The position numbers and the translations under genes are program-made. 64,000 nucleotides of DNA from Ignisphaera sp. Lineage in GTDB: Archaea > Thermoproteota > Thermoprotei_A > Sulfolobales > Ignisphaeraceae. Location of the stretch: NCBI GenBank assembly GCA_038889075.1, contig JAWAHS010000001.1:64001-128000 (forward strand), in the 5' to 3' direction. Below the pieces are notes generated by a model. It worked only from the letters and a program-made list of their open reading frames with translations. It searched no databases and had not been told where the DNA came from. The first letter of the stretch is position 1; every line of letters starts with the position of its first letter. Below, in pieces: positions 1-64,000 of this stretch.

Positions 1-10
1 GTGACCTATT

Positions 11-367
11 TTGACTGAAAAATCTGACAGTAGAACTACCATTGTCCGCAAAATTGACGATATTACTATTGGACCAAAAAGATTAACAAAGTATGAAAGG
101 GCCAGGATCATTGCAGCAAGAGCCATGCAGTTGGCCATGGGTGCTCCTCCTCTTATAGATGTATCGAAGCTAAAATCTAGGGATCCTATAATTATTGCAG
201 AGCAAGAGCTCTTAGCAGGAATATTACCCATATTAATAAAACGTGAAAAACCCAATGGAGAGTACCAACTTATACCATTAAAAATCTTGACAGAAATCGA
301 ACAAAAGAAGGTAAAGAAGATTGAAACACTTTCAATGAAAATCTTTGGAGAGGAAATATGGCAATGA
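11..367 (+). CDS. rpo6: DNA-directed RNA polymerase subunit Rpo6 (K/omega)
   Basis: LTKYERARIIAARAMQLAMGAP signature of the RpoK/RPB6 family; TTG start. Confidence 0.95.
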   Translation: MTEKSDSRTTIVRKIDDITIGPKRLTKYERARIIAARAMQLAMGAPPLIDVSKLKSRDPIIIAEQELLAGILPILIKREKPNGEYQLIPLKILTEIEQKKVKKIETLSMKIFGEEIWQ

Positions 368-443
368 TTCATATTTTGTACTATTTGATATGATAAATTA
401 TTTTAAACAGACCTACGATTTTAAGTAGTCTCCATGGATTAAG

Positions 444-2480
444 ATGCACGGTCTTCCATACAGTTATACACTAGTTATAGCTGAAAAGCCTAAGGCAGCG
501 GAAAAAATAGCGAAAGCTCTCGGAAGAGCTAGTAAGAGAAGAATATTAGGCATACCTATATGGATCGTGAATCAAGCAGGAAAGAACTACATTATAGCCT
601 CAGCCGCTGGTCATCTCTACTCATTGCACACAGATGAGAAAGGGTATCCTGTTTTTAATTACAAATGGGTACCCAGGTATCGTGTAGATAAGAATGGTAA
701 ACATACATACAGATTTCTTAAGGTACTCAGTATCTTATTTAGAAACGCTAGTGAATACATAAATGCATGTGATTATGATATAGAGGGTTCTTTAATAGGG
801 TATCTAATAATTAAGCACTTAGGCGATGTTAGAAAAGCGAAGAGGGTCAAATTCTCTAGCTTGACTACACATGAAATTTTGAAAGCATTTGCCAGTCTTC
901 TACCTATGGATTCTGAAATGATTGAGGCAGGATATTGTAGACATGTTCTCGACTGGATATGGGGTATAAACGTATCCAGAATGTTAATGGATCTATATTT
1001 CAAGGCATTCAAAGTAAAAAGAATACTAAGTGCAGGACGGGTTCAAACACCTACATTAGCTTATGCTACTGATATAATTCTTCAGAGAAAACTTCATGTA
1101 CCAATACCACTGATATACCCAATTATATGGATTGATATAAATGGAACGGAGTACAAGGTCAACTTAATTGATGAACCATTTAAATCATTAGAGGAAGCTA
1201 AGCACTATATGGAAGGTGTTAAGAAGGATCCATTTGCAAGAGTAATAGATATAAAGATGAGAACTGAGGAACTTCAACCACCACATCCATTTAATCTACC
1301 AGATCTCCAAGTCGAAGCATACAAAGTATATGGCTTTACACCATATAGGACACAGAAATTAGCAGAGGATTTATATCTAGAGGCATTAATTAGCTATCCT
1401 AGGACAAATAGTCAGAAGCTACCAGCATCATTAGATAATAAAGAGATACTTAAAAAACTTGCGGAAAATACTACGTATAGAGACTATATCGAAGACCTAT
1501 TTAGAGAGACAAAAGGTGTGTTAAAACCAAATAATGGAGTAAAGGATGATCCAGCTCATCCAGCTATATATCCAACAGGTGAAAGGACCAGTAGTGTGGG
1601 GCTTAGTAGAGATCATATAAAACTATATGATTTAATAGTTAGGAGATACCTGGCCACATTTTCATTGCCTGCAAAAATACAGAGTACGGAGCTGGTATTT
1701 AAGATTGGTAGCCTTAGATATTCACTAAATGGTGTAAGGATAATTCATTATGGCTGGCTTAAATACTATCCATATCACGTATCAGAAAGGATAATTCCAT
1801 ATGAGGGATTGGAGAGGGGAGCAACTTTACCTATTAAGAGATACAAGCTTACGACTAAATATACCCGTATAGCAAGAACTGTGAACAGATATTCTCTCTT
1901 TAAATGGATGGAAGGTGTTGGAATAGGTACAGAGTCAACACGTGCTGAAATTGTAGAACTGTTGTATAGAAGAGGATACTTGATTTACAAATCGAAGAAT
2001 ACAGAGGTATCCGATATAGGTGTGATGATTGTTAGCATACTAAGAAAATATGTGCAAGAACTTATTAGTGTAGATCTTACTAGAAGATTCGAACATTACT
2101 TGGAATTAATAAGGATTGGAAAAGTTAGGTGTGAGGATATAGTTGATGAAGCTAAGCAATTGTTATTAAACCATTTGACAAATATTAAAACTTTTGAAAA
2201 AGATTTGATAAGCGAAATATATAATTACATTCCATACAGTTATAGAGAGCGGGAGAGGGAACCTCTATATAAGAAATGTATAATATGCGGCCGTAGAGCA
2301 GTATATCATGAATTCTGCCTGCTTCATTATACAGCTTTTGAAAGACTCAAAAGCTCCTATGAATATTGGAGGGGATTAGGCTACGACTGGAAGAGCTATA
2401 TAGAGAAGCTCCTAAAATTACACAACACTGGAATATATATAAAGGAGCTGTGCAATTACCTATTAACAGGGAATAAATAG
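444..2480 (+). CDS. topA: Type IA DNA topoisomerase (archaeal TopA/TopIII)
   Basis: TOPRIM IAEKP and ACDYDIEG, SAGRVQTPTL, catalytic ISYPRT, GTESTRAEI; C-terminal CxxC..CxxH. Confidence 0.96.
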   Translation: MHGLPYSYTLVIAEKPKAAEKIAKALGRASKRRILGIPIWIVNQAGKNYIIASAAGHLYSLHTDEKGYPVFNYKWVPRYRVDKNGKHTYRFLKVLSILFRNASEYINACDYDIEGSLIGYLIIKHLGDVRKAKRVKFSSLTTHEILKAFASLLPMDSEMIEAGYCRHVLDWIWGINVSRMLMDLYFKAFKVKRILSAGRVQTPTLAYATDIILQRKLHVPIPLIYPIIWIDINGTEYKVNLIDEPFKSLEEAKHYMEGVKKDPFARVIDIKMRTEELQPPHPFNLPDLQVEAYKVYGFTPYRTQKLAEDLYLEALISYPRTNSQKLPASLDNKEILKKLAENTTYRDYIEDLFRETKGVLKPNNGVKDDPAHPAIYPTGERTSSVGLSRDHIKLYDLIVRRYLATFSLPAKIQSTELVFKIGSLRYSLNGVRIIHYGWLKYYPYHVSERIIPYEGLERGATLPIKRYKLTTKYTRIARTVNRYSLFKWMEGVGIGTESTRAEIVELLYRRGYLIYKSKNTEVSDIGVMIVSILRKYVQELISVDLTRRFEHYLELIRIGKVRCEDIVDEAKQLLLNHLTNIKTFEKDLISEIYNYIPYSYREREREPLYKKCIICGRRAVYHEFCLLHYTAFERLKSSYEYWRGLGYDWKSYIEKLLKLHNTGIYIKELCNYLLTGNK

Positions 2481-2500
2481 AAATCAGGGCATCTTCATAA

Positions 2501-3028
2501 TTAGTTGTGAATTAATAATCCTGTTACCTTAAATATAGTTCCGCCAATATTTAGTATTTTACCTACTATTCTGGTATCATCTATACCTCTGTTGACGCCC
2601 TCTAACAATCTAACTACGTATTCCATATATTTATTGGACGTACTATTGATTGTAATACGTTTTGCATCCGGACATTCAATACTCCTTCTATAGACTATGC
2701 TAAGACTATCTATAAATGGATTATTATCACCTTTAGTTACGTATAGGGTTTTATTACCACATTGTAACTTTGCAATAACTCTATGTATTACAAATTCTTC
2801 TCTATCATTCCTATATACAATTACATCGCCAAGATCTATCATATGCGAAGGAATTACGACTACTAAATCACCATCGTGTAGAAGAGGGTACATGCTGCTA
2901 CCTCTTACAATAGCTAATGTTATCTGGCCAAAAAGGTAGTATGCAATGTTTGCATATAGCAAAAATGCTATAATGAGTATTAGAATAGAATTAGATAGTA
3001 TTTTTATAAACTTCCTTAAACCGTGCAA
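2501..3028 (-). CDS. Signal peptidase I (S26, Sec11-like)
   Basis: N-terminal TM helix, GSSMYPLL (catalytic Ser), GDVIVY, VIHRV, TKGDNN. Confidence 0.9.
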   Translation of the reverse strand: MHGLRKFIKILSNSILILIIAFLLYANIAYYLFGQITLAIVRGSSMYPLLHDGDLVVVIPSHMIDLGDVIVYRNDREEFVIHRVIAKLQCGNKTLYVTKGDNNPFIDSLSIVYRRSIECPDAKRITINSTSNKYMEYVVRLLEGVNRGIDDTRIVGKILNIGGTIFKVTGLLIHN

Positions 3029-3029
3029 A

Positions 3030-3353
3030 TCATTCTTCCTCTAAAATTTCCTTGAGATCTAATTCTATAACAGCGGGTTTACGAGTTTCCTTCTCTTCAC
3101 TAGATAACTTTAGTCCCTTACCTTTCGAACTTTCGATCTCAATGCTATCACCACCCACCTTCATTTTAGATATAACAGCTCGCCACTTATAGTTGCAAGA
3201 GGGGCATTCGTAAGCTCCCATTACTGTAATTGTTATTCTGCCGCTGCTGTCAGGCATTGGTGCAACTAGCTGCCATGTTCTCTTCGGCGAGGATACTATG
3301 GTACTGCATCTTGGACATATATTAGGATTTTGTTGACGAGTCTTTCTAGGCAT
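3030..3353 (-). CDS. Cren7-related chromatin protein with zinc-ribbon cysteines and an acidic C-terminal extension
   Basis: P-KRTWQLVAP...ITVMGAYECPSCNYKWR resembles the Cren7 pattern (PxKxWxLxP...IGLFxxP..GxxFR); two CPxC motifs. Confidence 0.6.
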   Translation of the reverse strand: MPRKTRQQNPNICPRCSTIVSSPKRTWQLVAPMPDSSGRITITVMGAYECPSCNYKWRAVISKMKVGGDSIEIESSKGKGLKLSSEEKETRKPAVIELDLKEILEEE

Positions 3354-3472
3354 GGTTTTGCACTGATATATTCAGTATAATTGAGGATATATAAGTTTAA
3401 TCTATTCCAATGAATATGATCAAAAACCTTTTTAACCATGAGTTCGCAACCTCTATAGTCTTAGGGATCTAC

Positions 3473-4765
3473 ATGTCCAATGCATATATAATTAAATATG
3501 TAGATTCTCTGCAAGTGATTGACTCTAGGGGAGATCCTACTGTAGAGGTTATTGTAGAGACAGTTGGAGGTGGAATAGGGAGAGCAATTGCGCCTGCAGG
3601 TGCGTCCAGGGGTAAGTATGAGGCTATAGAGCTTAGAGATGGCGATCTATCTAGGTACAAGGGTAGAGGGGTAGAGAAAGCAGTAAACAATGTAATAAAT
3701 TTCATAGCTCCAGTTATTCAAGGTCTTGACTCAAGAAAACAGAGAGAGATAGATAAGGTAATCATTCAAGTAGATGGCACACAAAATAAGGGGAGGCTGG
3801 GAGCTAACGCCATTATAGCAACGAGCCTTGCTGTAGCTAAGGCAGCAGCTGATACATCTAAAACGCCTCTATTTCAGTATTTAGGTGGATTAAGAGCACG
3901 AGTACTTCCTGTACCGATGTTGAATATAATTAATGGTGGTGCACATGCTGGTAATAAATTAGCTGTACAGGAGTTCATGATCGTACCTATAAATTTTGAT
4001 AGATTTTCTGAGGCTTTAAGAGCCGCTATAGAAGTTTACAAGGAGTTGAAAAATGTTTTGAAAGAAACATACGGTGCCCAAGCTATAAATGTGGGTGATG
4101 AAGGAGGATTTGCACCACCAATGAGATTTGTAAGGGAGGCTATAGAAGCATTATTAATAGCTATCAAGAAATGCGGATACGATTATGAGCATCAAATTAG
4201 AATCTCATTAGATGCTGCAGCTTCTCAATTCTACGATGAAAGTAAAAATATGTATAGAATTGATGATAGAGATTTGAAACCTGAAGAGCTATTAGAATAC
4301 TGGAAGGCTCTTACATCAGAATTTCCAATACTAAGTATTGAGGATCCGTTTCAAGAGGGTGATTTTGAGAGTTATGCAGCACTCAGAAAGGAAGTTAAAG
4401 ATAAAATAATAGTTATTGGTGACGATCTAACTGTAACAAATACTGAAATGCTTAGAAAAGCATTAAACATGAAGGCAGTGACAGGGGTCATTGTAAAGCC
4501 TAATCAAGTTGGTACACTCACTGAGGCACTAGACTTTATAGAGTTGGCAAGGTCAAACGGAATCGCAACCATAATTAGTCATAGGAGCGGTGAAAGCGAG
4601 GATAATTCAATAGCTCATATTGCTGTTGCAGTAAATGGTCCATTTATAAAAACAGGAGCACCTGCCAGAGGTGAACGTACTGCCAAATATAATGAATTAC
4701 TTAGAATAGAAAAATATCTGTCATCGGAGTCTGTATATGCAGGGAAAGTATATAGTTTTTCGTAG
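3473..4765 (+). CDS. eno: Enolase
   Basis: IDSRGDPTVEV, GASRGKYEA, NGGAHAGN, VGDEGG, SHRSGESED, ERTAKYNELLRIE; start moved to ATG 3473. Confidence 0.97.
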   Translation: MSNAYIIKYVDSLQVIDSRGDPTVEVIVETVGGGIGRAIAPAGASRGKYEAIELRDGDLSRYKGRGVEKAVNNVINFIAPVIQGLDSRKQREIDKVIIQVDGTQNKGRLGANAIIATSLAVAKAAADTSKTPLFQYLGGLRARVLPVPMLNIINGGAHAGNKLAVQEFMIVPINFDRFSEALRAAIEVYKELKNVLKETYGAQAINVGDEGGFAPPMRFVREAIEALLIAIKKCGYDYEHQIRISLDAAASQFYDESKNMYRIDDRDLKPEELLEYWKALTSEFPILSIEDPFQEGDFESYAALRKEVKDKIIVIGDDLTVTNTEMLRKALNMKAVTGVIVKPNQVGTLTEALDFIELARSNGIATIISHRSGESEDNSIAHIAVAVNGPFIKTGAPARGERTAKYNELLRIEKYLSSESVYAGKVYSFS

Positions 4766-4808
4766 AACTAGATAGAAATGAAACTCAATACCTAAACGAT
4801 TTGTATGG

Positions 4809-4864
4809 TCAGCCACGGGTTCACACATCATGATGCAAACTCAGTAGCGCCTCAGCATCATCAC
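4809..4864 (-). ncRNA. C/D-box guide sRNA
   Basis: Minus strand reads GTGATGA (C)-tgctgaggcgcta-CTGA (D')-gtttgcatc-ATGATGT (C')-gtgaacccgtgg-CTGA (D); 12-13 nt guides; intergenic. Confidence 0.85.
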
Positions 4865-4935
4865 ACAGTTTAAACCAATTAGTATAAAGCCTAAAAATTC
4901 TTATAATTGGACAGTATATTAGGTAGGAAAATAAT

Positions 4936-6093
4936 ATGGTTACAAATCTTCCTGCAGAGGCAAAAGCAAAGTTTTCCAAATATATGGAAGCAAAAACTCC
5001 TGAAGAAAAACTTAGAGCGCTACAGGAGTTCCTTGCAGCAGTACCTAAACATAAAGGTACGGAGAATCTTGTAAGATGGATCAGAAAAAGAATGTCAGAA
5101 CTTAGGGAGGAAATAAAGGAAAGAGAAAGAAAGAAATCAGGTGGAGGAATATCAATATTTATTGAGAAGGAAGGGGCCGCCCAAATAATTATTATGGGAT
5201 TTACAAAGGTCGGTAAAAGTGCACTTCTAAAGATGCTTACAGGTGCCAATGTTACGGTCTCTGATATACCCTATACAACAAAAACTCCTGTTGTTGGTAT
5301 GCTGAATCATGAAGATGTACAATTTCAACTGATCGAAGTTCCTTCAATAATACCTGCGGGAGGCACATGGAATACCAGAAGTCTCAGCTTAGCAAGAAAT
5401 AGTGATGGATTAGCCATAGTTTTAGATGCATCCAGAGATTTCATTAATGATTTTAAAGAGATAAACAATTTCCTCAGCGAACATGGCATCTACACTGTTA
5501 AGCCCCGTGGATATATAGAGATCGAGCGTAGGCACGATGGAGGAATAAGGATTGTAAATTACGGAAGATTACAGTGTCCAGAATCCGAGGTTATTAAATT
5601 GATGAACAGTTACAGAATATATAATGCTGTTATAAAGATATATGGTGAAGCTGGTTTAGATGAGATTGAAAAAGCCATCTATGAAAACATATTGTATAAA
5701 CCAACAATAGTTATTCTAAACAAAATAGATCTCTTACAATCTCAAGTTATTCTAGATAAATTTAGAGAGCTACTACCTCCTGAGATACCATTAGTAAAAA
5801 CATCTGCCTTAAAAGGTATTGGATTTGACGATGTGGGTCGAACAATATTTCAAACTCTTAAGATAATAAGAATATACACAAAACCTCCTACGGGCAAACC
5901 GTCAATGAAGCCGCTTATATTAAGGAAAGGAGCTACAGTACTCGATGTAGCTAAAGCAATACATAAAGAATTCGTAGAAAAATTTAGCTACGCAAGAATA
6001 TGGGGGCCGTCAGCAAAATATCCAGGTCAGAAAGTTGGTTTAGACCATGTAGTAGAAGACAAGGATATTGTTGAAATAAATATTAGAAAATGA
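4936..6093 (+). CDS. DRG/OBG-family GTPase with TGS domain
   Basis: PKHKGTE, G1 GFTKVGKS, PYTT, NKID, C-terminal TGS (IRIYTK..GATVLDVA..GQKVGLDH). Confidence 0.92.
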   Translation: MVTNLPAEAKAKFSKYMEAKTPEEKLRALQEFLAAVPKHKGTENLVRWIRKRMSELREEIKERERKKSGGGISIFIEKEGAAQIIIMGFTKVGKSALLKMLTGANVTVSDIPYTTKTPVVGMLNHEDVQFQLIEVPSIIPAGGTWNTRSLSLARNSDGLAIVLDASRDFINDFKEINNFLSEHGIYTVKPRGYIEIERRHDGGIRIVNYGRLQCPESEVIKLMNSYRIYNAVIKIYGEAGLDEIEKAIYENILYKPTIVILNKIDLLQSQVILDKFRELLPPEIPLVKTSALKGIGFDDVGRTIFQTLKIIRIYTKPPTGKPSMKPLILRKGATVLDVAKAIHKEFVEKFSYARIWGPSAKYPGQKVGLDHVVEDKDIVEINIRK

Positions 6094-6169
6094 ATATCAG
6101 CTATACTCCAGCAAGCAATTCATTATAGCTTATATTCTACGCTTCCCATAATATGGCTGGTGACTAATA

Positions 6170-6484
6170 GTGTCAATCATAAAGAAAATAATCCTTGTAA
6201 CAGCTAAACACCTACCCCAGCACAAATATTTTGAAAAATTAGCCAATGAACTTGCCAATGAATTGAATGTTGAGCTCAGCATAGTGGAGGAGGATTATGT
6301 ATTTGTCAATACATATGGTGAAAAGGATGAACTCGGCTTGGCATGGCTTCCACAGCTATTTGTCGTAATTGATAGTATGATAAAACCGGTACTCACTAGA
6401 TTACCAATAAATGAAAGAACCCTAGAATTTGATATGGAGAAGGCTAAACAGATGATTAAAGAAGTTCTAGGTCTAACGTCCTAG
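6170..6484 (+). CDS. Conserved hypothetical protein, thioredoxin-like fold without CxxC
   Basis: 104-aa ORF with GTG start behind GGTGA; beta-alpha-beta pattern and a LPQLFV cis-Pro-like motif. Confidence 0.55.
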   Translation: MSIIKKIILVTAKHLPQHKYFEKLANELANELNVELSIVEEDYVFVNTYGEKDELGLAWLPQLFVVIDSMIKPVLTRLPINERTLEFDMEKAKQMIKEVLGLTS

Positions 6485-6510
6485 ACAATCAAATAAGCAA
6501 TTTTCAATTA

Positions 6511-6930
6511 CTATTCTTCAGTTTCTTCTTCTGCCTCCTCTTGTGATGTAACATTCTTGGCTAATTCTACAATTTTCTCTGCAACATAATCATCAATGTA
6601 CGGACTTACAATGAATACCTTTGAATCTACAATATTATCGTCAATCCATTGATTTTCAAAACTTATTAGGTACACAGGTATTTCAAAGGATGCAGAGTCA
6701 CCTTTACGTTTAAGATTGAATTGTGAGTACATCTCGTACTGTTCTCTTGTGATTGGTAGCCTGATGGTTATTTCCTGTTTATGCCTAACAATTATCAAAT
6801 CGGATTTTACGGGATCCCATACCTCAAGCGTCTTCAGTATTACATTCTTTAGAACATTATTTATTTCACCTTCCATTATCTGCTTATCTTTTATTTCACC
6901 TTCCTCGGCTCTTATTATGAGCAGCTTCAT
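6511..6930 (-). CDS. DUF2286-like crenarchaeal hypothetical protein
   Basis: WDPVKSDLII and FEIPVYLISFENQW pattern recalled from DUF2286; acidic tail. Confidence 0.6.
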   Translation of the reverse strand: MKLLIIRAEEGEIKDKQIMEGEINNVLKNVILKTLEVWDPVKSDLIIVRHKQEITIRLPITREQYEMYSQFNLKRKGDSASFEIPVYLISFENQWIDDNIVDSKVFIVSPYIDDYVAEKIVELAKNVTSQEEAEEETEE

Positions 6931-7015
6931 GGTATAGGCACCCAAGCTCCTTCAGTTAGGCTTTAACTAAAAACTACTTTATATATTTTTATATGAAGTA
7001 TGTGAACGCAGTATT

Positions 7016-7261
7016 CTATGGTATTAGAATTGAAAGTGTTATGAACACAGCTCCCAATGCAAGTAGCACTATGCCTAGGTACTTGACCTTCATTCCAAGG
7101 AATGCTTTAGTAAGCCTTACGAAGCCTACTGAAATATAATAGAGCAATACTATGGTAACTAATATTATTCCTATCCAGGCAAAGATTTTAGCAATATTGC
7201 TACTACTTCCATATAGTACTGCAAAATGGTTTAGCACACTATTTAGTTCTTCTAGACCCAT
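7016..7261 (-). CDS. Small membrane protein (2 TM helices)
   Basis: 81-aa ORF with two hydrophobic segments. Confidence 0.65.
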   Translation of the reverse strand: MGLEELNSVLNHFAVLYGSSSNIAKIFAWIGIILVTIVLLYYISVGFVRLTKAFLGMKVKYLGIVLLALGAVFITLSILIP

Positions 7262-7385
7262 TTATCTCAACCGAGATTTTTATTAATCTAGGAAATAAAA
7301 TATTAAAGTAGTGAGTCCTATAACTATATTTATATATACTATACGAATGCTATAGATGGCATATCGCAGGATCTCTTTATAGAGG

Positions 7386-7437
7386 ATGATGTAGGTTAAA
7401 AGCGCTGAGAAATGTAGTGATGAGGAACCTCATCTGA
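7386..7437 (+). ncRNA. C/D-box guide sRNA (D' guide complementary to the tRNA-Lys(UUU) anticodon loop)
   Basis: ATGATGT (7386)-aggttaaaagcg-CTGA (7405)-gaaatgta-GTGATGA (7417)-ggaacctcat-CTGA (7434); TTTATA about 12 nt upstream; abuts the polB1 stop codon. Confidence 0.85.
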
Positions 7438-10272
7438 TTATCTACTGACCAATCTCCCTCCACCAGTAACGTCTTCCCATGATATATTTAATGCGGTGAA
7501 GAGCTGCTCTAATGTTGAAACCATTGCCTCTAGATATTTTTGTGTATCTATCTCAGATATTTTAGCCAATTGGATAGGTTTCACACCATCTTTACTTTTC
7601 ACCTTTACAAATGTTATTACATCACCAGGTGAGATGTTCACGTTATATCTTTGTAACATCAAGGCTGCCTTAACATGTTGAGGTGTAGTTTTCTTGTATT
7701 CGGAGAGAGGTTTTGAAAGACCCATGTGAAAGGCTACTTCATCAAGTGTTAGTAATTTATACTTAAGCAAAAGATAGTATTTTTCAAGGTCATCCTTAAC
7801 ACTATTGATTATCTTAAATGCATCCTCAGGTTCTTCTATGGAGGTCATCTTCTTCAAGATTTCTACAAATAGATTCTTTATAAAGTCAGGGGTATTCCTT
7901 TTTTTACCCATCATACCCTTTATATCCACCTCATTATTTGGTGTGACACCAACGTAGTTTTTCTTTAACGCAAAGGCTACGAATTTGTATCTTTTATCCA
8001 TTTCAAGTTCGAGACCGAAGGTCTCTTCGACCCACTTTTTAAGTTCTTCCAATTTTGATTGTTCGGGATTCCATATGAATAGGGAATCGGTATCACCATA
8101 CAGAACTCTGAGGCCTAGTTCCTCAGCCTTTCTAATTGTGGATGTGATAATTCTCCTACCGAGTGCTGTAACACTTTCTGCAACAGATGGTGCATAAAGT
8201 GGGAAAGTATCTGCACCAAATACACCATAAGCAGCATTAATGAAGACTTTCATAGCCCTTTGAACGGTATCGTACCAACTTCGTAATATCTCACTAATGT
8301 TCTTATCCTTTGATTTCTTCTTGTATATTTTTACTCTAAAATCTCTAAGCATACCAACAATCTCAGCTGTGAGACCTGGTTTGTCTAAACACACTTTATG
8401 CAGTACATTATTTGCTTCATCGATAATGTCGTTTACCTTGTTGCAGAGCGTTTCATCAGGATCTATAGTTTCGTAACTCAAGTTCCATTGTTTCATTATG
8501 GATGGGTATAGCGAGGCAAAGTCTAGTACTATAACATTAAAGAATAGACCTTGTGGAGGCTCTATAACTATTGCTCCAGCGTATTTCTTACCTTTAATTA
8601 TAGCCTCCGTGACCTTTTTACCTTTTAAACTCTGGATATCCTCCTGTCGTGGTATTAAATATCCTCTACGTCTGTGTTCCCAATAGAATAGATTCTTAAT
8701 CCATACCGAGACAGTAGATCTGCATACATCTTCTAATCCGAGCTTACTTATACGCATAAGCAATAGCATTAATTTCCATACGAGTTCTTCTGAAAATGTA
8801 GTAAGCTGTAAGGTTACTTCTGCATCTCTAAAGTTATAGTGTGCAAGCATTGCTAGATCTATTTTTCCGAGTTCGTCATCTAGCTGTACCTTACCTATTC
8901 CTAAAAGGGCTTGCGCTATACTGTCTAGGTTTGCTTCCTTGTATCGTCCTTCAAAGGCATATATCTGTATAGCTTTATTGCTAAAGAATTTATAAAGGTC
9001 AACATGTAGTGCTCTAGAGAACTTGGCTTCGAATTCTATTTTACCTCCTTTCAATACCTTCTTTACTTTTATACCAATCAACTCTTTTGGTATACCTAAT
9101 TTAAACATCCTAACATATAGGTAACGAATATCAAAATTATCGCCGTTAAAGCTCACTATTATAGGATATTGCAATATAATAGAAAGAAAATCTATCATCA
9201 TACCGTATTCATTATCATATATTTCGATATCAGCATCGCACACCACGTCTTTCAATATTTTTAGATTTTCTCTAAATAAAACGAAAACCTTTTTTATATT
9301 ATCATTAGAAGCCAGAGCTATGGATATGATAGGATATTCGGCTATATCTGGGGAAGGGACTCTTCCTTCAAATGGTGTATACACCTCTATATCTACAGCG
9401 ATTCTTTTTGGTGTAAACCATTTCGATTCAAAAAGTTTTGCAAAGTGTATAGCTATATCGGAGGATTCCGGAGGGAGAGCTAGCATTTTAACTATACTCT
9501 CCCTAAGACTTTCTATATCAACATCGTATATCTCTATAATCCTATCCCCATATATGGTATATGGAAGACCGGGAATCAGCTGCCTATCATAAATGTAATT
9601 TATATGGTATCTTATGTTAGCTTCCCAAGCAATAGGCACCTTTGTTCTTAAGGTTCTAACGGCAACGGGATCTTTTGTTACAATTTTTGTAAGAAGACGC
9701 TTTGTGCTATTTAGAGGATCGAATTTTTCTACAATTTCTACAGATTCAAATGAACTATGTCTAGTAATTTCACCTATCTTATTTACCTTATCGGGGGGGA
9801 TGTCCGTTAGGAAATACGGTTTGTGTCCAGTTTTATCATACCAGTAAACTAGCTCGTGAGTATTGGAATTGTAAAATATTAGAACAGCTTTTTTAAGTTC
9901 ACCATCATATTCGATTTGCATCAAGTATGCGTTATCCACTTTATCTATAATATTAGGACTCGTGTTAAACTTGATAGTGCGTGGATTTTCTATATTGAGG
10001 TTCTCTGGAACTTCTACTCGTATTCCAGAAACCTCATAGAGTTTACCGATTTTAGAACCGGATTCTGGCGGCGTTTCAACATATTGATCAGCTATTCTAA
10101 TAGAAGGACTAGAGGACTCAGCTAAAGATTTTTTTAATGAATCTACTTTAGCAGCATCGGATGGCGTTTGAGTTTCAGAGCTAGAAATATGGGGTATGGA
10201 CACTTCTTGCTTAGAATATCCATTTTTCTTCTTACTTTTTGTGAATTCTAACAATGATTTATTCTTTGACAT
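7438..10272 (-). CDS. polB1: Family B DNA polymerase, crenarchaeal PolB1
   Basis: ExoI AVDIEV, ExoII FNGDNFD, DFASLYPS, KVFINAAYG, YGDTDS; N-terminal WYDKTGHKPYFLTD typical of PolB1. Confidence 0.95.
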   Translation of the reverse strand: MSKNKSLLEFTKSKKKNGYSKQEVSIPHISSSETQTPSDAAKVDSLKKSLAESSSPSIRIADQYVETPPESGSKIGKLYEVSGIRVEVPENLNIENPRTIKFNTSPNIIDKVDNAYLMQIEYDGELKKAVLIFYNSNTHELVYWYDKTGHKPYFLTDIPPDKVNKIGEITRHSSFESVEIVEKFDPLNSTKRLLTKIVTKDPVAVRTLRTKVPIAWEANIRYHINYIYDRQLIPGLPYTIYGDRIIEIYDVDIESLRESIVKMLALPPESSDIAIHFAKLFESKWFTPKRIAVDIEVYTPFEGRVPSPDIAEYPIISIALASNDNIKKVFVLFRENLKILKDVVCDADIEIYDNEYGMMIDFLSIILQYPIIVSFNGDNFDIRYLYVRMFKLGIPKELIGIKVKKVLKGGKIEFEAKFSRALHVDLYKFFSNKAIQIYAFEGRYKEANLDSIAQALLGIGKVQLDDELGKIDLAMLAHYNFRDAEVTLQLTTFSEELVWKLMLLLMRISKLGLEDVCRSTVSVWIKNLFYWEHRRRGYLIPRQEDIQSLKGKKVTEAIIKGKKYAGAIVIEPPQGLFFNVIVLDFASLYPSIMKQWNLSYETIDPDETLCNKVNDIIDEANNVLHKVCLDKPGLTAEIVGMLRDFRVKIYKKKSKDKNISEILRSWYDTVQRAMKVFINAAYGVFGADTFPLYAPSVAESVTALGRRIITSTIRKAEELGLRVLYGDTDSLFIWNPEQSKLEELKKWVEETFGLELEMDKRYKFVAFALKKNYVGVTPNNEVDIKGMMGKKRNTPDFIKNLFVEILKKMTSIEEPEDAFKIINSVKDDLEKYYLLLKYKLLTLDEVAFHMGLSKPLSEYKKTTPQHVKAALMLQRYNVNISPGDVITFVKVKSKDGVKPIQLAKISEIDTQKYLEAMVSTLEQLFTALNISWEDVTGGGRLVSR

Positions 10273-10396
10273 ACTTACGATGCCCTGCAATTGTTCTGCT
10301 GCAACCTTTTCACATCTACTAAAATCTATCTTTTACAGCTTTAAAAATGTAAACTATATATTCCGTAGTATTTCTACTATAATACTTGCTACTACA

Positions 10397-11206
10397 TTAT
10401 TTTAGAGGAAAGTATGCCTCAGCTTCATATATTTGTTTGCGTTTTTCATATTCATTTCTATCCATAATAGATTTTGCAGGAATGCCCGCCACTACTGTAT
10501 AGGGTTCAACACTTTTAGTAACAACTGCACCTGCTGCTACTACTGCACCTCTTCCTATCACTATTCCAGCAACAATTGTAGCATTTGCACCTATTATAAC
10601 ATCATCTTCTACCACCGTTTTTACAATTTTTCTACTTGGAGGATATCTATCATTTGTAAACACAGCCCGCGGACCTATAAAAACTCGTGCTCCTATCTCT
10701 ACCTTGGGAGGTATATATACACCTGATTGAATGATAGTACTAGATCCTATACGAACCTCACCATCAATGATAGTGCCCGTGCCTATTCTGCAGGAATCTT
10801 CCACTATAGTGTTTTCCCTAATTACTACACCATGACCTAATTCGACACTTTTACCAAGGTTAACACGTTCGTATATTATGGAGTTTCTTCTTATAATGCA
10901 TTCCTCTCCTATGGAACTTCCTTCACTTAGCTCATCTAGTAGAATATCCAAGGACTGGTTAGTACTTCTCTTGACGGCCTCTTTTAATTTACTTCTGATT
11001 GGATAGCCTACTGTGACAAAGTCATCTAAGTAGGTGTTTGACCCAATAGTACTTGGACCAAACAATCTTACATTCGAACCCATGAATAGTAAACCACATA
11101 TCCTGCACTTCTTTCCTACAAATGGAGTCATGGTTGATACCTTCAATTTCGAGATGCTAGTTGGGCTAATAATATTTTTAATTAAGATGGACATTCCATT
11201 TAGCAC
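10397..11206 (-). CDS. Hexapeptide-repeat (left-handed beta-helix) acyltransferase
   Basis: Repeated [LIV]G-x4 hexapeptides, FTNDRYP, IGANATIVAG, VAGIPA; true start probably downstream of 11206. Confidence 0.85.
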   Translation of the reverse strand: MLNGMSILIKNIISPTSISKLKVSTMTPFVGKKCRICGLLFMGSNVRLFGPSTIGSNTYLDDFVTVGYPIRSKLKEAVKRSTNQSLDILLDELSEGSSIGEECIIRRNSIIYERVNLGKSVELGHGVVIRENTIVEDSCRIGTGTIIDGEVRIGSSTIIQSGVYIPPKVEIGARVFIGPRAVFTNDRYPPSRKIVKTVVEDDVIIGANATIVAGIVIGRGAVVAAGAVVTKSVEPYTVVAGIPAKSIMDRNEYEKRKQIYEAEAYFPLK

Positions 11207-11445
11207 ATTCTTCGTCGCTAGGAGTAACCAATCGACTTTAAATATATCCCACTTAAAGGCTGCGGTACAGTGCTATGTAATTGCATAATTTTGCATTGAA
11301 TGAGTTAGGTACATAGAGATCTATAAGCTTTCCATAATTCTATTACTAGATAGTTTTATATGATTAAACTTGTTAAAAAAGAAGAGTTTTTAAACGCGAA
11401 AATAGTTCCTGCAAATGTAGAATGTAGGTGAGGTGTATTACATCA

Positions 11446-14298
11446 ATGCCCAAGAAGTATGTATATCAATTTGAAGAAGCAGATGAGCATAACAAGAAGC
11501 TCTTTGGAGGTAAGGGTGTAAGTCTAATACAAATGTCTAAGTTAGGACTACCAGTGCCACCTGGATTCATAATAACCACAGAGACGTGTGTAGACTTCTA
11601 CTCGAGTAGAAAGGGGGAGATAGATGCTCTGGAGGCGGAACTGAACAAGAATCCACCACCAGAGGTTAGGGACAAAATTATTGAAAGGATATGGAGTATA
11701 ATAGATTCATTACAGTTTCCAGCTGGATTATGGGATGAAGTAGTTACCAATGTAAGAATACTTGAACAGAAAACGGGGAAAAAGTTTGGTGATCCTAACA
11801 ATCCATTACTGGTTTCAGTAAGAAGTGGTGCACCTATTTCAATGCCAGGAATGATGGATACTGTTCTTAATCTAGGGTTGAACGATAAAGTTGTTACAGG
11901 TTTAGCTAAATTAGCAGACAACGAATGGTTTGCATATGACGCTTATAGAAGATTTATAAATATGTTCGGTAAGATAGTTCTTGGAATAGAGGATAAATAC
12001 TTCAATGTAGTATTTGAAGAGCTTAATGAAAAATATAAGAAGGAAGCTGAAGAGAGGTTTTCTGATGAAATTAGGAAAATAAGGGAGAAGATACCTATAT
12101 ATGTGCCGAGATTAGATGCCCAACCACCAAAGGAGTTAGCACCGAGACTATGGCAGAGATCTGTAGAGTACCTTAAGGAATTGGTGAATATGTATAAAGA
12201 GGTTATTAGGAGGCACTGGGGAGAATTTCCACAAGATCCATGGAAGCAACTCGAATTAGCAATAAAAGCTGTCTTTAGATCCTGGATGAATCCTAGGGCA
12301 ATATACTATAGAATAATGAATAAGGTGACGCCGGAGGTAGCGCACTGTACGGCGGTAAATGTTGTTACTATGGTATTTGGAAATATGGGATGGGATAGCG
12401 GTACGGGGGTTGTATTTAGCCGTGATGTTGCTACAGGGGAAAATGTGCTCTATGGAGAGTACCTCCCTAATGCACAAGGGGAAGATGTTGTAGCTGGTAT
12501 AAGAACACCATTGCCGGTGGCGTCGTTAAAGGATGTATCTCAAAAACTCTATGAAGAGATAGAAAGGGCATCCAAATTACTTGAAAAAGTCAATAAGGAT
12601 GTACAGGATATAGAATTCACAGTAGAGAAGGGTAAGCTCTATTTCTTACAGTGTAGAGATGCTAAGATGACACCGTTAGCTAGAATTAAGACTGTTGTAG
12701 ACATGGCTAAGGAAGGTATACTGACTAAAGAAGAGGCCGTCCTTAAGGTTAGTCCAGAGCACGTTATTCAACTTTTATATCCAAGGATAGATCCAAAGGC
12801 TAAAGTTACACCATTAGCAAAAGGATTACCAGCATCACCTGGTGCAGTAAGTGGGCAGGTGGTATTCCACCCAGATGATGCTGTTAGGTGGGCTAAGGAT
12901 GGTAAGAAGGTAATATTAGTAAGGATAGAAACAAAGCCGGATGATGTTCACGGATTCTATGCAGCCATAGGAATTCTAACTAGTAGAGGGGGGATGACAA
13001 GCCATGCGGCTGTGGTTGCTAGGGCCATAGGTAAGACTGCTGTAGTCGGTGCAGAGGCTATAGAAGTACATGAGGAGGAGAAATACTTTAAGGTGGGCAA
13101 TGTTATTGTAAAGGAGGGTGATTGGATAACAATAGATGGAAATACGGGTAACGTGTATACCGGAGTAGTTCCAACAATTGAGGCTGGATTAATCCCAGAG
13201 CTAGAGGAGCTATTAAGTTGGGCCGATTCAATTAGAAAATTGGGAGTAAGAGCAAATGCCGACGTACCTACAGATGCTGAAATAGCTTTGAAATTTGGTG
13301 CCGAGGGTATAGGTCTACTGCGTATTGAGAGAATGTTTAGAAAGCCAGAAAGGCTTGAGCTTTTACGTAAGGTTATATTAGCCGAAACTGCTGAAGAGAG
13401 AAGTAAGCACCTAAAACCCTTATCTGAAATGATAAAGCAGGACTTCAAGGAAATCTTTAGAATAATGGATGGAAAACCAGTTATAGTTAGACTCATTGAT
13501 CCACCGCTCCATGAATTTTTACCGAAGCCTGAGGAAATACTGAGAGAGATATATGAGCTTAGGATAAAGGGAGCTTCGGAGGACCTTATTAAGGAGAAGG
13601 AATGGCTTTATAAGAGGGTATCAATACTACAAGAGGCCAATCCAATGTTGGGTCACAGAGGTGTTAGAGTAGGTGTTACATATCCAGAATTCTACTACTA
13701 CTTAACATTGGCAATATTAGAAGCTACAGCAGAACTAAAGAAGGAAGGCTATAATCCGGTTGTAGAAATAATGATTCCACAAGTATCAGATGTAAATGAA
13801 ATTAGGTATGTTAAACAGAAGGCTATACTACCAGTACTAGAGGATGTAGAGAAGAAATTTGGTATGAAGTTAGATATAAAGATAGGCACCATGGTAGAGA
13901 CTGTAAGGGCGTGTCTAACAATGAATGAAATAGCGAAAGAGGTTGACTTCATAAGCTTTGGAACAAATGATCTAACCCAGGCGGCGTTTAGCTTCAGTAG
14001 AGATGATGCAGAGAATAAGTTCCTACCATTCTATCTACAGGAGAAGGTGCTACCAGCCAATCCGTTTGAAACCATAGATGTAAAAGGTGTTGGAAAATTA
14101 ATTGAGATTGCAGTCAATATGGCAAGGGAAAACAATCCAAAGATAGAAATCGGTATCTGTGGAGAGCATGGAGGTGATCCAACATCCATACTGTTCTTAC
14201 ATAGAGTAGGTTTAGACTATGTAAGTGCATCACCATTTAGAGTACCTGTTGCAAGATTAGCTGCAGCACAAGCGACCCTCAAAAACAAATTTAAGTAA
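11446..14298 (+). CDS. ppdK: Pyruvate,phosphate dikinase
   Basis: GGKG, LPVPPGF, SVRSGAPISMPGMMDT, NAQGEDVVAG, phospho-His GGMTSHAA, SFGTNDL, GICGEHGGDP; GAGGTG RBS before ATG 11446. Confidence 0.96.
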   Translation: MPKKYVYQFEEADEHNKKLFGGKGVSLIQMSKLGLPVPPGFIITTETCVDFYSSRKGEIDALEAELNKNPPPEVRDKIIERIWSIIDSLQFPAGLWDEVVTNVRILEQKTGKKFGDPNNPLLVSVRSGAPISMPGMMDTVLNLGLNDKVVTGLAKLADNEWFAYDAYRRFINMFGKIVLGIEDKYFNVVFEELNEKYKKEAEERFSDEIRKIREKIPIYVPRLDAQPPKELAPRLWQRSVEYLKELVNMYKEVIRRHWGEFPQDPWKQLELAIKAVFRSWMNPRAIYYRIMNKVTPEVAHCTAVNVVTMVFGNMGWDSGTGVVFSRDVATGENVLYGEYLPNAQGEDVVAGIRTPLPVASLKDVSQKLYEEIERASKLLEKVNKDVQDIEFTVEKGKLYFLQCRDAKMTPLARIKTVVDMAKEGILTKEEAVLKVSPEHVIQLLYPRIDPKAKVTPLAKGLPASPGAVSGQVVFHPDDAVRWAKDGKKVILVRIETKPDDVHGFYAAIGILTSRGGMTSHAAVVARAIGKTAVVGAEAIEVHEEEKYFKVGNVIVKEGDWITIDGNTGNVYTGVVPTIEAGLIPELEELLSWADSIRKLGVRANADVPTDAEIALKFGAEGIGLLRIERMFRKPERLELLRKVILAETAEERSKHLKPLSEMIKQDFKEIFRIMDGKPVIVRLIDPPLHEFLPKPEEILREIYELRIKGASEDLIKEKEWLYKRVSILQEANPMLGHRGVRVGVTYPEFYYYLTLAILEATAELKKEGYNPVVEIMIPQVSDVNEIRYVKQKAILPVLEDVEKKFGMKLDIKIGTMVETVRACLTMNEIAKEVDFISFGTNDLTQAAFSFSRDDAENKFLPFYLQEKVLPANPFETIDVKGVGKLIEIAVNMARENNPKIEIGICGEHGGDPTSILFLHRVGLDYVSASPFRVPVARLAAAQATLKNKFK

Positions 14299-14406
14299 AT
14301 CGAAGAATGCTATTTTTTAATCAGTTTAAACCATTTTTACTTAGCAAAGACTTATATTCTGTCAGACAAGAGTAGTATAAAGCATATTGGTTGTAAGTGA
14401 CCATTT

Positions 14407-16620
14407 ATGCCAGATAATAAGGAGATGACTCTCAGAGTCGAATCTGCAAGACAAAGGGATGTTGGTAAAAAGATTGCAAGAGTTCCTAGGAAGGTATTCA
14501 AAGGACTTGAGATAGAGGTGGGAGATTATATTGAAATTAAAAGTGCTAGGGGTGTTACTGTGGCACAGGCTTGGCCTGCCTATCCAGAGGATGAAGGGTA
14601 TGAAATTATAAGAATTGACGGTTTTATGAGAGAGGTCTTAAGCGTAGGTGTCGGAGACGTCGTATATGTTAGGAAAGCTAATGCAGTTCCAGCACAGAGG
14701 GTTATTCTCGCCTTTACCGAGGGAGATTTCTTCGGTGCTGATTATGATCCCAGATACAAGGAATATTATGCAAAGAACCTCGCTCAGTACATTAAGCGGG
14801 AACTCATTCAAAAACCTTTGATAAGGGGAGATATAGTTGTTGTATCTTATTTTGGCTACTTCGGCAATCCAATAAGATTAAGGGTCATATCTACAACACC
14901 ATCACAAATAGTATATGTTACAGAGGCTACAGACATTATTATAAGGACTGAACTGGTTAGAGGAGCACCTACAGGAGTCCCAAGAGTGACATGGGAGGAT
15001 ATAGGCGATCTTGAGGAGGTTAAAGAAAAGATTAGAGAGATTGTTGAGTTACCCCTCAAACATCCTGAGCTATTTGATAGGCTTGGTATAGAGCCTCCTA
15101 AAGGCATACTGCTATACGGTCCACCAGGGGTTGGTAAGACCCTTCTGGCAAAGGCTCTAGCCAATGAGACCGGAGCGTATTTCATAGCCATAAATGGACC
15201 TGAGATAATGTCGAAATATTATGGTGAATCGGAACAGAGGTTGCGACAAATATTTGATGAAGCTAGAAAGAATGCTCCAGCTATAATATTTATAGATGAG
15301 ATTGATGCCATTGCACCTAAGAGAGAGGAGGTCGTGGGGGAGGTAGAAAAACGAGTTGTTGCTCAGCTTTTGTCTCTAATGGATGGTCTTGAGGAAAGAG
15401 GAAGGGTTGTTGTTATTGGGGCTACGAATAGGCCTGATGCTCTGGATCCCGCTTTGAGAAGACCTGGTAGATTTGATAGAGAGATAGAGGTTCCACCACC
15501 TGATAAGAGGGCTAGAAGGGAAATACTATCTGTACACACAAGAAATGTACCCTTGGCAGAGGATATAGATCTAGATAAGCTAGCCGAAATGACGTATGGA
15601 TACACAGGTGCAGATCTAGCAGCACTAGTAAAAGAAGCTGCCATGAACGCTCTCAGAAGATTTCTGAAAGAACATGCGATAGATCTAGATAAACCCATAC
15701 CATCTGAGTTATTACAGAAATTGAAAGTGACAATGGGCGACTTCTTAAATGCTATGCGCAATGTTGCACCCTCTCTAATGAGGGAGGTATTAATTGAGGT
15801 TCCAGAAGTTCATTGGGATGATATAGGCGGTCTCGAGAATGTCAAACAGCAGCTTAGAGAAGCAGTTGAATGGCCACTCAAATATCCTGGTATGTTTGAA
15901 CAGATGGGGATAAGAGCGCCAAAGGGAGTCCTCCTATACGGTCCCCCGGGTTGCGGTAAAACATTGTTAGCAAAGGCAGCAGCAACAGAAAGTGGAGCCA
16001 ATTTCATAGCTGTTAAAGGACCTGAGATACTTAGTAAATGGGTCGGCGAATCAGAGAAGGCAGTTCGTGAAATATTTAGACGAGCTAGGAGGGCAGCTCC
16101 AGCCATAGTATTCTTTGATGAGATTGATGCTATCGCTCCAGTGAGAGGACACGATGTTTCTGGAGTAACCGATAGAATTGTAAATCAACTTCTAACAGAG
16201 ATGGATGGTATAGAACCTCTACGGGGGGTTGTTGTTATTGGGGCTACGAATAGGCCTGATTTACTCGATTCTGCTCTTCTTAGACCTGGTAGATTTGATA
16301 GAATTATATTTGTTCCACCACCTGATTTAAAAGCACGCTATGAGATTCTGAAGATACATACTAGAAAAATACCACTCTCTGACGATGTTGATTTGATTCA
16401 ACTAGCTAAAACTACAGAGGGATATAGTGGGGCCGATTTAGAGGCACTAGTTAGAGAGGCAGTGATGCTTGCATTAAGAGAGGATATGTCACCCCGTCCC
16501 ATACCATACAAATACTTCCAGAAGGCCATGGAGTATGTAAAACCAAGTCTTACTAGGGAGAGATTAGAAGCTTATGAAAGAGTCCACGAGGAGCTAACGA
16601 GAAGAATGCTATACATGTAG
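14407..16620 (+). CDS. cdc48: CDC48/p97/VAT AAA+ ATPase
   Basis: N domain plus two AAA modules ([16 protein letters not shown]; DEID; RPGRFDR); HbYX-like LYM C-terminus. Confidence 0.96.
15404..16326 (+). repeat. Intragenic direct repeat between cdc48 D1 and D2 (exact 35+21+15 nt blocks, offset 822)
   Basis: 15404-15438=16226-16260, 15460-15480=16282-16302, 15490-15504=16312-16326. Confidence 0.9.
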
Positions 16621-16658
16621 ACATAATTCAACGCATAGTATTTAATAGTGGTAAATGG

Positions 16659-19160
16659 ATGAAGAAAAATACAATAAAAATAACAAAAGACGATATCATC
16701 CACTATGTAAAAATAGATACGTATGTAAAATTTAAAAGCAAAGTAGTACAAGAATTGAGAAATGCTTTGAATAATAATCACAGACTTCTCATAATATTAT
16801 CAGGTGATGATCACAAGAAAATCTCCTTACAAGTTGCGGATCTAATCATATCGTTTATACATAGAATTACTAAATACAAAGATATAGTTAGAATTTTATA
16901 TGTACACCACGATGAGTTCTCAGATGCTGTATTAAGAAGGAAAATAATCAATCGAATTGTTAATAGATATCTAAAAAATAAGAAAATTAATGCTAAGCTA
17001 GATATATCAGTATACGAGAATTCAGAAAAATTTCTGGGGACTACATATCAAGCTCTCATACTAGATCTAGTGAATAGTTTACGACCTATTGATATAGGAA
17101 GACTTGTTGGCATTGTTGAAGGTGGCGGTATAGTAATCTTCATTACGCCTAGGTGGAGTGAATGGCCAGATAGAAAGAACCTCTTCCAGATATCCCTAAC
17201 TACACCACAGTATCCAGAGCCTAGGAAAGTATTTATTAGATGGTTTCAATCTGTAACTCTAAATAGTGATGGAGTGTTTATATATGATGTAGATAATGAG
17301 GCAATCATTAAAACAGGTAACATCGTATCTAGACAAGTACGTCAGAGGAATATTGAAATTCCAGAAAAAACACAATTTCCTACAAAGTTATACGAACTTG
17401 CATTAACACAGGATCAAGTTAGAGCTATAAAACTCTTAGAGAACCTGATCACACTACCTAAAAAACCCGCAATTAGAACCTCCATAATATTAATAGCTGA
17501 TAGAGGGAGAGGAAAATCATGTGCTATTGGCATAGGGTTGGTAGGGCTAATTCACAGCCTCATGAATATTAAAAATAAGGTTAGAATAGGTGTTACAGCA
17601 CCAACACTTAACAGTGTCCAGTCGCTTATGACATTGGCTATAAAAGCTCTTGAGACCCTTAATATGAGTTATAATGTTATTAGAAAGGATGGACTAATTC
17701 TGGAAATTAGAGGTGATAAGTTTAGCATAGAATATTGGGAACCAGCAGTACTAAACAAGGTAAATGTTGATATTGCTGTAGTAGATGAAGCCGCTGGTAT
17801 CCCAGTACCGCTACTTCATAGTATTTGGCTAAACTTTAGAAGGACAATATTTGCAACTACTATACATGGTTATGAAGGTGCCGGAAGAGGCTTTTCAATA
17901 AGATTTATGAAAAGGATTAAGGAGGATAGAGAAACAGATCTATATGTATATGAAATGGAGGAACCAATTAGATATGGTAGAGAGGATCCTGTTGAGAAGT
18001 GGCAATTCAGAGTACTACTACTTGATGCTGAACCAGATGATATAATTGAAGATGATTTAAGATACATAGAGAAGCAGGAATTCAATTATATCGTATTTGA
18101 TCCCTATACCCTCTTTACCATAGAAAATGAAAGGCTTCTACGATCATTATTCGGTATTTATGTTTTAGCACACTATAGAAATGAACCTGACGATCTTGCA
18201 ATGATGGCTGATGCACCACACCATAGTATAAGGGCATTAGCAATACCAAATGGCAAAATAATTGCAGCTGCTCAATTAGCTGAGGAAGGACCAATACCCA
18301 ATGATTATATAGATTCATTAATAAGAGGGGGCAAGATACCAGGTAATATCATACCCGATAGATTATTAAAACATGGAAGAATCGTGGAGGTTGGCTATGG
18401 AAAAGGATGGCGAATTGTAAGAATAGCGGTGCATCCTGATATTCAAGGTAGAGGAATAGGTACATATCTTTTAGAAAAACTTGTTGCTGAGGCTAAGAAT
18501 AGAGGCTATGACTGGATAGGAAGCGGATTTGGCGTTACGGAAAAGTTACTGAATTTTTGGATAAAAAATGGTTTTATACCGTTGCATATCTCACCAGATA
18601 GAAATCCCGTTAGTGCAGAGTACACAGTCTTAGTAATTAAACCATTGAGTGATATGTGGAAAGACATAGTCGAAATTCTCAATAAAGAATTTAGGATTAA
18701 GATAATTGAAAGCGCTCATGATACGTATAGAGATTTGGAAGCTGAGGTGGCACGAATGCTTTTAAATTCATATGAAGAACAAAATAGAGTAGATAGATGT
18801 ACTGCCCCTAATTTAACTCCAATACAGCTAGAAAGAATAGCAAGTTATGTTGAGGGTTATATGACATACGAGTCGTGTAGCGATGTTATTGCAATATTAA
18901 TTAAACACTACTGGAAGAATATAGAGGGCTGTAGAGCTTTAGATACTAATGAAGAGATCATTACCATACTCAAAACGCTTCAGGGTCATTCATGGGATAC
19001 CGTAGCCCGTATCCTTGGAGTTAAAAAGCAGAAGTTGTTAGATGATATGAAAAAAACGATATCAAAGCTACTAAATAGATATTTTTCAATATCAGAAGAG
19101 AATATAGATAAAATGTTAGGGAAAACTTCAATAAGATTATATGTGGAAAAGATTTTATAG
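16659..19160 (+). CDS. tmcA: RNA cytidine acetyltransferase TmcA/Nat10 (ac4C)
   Basis: ADRGRGKS, VDEAAGIP, TTIHGYEGAGRGF, AHYRNEPDDL, GNAT RIAVHPDIQGRGIG. Confidence 0.95.
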   Translation: MKKNTIKITKDDIIHYVKIDTYVKFKSKVVQELRNALNNNHRLLIILSGDDHKKISLQVADLIISFIHRITKYKDIVRILYVHHDEFSDAVLRRKIINRIVNRYLKNKKINAKLDISVYENSEKFLGTTYQALILDLVNSLRPIDIGRLVGIVEGGGIVIFITPRWSEWPDRKNLFQISLTTPQYPEPRKVFIRWFQSVTLNSDGVFIYDVDNEAIIKTGNIVSRQVRQRNIEIPEKTQFPTKLYELALTQDQVRAIKLLENLITLPKKPAIRTSIILIADRGRGKSCAIGIGLVGLIHSLMNIKNKVRIGVTAPTLNSVQSLMTLAIKALETLNMSYNVIRKDGLILEIRGDKFSIEYWEPAVLNKVNVDIAVVDEAAGIPVPLLHSIWLNFRRTIFATTIHGYEGAGRGFSIRFMKRIKEDRETDLYVYEMEEPIRYGREDPVEKWQFRVLLLDAEPDDIIEDDLRYIEKQEFNYIVFDPYTLFTIENERLLRSLFGIYVLAHYRNEPDDLAMMADAPHHSIRALAIPNGKIIAAAQLAEEGPIPNDYIDSLIRGGKIPGNIIPDRLLKHGRIVEVGYGKGWRIVRIAVHPDIQGRGIGTYLLEKLVAEAKNRGYDWIGSGFGVTEKLLNFWIKNGFIPLHISPDRNPVSAEYTVLVIKPLSDMWKDIVEILNKEFRIKIIESAHDTYRDLEAEVARMLLNSYEEQNRVDRCTAPNLTPIQLERIASYVEGYMTYESCSDVIAILIKHYWKNIEGCRALDTNEEIITILKTLQGHSWDTVARILGVKKQKLLDDMKKTISKLLNRYFSISEENIDKMLGKTSIRLYVEKIL

Positions 19161-19193
19161 GGGTAAAATATAAAACATATTGGGCTACATGTA

Positions 19194-19595
19194 ATGAAAG
19201 TGGGATGGGCTGAAGTAGTAAAAAGATTGAATGAAGAAGCTCAAAACATATATATGGAATGCTCCAGTTGTACTTCATCAGAACAGTGTATAGCACTGTT
19301 ACCCATAACTACCCCTATCAGTATTACCAACCTCAATAGCTGCTGTTCATGTCTACTAAATCACATCTTAGATACAATTCCAAATATAAGTAGGATGTAC
19401 TTGCAGTCCAAAACATCCAACGAATACACAATAATATATGTATTAGGCGATGTAATTGTAGAGACGTCAGAAGACAGTACATTAGTGATACCAGTAGATA
19501 AGGTTCATGAATTTTTAGAAATTTTAAAAGAATTGGATAGCGAGACTGCGTCTTCTGTAGTTAAGTGGCTGGAAAATGAGGGCTTAAGAATCTAA
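19194..19595 (+). CDS. Cys-rich hypothetical protein
   Basis: 133-aa ORF with CSSC..C and CCSC motifs. Confidence 0.55.
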   Translation: MKVGWAEVVKRLNEEAQNIYMECSSCTSSEQCIALLPITTPISITNLNSCCSCLLNHILDTIPNISRMYLQSKTSNEYTIIYVLGDVIVETSEDSTLVIPVDKVHEFLEILKELDSETASSVVKWLENEGLRI

Positions 19596-19609
19596 AATCG
19601 CCATAGCAT

Positions 19610-20302
19610 TTATAGTGTATTGAGGTTTACATTAATATTTCCCCTACCATCTATATCTATGGTACTGTAGAATCCTTTTGCCAGCGGACCAGGATTTATG
19701 ATTATAGTTCTATCTATTCTATCAATACAGCGAGATTCGTGTACATGTCCGCATAAAGCTAGCGTAGGTTTCGTATATTCGATAAAACTTCTAATGGCTT
19801 TTGAACCAATGTGATTACCGCTAAAAATTCTATCACATGCAGTATTGTATGGTGGTGCATGAGTTACTAAGATATAAAATTCATTATCTAGAGTAGTTTT
19901 ACCTTTGCACTTTGTATACACAGACTGAAGAGCACGATAAATGTCTTCTTCAGAATATTCAAGTATAGTATTGAATGGTGTTATGGTAGATCCTCCGAAG
20001 CCTATGAATAGCACATCTTTTATCCTCTCACATTCTTCATGGATATATATAAATGTCGGATCCTCTAATTGTTTATAATGATTTATGTAATCTACGTTAC
20101 CTGGTACGGCTACTACATAGCCTATATTAAAGTTCTTTGCAATTGATAGAAGTCTTTTTAAAGAATTCAGTGTTTCAAGGTGGTTACGATACGGTGCTAT
20201 ATCGCCGGAAAATACTATTACTTCGACATCATTTTCTCTAGCTAGAACTTCTCTGAGTCTATCTACGTAACCATGTATATCACTTATTGCTATAAGCTTC
20301 AA
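19610..20302 (-). CDS. Calcineurin-like metallophosphoesterase
   Basis: SDIHG, GDI, GNVD, THAPP, GHVHE, NPG motifs. Confidence 0.92.
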   Translation of the reverse strand: MKLIAISDIHGYVDRLREVLARENDVEVIVFSGDIAPYRNHLETLNSLKRLLSIAKNFNIGYVVAVPGNVDYINHYKQLEDPTFIYIHEECERIKDVLFIGFGGSTITPFNTILEYSEEDIYRALQSVYTKCKGKTTLDNEFYILVTHAPPYNTACDRIFSGNHIGSKAIRSFIEYTKPTLALCGHVHESRCIDRIDRTIIINPGPLAKGFYSTIDIDGRGNINVNLNTL

Positions 20303-21249
20303 TCTGCATCGCCTAACTCTACATCACTACTCCTTATGTTAGACTTTAAAATATTGATGCCATTAGCAGGCTCTCTACTATATAATTCTCTTCTACGAGC
20401 CTCTAAAAATCGAGGTTCGATGCCCATAAAATTCGCTGCATTAACTATTCTCTTTCCAGCCTTAATGAAATCTTCTATCACCCTAGAAATTTTATCTAAA
20501 TAGTTCAGCTCTCTACATATGTGGTGATCCAGTATTATAGTTTCTAATTCAGATATTCTTGAAAATAGTCTAAGGAACTGTAAAGATCTTTCAAAACTAT
20601 TCATTGAGTAACTATAATTTAAAAGATAGGTAGGGGGCCCATCAATGATTGCAATTCTAGGAGAACATATTTTAAAAATTTGTAGGTGATCATCTAATGG
20701 CCCACCTTCTATATCAGAAGTAAATAGAATTGCAGAATCTTTATCCTTAATACATAAGGATAGTACATAACCTAATCGATTATTCTCACCGTGTGGTAAT
20801 GGATGAGAAAATAGTATTTGGGTTCTTCCAACATCTATTGCACTGCCATCTGCAATTCTTACTTTCCTAGACCTCTCTTTTACAATCTTCAGAAACCTGT
20901 CAGCTCTCATTTTCTGTGATAAATTGATATAGTGGTGAGGATCCTTAACCAAAAATGTTCTGTTTCGATAGATATCTATATCTATAAATCGACCAGGATC
21001 GTGATGATCATAGTGATAATGTGTTATGATTACATATTCGCTATCCTGAATAAAGGAGCTAATACTTCCAAACACCTCTAATAGTCTTAATGCCTCAATC
21101 TTATGAGGGGGAAGATTATATCTTCTTGGTGCTAGAGCAGCTGACGGATCTATGAATATTGAGGTATCAGATGTTTGTATATATGTGGCTTGTGATCTTA
21201 CACCAAGGCTTTCAAAAGCTATCAACTTTAAGAACATTGATGTACACAC
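20299..21249 (-). CDS. MBL-fold metallo-hydrolase (UPF0282-like)
   Basis: FESLGVRS, THYHYDHH, TSDIEG, IDGPPTY, LDHH. Confidence 0.85.
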   Translation of the reverse strand: MCTSMFLKLIAFESLGVRSQATYIQTSDTSIFIDPSAALAPRRYNLPPHKIEALRLLEVFGSISSFIQDSEYVIITHYHYDHHDPGRFIDIDIYRNRTFLVKDPHHYINLSQKMRADRFLKIVKERSRKVRIADGSAIDVGRTQILFSHPLPHGENNRLGYVLSLCIKDKDSAILFTSDIEGGPLDDHLQIFKICSPRIAIIDGPPTYLLNYSYSMNSFERSLQFLRLFSRISELETIILDHHICRELNYLDKISRVIEDFIKAGKRIVNAANFMGIEPRFLEARRRELYSREPANGINILKSNIRSSDVELGDAD

Positions 21250-21264
21250 AGAAATGTTGTGTAC

Positions 21265-21687
21265 CTAAATTTTTTCGATGACAAATATTGTAGTAGAGCT
21301 TGCTATATCAGTATCTAAACAACGTAGAAAAGTATTGACATGTACAATTCTATCCGATCTACTTGTTATACACGACTCTAATTCTATATCACCAAGTACT
21401 TCAGGTTGCTTTAGAAAGTTTATCGAATGGCTTATAGCCACCAGGAATTCATCATCCTCTATGGTAAGTTTAGCTGCATTCTCAGCAGCAGTAAGTGTTA
21501 GCATTGCAATATAGCTACCATGTATATTCCCATGACTATTGAATAGCTGCGGTGTGGTTTCTAGTACTATATGCATACATTTGTTTTTTCTATCCTCTCT
21601 ATGCTCTCTAATTTTTAGTGCTTCTTTTAAAGATTCTGGAAGAAGGTCTAGGTCGATATCTGAAGATAACACAGTTTCACCCACCAA
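21265..21687 (-). CDS. PaaI-like hotdog-fold thioesterase homolog
   Basis: FNSHGNIHGS, SINFLK; the usual catalytic Asp position appears substituted. Confidence 0.7.
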   Translation of the reverse strand: MVGETVLSSDIDLDLLPESLKEALKIREHREDRKNKCMHIVLETTPQLFNSHGNIHGSYIAMLTLTAAENAAKLTIEDDEFLVAISHSINFLKQPEVLGDIELESCITSRSDRIVHVNTFLRCLDTDIASSTTIFVIEKI

Positions 21688-21705
21688 TTACATGAAGATA
21701 TTAGA

Positions 21706-22479
21706 CTAGGTTTTAAATTTAGTATAGCTATAGATATCTCTATATATGTCTTTAATACCGTTTATTAGCTGGTCTATACCTATGTATACGATTCCCTCGC
21801 GAATGATCATTGCCATAGCTTCATCAGTTAGCGATGGAGCCACAATTACACCCCGTACACTAAGTCCTCTTGAAGCATAGTATTCAAGGTACCTCTTTAA
21901 TTGTAAAATTGCAGAAATCCCCGCTTTTTCATTTTTAACTTCAACTATTATTAAATTTTCCTTCTCATCTTTAAGAAGTATATCGATCTTTCCATAGGGT
22001 GTAGAAATATCTGTTCCAACCACTATAGAAGCATTTAGTATACTGCTAGGGTTTAAAACTATGAGCTTCACTATGTCAGATTCCTTACCCATTATTAATA
22101 ATTTTGACGTTACTATATTGCATATTTTAATGAAATCTACTTTAATGAAATCAATTAATAGTTCTTCATGTGGATTAGTTCTATACGATTTCACTTTCAA
22201 TCGGTTTTCTATGCAACTAAATAGTGATATCGATTTTGGTGGTTGCCAATTCAATGGTTCCACCTTGCTTGATTCGTGAACTAGTAGAGAACCATCTGGT
22301 TTAAGTAATACTATCCTATCACCCTCTGGGGCATAGGATACGGCTCTGCCAATATACTCTATCGCAATTCGTCCAACAATAATTATGGTACTATATCTCT
22401 TTGCATTGTTCAGCTTTTCAGCGGTCTCTTTACAATCAACAACGCTAATCTCACTACATGTATTCATAGAGATCAACAT
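21706..22479 (-). CDS. nucS: Mismatch-specific endonuclease NucS/EndoMS
   Basis: YIGRA, KPDGSLLVH, PLNWQPP, GKIDIL, VEVK, QLKRY. Confidence 0.92.
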   Translation of the reverse strand: MLISMNTCSEISVVDCKETAEKLNNAKRYSTIIIVGRIAIEYIGRAVSYAPEGDRIVLLKPDGSLLVHESSKVEPLNWQPPKSISLFSCIENRLKVKSYRTNPHEELLIDFIKVDFIKICNIVTSKLLIMGKESDIVKLIVLNPSSILNASIVVGTDISTPYGKIDILLKDEKENLIIVEVKNEKAGISAILQLKRYLEYYASRGLSVRGVIVAPSLTDEAMAMIIREGIVYIGIDQLINGIKDIYRDIYSYTKFKT

Positions 22480-23471
22480 AAGCTATTCATAATGAATTCT
22501 TTCAATATGTTCTTGAGCTTTTCCAGCGATTCATAGTTTTTTATAGTAATTGAGGCAGCTTCTTTATGTCCACCATAAACACCCTCCATCTTTTGTGGTA
22601 GCCACTGGGTTAAGTTTTTACAAAAGTCGAGTGCTTTTCCTTCAGACGATCTCACCGTTATGACAGCTTTATCCTCTTCTTCTCTCAAAAGAACTATTGG
22701 ACACCTAAACTTCTTTATATATTCTGAAGATGCTATTCCAAAGAGGCCAGCAAATATGAGCGACTCTGTAATGGTGAATGATGCTAAATGCCATCTGCAT
22801 ACTTTTTCGATTCTTTCCTCAATTTTCTTCAGTAATAATTGTAGAAGCCATTTGCTTTTCCAAAATCTCTTTTCAAATTCACTAGAATTCCAGAATTCCT
22901 CGCCATTTACAATAGCCTTTACGGATGAGATAATCAATTTTTCATTTAAAGGTTCAGTTGCTAGTACAAGCTTTATTCTATCTGCAGCATCTTGCATATT
23001 CGTATCTTCAGCGTCTCCTCCCTCACATATGTTTGCTATACTTACTAGAAATTTCTCATATGTATTGAGATTTTTTATAAGTAGATTTGAAATTACTTGA
23101 GGTGTTGACTGTACACCGTGCCAGTAAGTTTTCACCTTCATTTCAGAACCCTTAAGTGCTTCAATTGTATGTAGTGATGAAAGGTGATGGTCTATGATAA
23201 TTATGTTTGTTGATGATCGACTGAAATTTTTTGATAGTATGTCAATAATACTATCCCGTATAGCTAGGTCAAGGATAACTATCGTCTCTATACATTCCTT
23301 ACACATTCTCTTAGCTATAGTAAGTATATCCTGTTCTAGTCTCCAGGGATGTGAATATCTTAATATAATATGTGAGGGAAAGAAATCCATCAAGAAGTGC
23401 CTAATGTATAGTCCGGCGGAAATAACTCCATCACAATCGCCATGGAATATGATGACAGCCTTACCACGCAT
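22473..23471 (-). CDS. DHH/DHHA1-family phosphoesterase
   Basis: HGDCDG, ILDL, IDHH, C-terminal GGHKEAA. Confidence 0.85.
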   Translation of the reverse strand: MRGKAVIIFHGDCDGVISAGLYIRHFLMDFFPSHIILRYSHPWRLEQDILTIAKRMCKECIETIVILDLAIRDSIIDILSKNFSRSSTNIIIIDHHLSSLHTIEALKGSEMKVKTYWHGVQSTPQVISNLLIKNLNTYEKFLVSIANICEGGDAEDTNMQDAADRIKLVLATEPLNEKLIISSVKAIVNGEEFWNSSEFEKRFWKSKWLLQLLLKKIEERIEKVCRWHLASFTITESLIFAGLFGIASSEYIKKFRCPIVLLREEEDKAVITVRSSEGKALDFCKNLTQWLPQKMEGVYGGHKEAASITIKNYESLEKLKNILKEFIMNSLC

Positions 23472-23539
23472 TAAATTTCGCCATTAAAAATTCTTCTTAC
23501 AGCGTTATATATATTAATCTGCACACAAGTAGTGGTATT

Positions 23540-24622
23540 ATGAAGGGAATGCAATTAATGAATTCAACATCTTTTAATGGGTATAAGGATTACATTTCAC
23601 ATGCATTCAACATCTTGAGAAGGCAAAAGTACCATATAATAGGAAGCCATAGTGCTGTTAAGAAGTGTTATTGGGTTCATAAAGCTCTAATAGAGAGAAT
23701 GTTTTGCTACAAGGCTAAGTTTTACGGTATCGAATCTCATAGATGTATGCAATTTTCACCAGCTATTCTTTGGTGTTGGAATTACTGCTTACACTGCTGG
23801 AGGTACAGAACAGAGGATCAGAACAGTAGAATATGGATGAAACTTCCTGAGGATATAGATGATCCAAGGACTATCGTTGATATAGCTATAAAGGAACATC
23901 GGAGAACAATTAGTGGGTATAGGAGATATCCAAATGTTAATGCAGATATGTATCGGGAGGCTATGAATCCAAAACATGTAGCTATTAGCCTAACTGGCGA
24001 ACCTACACTCTATCCGAGACTTGACGAACTTATTGAAGAATTTCATAAACGTAATATCACAACCTTTCTCGTGACACGTGGAATACGACCCGAGATTCTC
24101 GCAAATCTGAAGGTTGAACCTACACAGCTCTACATATCTATTGAAGCTTTTGATGAATACAGCTATATGAAATTCAACAATCCTATATCTCCTATTCTTT
24201 GGAAAAAGACATTAGAATCGCTAGATATTCTTCCAAGCTTTACGAGCCCTACTGTAATCAGAATAACACTGGTTAAAGGATTTAACATGAATACAGAAGC
24301 TGTTGAAAAGTGGGCTAAAATGTTACTAAAGGCCTGTCCAACATTTATCGAAGTCAAGGCCTATATGCATATAGGGATGTCTATAACTAGATTAAGCCGC
24401 GATGCCATGCCTAGTCATAGTGAGGTTAAAAAGTATGCAAAGATGCTTGCTGAAGAAATTGGGTATAGTATTGCTTCAGAGAGTAGAGTTAGTAGAGTTG
24501 TACTACTTTCAAGGCTAGAGAAACCCATTATAAGATATGGCAATCCGCCCATCAATTGGTATGATATGGAAACAGTAGATGAAAAATTAGATGAGTACGG
24601 TTCGGTCCAAGAAATTATATGA
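23540..24622 (+). CDS. taw1: 4-demethylwyosine synthase Taw1/TYW1 (radical SAM)
   Basis: HSAVKKCYW, CYKAKFYGIESHRC, CWNYCLHCWR, SLTGEPTLYP, EVKAYM. Confidence 0.93.
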   Translation: MKGMQLMNSTSFNGYKDYISHAFNILRRQKYHIIGSHSAVKKCYWVHKALIERMFCYKAKFYGIESHRCMQFSPAILWCWNYCLHCWRYRTEDQNSRIWMKLPEDIDDPRTIVDIAIKEHRRTISGYRRYPNVNADMYREAMNPKHVAISLTGEPTLYPRLDELIEEFHKRNITTFLVTRGIRPEILANLKVEPTQLYISIEAFDEYSYMKFNNPISPILWKKTLESLDILPSFTSPTVIRITLVKGFNMNTEAVEKWAKMLLKACPTFIEVKAYMHIGMSITRLSRDAMPSHSEVKKYAKMLAEEIGYSIASESRVSRVVLLSRLEKPIIRYGNPPINWYDMETVDEKLDEYGSVQEII

Positions 24623-24777
24623 TCGCTATAACTTTGTGTAGCACTTTGATAAAACGAATTGATTTATTTAAGAATATAGAGTAGAACACATCTATCCATA
24701 CTTCATGTTAATTTCTACTTTTAATCTGAAGTAGATAAAATTTTAACCGAAACTGCTCCAAATTAGGTGGATAGTGA

Positions 24778-25779
24778 TTGGTACTAGGGCAGGTGAGGGT
24801 AAGCGATAATGGAGCCATCGAATTCCCGTATAACATCTGTATAGATGGCCATTCTAATGGATGTTTAACAAGAGTCGTTACACATATACATGCAGATCAC
24901 ACACTACACTTAGATAAAAGTATCATTGCAAGTAGATATGTTATTGGTACACCAATTACAGTTGAGCTATTAAACGTGTTAGGCTACAATGTACCATCCA
25001 TAAAAACCGTTCTACTGAACTATGGTGAAGCTATAAACTTTGAAGATGTTAAGCTTAAGCTTGAAGTAGCACAGCATATACCTGGAACGGCTCAAGTAGT
25101 GGTTCAAGATGGGAATTCAATTGTAGCGTATACGAGCGATTTTAAAAATCCAGGCAATGGAACCAAAATCATTAAAGATGCGGATATACTGGTTATAGAT
25201 GCTACATATGGAGATCCCAGATATTCTAGGGTAGATGAAAATCATATATGGAATGAATTCATAAAGATAGTTAGAAAACTTCTTACAGTAGCACCCATAG
25301 CTATATATGCATACTATGGAAAAGCACATGAGGTTATGAATAGATTGAGGGAAGAGGGTATTGATGCACCCTTTATTCTCTCACACCATCATTGGAAGGT
25401 GAACCAGGTATTGAGTAAATACGGCTATAATGTACGGGATACTGTTCTCTATGGTAGTAGAGAGTGTGATGAAATTAAAAGAGATGGATGGTTTATAGAA
25501 TTTCACCATGCAACGCTATTCAAATCATTCAGATCGAGAATAGGTCTATTCCACATATTTCTTACAGGTAGATTTGCAAAAACAATTATTAAACTGGATG
25601 AAGGTAATAGCTGGATTATTGGAATAAGTGGTCATGCAGATTTTAATGAACTAATTTACTATATTGATGAAGCTAAACCGAGCCTTCTCATTGTAGATGG
25701 ATTTAGAAGCAACTATGCTGAAAGGTTCGCAACCATTGTAAAAGAGAGACTTGGCCTGAGGGTTACTGTAAATCCATAG
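24778..25779 (+). CDS. MBL-fold/beta-CASP-like exonuclease
   Basis: THIHADH, HIPG, YTSDF, DATYG, SGHAD. Confidence 0.82.
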   Translation: MVLGQVRVSDNGAIEFPYNICIDGHSNGCLTRVVTHIHADHTLHLDKSIIASRYVIGTPITVELLNVLGYNVPSIKTVLLNYGEAINFEDVKLKLEVAQHIPGTAQVVVQDGNSIVAYTSDFKNPGNGTKIIKDADILVIDATYGDPRYSRVDENHIWNEFIKIVRKLLTVAPIAIYAYYGKAHEVMNRLREEGIDAPFILSHHHWKVNQVLSKYGYNVRDTVLYGSRECDEIKRDGWFIEFHHATLFKSFRSRIGLFHIFLTGRFAKTIIKLDEGNSWIIGISGHADFNELIYYIDEAKPSLLIVDGFRSNYAERFATIVKERLGLRVTVNP

Positions 25780-26067
25780 CCAGCATTGTCTTCTTATAAC
25801 TTGTTATTCTACCACGGTTTAAAATCTAGAATGACCTTTGCAAAGAGTTCTCTATTCATAAGCTAGGCATTTCGATCAGCCTTCGTGCAACGGATTTCAT
25901 TTGTTACCGAATTTCTTTAAAAAAAAAAATAGATCTCACTAGACATGATAGCTTGATAATAACGGATTATATTTACTTAGTAGAAGGAGATGGAAAGTAG
26001 CTAAGTTTATAAGAGCGACTCGTATAGTTTGCTTTACGAGTACTGCGTTAGAAAGGTGTTTGGAAAT

Positions 26068-26391
26068 ATGGAGTATATATATGCAGTACTATTATTGCAT
26101 TCAGCGAAAAAAGATATATCTGAAGGTAATATAAAGAAGATACTTGAGGCAGCAGGTATAGCTGTAGATGATATCAGGTTAAAAGCACTAGTTGCAGCTG
26201 TAAAAGAATTGAATATAGATGACGTACTCAAATCATCACTTGCAATGCCTGTAACACCCACAGTAACAGCAGCTACACCAGCTCAAACACAGCAACAGCA
26301 GCAGGTTTCCGAGACAAAAGAGGAGGAAGAGAAGAAGGAAGGAATTTCAGAAGAACAGTTAGCAGAGGGTTTAACAGCACTATTTGGTTAA
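26068..26391 (+). CDS. rpl12: Ribosomal stalk protein aP1/L12
   Basis: MEYIYAVLLLH N-terminus, acidic hinge, GLTALFG C-terminus; AGGTG RBS. Confidence 0.95.
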   Translation: MEYIYAVLLLHSAKKDISEGNIKKILEAAGIAVDDIRLKALVAAVKELNIDDVLKSSLAMPVTPTVTAATPAQTQQQQQVSETKEEEEKKEGISEEQLAEGLTALFG

Positions 26392-26453
26392 CGCATCAAC
26401 ATCCGTCCAATATAAGAAGAAAATCTTTATAGAATGAAAACATCAAAGGTATT

Positions 26454-29201
26454 ATGATGAGTAGAACCATCAACGATTCAATATATAGAGTCAGACTATT
26501 TAAGGAAAAATATTTAAGGAATAAATGCAGAAAATGTGGAGCATATTTTTGGAGTATTAAAGCTAGAGAAGATTGTAATGATGCTCCCTGCAGCGATTAC
26601 ACATTTTTCAATATACCAGTTAAGAGAGTATTAAGCTATAGGGATACTAAAAATATCTTTTTAGGTTTTTTCAATAGATATGGACACGAGATTATAGAAC
26701 CAAGACCTGTTGTAGCTAGATGGAGAGAGGATCTATATCTTACAATAGCGAGCATTGTTGTATTTCAACCCCATGTTACATCCGGACTGGTTCCCCCACC
26801 AGCCAATCCATTAGTAATAGCGCAACCATGTATAAGGCTAGAGGATATAGACTCTGTTGGACTGACCATTGGCAGACATTTGACGAATTTCATAATGGGT
26901 GGCCATCACGCATTCAACTATAAAGATAAACACATCTACTGGACTGATGAAACAGTTGAATATGCAAAGCAATTCTTCGTCGAAGAGATAGGGGTTCCTG
27001 AGGAAGAGATAGTATTCAAAGAATCGTGGTGGGAGGGTGGAGGTAATGCTGGACCATGCTTCGAAGTAGCCATAGGTGGTCTTGAAGTAGCTACTCTCGT
27101 ATTTATGATGTATCGAGTTGATGGCTCTAACTATGTAGAGATGCCTCTTAAGATTGTCGATACTGGATATGGAATTGAGAGAATAGCATGGTTTACACAG
27201 AAAACTCCTACAGCATTTCATGCCGTATATGAAGATCTTGTAGGAGAATTCCATAGGCTTTTAAATATACCAGAGCCTGATAGGGAAATACTCTATGAGT
27301 TTTCTAGGAGAGCTGGTAAAATAAAACCTGACGATCCAACAACTATAGATATTATTTTTGTTGAAATTGGTGAAGCTATGGGAGTTAAAAGGAGTTTAAT
27401 TGAGGATCAGATAAGACCCGTATTTGATCTATATGCCATCCTTGATCATACTAAGACCATATCGCTGATGCTTTCGGATGGCATAGTTCCTTCAAATAGT
27501 GGTGAAGGTTATCTAGCTAGACTTGTTATTAGAAGGGTACTAAGAAGATTAAGTAGGCTACGTAATGATGTACCGTTAATTGATCTTGTTAATAGACAAT
27601 TGAATTTCTGGGGAGATATGTATCCAAGGATGATAAAAAATAGGGAAAGGATAAAGGAAATTATAGAACTTGAGGAGGAGAAGTATAGAGAAACGCTATC
27701 AAGAGTTTCGACGGTAGCGAGTAGGTATTCGAAGAGAAGTCCTACGATCGAAGATTTAGTTGAACTATACGATTCTTATGGAATACCACCGGACGTAATT
27801 AGTAGTGAACTTAAGAAGAGATATGGTGTGGTAGTAGAGGTTCCACAAAATTTCTATTCAATCGTCGCATCCAAACATAGTAGGCCAAAAATTGTTAGAG
27901 AAAAAGAATATGAAATAGGAAAGCTACCTGAATATGTAATTAACTGGGCTTCGAAATTCCCAGAAACTAGAAGGATATTTCACGAAGACTCTTATCAGAG
28001 AGTCTTCAAGGCTAAGGTGCTGGGAGTTCTAGACAAAAGATATGTAGTTCTAGATTCGACAGCATTCTATCCTGAAGGAGGAGGCCAGATAGGAGATAAG
28101 GGGGTATTGATAGCAGGTTCTAAGAGTTATAGGGTTGTAGAAACTAGGAAGATAGACGGTGTGGTAGTACATATTGTAGATGATGGTGATGGTATTTCTG
28201 AAAATATGGAGGTTATTGGTGAAATAGATTGGGGTACTAGATATAGGAGGATGAGGCACCATACAGCTACGCATATACTGTTAGGAGCTCTTAGAAGGGT
28301 TTTAGGAGAACACATCTGGCAGGCAGGTGCTGAAAAAACAGAATTCAAGGCTAGATTAGATGTAACACACTATAAACTTCCTTCCAATACCGAGATTAAG
28401 GAAATTGAAAGATTGGCCAACAACGTAGTTGATAGTGCTATTGATGTTAGAATAAGCTACCTACCTAAAAATACAGCTGAGAATCTATACGGGTTTACAT
28501 TATACCAGGGAGGGGTGCCTCTGACGCCAGTGATAAGGGTTGTTGAGATACCCAATTGGGATGCGGAGGCCTGCTTTGGTACACATGTTAGAAATACTAG
28601 TGAAGTTGGTGGCATAAAGATAGTGAATGTTGAAAAAATTGCAGATGGTGTAGTAAGATTTGAATATGTGGTAGCAACAGCATTGGTAGAACATGTTAGA
28701 GGTCTTGAAGAGAGATTGAAGGATATTGCTGATAAGATTGGTGCTAGCATGTATGATGTTAGTAAGAGGGTAGATACATTAACCAAAGAGCTGAGCAATC
28801 TAAAGAATATGCTGAGGATGTATAGAGAGAAGTATGTAAGTGAGCTTCTTCAGCAAATAGCTGACAAGGCTGTAGATATGGGATTAGCTAGATTCCATCT
28901 ACTTAAGTTAAATATGGATGATAAGGAAATGTTGAGAGAGCTATTGGTTAAAGCAGTAGCTAAAGAACCTAGGCTGGCTATATTAGCAATAGTTCCTCAG
29001 AATGGTAAGACATATATAGAGGTATCCCTTGGATCAGAGGCGCAGAAAAACATTAATGCAAAAGACATAGTATCAGAGATATCAAAGTATACGAATATTA
29101 GAGCTGGTGGAAAGAAGGATCATGTAACAGGCATTATAGAATCGGATATAGATGCTGCAGAAAAGATTATACAGAAAGCAATCCAGAAATACAGAAAATA
29201 A
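26454..29201 (+). CDS. alaS: Alanine-tRNA ligase
   Basis: VARWREDLYLTIASI, WEGGGNAGP, DTGYGIER, editing HHTATH/CFGTH, DHHA1 GGKKD. Confidence 0.97.
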   Translation: MMSRTINDSIYRVRLFKEKYLRNKCRKCGAYFWSIKAREDCNDAPCSDYTFFNIPVKRVLSYRDTKNIFLGFFNRYGHEIIEPRPVVARWREDLYLTIASIVVFQPHVTSGLVPPPANPLVIAQPCIRLEDIDSVGLTIGRHLTNFIMGGHHAFNYKDKHIYWTDETVEYAKQFFVEEIGVPEEEIVFKESWWEGGGNAGPCFEVAIGGLEVATLVFMMYRVDGSNYVEMPLKIVDTGYGIERIAWFTQKTPTAFHAVYEDLVGEFHRLLNIPEPDREILYEFSRRAGKIKPDDPTTIDIIFVEIGEAMGVKRSLIEDQIRPVFDLYAILDHTKTISLMLSDGIVPSNSGEGYLARLVIRRVLRRLSRLRNDVPLIDLVNRQLNFWGDMYPRMIKNRERIKEIIELEEEKYRETLSRVSTVASRYSKRSPTIEDLVELYDSYGIPPDVISSELKKRYGVVVEVPQNFYSIVASKHSRPKIVREKEYEIGKLPEYVINWASKFPETRRIFHEDSYQRVFKAKVLGVLDKRYVVLDSTAFYPEGGGQIGDKGVLIAGSKSYRVVETRKIDGVVVHIVDDGDGISENMEVIGEIDWGTRYRRMRHHTATHILLGALRRVLGEHIWQAGAEKTEFKARLDVTHYKLPSNTEIKEIERLANNVVDSAIDVRISYLPKNTAENLYGFTLYQGGVPLTPVIRVVEIPNWDAEACFGTHVRNTSEVGGIKIVNVEKIADGVVRFEYVVATALVEHVRGLEERLKDIADKIGASMYDVSKRVDTLTKELSNLKNMLRMYREKYVSELLQQIADKAVDMGLARFHLLKLNMDDKEMLRELLVKAVAKEPRLAILAIVPQNGKTYIEVSLGSEAQKNINAKDIVSEISKYTNIRAGGKKDHVTGIIESDIDAAEKIIQKAIQKYRK

Positions 29202-29242
29202 AACACACAAACCTAAAAACTCCTGCAAATAGACAGCTAATT

Positions 29243-29320
29243 GGGCCCGTAGCTCAGCCAGGACAGAGCGCTGGCCTTCTAAGCCAGTGGTCCGGGGTTC
29301 AAATCCCCGCGGGCCCGCCA
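29243..29320 (+). tRNA. tRNA-Arg(TCT), intronless, CCA encoded
   Basis: GGGCCCG acceptor stem, CTGGC-CTTCTAA-GCCAG anticodon arm, GGTTCAAATCC T-loop, 3' GCCA. Confidence 0.97.
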
Positions 29321-29480
29321 CACTAAAAAGGCCCAAAAACCATTTAATCGACTGTTCTACCTCGGATCCTTGATTATAAGAGTTTATTAGAGGCCTGTCC
29401 TCTTCCCAATTCCATATAGCTGTTCATCTTCATTACAAATCCCTATGCTCTATAAACTTCAGTTCCTACTATACATATTG

Positions 29481-29620
29481 ATAACCCCTCGGGTGACGCT
29501 CCTGACGATGGGAGCGGAAGGACTTCCTGTACTCGCTTGAGAAGACCGTCGAGAAGCAGATGGTGTGGAGACTTGATATCAGAGAACAACATGAAGGTCT
29601 TGAGTTATCATCTGATGAGA
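29481..29620 (+). ncRNA. Candidate structured non-coding RNA
   Basis: GC-rich intergenic island; stems CGCTCC/GGAGCG (29497-29516) and CAGATGGTG/TATCATCTG (29557-29614); TATAAA at 29451; strand not certain. Confidence 0.35.
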
Positions 29621-29742
29621 AACGTTAACTAGAATTGGTCTGCATTTATCGTAATAGCTTCTCGAACTCGCATTCTCCATGATAAATATTGTAGAGGCAG
29701 AAAAATTTTAGAGCAAGAGAGCTGGAAATTATTAGCCTGGTA

Positions 29743-30396
29743 ATGACTATGCGTCTAGTTTTTATAGGACCTCCGGGTGTGGGAAAGGGTACCTATGCTA
29801 AAATGATTTCAGGAAAGTACAAAATTCCTCATATATCTACTGGAGATATTTTTAGAGAAGAAATGGCTAAAGCATCAGAGATCGGCCTAAAGGTAAAATA
29901 CTATGTTGAGAGAGGCTTGCTAGTCCCAGATGACATCGTTATAGAGGTGGTAAGAAACGTTCTACAGAGACCTGAATGTAAGAGAGGATTTATATTGGAC
30001 GGCTTTCCGAGGACAGTGAGACAAGCTGAGGAGCTAGATAAGATAACAGTATTGGATGCGGCGCTTCTCTTCGATGCACCTATTCAAATCATTATAGAGA
30101 GGGTATCGGGGAGGCTTGTATGTCCAAACTGTGGTGCAATATATAATATTTCTTGGAAGCCGCCCAAAAAACCTGGAATATGTGATGTATGTGGGTCGGC
30201 ACTTATTAGAAGAAAGGATGACGAACCAGATGTGATTAGAGCAAGATATGAAATATATCGTCAAACATTTGCACCAGTGATAGAATACTATAGGGATAAG
30301 GGAATATTAATTGAAGTTTATGCAGGACGCGAAGCACCAGAAGTTGTAAGTGAGGTGGAGAAAATATTGAGAGAAAAGAAAATCATAATAGAGTAG
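29743..30396 (+). CDS. adk: Adenylate kinase, bacterial-type with Zn lid
   Basis: GPPGVGKGT, HISTGDIFR, FILDGFPRT, CPNC..CDVC lid, RKDD. Confidence 0.93.
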   Translation: MTMRLVFIGPPGVGKGTYAKMISGKYKIPHISTGDIFREEMAKASEIGLKVKYYVERGLLVPDDIVIEVVRNVLQRPECKRGFILDGFPRTVRQAEELDKITVLDAALLFDAPIQIIIERVSGRLVCPNCGAIYNISWKPPKKPGICDVCGSALIRRKDDEPDVIRARYEIYRQTFAPVIEYYRDKGILIEVYAGREAPEVVSEVEKILREKKIIIE

Positions 30397-30473
30397 AATA
30401 TTTTACTTAGAAATGGTATTACGCAAGTCCTTTGGATGCAATGCTATCAGTAGAAGGAAATTAGGGAGTTGAA

Positions 30474-30707
30474 CTGCAACTGAACAATTTATCTCTAAAT
30501 AAAGAAAGGAGGAATGCATTTAAACCTGTTATAGATTATATAATATGCAATAATTGCACAACGTGTATCGATCTCTGCAAATATAAAGCTATATATATCG
30601 ATAGCGTTGATGGATACGTAAAGATGGACTATGCCAAATGTAAGGAATGTGGAATATGTGTGAAGGTATGCCCATATGGGGCAATAAAGTATTATAGAAA
30701 GAAATGA
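30474..30707 (+). CDS. 2[4Fe-4S] ferredoxin (PorD-like), putative CTG start; missing from the ORF track
   Basis: Own translation: ...AFKPVIDYIICNNCTTCIDLCKYKAI...DYAKCKECGICVKVCPYGAI; TAG at 30462 closes the frame upstream with no ATG/GTG/TTG before the first Cys motif. Confidence 0.8.
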   Translation: MQLNNLSLNKERRNAFKPVIDYIICNNCTTCIDLCKYKAIYIDSVDGYVKMDYAKCKECGICVKVCPYGAIKYYRKK

Positions 30708-30715
30708 AAATGCGA

Positions 30716-30769
30716 TCAGTGGGTGCCGACAACATCATTTAGTGTCAGTGCGGACTAACTACTCATCAC
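30716..30769 (-). ncRNA. C/D-box guide sRNA
   Basis: Minus strand reads GTGATGA-gtagttagtccgca-CTGA-cactaa-ATGATGT-tgtcggcaccca-CTGA; directly downstream of the lhr stop. Confidence 0.85.
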
Positions 30770-30778
30770 ATCCTCTAT

Positions 30779-33484
30779 TTAATGTCCAACAGGTATAGTT
30801 ATTGTAGCACTGCTTTTATTCTCTATGGTTTTTTTAACCATGTCTTGCAATTTTGCTATAAGCCTTCTCTTATCATCCATTAAAACTACATCGCTATATC
30901 CGTATGCAATAATACCATGGGCAAATGGGCTTGGAGCATAGTGGCTATATATTATGTCTACAGATATTTCACCACGTTCAATTTTTTCAATAACATCTCT
31001 AGCGTGTGTGAGGTCCATGACATCCTCAAGTATTTCTCTATAGGTTTCTTCAATTATTGGAAAGTTAGGGAAGGATTCCACGATTTGAATAAGTTTCTCG
31101 GAATTTATCTGTCTTCTAGTTAAAGAGACGTCAACGCCCTTATACCTTCTAAGTAGCATGAAAGATCTTTCTGCACAGTGTCTAAATCTCTTCTTAAATA
31201 ACTCCGTTCTTCTAATAGCCTTACGGGCAATTTCTTCAACATTATCTGGTTTGACATATCTCACAACCTCTTCAATTGTTTTTCTATCAATGTTTGTAGA
31301 GATTGTTAGCATAAAACCGTTGTCTGTTACGGTAATCTTAACGCTTTCGCCAATGATAGACGCAAGTGTGTATGCATATACACGAGAGAGCACATCGTTA
31401 ACCCGTCTACCAAATAGTGAATGAAATATTATGTTAGTGGCCCCTTTTTCATTATCAGACCATAATTCGATTAGTATATTGGTATCTGATGGAATCTTTC
31501 CATCTGTAAATAGTATTTGCTGATAAATATAGTCATAAATGTACTCAGCAGCGTGTATTTCCACTCCGTATGTATCTACAATCCATTTAGTAACCATTTC
31601 CCTAGGTAAGTGGTTTATCATGTCAGCTATACTCTTTCTGAATCTGCCCACTTCTAGGGCAGAATCATAAGCGAGAGGTAGCATCTCTGAGAACCATGTA
31701 GGAACAGTAGGGCGTTCGCCTTCAGCAGGTTCAACAATTACCAGTGTTGGTTGTATTGCTAAAACTCTATATGTTTTACCACCAAGTACTATTATATCAT
31801 TAGGTGATAGAATCTCTACAAAGCCTTCCTCAAGATCGCCGACATACTGTTTTTTACCGTTTAAGAGAGATACCACAGAAATCTTGGCCTCATCAGGTAT
31901 TGTACCAACATTTAATTGGTATATCATCCTAGAACCCCTTCTTTTACCGATGACTCGTGTCGACTCATCGTATCTAATCTTTGCATATACATTATAGTCC
32001 TCTAGACCAGGATACCTTCCAGAAAGATAGTTAATTACATTCATGAATTCTTTCTCCGACAAATCATGGTATGGATAACTTCGCTTCACAATTTTAATAA
32101 CTTCATCTACAGTTCTAGGTTTTTCAAGCGACATTCCAACTATGTGCTGCGTTAAAACATCAAGTGGTTTTTGAGGTATCTTAATCTTGTCAATTTTTCT
32201 CTCCCTAGCAAGCTTTGCTAGTACAGTACACTCGACAAGATCATCTCTATCGACAACTATTATCGCACCCTTACTTATAGCATATGCATTATGGCCAGCT
32301 CTACCAACTCGCTGTAGAAGTCTGGTAACGCTCTTTGGGCTACTTAATAATAAAACAAGATCTATATAGCCAACATCTATGCCAAGTTCAAGACTAGTCG
32401 ATGATACAACAACTCTAAGTTGACCCTGTTTAAGTTTTTCTTCAACATCGAGTCGTACATCTCTGCTTAGACTACTATGATGAGCCTCGATTTCATCAGC
32501 ATTTAAAATACCATTGCTACTGAGTAGTTTCTTCAACTTATATACTACTCTCTCAGTAGCACTCCTTGTATTTGTAAATAGCAAAGTTGTTCTGTGCTGT
32601 AGAATAAGCTTTGAGGAGATCTCATATATAGATTCATTTAATATAGAGGTTGGGGTGTATACCAGATCCATGACGGGGCACAGAACCTTCACATCAATAG
32701 GTTTAGAAAATCTCGCATCAGCTATTACAATGGGTCTAGGATTACCATCGTCTCTATATCCCGCTAGAAACCTGGCAACATCTTCTAAAGGAGATATTGT
32801 AGCACTTAGACCAATCCTTTGAAAGTCCCTTCCAGTTAAATCAACGAGTCTTTCGAGAGAGAGCATTAAATGTGAACCACGTTTACTGCCAGCTAATTCG
32901 TGAACCTCATCTACTATAACACATCTAACGGTAGCTAGTTTTTCACGAAATCTAGTAGCATTTAATGCTAAGGCAAGGCTTTCGGGTGTTGTTATTAATA
33001 TATGTGGTGGTGATCTCAACATTTTAGATTTTTCACTAGGCAATGTATCACTTGTTCTAACAGCTGTACGAATATCAATATTAATGCCGTAGTGTTCTGC
33101 TATTTTAGAGCGCAACTCGGTAAGAGGCACGATTAAGTTTTTATACATATCGTTATTAAGGGCTCGAAGAGGTGAAACGTAAATTATGTATATATTATTC
33201 TCTAATTTATTATCTATGCCAAGCCTAAATAGGTCATCGAGAAGTGGGAGGAAGACGGCTAGTGTCTTGCCTGTGCCAGTAGGGCTAGATACTAGTACAT
33301 TAAAACCATGCTTAATATATGGGATAACCATTTTCTGAGGAAGGGTTAAGGTACCAAATCTATACTTAAACCATGAAGCCACGGGTTCTAGTAGAAGGCG
33401 AAGAATGTATTCTTCTGCAAATTCCTTTGCATATGCAATGCCATTTACGAATTCTATGGGAGCATTATTCAATTGATTATTCAT
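30779..33484 (-). CDS. lhr: Lhr-family SF2 helicase
   Basis: SPTGTGKT, SPLRALNND, TTPESL, DEVH, SAT, HHSSL, LELGID, QRVGRAGH, PTWFSE. Confidence 0.94.
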   Translation of the reverse strand: MNNQLNNAPIEFVNGIAYAKEFAEEYILRLLLEPVASWFKYRFGTLTLPQKMVIPYIKHGFNVLVSSPTGTGKTLAVFLPLLDDLFRLGIDNKLENNIYIIYVSPLRALNNDMYKNLIVPLTELRSKIAEHYGINIDIRTAVRTSDTLPSEKSKMLRSPPHILITTPESLALALNATRFREKLATVRCVIVDEVHELAGSKRGSHLMLSLERLVDLTGRDFQRIGLSATISPLEDVARFLAGYRDDGNPRPIVIADARFSKPIDVKVLCPVMDLVYTPTSILNESIYEISSKLILQHRTTLLFTNTRSATERVVYKLKKLLSSNGILNADEIEAHHSSLSRDVRLDVEEKLKQGQLRVVVSSTSLELGIDVGYIDLVLLLSSPKSVTRLLQRVGRAGHNAYAISKGAIIVVDRDDLVECTVLAKLARERKIDKIKIPQKPLDVLTQHIVGMSLEKPRTVDEVIKIVKRSYPYHDLSEKEFMNVINYLSGRYPGLEDYNVYAKIRYDESTRVIGKRRGSRMIYQLNVGTIPDEAKISVVSLLNGKKQYVGDLEEGFVEILSPNDIIVLGGKTYRVLAIQPTLVIVEPAEGERPTVPTWFSEMLPLAYDSALEVGRFRKSIADMINHLPREMVTKWIVDTYGVEIHAAEYIYDYIYQQILFTDGKIPSDTNILIELWSDNEKGATNIIFHSLFGRRVNDVLSRVYAYTLASIIGESVKITVTDNGFMLTISTNIDRKTIEEVVRYVKPDNVEEIARKAIRRTELFKKRFRHCAERSFMLLRRYKGVDVSLTRRQINSEKLIQIVESFPNFPIIEETYREILEDVMDLTHARDVIEKIERGEISVDIIYSHYAPSPFAHGIIAYGYSDVVLMDDKRRLIAKLQDMVKKTIENKSSATITIPVGH

Positions 33485-33651
33485 TCAATGATGCACCGGT
33501 AGCATTAATGCATTTAGCTAAATAACCTATTGCTCAAACCTATTTACTACTTATATACTAAACGTTATTAAGTGTTAGGCATATGACAATACAATTTCAT
33601 TTACGGCTTAAACCGATAAGGTGAATAGCTAAAATGGAAGATGGATGCAAT

Positions 33652-33897
33652 TTACAGTCCAATGTTAGATAACGCTTCTCTTATGTTAGGTGGTAGTGAT
33701 ATGAAGTCTATTTCTTCAGCTTTTGCTACATTATACTCCCATTCCTTTTCATTTCCATCGGGCAGCACATATGTATGCTTCGTCGTGTATATGGGGACTA
33801 CAAAGAGTTTTCCATCCTCAGATCTGCAGAGTTCAACAACTATTCTCTTATTTCCTTTTTTAACTAGGTATACTTTCTCTATGGTAACCTTAATCAT
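33652..33897 (-). CDS. Conserved hypothetical protein
   Basis: 81-aa ORF whose ATG overlaps the stop of the upstream gene. Confidence 0.7.
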   Translation of the reverse strand: MIKVTIEKVYLVKKGNKRIVVELCRSEDGKLFVVPIYTTKHTYVLPDGNEKEWEYNVAKAEEIDFISLPPNIREALSNIGL

Positions 33898-34627
33898 TTT
33901 TACCCACTTCAATCTCTTTTTCAGCCGAGCTGGTTTTTAAGCTCTTTAGTATATTTTCCTGGAGAGTAAAGAAGTGTCTAGAAACCTCAACTATATAGTT
34001 TGTTGATGGTAAGGCTTTAGGTATACCGATATCAAGAGCTATTACATTCTTAGCCATACTCAACTCCATATCAGTTCTTATCTTGCCTGAGGATATCCTA
34101 GATCCTACTTCGTATGCAATTACAAACTTTACAAATCTCCTTGTCGTTTCTTGAAACTCTGGGAATAGTATATAGAGCTTTTTAATTGATGCAATCATGG
34201 TTTTGTAGTCTATAAAACTGAAATAGTATAATGTGAATACGAATCTTAACACCCTAGCTATAAAGGCTTCATCAATACTTTTGCAAATCTCCTCGATATT
34301 TCTGCAGGCTTCGTCTCTGGTGCTAGCTTGCATAATATTATTGTAGAGTTTCTCAAATAACATCTCTTTATTGAATAGCGAGTTAATGATTTCTATAGGC
34401 ACCTCTTTATCTAATCCCAAACCCCACTTTCCGATTACATAGATTGTTATCATCTCTTTATCGTAGATATCAGATGGACTACTAGCTCCTCTTATAGGCT
34501 CGACATTCATGTTCTTATACACATCCTTTATAATGTTGATTACATCTTCTCTGTTTAGAATATTAGATCTGAGAATCTCACCCCATACATTTACAGCGGC
34601 CATTATTCTAAGTCTCTTAATGTTCAT
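33890..34627 (-). CDS. DUF2192-like crenarchaeal protein
   Basis: PIRG..P.DIYDKEMITIYVIGKWGLGL pattern recalled from DUF2192. Confidence 0.7.
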   Translation of the reverse strand: MNIKRLRIMAAVNVWGEILRSNILNREDVINIIKDVYKNMNVEPIRGASSPSDIYDKEMITIYVIGKWGLGLDKEVPIEIINSLFNKEMLFEKLYNNIMQASTRDEACRNIEEICKSIDEAFIARVLRFVFTLYYFSFIDYKTMIASIKKLYILFPEFQETTRRFVKFVIAYEVGSRISSGKIRTDMELSMAKNVIALDIGIPKALPSTNYIVEVSRHFFTLQENILKSLKTSSAEKEIEVGKND

Positions 34628-34745
34628 CCGCTATCACCATATTTACCTATATGTTGGACAGTCCTTAGCCCTACACATTTCTTAATGAGGACTAGGTATA
34701 TATATTCAAGATAACTACCTCACAACCGAATTAGGGCTGTTTTAT

Positions 34746-36299
34746 ATGGTGAAGGAAATCGATGTTGATATTATTATAACGTCTGATAGATCGATGATGA
34801 CAAATCATCACGGCAGAGAATTTCTTGGATTTATGGCAACAGGTCCCGCCATCGGAATTCCTGAATGGATATGGATGGCAGTGTGCTGTCCAAAACCTCG
34901 TGTGGATGAGTTTGGGAGACCTGTGGAGGCGCCATATGGACTTAGGAAAATAGAAGCAGCACTACAAGATGCAGGATATAATGCCCATATAATAGATCCG
35001 GACCATCTCGATAGATATAAAGATCGTGTTAAAATTCTTATGATAGGTCATCACGATTTCTTTGCCTACGGACCTCCAAGCTCTGAATGGTGGTTGCTAA
35101 CAGGTAGGGAGCCTGTTAATAGAAGAAGCTTCTACAGGCTCATGGAGAGCGACCTCATTAATGCCATGAGGAAACGCGGTGTGAAAATAATTGTTGGTGG
35201 TCCAGCTGCATGGCAATGGCTATGGGAGCCTGGGCTTATTGAGAAATGGAAAATTGATACAGTTATTGAGGGTGAAGCGGATGAATTTATTGTAGATATA
35301 GTATCAAAGCTTTTCAATGGCGAACCCCTTCCAAGATACATATCAATAGGTGCTAGGGAGTCTCCTCCGATAGATAAGATACCCATTATAAAAGGAGCTA
35401 GCGTAAATGGACTTGTAGAAATAACTAGAGGATGCCCGAGGGGGTGTATGTTTTGCAGTGTTACATTGCGACCTTTAAGGCATATGCCTATTGATAGAAT
35501 ATTGAAGGAAATTGAGATAAATTTATTAAACTCTGTAAAAGGAGTCATTCTTCATAGCGAAGATGTACTGCTTTACGGATCCTATGGAATCGAACCTAAT
35601 CCGGATCCCGTATTAAAGCTTCATCAGATGGTTATAGACAGGGTTAAGAGTATTGCATGGGCGCACGCATCATTGGCCTCAATAGTTATAGCCCAGAGGA
35701 AGTATAAGCTCATTTCATCTCTTACAGATATCATATATTCAAAGTTGGAGCAGAACTATCTTGGTGTTGAAGTAGGAATAGAAACCGGATCACCCAGATT
35801 AGCGAAGATCGTTATGCCCGCAAAGGCTCTTCCATTTAAATCTGAAGAGTGGCCTGATGTAGTCGAGGAAGCATTTGCTATAATGCATGAACACCGAATA
35901 ATACCAGCTGCGACATTCATTCTAGGATTTCCAAACGAGGAACCAGATGATGTAGTAAAGACCATCGAACTGCTAGATAGGCTTAAGAAATATAGAAGCA
36001 TTATAGTACCGATGTTATTTGTACCTATGGGTACTCTAAAGCATGAAGAAAGCGGAATTGTTGGAATGAAAATAACGCAAGAACACGCCGAAGCTATGAG
36101 AAGAGCTTTTTGGCACACAGTTACCTGGGCTGAAGATATAATGATCAAATTCTATATGAAAGGGATTAGATACGAGCCTGTAAAACTGATCCTTAAAGCA
36201 TTTCTTTGGTATGCTAAGAGAAGAATGAGAGATATTGAAAAGAAATTCCTTACTAAGTTTACAGGTAAAGAACTATCTATAAAATTGGCACAGGGATAG
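34746..36299 (+). CDS. grsB: GDGT ring synthase (Grs family, GrsB-like), cobalamin-binding radical SAM
   Basis: ITSDRSMMTNHHGREFLGF, APYGLRKIEA, HHDFFAYGPPSS, VGGPAAWQW, CPRGCMFC, GVEVGIETGS match my recollection of Sulfolobus Grs proteins; A versus B assignment less certain. Confidence 0.75.
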   Translation: MVKEIDVDIIITSDRSMMTNHHGREFLGFMATGPAIGIPEWIWMAVCCPKPRVDEFGRPVEAPYGLRKIEAALQDAGYNAHIIDPDHLDRYKDRVKILMIGHHDFFAYGPPSSEWWLLTGREPVNRRSFYRLMESDLINAMRKRGVKIIVGGPAAWQWLWEPGLIEKWKIDTVIEGEADEFIVDIVSKLFNGEPLPRYISIGARESPPIDKIPIIKGASVNGLVEITRGCPRGCMFCSVTLRPLRHMPIDRILKEIEINLLNSVKGVILHSEDVLLYGSYGIEPNPDPVLKLHQMVIDRVKSIAWAHASLASIVIAQRKYKLISSLTDIIYSKLEQNYLGVEVGIETGSPRLAKIVMPAKALPFKSEEWPDVVEEAFAIMHEHRIIPAATFILGFPNEEPDDVVKTIELLDRLKKYRSIIVPMLFVPMGTLKHEESGIVGMKITQEHAEAMRRAFWHTVTWAEDIMIKFYMKGIRYEPVKLILKAFLWYAKRRMRDIEKKFLTKFTGKELSIKLAQG

Positions 36300-36433
36300 T
36301 TATATCAATTAAGAGACGAATGCTATGGTTTCTGTAGCTAAGGTTGATTACATTACACGAATGTTAATAAGATCTGTAAGAGCCTTAGAATTAAAAATCG
36401 GAGATACGGAAAGAAAATTTATAGGGACATAGT

Positions 36434-36919
36434 ATGTCTACTAAGGCTAAGCTACTACTTGGCCTGGCACTGCTGAGAGAATTTCATAATAAGGTTGAGT
36501 ATTATAAGTCGGTTGTTGAAAGGAATATCTATGTATATAGAGAATATGAAAGGAGCTCTAACGACTATAATAGAATTAAAGCTGTAGAGAAGGAGATAAA
36601 AAATCTCGAAGGAGTCTATAAGCAACTTAGCAACACCAATATTTTTCTCGAGTATATAATGTTGCGCCTAGAAACATTAATTACCGCAAACAATATCGCT
36701 GTTAGTATAGCTATGCTAAGGGATGTTGTTAAAATTCTTAGAAGCAGTACGTCAAAAACGATTCCAATACTCACAACTCTTATAGATAAACTCGATGAAT
36801 TGACAAGGATTTTAATTATTGAAACTCAAAATAGGGATCAGCTTAAGAATGCTATAAGTAGTGCCTCTCCCGAGGCTAGGAAAATTATCGATGAAGCCAA
36901 AAAAATAGCCGGTGTATAG
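36434..36919 (+). CDS. Divergent ESCRT-III/CdvB paralog (CdvB3-like)
   Basis: All-helical; LEYIMLRLETL and C-terminal SPEARKIIDEA match the crenarchaeal Snf7/CdvB pattern; lacks the MIM/wH tail. Confidence 0.6.
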   Translation: MSTKAKLLLGLALLREFHNKVEYYKSVVERNIYVYREYERSSNDYNRIKAVEKEIKNLEGVYKQLSNTNIFLEYIMLRLETLITANNIAVSIAMLRDVVKILRSSTSKTIPILTTLIDKLDELTRILIIETQNRDQLKNAISSASPEARKIIDEAKKIAGV

Positions 36920-36932
36920 TAGTGGTAGAGAG

Positions 36933-37466
36933 CTAGACGTCACTATAACCCTTTACATATAGGTAAAGTCTTGCAGTCCTCATAGGTAAGGCAACTTCAA
37001 TAATTTGAATTGGTTTCCATCCAGGAATCTCAAAATCTAGTGTAACTATACGAGTACCTTTCTTCAATTCTGTTTCAAGCTTGGGTTTCAAAGCTCTATT
37101 AACAGATGTAAGCAAATACATGTAAATGATAGTAGCATCGGAGATTGGAGCTTTGAAAAAGTCCTCGTTAATAAATTCAATTCGATTAAGTACAGCCTCA
37201 GTCTTGGCGTTTTCCTTCGCTTTTTCAATTAATGTTGGATTGATTTCTACACATACTCCCTTTTGTGCACCTTCCTTAACAGCTCTGATAACAACACGTC
37301 CGTCTCCGCAACCGAGATCGTAGAATATGTCATTATGCGATATGTTTGCTAGCTTCATAACAATATCAAGTAATTCTTCTCTTGTTGGAACCCATGGAAC
37401 CCTTGCACCCTCATAGTAGCTTGAGACCAAGCCTAACACCTCTTCGTAATCCTGAAATACACTCAT
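36933..37466 (-). CDS. Class I SAM-dependent protein-lysine methyltransferase (aKMT-like)
   Basis: VPWVPT, YDLGCGDGR, ATIIYMYLL, GTRIVTLDF.IPGW; start could be TTG 37430. Confidence 0.8.
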   Translation of the reverse strand: MSVFQDYEEVLGLVSSYYEGARVPWVPTREELLDIVMKLANISHNDIFYDLGCGDGRVVIRAVKEGAQKGVCVEINPTLIEKAKENAKTEAVLNRIEFINEDFFKAPISDATIIYMYLLTSVNRALKPKLETELKKGTRIVTLDFEIPGWKPIQIIEVALPMRTARLYLYVKGYSDV

Positions 37467-37618
37467 ATTTCTGATAACACCTAAAAATTTTTCTGTTATG
37501 ATTGTGTATACAGATGTGAAGCTCCTTATATGTTTGGTTGACAATATCTGTAATAATGGTGTAGTATTATAAAAATGTTATTATGATGGATTAGATTAGA
37601 GATCAATATTTGTAAGAT

Positions 37619-38275
37619 CTATGGTGGGGTGAAGATGTATATGGTATTTCGCGGAACCTCTTTTGCATCAATTGATAATGTATTTGTATTAAGTGTTATC
37701 ACGTTCCAGCTTGGAGGCTTTTGCTGTATAAAATCGTCCACAGGTCTTAAAGGTAGATTGAGTTTTTCAATCCAGTAATGCATTGGTATCACAGTTTTAG
37801 GTTCAAGATTTTCAATTGTTTTCCAAGCACCCTTTGCATCTAATGTAAATGTTCCTCCAACCGGAATCATAAGTATATCTATTAAGCCTAATCTTTTAGA
37901 GTATTCTTTATCAAGCTCGTGACCCAGATCACCTACATGGACAAATGAAACGTTGTCCACATACAATTTATATATTACATTTCTTCCTCTTCTTCTCCCT
38001 TTTTCTTTATCATGGTATGCTTCTATACCTGTGAATTTAATATCGTTCACGGATTCTTCACCTACGTGCATTGAATATACATTAGCACTAGGTTTAGCAA
38101 CTACGGAGTATGCATTATGGTCAAAATGTTCGTGAGTTATAAGGACTATATCAGCTGAAACCTTGGGGGTCTTTATACCAAGGCTTCTTCCATCATGAGG
38201 GTCTATGACTATAACCGTTCCTTTCGATGATACTATTTCAAAACAGGCGTGACCATGCCATCTAACCACAACCAC
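37619..38275 (-). CDS. MBL-fold Zn-dependent hydrolase
   Basis: WHGHACF, IDPH, THEHFDH, HVGDLGH, IPMHY. Confidence 0.88.
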   Translation of the reverse strand: MVVVRWHGHACFEIVSSKGTVIVIDPHDGRSLGIKTPKVSADIVLITHEHFDHNAYSVVAKPSANVYSMHVGEESVNDIKFTGIEAYHDKEKGRRRGRNVIYKLYVDNVSFVHVGDLGHELDKEYSKRLGLIDILMIPVGGTFTLDAKGAWKTIENLEPKTVIPMHYWIEKLNLPLRPVDDFIQQKPPSWNVITLNTNTLSIDAKEVPRNTIYIFTPP

Positions 38276-38384
38276 TATTATCACCTGTCTACAGAATAAA
38301 TACTTTATCAAGCATAAAAACTTGATAAAAGCATAATCTCTTTAACTCCTGTGAAATACGAGAGATAAGTGAGGTGGGAAATTT

Positions 38385-38723
38385 ATGAGTGCAGATCAGC
38401 AGAGTGATGCTAATGATGCTGAGGGCAACATTATTAAGCGTAGATTTGAATCACGTTTACCGCAATATGATAATGAAGCTAAGATTAGACAGGCATTTAT
38501 GATACTTTCACGTGTTATGAATGATCCATCAATACCTAGAAATATAAGGAGGGCGGCCATGTATGCTATAAGGGCATTGGGTGAAAAAAATCTATCACCT
38601 GGTGTTAGGGCAGCAAATGCTGTTGGTATACTTGATGAAGTTAGTCAAGATCCCAACATGCCATTACATGCTAGAACTCTCTTATGGAATGCTATATCAA
38701 TACTTGAGACTATAAAAGATTAA
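38385..38723 (+). CDS. UPF0147 family protein
   Basis: [28 protein letters not shown]. Confidence 0.88.
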
Positions 38724-38755
38724 AATCGAGGAATTAGCTATGGATACTAGAATGG

Positions 38756-40204
38756 GTGGCTGATGTAATCATGCTGTATAGAGTTAGAGGTCCATATGCT
38801 ACGGCCTTGGCTAAAATAGTTTTAGATTCTGGACACGAACTTGTAGATTTATCTAAGAAACTAGCTGAAAGAATTTCAATGCCCCAAAGAAGTGAGGTGC
38901 TACCCCAGGCAACGGTAAAGGAAAGCGATGAAGATCCTGATGCTCTAATAATTGTAGGATATAGAGATGCTGTTGAGGCCATGCTTATTGAAATGCTAAT
39001 GCGAATACCATTTATAAGTTTCAGATTCGAGGAGCTAGGACCATATACAACAATAGCAGCGAAGCTGAGGGGTTTCGAGAAGGGTCTGTGCATAGCAGAG
39101 GTTCATGGAAGTAAAATTATAGTTCAAGATGTAGGTATGTGTAATGAGAATGAGATTGCTATAGTACATGTTGTGAAACCCGCACTAAAGCAAGATGATA
39201 AGGCTGTAGCACTTCCAGGTGCTGCTATATTAAAGGATACACTGGTTCTTCTGGATGATGGTGGAGGTCGTGTCTACTTTAGCGAACATATAAGAGATTA
39301 TGATAGGAAAGCAACATTGAGTACTATATCGAACCAGTACACAAGACAGGGATTTAGTATTAGGTGGAGAAGCACAGCGCGTTCTGCACCACTAGAGAAA
39401 ATAGTTCACGAAATCGAGGAAGCAGTTAATGAAGCAAAGAAGCTGCGGGATACAAAACCTTCAGAACCAATGATACTCTATCAAGGTGAGGCCATAGCAT
39501 ACATAAAGTTGTCACGTCCATCAAAAGAGTATCTAGATGATGTTAGAAGGTCTATTATACCCACAACACCATATCATCATCAATTAAGGACGTGCGGAAT
39601 ATGTGAAGATGCTATAGACCTCTTAGATACTCTATCCAACTACACGAATGATAGGATTATGATCAAGGCAATAGAAAATTACATTACAAGATCGATACTT
39701 AACAAAAATGTAGTATTGGAACACAATAAACCAGGTGAAAAGACTATAGAGATAGGACCGATAACTATAATGAACTTAATGGAGACCGAATTGGGAACAG
39801 CAATTGTGGGAAAACGTAAAGCTCAAAAAAATGGTATCTATGATGGACTTGATGTAGAAAGAAAAAGTGGAGATATAATCTTTACATTTATACCATTTAA
39901 CAACTGGTTCATCATCCATCGATACACCGATATAGAGGGTAGAGAGAAGGGTCTGTATATCAATATAAACACACCTCCAGAGATATGCTATAATAAAGGT
40001 GTTATTAAATATATAGATCTATTCGTTGATGTTATAGTTGTTGGAAATAGTGTAAAGGTTATTGATATAAACGAACTTGACAAAGCTTATCAGAGAGGAC
40101 TAGTAGATGTAGATACCATGTATATGGTTGAGGAAACAACGAAAAATATAGTTAGTTCTATAAACACTATTCGGAGGGTTCTTGGAAGCCTTTCTCTGCA
40201 GTAG
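38756..40204 (+). CDS. fau-1: FAU-1 RNA-binding ribonuclease (DUF402)
   Basis: RVRGPYATAL, IRWRSTA, LDDVR..PT..HH, GIYDGL, YININTPPE, YIDLFVDV. Confidence 0.85.
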   Translation: MADVIMLYRVRGPYATALAKIVLDSGHELVDLSKKLAERISMPQRSEVLPQATVKESDEDPDALIIVGYRDAVEAMLIEMLMRIPFISFRFEELGPYTTIAAKLRGFEKGLCIAEVHGSKIIVQDVGMCNENEIAIVHVVKPALKQDDKAVALPGAAILKDTLVLLDDGGGRVYFSEHIRDYDRKATLSTISNQYTRQGFSIRWRSTARSAPLEKIVHEIEEAVNEAKKLRDTKPSEPMILYQGEAIAYIKLSRPSKEYLDDVRRSIIPTTPYHHQLRTCGICEDAIDLLDTLSNYTNDRIMIKAIENYITRSILNKNVVLEHNKPGEKTIEIGPITIMNLMETELGTAIVGKRKAQKNGIYDGLDVERKSGDIIFTFIPFNNWFIIHRYTDIEGREKGLYININTPPEICYNKGVIKYIDLFVDVIVVGNSVKVIDINELDKAYQRGLVDVDTMYMVEETTKNIVSSINTIRRVLGSLSLQ

Positions 40205-41192
40205 TCTCAGTATGAGCAACACCAACGGCTCTGATGGCTTTAGCTGTTGCTACTTCAGCTATTTCAGCAGCTTCATAGACAGCATTAATAGCTTCATGCG
40301 ACATTGCAAGAACGCCATGGATGTTTATGCACTTTTGAATAGAGGTTAAAATTTCCTTTGAGATTTCCTCTCTTCCTAATAGAACCTTCATCGCTAGATT
40401 TACATTCAGCGTTGTAAATGCATTAACTGATTTAGAGACATAGGATGAAACTTTTGCAAAAATATCTTTGAACACATTTCTACATTCAATACTATTCTGA
40501 AATGCATCCAGACTAATATTGAGTAATGTATTAGAAACTCTATCGAGAGAATCACCTATGTGTTCAAGACTTTTTAGAACTATTGCGTAGTCTAGGGAGT
40601 ATGGGGGATCTCTGAATGCCGTTCTTTTAATAGTTCTTATGCCAAGGAAATGGAGTCTGTCGAGGTCGTCATCGAGATGTATTACTTCACTTAATTTACT
40701 CTTATCACCTGTATTGAAGTAGTCTATTAGAAAATCAAACATAGTATTTAATGCCGATCTCATTGATGAGATGACTTCGTTTAGATCAGTATTAACCTCA
40801 TCTACGGAGATTTTTATCTTGAATGTTGTGCCATCCATTGCTATGGCCCCGGGTAGACGCATGGCTATGGGGTAGAACGCTTTTCTTATAATATCACGGA
40901 CCTCTTCAACTACTATTATGTCGTAGCCTTCTAAATATCCTGCTATTATAAGCCTTGCCAGGGCCTCAGGATCTTCGTGTTTTATCTTTATGCTATGTAT
41001 TATCCTGTGTTGGGTAGCTGTAAGTGGTTTTATAAGTATGTATCCAGAGCCAAGCGATACTTCAACATTGGATCCTATTCCTAAACCTAAAACGTTTAGC
41101 CATTCCTTTGGTATAGTTATTCCGATACTTCTTTCACCAACTCTAATAATTTTCCTTATATTTGAAGCCGCTATTGTACTCATATTTATCAC
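40167..41192 (-). CDS. AbrB-domain/PhoU-like phosphate uptake regulator
   Basis: RKIIRVGERSIGITIPKEW (AbrB), RLIIAGYLEGYD, DDDLDRL, LEHIGD. Confidence 0.85.
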   Translation of the reverse strand: MINMSTIAASNIRKIIRVGERSIGITIPKEWLNVLGLGIGSNVEVSLGSGYILIKPLTATQHRIIHSIKIKHEDPEALARLIIAGYLEGYDIIVVEEVRDIIRKAFYPIAMRLPGAIAMDGTTFKIKISVDEVNTDLNEVISSMRSALNTMFDFLIDYFNTGDKSKLSEVIHLDDDLDRLHFLGIRTIKRTAFRDPPYSLDYAIVLKSLEHIGDSLDRVSNTLLNISLDAFQNSIECRNVFKDIFAKVSSYVSKSVNAFTTLNVNLAMKVLLGREEISKEILTSIQKCINIHGVLAMSHEAINAVYEAAEIAEVATAKAIRAVGVAHTETTAEKGFQEPSE

Positions 41193-41237
41193 ACATCACT
41201 TGTCTAATTTCGCAACACTTTTCTATAACTCAATATT

Positions 41238-41264
41238 GTTACACTGGTTTATAAACTTTGTAAC
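41238..41264. promoter_or_regulatory. Nested inverted repeat around a palindromic TATA element (candidate operator)
   Basis: GTTACA-ctg-GTTTATAAAC-tt-TGTAAC between the divergent PhoU-like and apgM genes. Confidence 0.4.
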
Positions 41265-41351
41265 TATATATACGGTACATAATGTCGTGAAAATGTTTTA
41301 CCAAACATTTTTATTTTTAGCAACTGCAACATTTCCGGGGTGTAGGCTACT

Positions 41352-42632
41352 ATGAAGATCTTAATCATTGTTATTGATGGTGCAGGAGATACTTTAAAAT
41401 ACAGACCAACATCGTTAGAACTAGCATCAAAGCCAGGTATGGATGCTCTATCTAGAAGATCAGTTGCAGGATGTTTCTATCCAATAGATAGTGAAACTCC
41501 ACCAGAGAGTGATGCAGCGGTATTTTCAATACTTGGCTACGATCCTAGGAAAATTAGTATTGGTCGGGGACTTCTAGAAGCGTTAGGTGTTGGTGTAAGA
41601 ATTAAAGAAGGTTATGAAGTTGCATTTAGAGCTAATTTTGCTACGGTAGATCCTATTACTAGAAGAATTATTGATAGAAGGGTGGGAAGGAGCTTAAGCT
41701 CGCATGAAGCACGGGAACTCGCTAAATCGATTGATGGTATTGAGTTAGGAATTCATGGTGGATATGCAAGGGTTATTGCCTCTATAGGTCATAGAGCCGT
41801 TGTTATCATAGGTAGTAGTAGGAGAATGTTAAGTGCAGAGGTATCTAATACTGATCCCGCTTATGCTAAAGAAGGCAAGCTCTCAATTGCATTAAAAAGC
41901 TTTAAACCATTTGTAGAACCATGTAGAGCCGTGAATGGTTCAGAAACAGCTAAAATTACATGTGATCTTGTCAATGAATTCACAAGCAAGGTTATAAACA
42001 TTTTAGAGAATCATCCCATAAACATTGAACGTGCAGCAAAGGGTTTACCAAAAGCCAATATACTACTACTACGGGATGCCGAAAACAACTATCCATCTAT
42101 AGAACCTATAAATAATCTCTATAATAAAAAATTTGGCATCGTTGCAGAGATGCCTGTTGAGAAAGGTATAGGTACAATTCTCGGTATGGATGTAGCACTA
42201 GTGCCGGAACCGAGTGGAGATCCCCATATAGATTACAGTGAGAGATTAAATGCAACACTAAAACTTTTAGAAAAGAATGATGTTGTTTACGTACATCTTA
42301 AAGGACCTGATGAACCAGGACATGATGGAGAAAAGAATAGAAAAGTCAGATCGATAGAAACTATAGATAGCTACTTTATTCAACCTCTTATAAATAGTAT
42401 AGATTTAAATAGCACAGCGATAATTATCACATCGGATCACGCTACACCACCAGAATTAAGGGCCCATAGCAGCGATCCAGTACCAATAATAGTTGCTTAC
42501 AACGGTTTGAAGAAGGTTGATGGACTTGAGAGGTTTACTGAATATGAATGTTGCACCAAGGGATCTCTAGGCATATTTGCTAATGGTTTTAGTGTTCTCA
42601 GAAAAATATTTACAGTTTTAGAACAGCTGTGA
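41352..42632 (+). CDS. apgM: 2,3-bisphosphoglycerate-independent phosphoglycerate mutase (archaeal)
   Basis: IDGAGD, PESD, GRGLLEALG, AFRANFAT, IDRR, KGPDEPGHDG, TSDHATP, HSSDPVP. Confidence 0.92.
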   Translation: MKILIIVIDGAGDTLKYRPTSLELASKPGMDALSRRSVAGCFYPIDSETPPESDAAVFSILGYDPRKISIGRGLLEALGVGVRIKEGYEVAFRANFATVDPITRRIIDRRVGRSLSSHEARELAKSIDGIELGIHGGYARVIASIGHRAVVIIGSSRRMLSAEVSNTDPAYAKEGKLSIALKSFKPFVEPCRAVNGSETAKITCDLVNEFTSKVINILENHPINIERAAKGLPKANILLLRDAENNYPSIEPINNLYNKKFGIVAEMPVEKGIGTILGMDVALVPEPSGDPHIDYSERLNATLKLLEKNDVVYVHLKGPDEPGHDGEKNRKVRSIETIDSYFIQPLINSIDLNSTAIIITSDHATPPELRAHSSDPVPIIVAYNGLKKVDGLERFTEYECCTKGSLGIFANGFSVLRKIFTVLEQL

Positions 42633-42652
42633 TAATGATAGTGATCATCTGC

Positions 42653-42703
42653 ATGATGACGGCACCTCCTACCTGAAATAATGATGAACGGTAAGAGTGC
42701 TGA
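42653..42703 (+). ncRNA. C/D-box guide sRNA
   Basis: ATGATGA (42653)-cggcacctcctac-CTGA (42673)-aata-ATGATGA (42681)-acggtaagagtg-CTGA (42700); all four boxes match the consensus. Confidence 0.92.
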
Positions 42704-42735
42704 ATGATTTAAAGATTCAGCATGGTGTGTATATC

Positions 42736-43740
42736 TTGAAAGGTTATGTAATAGGCGTAGATATAGGTGCAACTTGGACGAGAATTGCATTAGCAAATAT
42801 GGAAGGTACAATTCTAGACAAGCATGTCTTTAGAACTCCGAGAGAGGGTAACAAATACACAATTGCAGAAGTCTTAACTACAAATATTATCCAACATTAT
42901 AGCGAGTATCTGGGCGATGTAAAAGCTATTGGAATAGGTACGGCAGGACCCCTTGAACTATCAACAGGCATGGTTATCAATTCACCAAACATTCCCATAC
43001 GTACTTTTGAGTTAGCAAGACCTATCCAAGATATTCTAAGAAAACCTGTTATAATGGCAAATGATTGCGTAGCAGCAGTCTGGGGAGAAAAAATACTTGG
43101 TTTAGGAAGAGACTATAGCAATGTTGTATATATAACGATTAGCAGTGGTATAGGTGGTGGTATGGTTGTGAACGATACATTACTATTGGGTAAAATGGGA
43201 AATGCTCATGAAATTGGGCATACTATTGTAGATGTAAATGGTCGGATGAAGTGTGGCTGTGGAGGATATGGTCATTGGGAGGCATATGCCAGTGGTGTGA
43301 ATATACCTAAATTTACAGGTATTCTTTTAAGTGAAATTAACGTGAATGCTGATGAAAGACTCTCACCTATATATAAAGCATTTATGGACGGCACCTTAAC
43401 AACAGAGCTAATCTATAGTGAGGCTAGTAAGGGAGATAAACTCGCACTTAGGATAGTAAGTGAAGTTAATAAATACAATATAGCTGGCTTTGAAAATGTT
43501 ATAAATCTTTACGATCCAGAATTGATAACAGTAGGTGGAGCAGTTGTACTAAGGAATAGAGAGCTAGTATTCAGAGAAATAGTTAATGGAGTTGCAAATT
43601 CAAGGGGTGTGATAACACCTTTACCAAAAATTGAGATTACACCATTTGGAGATGATATTGTACTTATAGGTGCGATAGCATTAGCAATAACACCTCCTCA
43701 GAACCTAATTAAAATGCTTAAATACATACAGCATATATGA
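42736..43740 (+). CDS. ROK-family sugar kinase (glucokinase-like)
   Basis: GVDIGAT, NDC, SSGIGGG, EIGH, CGCGGYGHWEAYASG; start moved to TTG 42736 behind GGTG because the ORF-track start lies inside the sRNA. Confidence 0.9.
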   Translation: MKGYVIGVDIGATWTRIALANMEGTILDKHVFRTPREGNKYTIAEVLTTNIIQHYSEYLGDVKAIGIGTAGPLELSTGMVINSPNIPIRTFELARPIQDILRKPVIMANDCVAAVWGEKILGLGRDYSNVVYITISSGIGGGMVVNDTLLLGKMGNAHEIGHTIVDVNGRMKCGCGGYGHWEAYASGVNIPKFTGILLSEINVNADERLSPIYKAFMDGTLTTELIYSEASKGDKLALRIVSEVNKYNIAGFENVINLYDPELITVGGAVVLRNRELVFREIVNGVANSRGVITPLPKIEITPFGDDIVLIGAIALAITPPQNLIKMLKYIQHI

Positions 43741-43746
43741 AGATCC

Positions 43747-44682
43747 ATGTTGCTAAAAATAGTTAATGTGGATAGAAAAATCGATCTGAATAAGTTGCTT
43801 TATCCATCCTTTATCCTTCCACTTGTTGAGATGAATACGATAACTAATGAGCTATTTAAGAGGTGGGGCTACTGTAAAAATCTTAAAATAAGAAAAGATA
43901 ATGGTAATATTGTAATAGCACATGAAGAAAAGAGATGTATTGAATATGCAGATGAAATTCTTGGTCTGTGGTTTGACATTGATAGGTATAGAAAGGATGT
44001 TAGTAAGAATTATCAGGAACTGATTGAAGGAATGATAGAAACGCATGGTAAGATAGGAATAGCGACGTCATCTAATGATGATGTCGAAATCTTCTCATCG
44101 ATATTCTTATCACGTGCAACAGATTTTCATAGAAACACTGTTCGATGGCTTAGGAACGCATTTTCTATGTTTGAAAATATAAACAGAATTGCATATTTAG
44201 ATAACCTTGATTCTATTCTTACAAGTGTAGGTAACAGTTTCCAGATTAAGCAATGGGTTGCTGTGCTTAGAGACTACCTTAATTTAAGAAATGCAATTAG
44301 ATGTGAAATTGATATTCAAAGCATTAAGAGCCGTCTACTTAGGATGAAATTTGTGGGTCCTAAGGTAACATATGCATACATTCTCTTTATCTTAAAAAAC
44401 ACTAGTTATGCACCAATAGATAGAAACTTTTTAGAATTCCTTAAAAGATTCTCCGTAACTAGACCACTTATTGGAGCCATCCCCCAGAAAAGGTTGTGTA
44501 TGGTATATACTTGTGAACATTGTACATATAAAAAAGTATGTACATTATACAGGGTAAGAAGTGCTTTTGGTCATATGAGTGGCTGGCTTCAGACTATGGC
44601 ATATCTACATGTTAAAACATTGTGCAATACAGGAGGGTGTAACATTTGTAGACTTAGAGATCAATGTCTAATAGTCAAATAG
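43747..44682 (+). CDS. HhH-GPD superfamily DNA glycosylase-like protein with Cys clusters
   Basis: LLRMKFVGPKV (HhH), APIDRN, C..CEHC..C and C-terminal C..CNICRLRDQC. Confidence 0.6.
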   Translation: MLLKIVNVDRKIDLNKLLYPSFILPLVEMNTITNELFKRWGYCKNLKIRKDNGNIVIAHEEKRCIEYADEILGLWFDIDRYRKDVSKNYQELIEGMIETHGKIGIATSSNDDVEIFSSIFLSRATDFHRNTVRWLRNAFSMFENINRIAYLDNLDSILTSVGNSFQIKQWVAVLRDYLNLRNAIRCEIDIQSIKSRLLRMKFVGPKVTYAYILFILKNTSYAPIDRNFLEFLKRFSVTRPLIGAIPQKRLCMVYTCEHCTYKKVCTLYRVRSAFGHMSGWLQTMAYLHVKTLCNTGGCNICRLRDQCLIVK

Positions 44683-45372
44683 ATTGAGAGCGTTTTCTAC
44701 ACCCTCTATAACCCTTGAAAGCACGATCCATGTCTCAAGAGTTTTCGGGTATATAGATACCTCCATCTTTGCAAGCCTTGCAGTAGATTCTTCGAAGTCG
44801 CCATGTTGAAAACCACCAATGATCACACATACCCTCTTTCCATTATTCATAAGATCGGCAATAAAGTTACCTAGGGCAATAGGAGATAATCTCACACCCG
44901 TCTCACGTAATAGTATAGTTTCATCGAAACTATTTTCATATACAAATTGGTTTAACGATTTGTTTTCTATGACCATTAGAGGTTTGTCAGAATCGGGAGG
45001 CACCCTCCCAATTTTAAGAAGCTGCTCCATTAAACCTACAAATCTATTATAATTTCGTGGAATTCTGGTCTTGGGATCTACATGTATCAATACATCATTT
45101 AACGTATGAATGTAGAATCTCAGTAGACCAACATCATTTAATGGTGAGGATAGTGCGAGTAGAAGGGATGTATGGACTATATCAGGACGGCCACGTTTAT
45201 ACCATTTCGGTAGAGATTTCATAGCTCTATAGTGCAAGGAAATATCTAAAAGAATTTCCCATGTGCTCTTCCCTCTCCTTCTAGCACTTTTTACAACAGA
45301 GATATGGCTTTGAATCTCCTTTGGAACGAGTTCTAACCCGGATTCCGCTAGAATGATCGTTAATGGATGCAT
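44668..45372 (-). CDS. nep1: 16S rRNA pseudouridine N1-methyltransferase Nep1/EMG1
   Basis: LAESGLELVP, RGRPDIVH, SPLN, RIPRNYNRFVGLMEQLL, IGGFQHGDF. Confidence 0.93.
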   Translation of the reverse strand: MHPLTIILAESGLELVPKEIQSHISVVKSARRRGKSTWEILLDISLHYRAMKSLPKWYKRGRPDIVHTSLLLALSSPLNDVGLLRFYIHTLNDVLIHVDPKTRIPRNYNRFVGLMEQLLKIGRVPPDSDKPLMVIENKSLNQFVYENSFDETILLRETGVRLSPIALGNFIADLMNNGKRVCVIIGGFQHGDFEESTARLAKMEVSIYPKTLETWIVLSRVIEGVENALNLFDY

Positions 45373-45479
45373 TCTAATCCCTACCACTATTTTCAAATAA
45401 TTCTAATAATGGTATCTTAAATTTTGCTTAACATTTAAATTTCAAATGCAAGTTTGATATGTAGAAGAATATTGGAAGG

Positions 45480-45998
45480 GTGAATATATTGTCTACTAAG
45501 AGGGATTTAGAAGTAAGAAGACATGCAATTTATGAAGACAAAGTTTTAGGAGCTTTCTATAGATTATTGGTGTCACACTCTCGTAGTCTAGCTCTATATG
45601 TAGACTTTTCACCATTACGCTATCCGTTGATAAAGATATTAATTACGCTAACAGCAGCTGATGACCAAGAGATTGAGACCGGCAAATTAATAGGTACAGC
45701 TCTAGTAGAGATGGTTCTAAATATAGAAAGTCTATATAGGGATAAAATTGATTTCGATAAGGATATAGTTTCAGTAAGGTTAGCATGTGAACATGGATGG
45801 ATCACATACGAATACACTGTTTTAAGATCAGAACAAGGCATTCCGTATGCATCTAAATTATGGATGCATATGGTGGAGGGCAAACCACAGCGTGAAATTA
45901 TTGAGGTTAACGAAGAATTCATTAAATATGTGGATGAGATTGTTAGGAAGATCGTTATAGAGGCTAAAAAAGTCCTTGAAGATGATGGTTACATTTAA
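45480..45998 (+). CDS. Hypothetical protein
   Basis: 172-aa ORF, GTG start; no motif recognised. Confidence 0.6.
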
Positions 45999-46098
45999 AC
46001 AGCGTGATTATAATAGTGTATCGCTTACAGTTTATTTAACCCAAAAATATCTGGCTCCTAAGATCTGTGGCTGTGTAGCTGCAGAGAGGTACTGCTAT

Positions 46099-47157
46099 AT
46101 GAAGTACACCAATAGTGGAATTGTAGGTTGGGGGGTATACGTACCAAGGTACAGAATCTCCGCAAGAGACATCGCAAGAGCATGGGGTTACGACTTAGAT
46201 GCTCCCAATAACATCTGGATTGAAGAAAAGTCTGTAGGGAATATCGATGAGGATACTATAACCATAGGATACCAAGCATCATTGAATGCTATTAAAAGAG
46301 CTGGTATAAATCCGAGAGACATAGATGCTATATACTTAGGTACAGAAAGCAAGCCGTATGCCGTAAAGCCAGGTGCATCTATAATTGCTGAAGCCCTTGG
46401 AATTAAACCAGCACATCAAGTCGCTGATTTAGAGTTTGCATGTAGAGCTAGTAGTGAGGCAATTAGGATTGGCGCATCCTTAGTAGAGAGTGGGGCAGCT
46501 AGATATGTACTGGCAATAGGTGCGGATACTTCACAGAGTAGTCCAGGGGACGTGCTAGAATTTACAGCGAGTAGTGGTGGCGCGGCATACATCATAGGAT
46601 CACGGTCGAGAGCTGTTGCATATTTTGAGGGGTGTACAACTTATTCCACAGATACACCCGATTTCTGGAGAAGAGATGGGGCACCTTATCCCAGACACGG
46701 TGAAGGGTTTACTGGTGAGCCGGCATACTTTAATCATATACTTTTAGCTACTAAGCTATTAATGGAGGAATTAGGATTGAAGGTTTCAGACTTTGACTAT
46801 GCTGTGTTCCATCAACCAAATGGTAAATTCCCTCTTAGGGTTGGATCAATGCTCGGGCTGCCAAAGGAGAAAATATTACCAGGGTTGGTAACCCCGTATA
46901 TTGGAAACACGTATAATGGAGCAGTGCTAATAGGACTTGCAAAGATTTTGGAAGAAGCAAAACCTGGTCAGAGGATACTTGTTGTTTCATTTGGTAGTGG
47001 TGCTGGTAGTGATGCATTTAGTATTGTGGTAACTGATAGGATAGAAGATGTGATTGATAAAGCACCTAGGGTTTCATATTATATTAATAGGAAAATCCCA
47101 ATATCATATGACATGTATCTAAAGATGAAAGGGTTGATCAATAGATATAGGCTTTAA
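46099..47157 (+). CDS. Hydroxymethylglutaryl-CoA synthase (archaeal)
   Basis: [67 protein letters not shown]; GAGG RBS before ATG 46099. Confidence 0.93.
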
Positions 47158-47342
47158 CACTTATAGTTATCTAAGCATAGATTTAGTCGCTTTGCTAACG
47201 AACATAGAGTATCGACACCGACAATGGCCTTAGAACCCTTTTCACCCTTGAGTATAGCTGTTCTACCAATAATTTTAACAGAAGTTTTTTCACACATTTT
47301 ACAAGCCTTAGGAACATCTTTGAGTTTGATCCTTATATTCAG
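47154..47342 (-). CDS. Small Cys-containing protein, putative CTG start; missing from the ORF track
   Basis: Own translation (M)[61 protein letters not shown]; fills the gap between two genes; an internal ATG would give a shorter product. Confidence 0.5.
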
Positions 47343-47369
47343 TTTATCTAGCTATGCTATTAAATCAGA

Positions 47370-47825
47370 CTATTCCATGTCTAGATAATCCTCGTATTCA
47401 TTACCAATATCCATATTCTCTTCAGTAGGACCGCCTTTCATTTCCTTTAATATCTCTCCCAAGGGTTTCCCATATTTTCTTAGCCTTGCAGCTACATTAC
47501 CCCATCTAGCTCTAAATTTCGATGGTACCAGAGGTCTGACTCTCTTTGTTGTCCTTCTGGGAACGTAATTCTGTTCCATACCAGGAATTGCCAGAGTACC
47601 GTCTGGAAGTTCTATAATTTCATCTCGTTCTATAAGTCTTATTAATACTTTCCTAAGTCTATCTTCACCTGCTATTCCAGCAAAACGTTCTCTAAGTTCT
47701 TTCCATGAGATGGGTTTACCATTGTTACTTATGGTTTCCTTTACAAGACGCTCTAGTTCATCTTCTGCAGGCGCCTTAAACACCTCAATATCTAGGTCTT
47801 CATAAAGTTTTTTAAGGCCTATCAC
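47370..47825 (-). CDS. Conserved crenarchaeal winged-helix-like protein
   Basis: PISWKELRERF..GEDRLRKVLIRLIERDEIIE wHTH-like pattern. Confidence 0.7.
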   Translation of the reverse strand: MIGLKKLYEDLDIEVFKAPAEDELERLVKETISNNGKPISWKELRERFAGIAGEDRLRKVLIRLIERDEIIELPDGTLAIPGMEQNYVPRRTTKRVRPLVPSKFRARWGNVAARLRKYGKPLGEILKEMKGGPTEENMDIGNEYEDYLDME

Positions 47826-47999
47826 TATGTCTCACCCATATACTTTTTTTCTAATATTTTAAATATCCATAAAAATTTATAAACTTTTCTATAATGAACT
47901 CCTCTACACTAAATATCCTACACCTTTATTATTTTACAAAGATAGGCGATATGATGTTTAAATAGTAAGACTGCATAGAGACTAGCAGTAGTGTGGACA

Positions 48000-48290
48000 A
48001 TGCCAAAGTATACAATTAAACTAATAGTAACAAGTTTAAATCCTGATGATTTTATTAAATGTAGCATTATAGCTAACAGGGTTAGAAAATATACGAAGAA
48101 ATATGTTGACATCCACATACTTTTTGTACCTAATACAACCGGTTTTAGTGGAATTATAGTTGAGGATGAAGATGTGATTCGTTGTGATGATGAGACAGAA
48201 TCCATAGAAAGGGTTATAGAAGGAATTTCAAGATTTATATCTAAGAGAAAATTCGTTGAACCTGAGATAGCAGCCGGCATTCTAAAATAA
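48000..48290 (+). CDS. Hypothetical protein (possible degenerate thioredoxin fold)
   Basis: 96-aa ORF; alpha/beta pattern only. Confidence 0.5.
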   Translation: MPKYTIKLIVTSLNPDDFIKCSIIANRVRKYTKKYVDIHILFVPNTTGFSGIIVEDEDVIRCDDETESIERVIEGISRFISKRKFVEPEIAAGILK

Positions 48291-48347
48291 ATAGCGATAG
48301 AGAAGATATCAGCTTTTTAAGTCCTGAGCAACACACTTGTCTTAAGC

Positions 48348-49085
48348 ATGAGGTTGAATGTCATGGCTTTATACATAGATGAAAGAGAGCTTGTTATCGA
48401 AATACTCTCGAGTTTAAAGAGATTCTTTAAATTTAAGGAACTTGAAACAATTCTAGGTATATCAATTCCGACATTATGGAGATATATTCATGGCGATATC
48501 AAACCAAGTCAAGATAGATCTAGGCAGATGATTATGAAATTGCTGGATAGCAATATGATTGATGTGATTAAGGAAAAGGTAATTAAAACAGATGAAGAGG
48601 GGCTAATCAATGTCTATACTCTCGCGTACAACCTCGATATTCTTACTATAGCTTCGATAGATGCAATGCTATGGGCACAAAATATGGGATTTACATCGGT
48701 TGCAACTGTAGAGACTGATGGCATACCGCTTGCTACATTAATAGCAAAAAGACTTGACATAAAAATGGTTGTGATAAAGAGAAAAAAGGAGGTTGGTTTC
48801 GATAAATTTATTGAAGTAAGTTATATTGCACGAACACCTCCTGAAGTAGTATCGCTATACCTACCTGAGGGTATAGTGGAGTATGGAGATAAAGTATTAA
48901 TTGTAGATGATCTCGTTAGAAGTGGCCGTACTAGCGTTGCATTGTTTGAATTGATTAGAAGGGCGGGTGCTAGACCCGCAGGGTTTTACGCCCTTATCAG
49001 CATAGGGGATACTTGGAGAGATGTTGTAGAAAGATATGTAGGATCTAATTATAGAGTCTTATTTAGGGTCGGCTCCTTTAAATAA
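48348..49085 (+). CDS. HTH-phosphoribosyltransferase fusion (PurR-like regulator/purine PRTase)
   Basis: N-terminal HTH FKELETILGISIPTLWRY; VETDGIPLA; PRPP motif VLIVDDLVRSGRT. Confidence 0.85.
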   Translation: MRLNVMALYIDERELVIEILSSLKRFFKFKELETILGISIPTLWRYIHGDIKPSQDRSRQMIMKLLDSNMIDVIKEKVIKTDEEGLINVYTLAYNLDILTIASIDAMLWAQNMGFTSVATVETDGIPLATLIAKRLDIKMVVIKRKKEVGFDKFIEVSYIARTPPEVVSLYLPEGIVEYGDKVLIVDDLVRSGRTSVALFELIRRAGARPAGFYALISIGDTWRDVVERYVGSNYRVLFRVGSFK

Positions 49086-49141
49086 ATTTAATAGCCGAAC
49101 CTCCTATGTATTGATTAATATTTTTAGTAAATGGTGTTGTC

Positions 49142-49753
49142 ATGGTCGTCAAAAAAATTGCTGTACTTCAGAATATTAAATATAGGGAATGCAATGGAAT
49201 TATCAATAGAATAATTGATGGAGATGTAGACATCATTGTTATTTGTGGGGGGATCAGAGAATGCAGAAATGTAATTGATGTACCTAAAAATGTGTTTGGC
49301 ATTGTAGATCTAGAGGACGATGTGCATATTATAAAGCTTATGAAGAATAGAAATGTGTATATAGCAGGTAAGTGGAAGCTGTTAGAAGACGGTATCTGTA
49401 TAGGGGGTATTGATGCTAAGAATCCAGTTCAAAATCTTTTGATGATAATAGAAGAGCTACCGTATGGATGTAAGAATCTAGTTTTAGTGTCACGCTATCC
49501 AATAATAGGTTTAGATTGTTCTTCGATAGAAATATTCAAAAAGAAAATCTCGATAGGATTTACAACCAGTCTAATAGAGAAATTGCTGAATCGAATAGAA
49601 AAGATGGTGTTCATTTGTTGTAACAATACCTTAGATGGAGTTTGCACTGGGACCCCTATTAATGATAGATTTGTAAATGTATCTCTAATTGGGCATTTCA
49701 CAAAGATCACCATAGATTTTACTAATATTAGAAAAATTGCTATTGAGTACTAA
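49142..49753 (+). CDS. Degenerate calcineurin-like phosphoesterase homolog
   Basis: Motif order is kept (KIAVLQNI, DIIVICGGI, GIVDLEDD, LVSRYP) but the metal-binding D/H residues are replaced. Confidence 0.5.
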   Translation: MVVKKIAVLQNIKYRECNGIINRIIDGDVDIIVICGGIRECRNVIDVPKNVFGIVDLEDDVHIIKLMKNRNVYIAGKWKLLEDGICIGGIDAKNPVQNLLMIIEELPYGCKNLVLVSRYPIIGLDCSSIEIFKKKISIGFTTSLIEKLLNRIEKMVFICCNNTLDGVCTGTPINDRFVNVSLIGHFTKITIDFTNIRKIAIEY

Positions 49754-49768
49754 AAATGGTGATCGTTA

Positions 49769-51319
49769 CTGAGCTTTGTTGTACGTAGGACAAGAAAGGA
49801 ATTTATAAGATTCGTAAAGAAAGGAAAATCCAGTGATATAAAGATAGGCATTCTTATGCCAATGCCATACAACGCTGCTATCAACTCACTATTTTTTCAA
49901 ACAGCTTACGAATACATAAATAGTTTGGAGGGTGCTATAGCATACAGATACGTATACGACATCAAGAATGATGTATTGGAGGCTCTCGATACAGAGGCCA
50001 ATCTCAATAATCTTGATGCAGTCTTTATATCTTTATCTTTCGAGCTCGACTATGTAAATATTGCTAGAATTCTAGATAAACTCAATCTTTTACATCGATA
50101 TAAAGGTTATAGAAAACCTATATTAATTGCTGGAGGCATAGCTGTTACTTCAAATCCATTACCATTAAGTGGTATTGTCGATGCTGTTGTGATTGGCGAA
50201 GCTGATGAGATATTGAAAGAGCTTGTATATACTATGGGTGAAGATAGACCTTTTAATTATTTAGAAGATTTTAGTTGCATTTCTCTATTACCAATCAGAA
50301 ATAAGGTGAAAAGATGTTTTACTAGGGAGCTTAATCAAGCTCTGCATGCAATAAATCAGTTCTTTGCTATAGATGAAGAGCCTGTGTATGGATATGGAAT
50401 GAGGGTTGAGGTTTCTAGAGGATGTCCATATCTATGTGCATTTTGCATGGAAGGACACGTTCAGCATCCATTTAGGTATAGAAGTATGGAAGTATTGTGG
50501 AGAATTATAGAAAGAGGTTTAGAGAGTAACAGTGTTAAAAGGGTTATCTTGTATTCACTAGCATTATTTAGCGTACCGTTCATTGACATGTTATTAAGGA
50601 AATTTAGAGAGCACTCCATTAAGGTATCCTTTCCATCCCTACGAATTGACCATATAACCAAAGAACGTTTAGAGATGATTAGAACCTTGGGTCAGAGAAC
50701 ATTAACGATAGCTCCTGAAACCCTTATAAAAGGGATAGCATGTTTGATTGGTAAATGTTATGATACGGATCATCTCGAGGACATTATCAAAGAAAGTTTA
50801 AATTATAATTTTGATCATGTTAAACTATATTTAATTACAGGTTTTCCTAAAATGAGCATAGATGAGGAAGTGAATACATTTAGAAAATTCTTAACTAAAC
50901 TTTCATGGATAAGAAAATCAGGATTTTTAAGGGTCGTCCTCAATCCTCTTGTACCAAAACCATGGACGCCATACCAATTCTTACCACCTAAAATAATACT
51001 TAACTTAGCAGAAAACCTCAATCACTATCATAAGGTAGCAAAAGAATTTAATTTTGTTAGAATAGAGTCTATTGATTATAGATGGGCGTTTGCGCAAGCT
51101 ATATTAGCCCAAGGTGATGAAAAGATATCCGAGCTTGTAATTCAATGGGGTAGATATGGATCTAGCCTAAGAGGATTCTATAGAGTATTAGAATCATTAA
51201 ACATTATGTCTACGGATTACATCCATAATGGTTGGAGGGAACCACCATGGTATGAAATTATAGACATGGGTCTTCCATTTAATTATTTTAAAATGAGATA
51301 CCAATATCTCATTAGTTAA
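49769..51319 (+). CDS. Radical SAM protein with B12-binding-like N-terminal domain, putative CTG start
   Basis: SFELDY, AGGIAVTSNP, IGEAD, EVSRGCPYLCAFC, TIAPET, KLYLITG, VPKPWTP; frame open back to TGA 49760; GGTGA RBS 6 nt before CTG 49769. Confidence 0.82.
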   Translation: MSFVVRRTRKEFIRFVKKGKSSDIKIGILMPMPYNAAINSLFFQTAYEYINSLEGAIAYRYVYDIKNDVLEALDTEANLNNLDAVFISLSFELDYVNIARILDKLNLLHRYKGYRKPILIAGGIAVTSNPLPLSGIVDAVVIGEADEILKELVYTMGEDRPFNYLEDFSCISLLPIRNKVKRCFTRELNQALHAINQFFAIDEEPVYGYGMRVEVSRGCPYLCAFCMEGHVQHPFRYRSMEVLWRIIERGLESNSVKRVILYSLALFSVPFIDMLLRKFREHSIKVSFPSLRIDHITKERLEMIRTLGQRTLTIAPETLIKGIACLIGKCYDTDHLEDIIKESLNYNFDHVKLYLITGFPKMSIDEEVNTFRKFLTKLSWIRKSGFLRVVLNPLVPKPWTPYQFLPPKIILNLAENLNHYHKVAKEFNFVRIESIDYRWAFAQAILAQGDEKISELVIQWGRYGSSLRGFYRVLESLNIMSTDYIHNGWREPPWYEIIDMGLPFNYFKMRYQYLIS

Positions 51320-52190
51320 TTTGAATAATTAGAGGAGCTTTTATACTTTTTGAAATACTATTAAAATTGAGCAACTCTACCTTTTTGATAAGGTGGTCTC
51401 TGTATACATTGAAAACCTCTATACCTGTAGCAATGTCACCAAATTTCATAGTTAGAATATGCTTCTCAGCATCCGGATGTAATAGACTATCTAATCTTAA
51501 TGTTGATAATATAGATGGATGTATAATTATAATTGAAGCATCTTGGTGGCTTTTTAAAATGATGTTGTTAACTAATGGATCAGGTGAAGCCAGTATAACA
51601 GCATCAAATTTTCTACCATTATTATATATAGACACATGTTCACCTTTTATTAGTTCAGGCCATAGGGTATATCTAGGAATTATTGCAAATTTTGAAGAAT
51701 ACAACATAGAATAATATGCAAATGGTAATATAGAAATATCGTTACCAACAATTAAGGTGCTGAGTCCTTTAATGGTGTCAAGAACCTTTTTATGAATAGA
51801 AAGTGAAGCTATAAGTAACATTTCTAAGTCGTTAAATGCTTTTTGAGATGCCTCTAGGACATACTTTATATCAATGCTGTATATGCTTTGGCATGCACCA
51901 TCGACCTCTATAGGAGCATTAGCTGATACAGGAAATACTATCACTCTGCTACCTTCAGAGATGCCTTGAACACTTACACCAATTCCTACCACCTTGCCTA
52001 TCGCAATGGTACCTAACACCCGTTTATAATCTTTAGAAACTGTAAAACATTTGCTCAATGCCTCATCGGCTATCGACAGGTAAACATATTTTACCTCTAC
52101 TAAAATCTCATCTTTTCTTAACAGAGAACCAGTATAGCTATCAATAGTTGCGTCACCACAGTAGTGTACAATAACTCTCTTATATGATAT
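51312..52190 (-). CDS. Degenerate MDR/alcohol dehydrogenase-like protein, putative ATA start
   Basis: Extended N-terminus YKRVIVH..DEILVEVKYV, then VLG..AIGKVVGIG..V..ISEGSRV (GroES-like); lacks Zn ligands and GxGxxG; GAGGTG RBS 7 nt before ATA 52190. Confidence 0.65.
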   Translation of the reverse strand: MSYKRVIVHYCGDATIDSYTGSLLRKDEILVEVKYVYLSIADEALSKCFTVSKDYKRVLGTIAIGKVVGIGVSVQGISEGSRVIVFPVSANAPIEVDGACQSIYSIDIKYVLEASQKAFNDLEMLLIASLSIHKKVLDTIKGLSTLIVGNDISILPFAYYSMLYSSKFAIIPRYTLWPELIKGEHVSIYNNGRKFDAVILASPDPLVNNIILKSHQDASIIIIHPSILSTLRLDSLLHPDAEKHILTMKFGDIATGIEVFNVYRDHLIKKVELLNFNSISKSIKAPLIIQIN

Positions 52191-52354
52191 GTTTAAACAC
52201 CTCGCACAGTCTTGAGCTTATACCTCTAAGAAGAGATATCTCTGCTATAAGATTTACTGGTGTTGTTAACAATCGTATTAATATGTCTCTGTATTAGGAT
52301 ATAGCGAATGGATTGTAATTGAAATAACAGAGGGAATGTGAGATAACCATAGTA

Positions 52355-52723
52355 TTAAGAGGGCAGCATACTTACATCTATTTTAATTATACCTAAATTC
52401 TCAGCCATTTCTAAAGTCCATCCAGCAAGATCTTTAGCAATATGCAATACAGCTGTATTCGGCTGTATTTCGATGCCGAGTACTTCTCTATAGGTTCTTA
52501 TAGCAGCATTCATATCAATTTTTGGAATGAATTTTAGTGAGAGAGCTTCTAATAGTTCTAAAAGATTTTTCTTACCTTCTCTTAAGAATCTTCTAATAAA
52601 TTCAAAGTCTTCGGATGACGGTAGGGCTGATGATTTATCTACATTCATTTCATCTAGTATTTCAAAGTACCTTCGTAGAATTCGATAATCTTTAACAATT
52701 TTTCCAGAGCTTAAAAAGAGCAT
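52355..52723 (-). CDS. Hypothetical protein
   Basis: Helical ORF ending LAGWTLEMAENLGII. Confidence 0.6.
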   Translation of the reverse strand: MLFLSSGKIVKDYRILRRYFEILDEMNVDKSSALPSSEDFEFIRRFLREGKKNLLELLEALSLKFIPKIDMNAAIRTYREVLGIEIQPNTAVLHIAKDLAGWTLEMAENLGIIKIDVSMLPS

Positions 52724-52796
52724 GTTAATCCACATAATAAACAGTTTTATTCTAGATATATGCATAGCTGAAATTTAAGTGTTAAGGTGGCAGCAA

Positions 52797-53270
52797 ATGA
52801 GCTTCATAAGAATAAGACCTGCGGTAATGGATGATATAGACATGATTATAGCTATTAATGTTGAATGTTTACCCGAGCACTATCCACTAAGTTTCTGGAT
52901 GGAGCATCTAAAGAAATGGGGGGACATTTTCTATGTAGCAGAGGTAGATAACGAAATTGTAGGCTATGTATTATCACGTATAGAGGAGGGACGCTCGCAT
53001 TTTAAGGGTAGCTATATAAAGATGGGTCATATTATTAGTATAGCAGTTAGAGAAAAATTTAGACGAAAGGGAATAGCAACATATATGATTCTAACATTGT
53101 TGAATTCCCTAAAGACCATTCATAGGGCAGAAGAAGCCTTTCTAGAAGTTAGAATCAGCAATGAACCCGCAGTAAAACTTTATGAAAAACTTGGTTTTAC
53201 CGTGATTAAAAGATTAACGCAATATTATCTTGATGGAGAAGATGCGCTTCTCATGGCTAAGACTCTATAG
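52797..53270 (+). CDS. ard1: N-terminal acetyltransferase Ard1/RimI
   Basis: LPEHYP, GHIISIAVREKFRRKGIA, LEVRISN, YYLDGEDA. Confidence 0.92.
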   Translation: MSFIRIRPAVMDDIDMIIAINVECLPEHYPLSFWMEHLKKWGDIFYVAEVDNEIVGYVLSRIEEGRSHFKGSYIKMGHIISIAVREKFRRKGIATYMILTLLNSLKTIHRAEEAFLEVRISNEPAVKLYEKLGFTVIKRLTQYYLDGEDALLMAKTL

Positions 53271-53340
53271 GTCTTCCATAGCTGGAGGAATCTCAACCAT
53301 TTAAGAGGAACTTGAATAGTAACTATTTCCAATTTCCTAC

Positions 53341-53814
53341 TTACAGATTAAAGATAAAAATCTTTTCATTAAAGGCCTCTGCTAAGGGAATAATATTTAT
53401 TATGGGTCTTGGAATGAAGCTTCTCCTTGTAACGATTATTAATGCGTCTGAATAGGATATACACTTTAATATAGAGTCGTATCTATGTTTAGGTATGGTT
53501 ATATCACCACTACACAACTCTATAATACTCACACTAGGTAACGAGTTTGTGATAGATTTGATCAAGGGTGTCAAAGGTCTACATAGTGTTATTAAGCACG
53601 ATATATTTTTGGCATTGATCAAGTTCAAGAGTTTTATTACAATAATTGAATCTAAATGGATGCTATTATGTTTTAATATACATTGTTTAGGTGTATGCAG
53701 ACATTCGCTGTTAATCACCGGAATTACTATTAATGTAATCCTCTCTATACCCTTCAACACATCTATGTAAGTCTCCATATCATAGTATGCAATGTTTATT
53801 GTAATAGATCCCAC
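53341..53814 (-). CDS. Hypothetical protein, possibly degenerate SLOG/DprA-like Rossmann fold
   Basis: C-terminal RY..I...SDALIIV.....AEAFNEKIF resembles the DprA/SMF C-terminal motif. Confidence 0.4.
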   Translation of the reverse strand: MGSITINIAYYDMETYIDVLKGIERITLIVIPVINSECLHTPKQCILKHNSIHLDSIIVIKLLNLINAKNISCLITLCRPLTPLIKSITNSLPSVSIIELCSGDITIPKHRYDSILKCISYSDALIIVTRRSFIPRPIINIIPLAEAFNEKIFIFNL

Positions 53815-54034
53815 CTAGCACCACGGTTTATTCCTAATGTATCTCTGAATATATATCTTAGTTAGTAGTACAATTCACATTAGAGATAAGTGGTACGAAC
53901 TATTGCAAACTCTAGAGCAAATCTGTAGAGACAATTGCCGAATGAAGATAGTCGAAATAGTAATTATGTTACACTATTTCATCGGTCTAAATTTGAATAG
54001 TAAATGAGATAATGCAGGAATATAAGAAAACCAT

Positions 54035-54460
54035 CTAACCGTTATATCTTAATGTGATATTCTTTTTTATGATTTCTATAGTGCTTTCAAGATACTCATC
54101 GATTAAACTTGCATGTCTTTTTCTTATATGATCTTCAATTATCTGATTAGGCAATTCTTCACCACATAAGCCACACTTAACTATATAGCCATTGACTTCC
54201 TTTGTTATAGGCTTTATTTTTAATAGAATTGGAATAGCATGTTTTAAAAGTACCTTTGCCTTCACAACGGAGCCTGTCTTTTCAACTATTCTTTGTATAT
54301 AGCCTCTAACTTGATGCTTACTCAGACTATATTTTATTGCAACACTACTTGGACTTACACCATTAACAAAGTAGTCGTGAACTGCCTTTATTACATCGTT
54401 TCTACCAGCTAATACCTTAATAATAAGGTATTCTAGTACCGCCTCAGTGGGAGATCTCAT
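54035..54460 (-). CDS. HTH plus C2H2 zinc-finger protein
   Basis: SPSSVAIKYSLSKHQVRGYIQR HTH; CGLC..HIRKRH. Confidence 0.75.
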   Translation of the reverse strand: MRSPTEAVLEYLIIKVLAGRNDVIKAVHDYFVNGVSPSSVAIKYSLSKHQVRGYIQRIVEKTGSVVKAKVLLKHAIPILLKIKPITKEVNGYIVKCGLCGEELPNQIIEDHIRKRHASLIDEYLESTIEIIKKNITLRYNG

Positions 54461-54775
54461 TATATTACCCCAGTATTATTATCAAGTTTCATAAAAATTT
54501 ATAAAGAGCAACTCATATGCTACCTTATAAATTTAGTAATAATAACACCTAGTTACTGATATTTTTAGGTACTATTTAGGTATATGAAAAACTTTTTGCT
54601 GGTAATACCTATAGGATAGTCGATATTAGACTGATTTCCGTGTTGGTATCGATAACTTTCTCCTGTTAAGAGTTTTGTTAATTTTAAGTACTATACCACA
54701 TGGCTAAAAAACATATATACTATTCCGATGAAATAATTTCACACACAGGGTAACGTCTTACTTAGGTGCAGATAA

Positions 54776-55009
54776 TTGACCAGCGAAGAAAATAGCTATA
54801 TAGAATTAGATATAAGAGCAACAAAGATAGTTTCAGTAAAATTGGATGTTGATGTAATATACGAGCTTGATAAGATGGTTAGAAGACACAACTTTAAGAG
54901 CAGATCTGAATTTATAAGGGAAGCACTTAGCCTATATATCAAACTTCTAAACATATATGGTAGAAAGGAGCTTAAGAATATAATTGAAAATAGACTTAAA
55001 ATAGCTTAG
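54776..55009 (+). CDS. Ribbon-helix-helix (CopG/aCcr1-like) transcription regulator
   Basis: IVSVKLD..LD....FKSRSEFIREAL; AGGTG RBS before TTG. Confidence 0.85.
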   Translation: MTSEENSYIELDIRATKIVSVKLDVDVIYELDKMVRRHNFKSRSEFIREALSLYIKLLNIYGRKELKNIIENRLKIA

Positions 55010-55086
55010 GAATTCCAAATCTTTAATGAAGCTACAGTCTTAGACGTCAATTAATTAAAATGTAGAGTGGTATTGAAGCGTAATTC

Positions 55087-55935
55087 TCAGGTTATTAATT
55101 CCCCAAAGTATTTAGCCAGAAGTTTTAGTAGCCTAGCGATATTGTCGCAATCGGCTATGTTTTCCCTATGGCAAGCCACTTCCAATACTATATTACCTTT
55201 AAAGCCATTCCTTTTAAGAGCTTCAAAAAGTTCGTTCCAATGTACTGTACCCGTAGAAAGTGGTGGTAAATGGAGATCTCTGTAACCATCATTATCATGT
55301 GCATGTATAAGAGTAACATACTTAGCAAGCCTATCGTAGAATTCACTAGGCTGAAAACCATTTACAATGGCGTGTCCTGTATCTAAACATACGCTAAATT
55401 TATCGCCTCCTATACTATCAATCAGATAAAGTAGATCATTTGGCAGGTATCCGTATACGCCTTTCTCAAGACGATTCTCTATGCTAAGTCTTATACCGTA
55501 TTCACTGGCATAGCTATGTATCTTTTCAAAAAATACTATAGCTCTATCTCTAATTCTTGTTGAGTACTCTATAGAGCCTTCACCTACATATGGATTATTA
55601 AATGGTATATGTATCGCAGCTAAATTTACTCCGATCTCTGAATAGAATTTTAACCATTTTTCGAAAATCCCTATGATGTTCGGCATCTTATCGAGTTCTA
55701 CAGCCAATCTTATTTCTTCTCCATACGGTAAGTGGGCCACATTCATATTTATGTTGAGGGTCTCGATAACATCTATAACTTCATTCATAAGTACATCAAG
55801 TTTTTCACCACGTTTTATAAAGTAGTGAAAGTTGTCATAGCTGAGTTCAATATTGGTAAGACCGTGGCTATATAGTCTTTGAAGAGCTTGCGAGGGTCTT
55901 AAAAATGCATATACCATAGTCGATGTGTATATCAT
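55087..55935 (-). CDS. Sugar phosphate isomerase/epimerase (AP endonuclease 2-type TIM barrel)
   Basis: IEL, AHLP, SIENR, CLDTGHA, HAHDNDG..DLHLP, VLEV. Confidence 0.88.
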   Translation of the reverse strand: MIYTSTMVYAFLRPSQALQRLYSHGLTNIELSYDNFHYFIKRGEKLDVLMNEVIDVIETLNINMNVAHLPYGEEIRLAVELDKMPNIIGIFEKWLKFYSEIGVNLAAIHIPFNNPYVGEGSIEYSTRIRDRAIVFFEKIHSYASEYGIRLSIENRLEKGVYGYLPNDLLYLIDSIGGDKFSVCLDTGHAIVNGFQPSEFYDRLAKYVTLIHAHDNDGYRDLHLPPLSTGTVHWNELFEALKRNGFKGNIVLEVACHRENIADCDNIARLLKLLAKYFGELIT

Positions 55936-56227
55936 ATCATTTTCACCTACTAAATTTGGAAAATTTTTGTCCTGATGATAGTTTTAATTCCAACGTCAAA
56001 GTTTAAAAAGATTCTCTCTAAGGCCATTTGGGGCAACAGGTTGGTACCGTTTCTCTTATATATTTGTATATCCACATCTAATAATATGTTGTAAGTTAAT
56101 GGATTTTGGTATGGAGAGAATGTGTAGTGAGGATACAGTTTTGCAATTATTCATCATTATACTGATCCTCTAGATAGATTATAAGAATTTATTTAGGGTA
56201 ATTAATATATCATACAACTTTGCGGAA

Positions 56228-57331
56228 GTGATGGCATTGATGAATCCAATGCGTATGCATGGTGGCGTAGCTCCAGAGAACTATACGGATTTCTCAACAC
56301 CTATAAATCCTCTTGGGGTACCCGATGTAATTAGAGGTCTCATTAGCGAATCGATAAAAAGTGAAATCTATTCTTTCTATCCCAATTATAATTATACGGC
56401 ACTTCGAGAAGCTATAGCAGAATTCTATAATATTGAACCTAGCTATATAATACCTCTTAATGGTGCTGCTGAAGCACTGTATCTGATTGTAGGTGCAGAG
56501 AAACCTACTACCGCAATAGTTTGCGAACCTACATTTGGAGATCATAGGGCACTTTTTCATGCACTATCAATGAATTATATATCCGTACAGTATGCAGAAT
56601 TTCCTAATATGTATGTATTTCCGTTTAATATAGTATATATGTTATCTAAATCGATAAAATCTAAATGTATCATACTATTCTCTAATCCAAATAATCCATT
56701 AGGGACATGTATTCCAATAGAGGTTATTGAAAAGATTCTTCATATGTATAGGAACTGCATTGTTATAGTAGATGAGGCATTTATGGACTTGTCAAGAATT
56801 TGTAGATCTGCATTTAAGCTGGTGGAGGAATACAAAAATATAGTTATACTAAGGAGTCTAACTAAGACGTTTGCAGTACCAGGTCTGAGAATCGGCTTCT
56901 TATATACCTCGAATACAAAGCTTCTACATAAAATTGAAGTATTTAGACAGCCATGGAATGTAAATAGCATTGCAGATTACGTTTTTTCCAGAGCCTTAAC
57001 CGATTATAGAAATAACCTTAATGAATTTCTCGAGCACTCAAAAAGTGTAATAGAAGCTGAGCGACAATTTCTCGAATATTCTTTTTCTGAACTGGGTCTA
57101 CACTTTTATAAATCTTACGCACCTTTCATATTAGTGAGATTCCATAACGATGTTAAAAATATCCAACATTTCTTAGAACGATTTAAAATATGGATAAGGG
57201 ATGCCTCATCATTTCAATTCTTAACGAGATACCATGGTAGGATATCAGTAAGACTAAGAGAGGATAATGAAAAATTAATTAATGCTTTGAGGATCATCCT
57301 AAAAGAGAAGGTATATGGTGAGGCACAGTGA
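56228..57331 (+). CDS. cobD: L-threonine-O-3-phosphate decarboxylase CobD (PLP)
   Basis: MHGG, DFSTPINPLG, NPNNPLG, VDEAFMD, RSLTKTFAVPGLRIG, PWNVN; adjacent to cob genes. Confidence 0.88.
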   Translation: MMALMNPMRMHGGVAPENYTDFSTPINPLGVPDVIRGLISESIKSEIYSFYPNYNYTALREAIAEFYNIEPSYIIPLNGAAEALYLIVGAEKPTTAIVCEPTFGDHRALFHALSMNYISVQYAEFPNMYVFPFNIVYMLSKSIKSKCIILFSNPNNPLGTCIPIEVIEKILHMYRNCIVIVDEAFMDLSRICRSAFKLVEEYKNIVILRSLTKTFAVPGLRIGFLYTSNTKLLHKIEVFRQPWNVNSIADYVFSRALTDYRNNLNEFLEHSKSVIEAERQFLEYSFSELGLHFYKSYAPFILVRFHNDVKNIQHFLERFKIWIRDASSFQFLTRYHGRISVRLREDNEKLINALRIILKEKVYGEAQ

Positions 57332-58252
57332 CAATAGCCATATAATGGCAGCCAACGTCACTATTCTCAATCCTATTTTCAACGCATTTTCATCAAGTTC
57401 TCTAACTCCTTTACCTATTGTGTAACTCCCAATTTTTTCAAGTCTAACCATTAGGACCCCTGCAATGGCAGATATTGGATGACCTGCATTTAAGCTTTCT
57501 GTAGCTCTACGATAGTCCCTCCATATATTAAACGCGTATCGTATACTGGTTTTTGCAAATGGTGCTAATAGTATTATAGTAAAAGCGGTAAGCCTTGCAG
57601 CAATAAAGTTTATTAAAGTATCAACTCTTGCTGAAAACCAGCCAACTTCTCTATATTCAGCTGTTTTAAATCCTAGTGCTCCATCCAAAGTATTAGAAAT
57701 TCTCTGCAGCAGTGCTCCTATAGGTCCCAGGAGTAGTATGTAGAAAAGAGGTGAAGTGTATCCATCAACAAAACTCTCTGCTAGGGATTCTATGGCTGCT
57801 GAAACTACATGTATTTCATCAATTTTATATACATCCCTTCTGACAATTTGTTGTGTCCAAAATCTTGCACACCACCAATCATTTAAATGGACACATTCTG
57901 TGACGTTTTTAACAATTGATATAAGTAGCCTTAGTGATAACGATACCTTTATTATCCATCCAGCTACTACTATCCATAATAGGGGATTTGTCAACCAAGC
58001 TATGTATAACAGGACACTATATACTATCAGATGCGTTGATACAACTATGAACCAGGTAGCAATGCCCCTCATTTTCGACGAATATCTTTTTCCAATTTTT
58101 ATAGCAAGGATATAGGATGTATGAACTGGGTGTATTGTTAGAAGGAACCCTTTATGAAATGGATAGAGGTAGTCAAGGATATGAGCAACGAGTATCGCAG
58201 AGATGAGTAGGTATGAATCTTTAGGATAAAGAAAATCTGGAATTATACACAT
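57299..58252 (-). CDS. cbiB: Adenosylcobinamide-phosphate synthase CbiB
   Basis: IHPV, IVRRD, AAIESLAESFVDG, NTLDG, SARVD..NFIAARL, SLNAGHP; membrane protein. Confidence 0.92.
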   Translation of the reverse strand: MCIIPDFLYPKDSYLLISAILVAHILDYLYPFHKGFLLTIHPVHTSYILAIKIGKRYSSKMRGIATWFIVVSTHLIVYSVLLYIAWLTNPLLWIVVAGWIIKVSLSLRLLISIVKNVTECVHLNDWWCARFWTQQIVRRDVYKIDEIHVVSAAIESLAESFVDGYTSPLFYILLLGPIGALLQRISNTLDGALGFKTAEYREVGWFSARVDTLINFIAARLTAFTIILLAPFAKTSIRYAFNIWRDYRRATESLNAGHPISAIAGVLMVRLEKIGSYTIGKGVRELDENALKIGLRIVTLAAIIWLLSLCLTIYLLF

Positions 58253-59022
58253 GTAGCGATCACCATGCAAACAACTCTAGTCGTCTCATATGAGAAGCCA
58301 ATAATATCACCATTTATAAAACCAAGCCTCTTTTTAGCATCTGAAACTATGGTAACTGCTACTAGCAATGTAATTAGAATTGCTGAGATTAGCATGAATA
58401 CTTCTATGTGTGTAAAAACTAATATAGATAGGTATATCGCCAGCAAGGTAATGATATTTTTAATGAAATTAGCAGAGATTTTAGCACTGATTACAAATCT
58501 TCTCCCAAGCCCATTATAAGGTTCTTCTATTCCAAAGAATGCAGTTATATACATTGCCTCAGCAGAAGCAACGTATATGACTACTAATCTCAATAGAGAT
58601 GCATATACCGAACTGCCTGACTCAAGCATAATGTACATTGATGCTGATGAGATAAGCAAATTGAGAGTTATAGAGATTATACTAAACGTTCCCCTTCTAG
58701 GATCTTTAAGAATTTTGATCGCATACTCGCCAGTTCTATGGGATCCTATTACATCACTATAATCAGCATATCCATCAAAATGTATACCACCGGTTACCAT
58801 TAGATGAAAAAAGATATAGAGAATTGAAATGATAGCATTATGTATACCCAGCACATATAAAGACCATATAAGAAAGGAAACTATGGCACCTTCAACCAAA
58901 CCTATTACTGGAATTAGATAGAAATACTGAGCAGCGTATTCAATGGAACTATTACCTGTAGGTATTGTTGTTAGTAGTGCAAGAAGAGATTTTAATCCCT
59001 TAAACACGCTCTTCCATTTCAA
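58243..59022 (-). CDS. cobS: Cobamide 5'-phosphate synthase CobS
   Basis: LTTIP, TGGIHFDGYADYSD, LKDPRRG, GFINGDIIG. Confidence 0.92.
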   Translation of the reverse strand: MKWKSVFKGLKSLLALLTTIPTGNSSIEYAAQYFYLIPVIGLVEGAIVSFLIWSLYVLGIHNAIISILYIFFHLMVTGGIHFDGYADYSDVIGSHRTGEYAIKILKDPRRGTFSIISITLNLLISSASMYIMLESGSSVYASLLRLVVIYVASAEAMYITAFFGIEEPYNGLGRRFVISAKISANFIKNIITLLAIYLSILVFTHIEVFMLISAILITLLVAVTIVSDAKKRLGFINGDIIGFSYETTRVVCMVIATCV

Positions 59023-59107
59023 TTATCATAGCACCATAAATTGTTGTATGTAGGGTATAACTTGAATGTCCCCATACTTTAGGAAGGTATGAAGATTAGT
59101 ATATCTA

Positions 59108-59638
59108 TTAGTGGCAAAGTCTTCTCACCATTTCTAAATCGCTAACTTTATCAACATCTATAACGCTATTTTTAGGATAGGAAATATTCCTCCAGGATCC
59201 ACAGTTCTTTTTGAAGAATGTTATCCCTATAAGTTTTTCGCGATCATCATCTATTGTTAATGTGATTATATCTTCCTGAGCTTCAAGGGCTCTTCTAAGG
59301 AAATCTACTAAAATTTCCCTGTTTTGCACATAAACATCAGCAGCGATCATGAACAAGGGCTTGGGGAGGGCATCCAAGAGAAAAACAAGATCCTTAACAA
59401 AATCGTCTCCTGAGGTCTCTATGCAATCCGTAGAGAGGTATTTATTAGTAGCACATATATATGAGGCTCCGAGGGTTTTTTTAGATAAAGCTATTACCGC
59501 ATGTTCACACAGTATCTCTACATCATTCAACAGCTTTTCTATTAAAGGTTTACCACATATATTCGATAGAAATTTTAGGGGTGAGCCAAATCTAGATCCT
59601 TTACCACCAGCTAGAATAATACATACAACTTTATTCAT
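59108..59638 (-). CDS. cobY: Adenosylcobinamide-phosphate guanylyltransferase CobY
   Basis: ILAGGKGSRFG, GKPLI, TSGDDFVKDL, AADV, IDVD; cob context. Confidence 0.85.
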   Translation of the reverse strand: MNKVVCIILAGGKGSRFGSPLKFLSNICGKPLIEKLLNDVEILCEHAVIALSKKTLGASYICATNKYLSTDCIETSGDDFVKDLVFLLDALPKPLFMIAADVYVQNREILVDFLRRALEAQEDIITLTIDDDREKLIGITFFKKNCGSWRNISYPKNSVIDVDKVSDLEMVRRLCH

Positions 59639-60746
59639 TGCTACTACCTCTATCTATTTCATTTATTAATAGTGTATAGAGTGATCCGAGAATAGCCGAT
59701 ATTATGTCATCAATATAGAGTCCAGCTCCATTATATTTCAACTTACCTATTTTCTTCATATTTTCAATCCAATACATGGCAAACATAGCGTTTGCTCCTC
59801 CAACATATAAAGCTAAAGAAATACCGAGAAGCTCATCAGCAACTATCTTTATAGTATCGCTAGAATATTCATCAGTAGTTAAACCTGGCACTGTGCCTGA
59901 GGAACCATGAAGATCGAGCTCTCTGGCAGCTATAATAAAGCTCCATACATTAGGATCTTTTAAAATTCTATGGAGAATTTTTCTGGCTTTTTCAATTGCT
60001 TTTTCAAGTGATATATTGGGTATAGGTGTAGACGCATATATGTTTCTAAATAGTTCTAGAAACTCCTCCATGGAGTAACCTATACAATTTTTTAGTAACC
60101 ACTCAATACCATTTCTAATACCTACCGATATAATAGAATTGTAAACTATATTCGCTACACTGTTTCCAATTGGTGTAGCCATACCTGAGAACAACACCCC
60201 TCCATCTAATCCATATGGTCTTGCAACAGCGATAGCATCCGTCACCGTACCTACGGCCCTTGATTTACATCTTAGTAGAAGATCCGAGGAGGCAACAACT
60301 TTAGCTTCTATTGCAGTTTTTAAAAGATCAACCATAGCTTCTTTTGAAAGCGGTAAATCAACATATATAAGAATATTTATGGTACCCATTCTCAATGGTT
60401 CATAAAGTTGATTATACCGAATGCATACAGGAGGCTCCAAGCCTATAGTCATTACAATTTCACTTAAGTACCCCTCTACATGTAGAAGCTTATCCATAGG
60501 TACAGCAGTTAGGAATACTATTCCTGATTCTATATCAAGCTCTTTTAAAATCTTCAGATAGTATTCCACTATGTTATCTACATGAAAGTTGCTTTCAACA
60601 TGCTTAAAAATAGCATGTCTAATAATTGTCGGTTCGCTATTATTGATCGAAACAGTCTTTAGTGTTGATACAACTTCTACAGGTTTTGGAAAATCTATAG
60701 CGATTATGTCCTCATTAATCCTTCTTATATTGAGATACATAGCCAT
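59631..60746 (-). CDS. cbiS: Bifunctional adenosylcobinamide amidohydrolase CbiZ / alpha-ribazole phosphatase CobZ (CbiS-type fusion)
   Basis: N-half FLTAV, GTINI, EAK, GTVTDAI (CbiZ); C-half DPNV..AA..LD, IVADELLG, YIDDIISA (CobZ). Confidence 0.85.
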   Translation of the reverse strand: MAMYLNIRRINEDIIAIDFPKPVEVVSTLKTVSINNSEPTIIRHAIFKHVESNFHVDNIVEYYLKILKELDIESGIVFLTAVPMDKLLHVEGYLSEIVMTIGLEPPVCIRYNQLYEPLRMGTINILIYVDLPLSKEAMVDLLKTAIEAKVVASSDLLLRCKSRAVGTVTDAIAVARPYGLDGGVLFSGMATPIGNSVANIVYNSIISVGIRNGIEWLLKNCIGYSMEEFLELFRNIYASTPIPNISLEKAIEKARKILHRILKDPNVWSFIIAARELDLHGSSGTVPGLTTDEYSSDTIKIVADELLGISLALYVGGANAMFAMYWIENMKKIGKLKYNGAGLYIDDIISAILGSLYTLLINEIDRGSSNE

Positions 60747-61833
60747 CCGTCACAAGTGCTTGGTATTCGCCATATATAGACTTCTTAATATCATTTATGT
60801 CGAATCCTTTGATGAGAGCACCTACGATTGTACCACCTGCACCAACGCCTTCTTTAACATAACCCTTTTCATATGCCATAAGACCACTGTATGGGGTATC
60901 GACAAAGCTGAGTGGTGGATAGAGTATAGGTATTTCAGGTGCGATATCCTTTACAAGACCAGCCATGTCAGCAGAGTTATCCTCAACAATCCATCGGGTA
61001 GTAGCTATCGCAACTTTGCCTGCAATATTTATGCTAAGCTTTTTTAGAATAGCTAAAACAGCACACATCTGGGTACCTCCAGCGAGAAGGACTTTAGCTT
61101 CCTGTTCTATCGCACCAGAAACAAAACCAGCAATAGATATGTGTAGAGGATCGCCAAAGATGGCAACAGCATCAAATACATCTTTTACAGGGAGTTGCAA
61201 TCCGCACCTCTTTAAAGCTTTTGCAAAAACCTCTATCTTCAAGTTATGTGGATTTTCAGGGGAAGCACTACTAACCCTTCCAGAAGCTCTATACCCTAAA
61301 GCCTCCATAATAGACATAGCAGTAGTTGTACCACCAGGAATGGATTCACCTACTATAAATACACAATCTCTTTTACCAATCATTAATCCAAGTGTTTTAC
61401 CACTGCTATACAATCTAATAACATTCTCGGTGGGAAGAGCATCCTCAACGTCGATTCTCCCACCAACAGATCTTCCAGGAAGCGATACATGTGGTACTTG
61501 AGGTTCTATATAAGCACCACAATTAACAATTAGATAGGGTATCTTTAGGAGTTTTAGTGATGCTCTAGTTAGAACAGCAGGTGTAGGAATACCATCGGGG
61601 GTTACAGGTATTATATCTAAAGTCTTAGGTTTCCCAAGAGTAAGATATTCAACGTCTAAAGTTGGTGTATAGAGGGTGGCATTTGGATCAGAGCCAGCAA
61701 TGCTTATACCTGGAATAGTTGAAACCTTTGTAGATGCTATAAAATATAGTGCATACATTTGAAGCTCTTTAGCATCCCTAACTATAGACTCTGCAAAACC
61801 ACTGTAGTCTATAGCCTTTAAACCTCTAATCAT
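60715..61833 (-). CDS. cobT: Archaeal-type nicotinate-mononucleotide:base phosphoribosyltransferase CobT
   Basis: IPGISIAG, TPDGIPTPAVLT, GESIPGGTTTA, LAGGTQM, YEKGYVKEGVGAGG. Confidence 0.9.
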   Translation of the reverse strand: MIRGLKAIDYSGFAESIVRDAKELQMYALYFIASTKVSTIPGISIAGSDPNATLYTPTLDVEYLTLGKPKTLDIIPVTPDGIPTPAVLTRASLKLLKIPYLIVNCGAYIEPQVPHVSLPGRSVGGRIDVEDALPTENVIRLYSSGKTLGLMIGKRDCVFIVGESIPGGTTTAMSIMEALGYRASGRVSSASPENPHNLKIEVFAKALKRCGLQLPVKDVFDAVAIFGDPLHISIAGFVSGAIEQEAKVLLAGGTQMCAVLAILKKLSINIAGKVAIATTRWIVEDNSADMAGLVKDIAPEIPILYPPLSFVDTPYSGLMAYEKGYVKEGVGAGGTIVGALIKGFDINDIKKSIYGEYQALVTDGYVSQYKKD

Positions 61834-61923
61834 ATAAACCACCTGTATAGGCTAGCCACATGTAGTGGTCAAGAGTTGCTAATAAATTTTCATTAAGAGT
61901 ACTTCTATGGTGCAATCCTATAC

Positions 61924-61941
61924 TGTTATAACATTATAACA
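61924..61941. promoter_or_regulatory. Perfect inverted repeat TGTTATA-N4-TATAACA (candidate operator)
   Basis: Lies in the divergent cobT/thiC intergenic region; also contains tandem TTATAACA. Confidence 0.5.
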
Positions 61942-62004
61942 TATGCACTTAAAGTTTTCTATATCTCTAATATTTTTAAGTTATATAGTGTTCGGTGCCC
62001 ATAG

Positions 62005-63324
62005 TTGATAATTAAGAATTTGGATGAACAGATAGTTAAGAGTATATCGGTTGAGGAGGGTGTCGACATAGAGATTCTTAGAAGAGGTATATCAAATGGT
62101 AGAATAGTTATACCAATGAACGCTAGAAGGAGTTACATAAAGCCCATAGCCATAGGTGAGGGACTTAGAACCAAGGTTAATGTAAATATTGGGACTAGCG
62201 GAAACGTCATCGATGTAAATATGGAAATTGAAAAAGCTAGAATTGCTGTAACCTACGGTTCAGATACAATAATGGATTTGAGTACAGGTGGTAATATAGA
62301 TGAAGTTAGAAGAATACTAATTGAAGCATCAAAGCCGTTACCATTTGGAACCGTACCCATATATCAGGCTTGGATTGAAGGTGTGAAGAAGTATGGAGGT
62401 GTAGGAATGCCTTCAGACTGGTTTATATCCGTAGTTGAGCGTCATTTAAGAGATGGTGTAGATTTTACAACAATACATGCGGGTATAACAAAGGAACTTG
62501 CTGAAAAAGCTGTTAGAAGTAATAGGATTATGCCTATAGTAAGTAGAGGAGGCTCTATGGTTGCGATATGGATGCTCGAGAACAATAAAGAGAATCCCTA
62601 TCTCCAACACTGGGATTATCTAATAGAACTATTTAAGGAGTACGGTACTGTGATAAGCCTTGGTGATGCCCTTAGACCGGGAACCATAGCTGATGCTCAC
62701 GATATTCTCCAGATAGAAGAGCTTATAAATAATGCAAGACTTGCGAGAGACGCCATTTCTAAGGGAGTCCAAGTAATGATCGAAGGCCCTGGTCACATGA
62801 CTATGGATAGGATTGCTACAGATATAAAGCTTATGAAGAGTCTGAGTGGTGGAATTCCATATTATGTTCTCGGACCTCTGGTTACCGACATTGCTACAGG
62901 CTATGACCATATAGCCGCAGCTATAGGTGCGGCAATAGCGGCTGCTGTAGGTGCTGATATAATCTGCTATCTAACACCATCGGAACACCTCTCCCTACCA
63001 AACACTGAACAGGTTAAGGAGGGTTTAATAGCGGCTAAAATAGCTGCACATGCTGGAGACCTCATTAAGCTTGGCGGGAGGGTTGCTAGGAGGGATATAG
63101 ATATAAGCTTAGCCAGAGCTAGGCTCGATTGGGATACGCAGATAGCTTTAAGTATTGATAGAGAAAGGGCTAAGAACATTAGAAAACAGTTTGGTAATGC
63201 TATAAAGAGTTGTTCAATGTGTGGACAATATTGTGTATTTTTGCTTTTGGAAAAATACCTAGCAAATAGAGGCAGTACGACATTGAATTTGGATGAGGTT
63301 TTAGCTAGGATAATAAAGGGGTAA
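62005..63324 (+). CDS. thiC: ThiC-family radical SAM enzyme (HMP-P synthase; a Bza-type function is not excluded)
   Basis: [62 protein letters not shown]. Confidence 0.85.
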
Positions 63325-63328
63325 CACT

Positions 63329-63841
63329 ATGGATACGTGCAAACATTTTGACAATAGCATGTGGTTGTGGAGTATATGGGTTAAAACCCCAAAACTTAAC
63401 AATAGTGATATTTTAATAGCATCAGCATGTCTACCACACGTAAATAGAGAACTATTTGAAAAGCTATCCAATGGAAAACAAGTACTATTTGCATGCCCTG
63501 AAAGAGAGTCGGTGGCATACTACGGAAAAGTAGCCAGCATCATAAAATCGTCTAAACCGAAGACGATAACTGTAGTAACAATCGATGGAAGCCCACATTG
63601 CTTTCAATTACATGCAGCAGTAAATGAGGCAGTGTACATAACAGGGGAGAATATAATTAAGAAACATTACGTTGTGGTTGATGGGGAAAAATTCATCGAG
63701 GTATCGCCGAATAGTATAAGAGTTGCAAGATATTTGCATCTTGTTGAGAAACTAATAAATATGTATCCTGAAATACTAGATGAACTTAGGAAACATAGTC
63801 TGGAGTACATCGATTCTCTTAAAAATAAAAAGCAACCATGA
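63329..63841 (+). CDS. Putative Fe-S cluster-associated protein
   Basis: DILIASAC, FACPERE, ITVVTIDGSPHC resembles the domain usually fused to 4Fe-4S ferredoxins; 4 nt after thiC. Confidence 0.65.
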   Translation: MDTCKHFDNSMWLWSIWVKTPKLNNSDILIASACLPHVNRELFEKLSNGKQVLFACPERESVAYYGKVASIIKSSKPKTITVVTIDGSPHCFQLHAAVNEAVYITGENIIKKHYVVVDGEKFIEVSPNSIRVARYLHLVEKLINMYPEILDELRKHSLEYIDSLKNKKQP

Positions 63842-63854
63842 TATGATGAATGAA

Positions 63855-63871
63855 AGTTACATAATGTAACT
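63855..63871. repeat. Perfect 8-bp inverted repeat AGTTACAT-A-ATGTAACT
   Basis: Read directly; 14 nt after the stop of the last CDS. Confidence 0.5.
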
Positions 63872-64000
63872 ACTTCTATAGAATGTCAAATAAAACATCG
63901 AATCACTCCCTACATAAAATATAATTACTGGTTTTAATCCATATCGTATTTCAATCATATCTAACATAAGATACAATAAGATTCTATTTTACGTTTTAAT

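Follow-up and report, generated by a model that had tools for sequence, protein, structure and literature searches.

CTG and ATA as probable start codons of two neighbouring Ignisphaera genes, and putative near-cognate starts behind Shine-Dalgarno sequences in related genomes

The window analyzed here is a stretch of 64,000 nucleotides from the genome of an Ignisphaera species (G000). It contains two neighboring genes, encoding a B12-binding-domain radical SAM protein and an ADH-like protein, whose orthologs are adjacent in 14/14 relatives. In the radical SAM gene the bounding in-frame stop, TGA 49760-62, is itself the TGA of the GGTGA at 49758-62, and the frame is open from 49763. Read letter by letter, CTG 49769-71 lies behind GGTGA-N6 and 29 codons upstream of ATG 49856, and a search between CTG 49769 and ATG 49856 finds no in-frame ATG, GTG or TTG. 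The extension so defined is LSFVVRRTRKEFIRFVKKGKSSDIKIGIL, and its first codon differs from AUG at position 1 only. The translation contains CPYLCAFC, a CxxxCxxC motif, and matches the Pfam families PF19864 (Radical_SAM_N2; 65 bits, cut-off 29) and PF04055 (Radical_SAM; 42.2 bits, cut-off 29.5).

The ADH-like gene lies on the minus strand, where a TAA is followed by open frame, GAGGTG (52203-52198), seven bases and ATA (52190-52188). This ATA, which differs from AUG at position 3 only, precedes TTG 52058 by 44 codons, and a search of the codons between the two finds none that is canonical. The extension includes ...RKDEILVEV.... The Pfam profile ADH_N (GroES-like) scores 22.5 bits (E = 1.4e-4) with a cut-off of 23.5. 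Counting residues from the bounding stop, its match begins at residue 35, before TTG 52058 is reached; no second Pfam domain was matched in this protein. The gene is separated by 165 bases from its upstream gene, and TATA-like motifs lie 20-60 bases upstream. The transcript could begin at or after the Shine-Dalgarno (SD) sequence, which would void an SD mechanism for this gene. An earlier note on this DNA had described both extensions, the one reaching 29 codons to GGTGA-N6-CTG with no canonical codon and the other 44 codons to GAGGTG-N7-ATA bounded by TAA, and the positions that it gave are exact.

Table 1. Features of the window and their coordinates.
Feature	Position	Strand	Remarks
Shine-Dalgarno GGTGATC	49758..49764	+	7-base match to AGGAGGTGATCC, aligned spacing 6; complementary to 16S 3′ end
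Proposed start codon CTG of radical SAM gene	49769..49771	+	TTG at aligned codon in three closest relatives, same SD-N6
B12-binding-domain radical SAM protein gene	49769..51319	+	516 codons plus stop; Pfam matches
First in-frame canonical codon ATG, probably internal	49856..49858	+	SD scan: no match of at least 4 bases
Gene upstream of radical SAM gene	49142..49753	+	203 aa; Pfam: no match; 15 bases from end of its TAA to CTG
Shine-Dalgarno GAGGTG of ADH-like gene	52198..52203	-	6-base match; aligned spacing 6, counted as for GGTGA
Proposed start codon ATA of ADH-like gene	52188..52190	-	Same ATA in G009; unchanged in other contigs
ADH-like (GroES-like fold) protein gene	51312..52190	-	292 codons plus stop; neighbor of radical SAM orthologs
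First in-frame canonical codon TTG, probably internal	52056..52058	-	SD scan: no match of at least 4 bases, spacing 4-8
Microprotein	47157..47297	-	Normal ATG start 47297-47295; ATG/GTG at aligned codon in 5/5 orthologs
Ferredoxin frame	30465..30707	+	No in-frame canonical start; ATG 30514-16 out of frame, then T TTA AAC (30519-25)

Both extensions can be aligned with orthologs in 14/14 relatives. At the N-terminus of the radical SAM protein all 14 relatives have a canonical start, and CTG is found in this species alone (1/15 genomes compared). The TTG that the three closest relatives carry at the aligned position stands behind GGTGA, GGTGGTAA or GGTGTAA at N6, while one relative, G009, has ATA at the codon aligned to ATG 49856. 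Radical SAM orthologs are 513-522 aa long, and the sole form on record from this species (P0031) is truncated, at 487 aa. For the ADH-like protein ATG, GTG or TTG occurs within one codon of the aligned position in 13/14 relatives, with ATA alone in the remaining one (G009). The start reads AGGTGTTTAAAC ATA TCA in this genome, AGGTGTTGGCAC ATA GTA in G009, where no canonical start occurs before codon 40, ACA GTG in G012 and ATA ATG in G014; in ten remoter relatives the protein begins M-Y-x-R at the same place.

The real starts might instead lie downstream, at ATG 49856 and TTG 52058, with the open upstream stretches being untranslated relics of longer ancestral genes. The public gene call for the radical SAM protein agrees with this, as does the confinement of its CTG to one species, and canonical codons are far more efficient where tested (10.1101/063800). 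Against this, the stretches are open and conserved at the protein level in every one of the 14 relatives, and they include the initial strand of the B12-binding-like domain and that of the GroES-like domain. Between strains the ADH-like extension varies by three synonymous and three conservative changes, with no stops and no indels, and the SD scan is empty before both downstream codons. Calling the first canonical codon by the same logic elsewhere would strip P-loops and the first TBP repeat from other proteins. We consider downstream initiation unlikely.

The sequence at both codons is correct. Contigs from three other DNA studies (X6, X9 and X8) span 49700-52300 without a difference or indel at either. 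Contigs from an RNA library (X20), derived from a slightly different strain, cover 49700-49925 and keep the SD and CTG; they stop short of the ADH-like 5′ end. The source assembly of the window comprises 25 contigs, which might raise the suspicion of a sequencing or assembly error at CTG 49769 and ATA 52190, but given these matches, and the presence of the same type of start in a single-contig genome, such an error has next to no probability.

We have examined near-cognate codons across whole genomes. The 16S rRNA ends in ...GGATCACCTCCT, and both focal SD sequences are complementary to this end of their own 16S rRNA at the register of canonical starts (GGTGATC-N6; GAGGTG), which in G000 peak at GGTGA-N6 (65/115). 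When the first 60 codons of every gene were tested for enrichment, the signal was weak (CTG 1.5x, ATA 1.0x). Because internal codons dilute that test, we turned to ORFs that are bounded by the TGA of a GGTGA and have no canonical start, drawn from the output of a crude dicodon gene finder rather than a curated annotation. With the stop in this position a start at N6 falls at codon 3, and this codon was scored.

G000 has 115 GGTGA-bounded ORFs, with ATG, GTG or TTG at codons 1-4 in 91. Among the remaining 24, codon 3 is ATA in eight, CTG in three, ATT in three, and ATC and ACG in one each. The resulting 16/24 compares with ~2.8 expected (11.6%; binomial p = 2.9e-10). In the same 24 ORFs codon 2 is near-cognate in 2/24 and codon 4 in 1/24, and the control frequencies are 25/208 for ORFs bounded by TGA without a preceding GG and 102/834 for those without GGTG nearby. 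In a second Ignisphaera genome (G015) codon 3 is near-cognate in 12/14 ORFs lacking a canonical start, and in G028, from another family of the same order, in 5/6. A genome of a fourth family (G040) gives 1/3, or 1/17 ORFs, with 400 kb of sequence containing too few sites. As a share of all GGTGA-bounded ORFs, near-cognate starts make up 16/115 in G000, 12/57 in G015 and 5/39 in G028. The earlier note had suggested relaxed start selection in this lineage; broad near-cognate use is indeed supported well outside the window, but the counts do not show it to be confined to the lineage, G028 having near-cognate codons in the same position.

The SD sequences of near-cognate and canonical starts do not differ in length (5.81 vs 5.82, p = 0.90), and an upstream gene lies within 30 bases in 10/16 near-cognate cases vs 49%, a slight difference. 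Pfam domains start 2-21 residues after nine proposed near-cognate starts, and in other such genes P-loops and a HAD DxD motif are located upstream of the first canonical codon. Near-cognate use appears to be regular across the genome, even on core genes. Of 42 conserved extensions, 23 have no near-cognate codon plus SD; other mechanisms or noise are also at work.

The identity of the codons bears on the idea of mutational decay, under which genes that are dying or out of use would recently have lost their starts, leaving codons that are no more than mutational neighbors of the former ones. Such a history fits the focal sites in some respects: TTG to CTG is a single transition, and the codon after the ATA of the ADH-like gene varies in close relatives (TCA, GTA, GTG, ATG). 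Pooling the three genomes, however, 33/44 codons are one mismatch from ATG and 0/44 are neighbors of GTG or TTG only (GTA, TTA and the like), though codons of the latter kind account for ~19% of usage and GTG and TTG together make up 69/124 of the canonical starts. Both focal ORFs run unbroken, one for 292 codons and the other for 516, and near-cognate starts on genes for aIF1A, TBP and a GTPase persist between species that are 50-75% identical. We judge such decay very improbable.

Recoding could in principle yield the same proteins, if translation began at an out-of-frame canonical codon overlapping the SD and then shifted into the frame of the gene. ATG 49756, GTG 49759 and, in the ADH-like gene, the GTG within GAGGTG are candidates, the ADH-like gene has TTTAAAC between SD and ATA, and ferredoxin and arcTGT-like genes look frameshift-dependent. 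But every GGTGA contains GTG, which makes the occurrence of one out of frame automatic, and ATG 49756 has no SD before it. The ADH-like gene needs a +1 shift, while T TTA AAC supports a -1 shift out of the frame of the gene; G009 has the same ATA without the heptamer, and close relatives require no shift at all. Recoding at the focal genes seems to us extremely improbable.

Elsewhere in the window two further CTG starts had been proposed, and neither is upheld. For the microprotein, CTG 47342 was rejected, because 5/5 orthologs start with ATG or GTG right before 'CEK', matching its own ATG, and the stretch upstream is not conserved. The extension of the ferredoxin frame to CTG 30474 is likewise unconserved; in the orthologs 2-3 residues precede 'P[VI]IDY', and the corresponding ATG CAT (30514) is retained in this genome out of frame. 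On its sequence the ferredoxin looks frameshifted rather than CTG-initiated. A programmed -1 frameshift, with T TTA AAC in the frame of the ATG, was considered and rejected, five relatives having an in-frame canonical start and no heptamer. An arcTGT-like gene in G000 and G015 also seems to need a frameshift. Six other long start-less stretches of the window (7438, 10397, 16578, 23456, 34689 and 56174) were discarded, as their alignment with G015 lies only downstream of canonical starts. The tally for the 64 ORFs of the window is therefore two solid cases, an ambiguous one and a rejected one.

Near-cognate starts are conserved on several central genes. That of aIF1A has ATA behind GGTGA-N6/7 in 8/8 Ignisphaera, with no canonical codon before the OB fold in G012 and G009. 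NCBI records P0003 and P0015 (aIF-1A) read the ATA of G009 and G008 as M; the JGI/Logan forms P0006, P0004 and P0010 are truncated, shortened aIF1A forms being 92-95 aa. The gene for TBP has an ATT start in 7/7 Ignisphaera, and that for an Obg-like GTPase ATT, ATA or ATC in five and ATG in two. These three starts persist across the 50-75% identical species with the third base drifting between A, T and C. The conserved weak starts of these three genes have more the look of maintained tuning, the focal CTG and ATA more that of tolerated drift. Since it occurs in one species only, the CTG could be a mildly harmful mutation that became fixed rather than a used feature. Translational tuning of the radical SAM and ADH-like genes would nevertheless be plausible.

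The earlier note had suggested looking for substitutions in factors governing fidelity. In the literature consulted, archaeal discrimination against codons is shown for aIF1, not for aIF1A (PMC4705826, PMC6237735). The initiator tRNA, missed by aragorn alone, is ordinary: on inspection we find no unusual feature, with A1-U72, three G-C pairs and the anticodon CAT, and a T-loop insertion in G000 is absent in G015. In aIF1, by contrast, there is a genus-specific change in loop 1. Alignment to solved aIF1 places the residue at the position of P. abyssi Y32. Within the order, 27/27 genomes outside Ignisphaera have Y, F or W there, and 7/7 Ignisphaera have M or L. With the Y32A mutation, P. abyssi aIF1 and mRNA no longer bind the 30S subunit cooperatively (PMC6237735). 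Replacement of the aromatic by Met or Leu, confined as it is to Ignisphaera (7/7 vs 0/27), might weaken proofreading and so cause wide near-cognate use. The two sampled members of the G028 family are aromatic at this position, yet G028 has a share of near-cognate starts similar to that of G000, and Tyr coexists with a CTG start of aIF1A in two family f2 genomes. We regard the substitution as a rather doubtful cause.

Taken together, the evidence makes it likely that translation of the radical SAM gene starts at CTG 49769 and that of the ADH-like gene at ATA 52190. The SD duplex with the 16S 3′ end (...GGAUCACCUCCU) would bring into the P site the codon that follows GGUGA after six bases, where the initiator Met-tRNA, with anticodon CAU, would be accepted despite one mismatch. 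We infer that the protein begins with Met, at a yield probably below that from AUG, GUG or UUG. Because near-cognate codons yield just 1-2% of AUG in E. coli (10.1101/063800) and S. solfataricus aIF1 rejects AUU in vitro (PMC4705826), efficient near-cognate use here is an assumption. AUA, AUU, AUC, CUG and rarely ACG would be regular SD-dependent starts in this Ignisphaera genome and its relatives, some having been fixed on central genes, and the focal two would be recent replacements of canonical codons. A wider reading is offered tentatively. AUA, AUU, AUC and CUG may be ordinary SD-dependent starts on about one in seven strongly SD-led Ignisphaera genes, perhaps more widely among hyperthermophilic Thermoproteota of the order. 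The AUA of aIF1A and the CUG of the RIO kinase gene directly behind it might then form an infC-like feedback loop on the permissiveness of initiation, with the loss of the aromatic in aIF1 as part of a relaxed setting.

If these are real starts, the archaeal rule that translation starts at AUG, GUG or UUG (PMC4705826) is too narrow for at least the Ignisphaera group. The genome of the Ignisphaera type strain was called with Prodigal (PMC3035270), and callers of this kind, limited to ATG, GTG and TTG, cannot place near-cognate starts; in these lineages the resulting systematic truncations would run to dozens of proteins in each genome. A layer of translational control acting on the machinery of expression itself is suggested by the weak starts that TBP, aIF1A and a ribosome-associated GTPase have conserved, and the loop-1 change in aIF1 provides a testable handle on start-codon stringency in initiation of the archaeal and eukaryotic type.

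In the literature searched we found no account of widespread CUG, AUA or AUU starts in archaea or Ignisphaera, though papers or supplements outside that search could hold one. Alternative starts of NCBI table 11 have already been applied to Ignisphaera aIF-1A (P0003, P0015), with M at ATA, but these are single annotation decisions that do not describe the pattern. The closest viral parallel we have is the fusellovirus SSV10, a virus of Sulfolobales members, for which CUG, AUU and AUA starts were inferred from homology and ribosome-binding sites (PMC6080066); this concerns three viral ORFs, with no statistics, conservation analysis or cellular genes.

In E. coli, too, AUA, AUC, AUU and CUG form the near-cognate class (10.1101/063800), initiation is SD-dependent with a single mismatch to the initiator anticodon tolerated, and a weak start is found on an initiation-factor gene, infC (AUU) there and aIF1A (ATA) here. 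The scale differs, with two confirmed cases on record in E. coli (infC and pcnB, both AUU) and annotated non-canonical starts in ~0.05% of genes (by subtraction from the printed percentages in 10.1101/063800), vs 14-21% of GGTGA-N6 starts here. The machinery differs as well, being archaeal (aIF1, aIF1A, aIF2) with no IF3. Eukaryotic eIF1 and eIF1A, which control near-cognate initiation, are homologous to aIF1 and aIF1A, but archaea initiate without scanning and the SD fixes the site. The poor-context start on the gene for eukaryotic eIF1 works as a feedback device.

Both focal genes can be read back beyond their first canonical codon (ATG, GTG or TTG) to a Shine-Dalgarno (SD) motif followed by a near-cognate codon, i.e. 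one mismatch from ATG (ATA, ATT, ATC, CTG or ACG). On re-reading the sequence, the coordinates, frames and SD motifs of the two sites are exactly as an earlier note described them. Translational coupling may help at the CTG of the radical SAM gene, which lies 15 bases beyond the upstream gene's stop; 165 bases separate the ADH-like gene from its upstream neighbor. By Pfam, the first protein has Radical_SAM_N2 and Radical_SAM domains; its translation contains CPYLCAFC, and it is on record only in a 487-aa form. The second has an ADH_N match below threshold. SD-directed initiation at CTG and ATA is the best reading of these sites, and we consider it probable.

Features discussed in the text. Bare coordinates are window positions; the others give contig and position in the genome carrying the window.
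Feature	Position	Strand	Remark
Radical SAM gene, SD GGTGA	49758-62	+	TGA within it is an in-frame stop
Radical SAM gene, proposed start CTG	49769	+	N6 behind GGTGA
Radical SAM frame, first canonical codon ATG	49856	+	29 codons without ATG/GTG/TTG upstream
ADH-like gene, SD GAGGTG	52203-52198	-	open frame after TAA
ADH-like gene, proposed start ATA	52190-52188	-	N7 behind GAGGTG
ADH-like frame, first canonical codon TTG	52058	-	44 codons without canonical codon upstream
Microprotein	47157-47297	-	47 residues
Microprotein, ATG	47297-95	-	
Ferredoxin	30465-30707	+	
Ferredoxin, CTG	30474	+	preceded by GGAG-N5 only
Ferredoxin, ancestral ATG CAT	30514	+	5 bases, not 3, before CCT
Ferredoxin, T TTA AAC	30519-25	+	in the ATG frame
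aIF1 gene (L126)	C1:2029-2244		
aIF1A and RIO1 kinase genes (L119)	C1:267653-268837	+	
Cbf5-like ORF	C1:404898 onward	+	GDPKVTGVLP
arcTGT-like gene	C12:33899 onward	+	
Initiator tRNA gene	C17:4984-5090	+	
16S 3'-end stretch, two copies	C19, offsets 5103 and 5330	-	227 bases apart

The CTG and ATA are not sequence errors. Contigs from DNA sequencing runs of three other studies (X6, X9 and X8) span 49700-52300 without an indel anywhere, and 49769-71 and 52188-90 are unchanged. Between strains the ADH extension carries three synonymous and three conservative changes. RNA-library contigs (X20), from a strain differing at 49740 and 49873, span 49700-49925 and with it the SD and CTG; these are only weak evidence of transcription, since RNA libraries can hold DNA.

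In a search of 30 relatives, same-genus radical SAM orthologs align as far back as residues 1-9 of the stop-bounded frame, and a canonical start is present at this N-terminus in 14 of the 14 relatives with correctly oriented loci. In the closest three, at 75, 72 and 68% identity, the codon aligned with CTG is TTG, preceded at unchanged spacing by GGTGA, GGTGGTAA or GGTGTAA, and the start in this species is thus a TTG-to-CTG transition. The ADH-like gene adjoins the radical SAM gene in 14/14 relatives. Its start reads AGGTGTTTAAAC ATA TCA TAT in the genome carrying the window (G000) and, in the genomes closest to it, those of the Ignisphaera relatives G009, G012 and G014, AGGTGTTGGCAC ATA GTA CAT, ...GAT ACA GTG TAC and ...TCC ATA ATG TTC, respectively. 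The G009 gene also lacks a canonical codon at the start, the next being codon 40, and the proteins of more distant relatives have M-Y-x-R at the aligned place with an ATG or TTG start. The simplest history would be an ancestral tandem ATA-NTG start, with loss of its second codon in both G000 and G009 and of its first in G012.

The pattern extends over the whole G000 assembly (1.95 Mb, 25 contigs, 39.4% G+C), in which a simple dicodon gene finder, a crude stand-in for real annotation, gave 1932 ORFs. Many have coding-looking extensions without a canonical start that hold features such as P-loops and a HAD DxD motif, each with CTG, ATA or ATT at N6-7 behind GGTGA. At a spacing of six, GGTGA supplies an in-frame stop through its TGA, and the start must therefore be codon 3 of the stop-bounded ORF. 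Leaving out ORFs below 80 codons and those at contig ends, there are 115 GGTGA-bounded ORFs, of which 25 have ATG, 18 GTG and 22 TTG as codon 3; 91 have a canonical codon within codons 1-4. Codon 3 of the remaining 24 is near-cognate in 16 (ATA 8, CTG 3, ATT 3, ATC 1 and ACG 1), where codon usage predicts 11.6% (p = 2.9e-10); in the eight others it is TCA (twice), TGT, GGT, AAA, AGA, CGC and CCT. As controls, near-cognates occupy codon 2 in two and codon 4 in one of the same 24 ORFs, and are found in 25/208 ORFs bounded by TGA without preceding GG and in 102/834 without GGTG nearby. A looser count, taking any in-frame codon of a start-less extension with exact GGTGA at N5-7 upstream, gave 27 near-cognates in 69 matches, where about 8 are expected by calculation; the same SD precedes 99 first-canonical starts.

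The single-contig genome of G015, from the same genus, behaves alike: in the first 1.2 of 1.876 Mb, 14 of 57 GGTGA-bounded ORFs lack a canonical codon at codons 1-4, and 12 of these have a near-cognate codon 3 (ATA 5, CTG 4, ATT 3). For G028, from a different family and covered over the first 0.8 of its 1.32 Mb, the corresponding numbers are 39, 6 and 5 (ATA 3, CTG 1, ACG 1), and for G040, of a fourth family (0.4 Mb), 17, 3 and 1 (ACG), too few sites to judge. Relaxed start selection in this lineage, as the earlier note proposed, is matched by a genome-wide pattern in G000 and G015, but this pattern is not restricted to Ignisphaera. On sequence grounds, the proposed focal starts are part of a genome-wide habit common at least to the genus and one other family.

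Such codons might instead be decayed starts. Decay would also yield neighbors of GTG and TTG, which pairing with a CAU anticodon would not. Pooling G000, G015 and G028, a codon one mismatch from ATG is found at 33 of 44 sites, and codons neighboring only GTG or TTG (GTA, GTT, TTA, TTT, GAG etc.) at none of the 44, although these make up ~19% of usage and GTG and TTG provide 69 of 124 canonical starts at that position. This argues against decay. Between G000 and G015 orthologs start codons turn over both ways: CTG and TTG in a cytidylate-kinase-like gene, ATA and ATG in an L7Ae/L30e-family gene, GTG and CTG in a PurQ-like gene, and ATT in both species for C2+129265 and a PheRS-alpha-like gene. 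Eight of the 16 near-cognate G000 genes have no match in the 1.2 Mb of G015 covered.

Near-cognate starts also persist across the genus in core genes. In all eight Ignisphaera genomes compared, aIF1A has ATA at N6/7 behind GGTGA together with a conserved tail of the IPDKKKK type, and there is no canonical codon ahead of the OB fold in G012 and G009; in family f2, CTG is the start in two of the three aIF1A genes inspected, both without a canonical codon ahead of the OB fold. In NCBI records of aIF-1A (P0003 and P0015) the G009 and G008 proteins already begin with M at the ATA, and truncated forms occur in JGI and Logan. Directly behind aIF1A in G000 lies a RIO1 kinase gene with a proposed CTG start (GGTGGA-N6), so both genes of the pair would use near-cognates. 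The aligned start of TBP is ATT in 7/7 genomes, and in three the first canonical codon is codon 52-81, within the first TBP repeat. The Obg-like GTPase starts with ATT in G000 and G009, ATA in G015, ATC in G012 and G014, and ATG in G005 and G008; G012 and G009 have an additional GTG four codons upstream. At nine proposed near-cognate starts Pfam domains begin 2-21 residues downstream. Among 943 G000 ORFs with a G015 match, the alignment extends 8 or more residues beyond the first canonical codon on its upstream side in 42, about half judged convincing; 19 of the 42 contain a near-cognate codon whose SD matches at 4 or more bases, and 23 do not.

Of two further candidate CTG starts in the window, which the earlier note had counted with the focal pair, that of a microprotein is rejected and that of a ferredoxin is ambiguous. 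The microprotein (Cys-containing, ...NYKC, beside an HMG-CoA-synthase-like gene) is conserved in 5/5 Ignisphaera genomes searched, and all five orthologs begin with ATG or GTG immediately before CEK; no conservation is seen from there back to CTG 47342, and a normal ATG is present. Ferredoxin orthologs start MHRP or MGKP just ahead of P[VI]IDY. The ancestral ATG is kept, but the altered distance to CCT places it out of frame, and its frame ends after six codons. This frame contains a classic -1 slippery heptamer, which would allow a slip into the ferredoxin frame; the break may reflect a true frameshift mutation, recoding or decay of the gene. Elsewhere in G000, an arcTGT-like gene and its G015 ortholog, from two species that are 58% identical, have an in-frame stop, then AGT/GTT TGT TTC GAR ATA AAR, without a near-cognate codon after the stop; the -1 frame reads TTG-TTT-CGA in each, and a +1 shift on UUU-C before the CGA codon would give M-F-E-I-K-E. 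The G+C-rich open stretch upstream of a Cbf5-like ORF, where G015 has ATG and G000 AGG, is probably the intron reported in crenarchaeal cbf5 mRNA (PMC2738675), not a start-codon case.

Canonical starts peak sharply at GGTGA-N6 and near-cognates lie in the same register. The 16S 3' end of G000 reads ...GGATCACCTCCT; a stretch around GGATCACCTCC, identical over at least 90 bases, is present twice, which may be an assembly duplication. The SD duplex would set which codon occupies the P site, and Met-tRNAi would be accepted there despite one mismatch, probably with lower yield; in E. coli the codons AUA, AUC, AUU and CUG are reported to give 1-2% of AUG (10.1101/063800). On the fidelity factors that the earlier note suggested inspecting, the initiator tRNA is ordinary and aIF1 carries a genus-specific change. 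The G000 initiator tRNA gene, which aragorn does not report, has a ~30-base insertion inside the T-loop; the G015 gene lacks this insertion and is the same in all other respects. Loop 1 of aIF1, compared with 33 other genomes, is R-K-M/L-G-K in 7/7 Ignisphaera; elsewhere in the order it is R-[RK]-[YFW]-[GN]-[RK], with an aromatic residue in 27/27 genomes. With the Y32A change at that position, P. abyssi aIF1 and mRNA no longer bind cooperatively (PMC6237735, section 18). The change is a lead and not an explanation, because G028 has near-cognate starts and its family has Phe there.

In the literature searched we found no description of widespread near-cognate starts in archaea. The kind of event itself is known; as far as could be seen, nothing has been described of its frequency, of its aIF1 correlate or of its conservation in the core genes of one archaeal genus. 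A review gives UUG and GUG as permitted in archaea besides AUG, with S. solfataricus aIF1 discriminating against AUU (PMC4705826), and three ORFs of a fusellovirus are annotated with CUG, AUU and AUA starts (PMC6080066).
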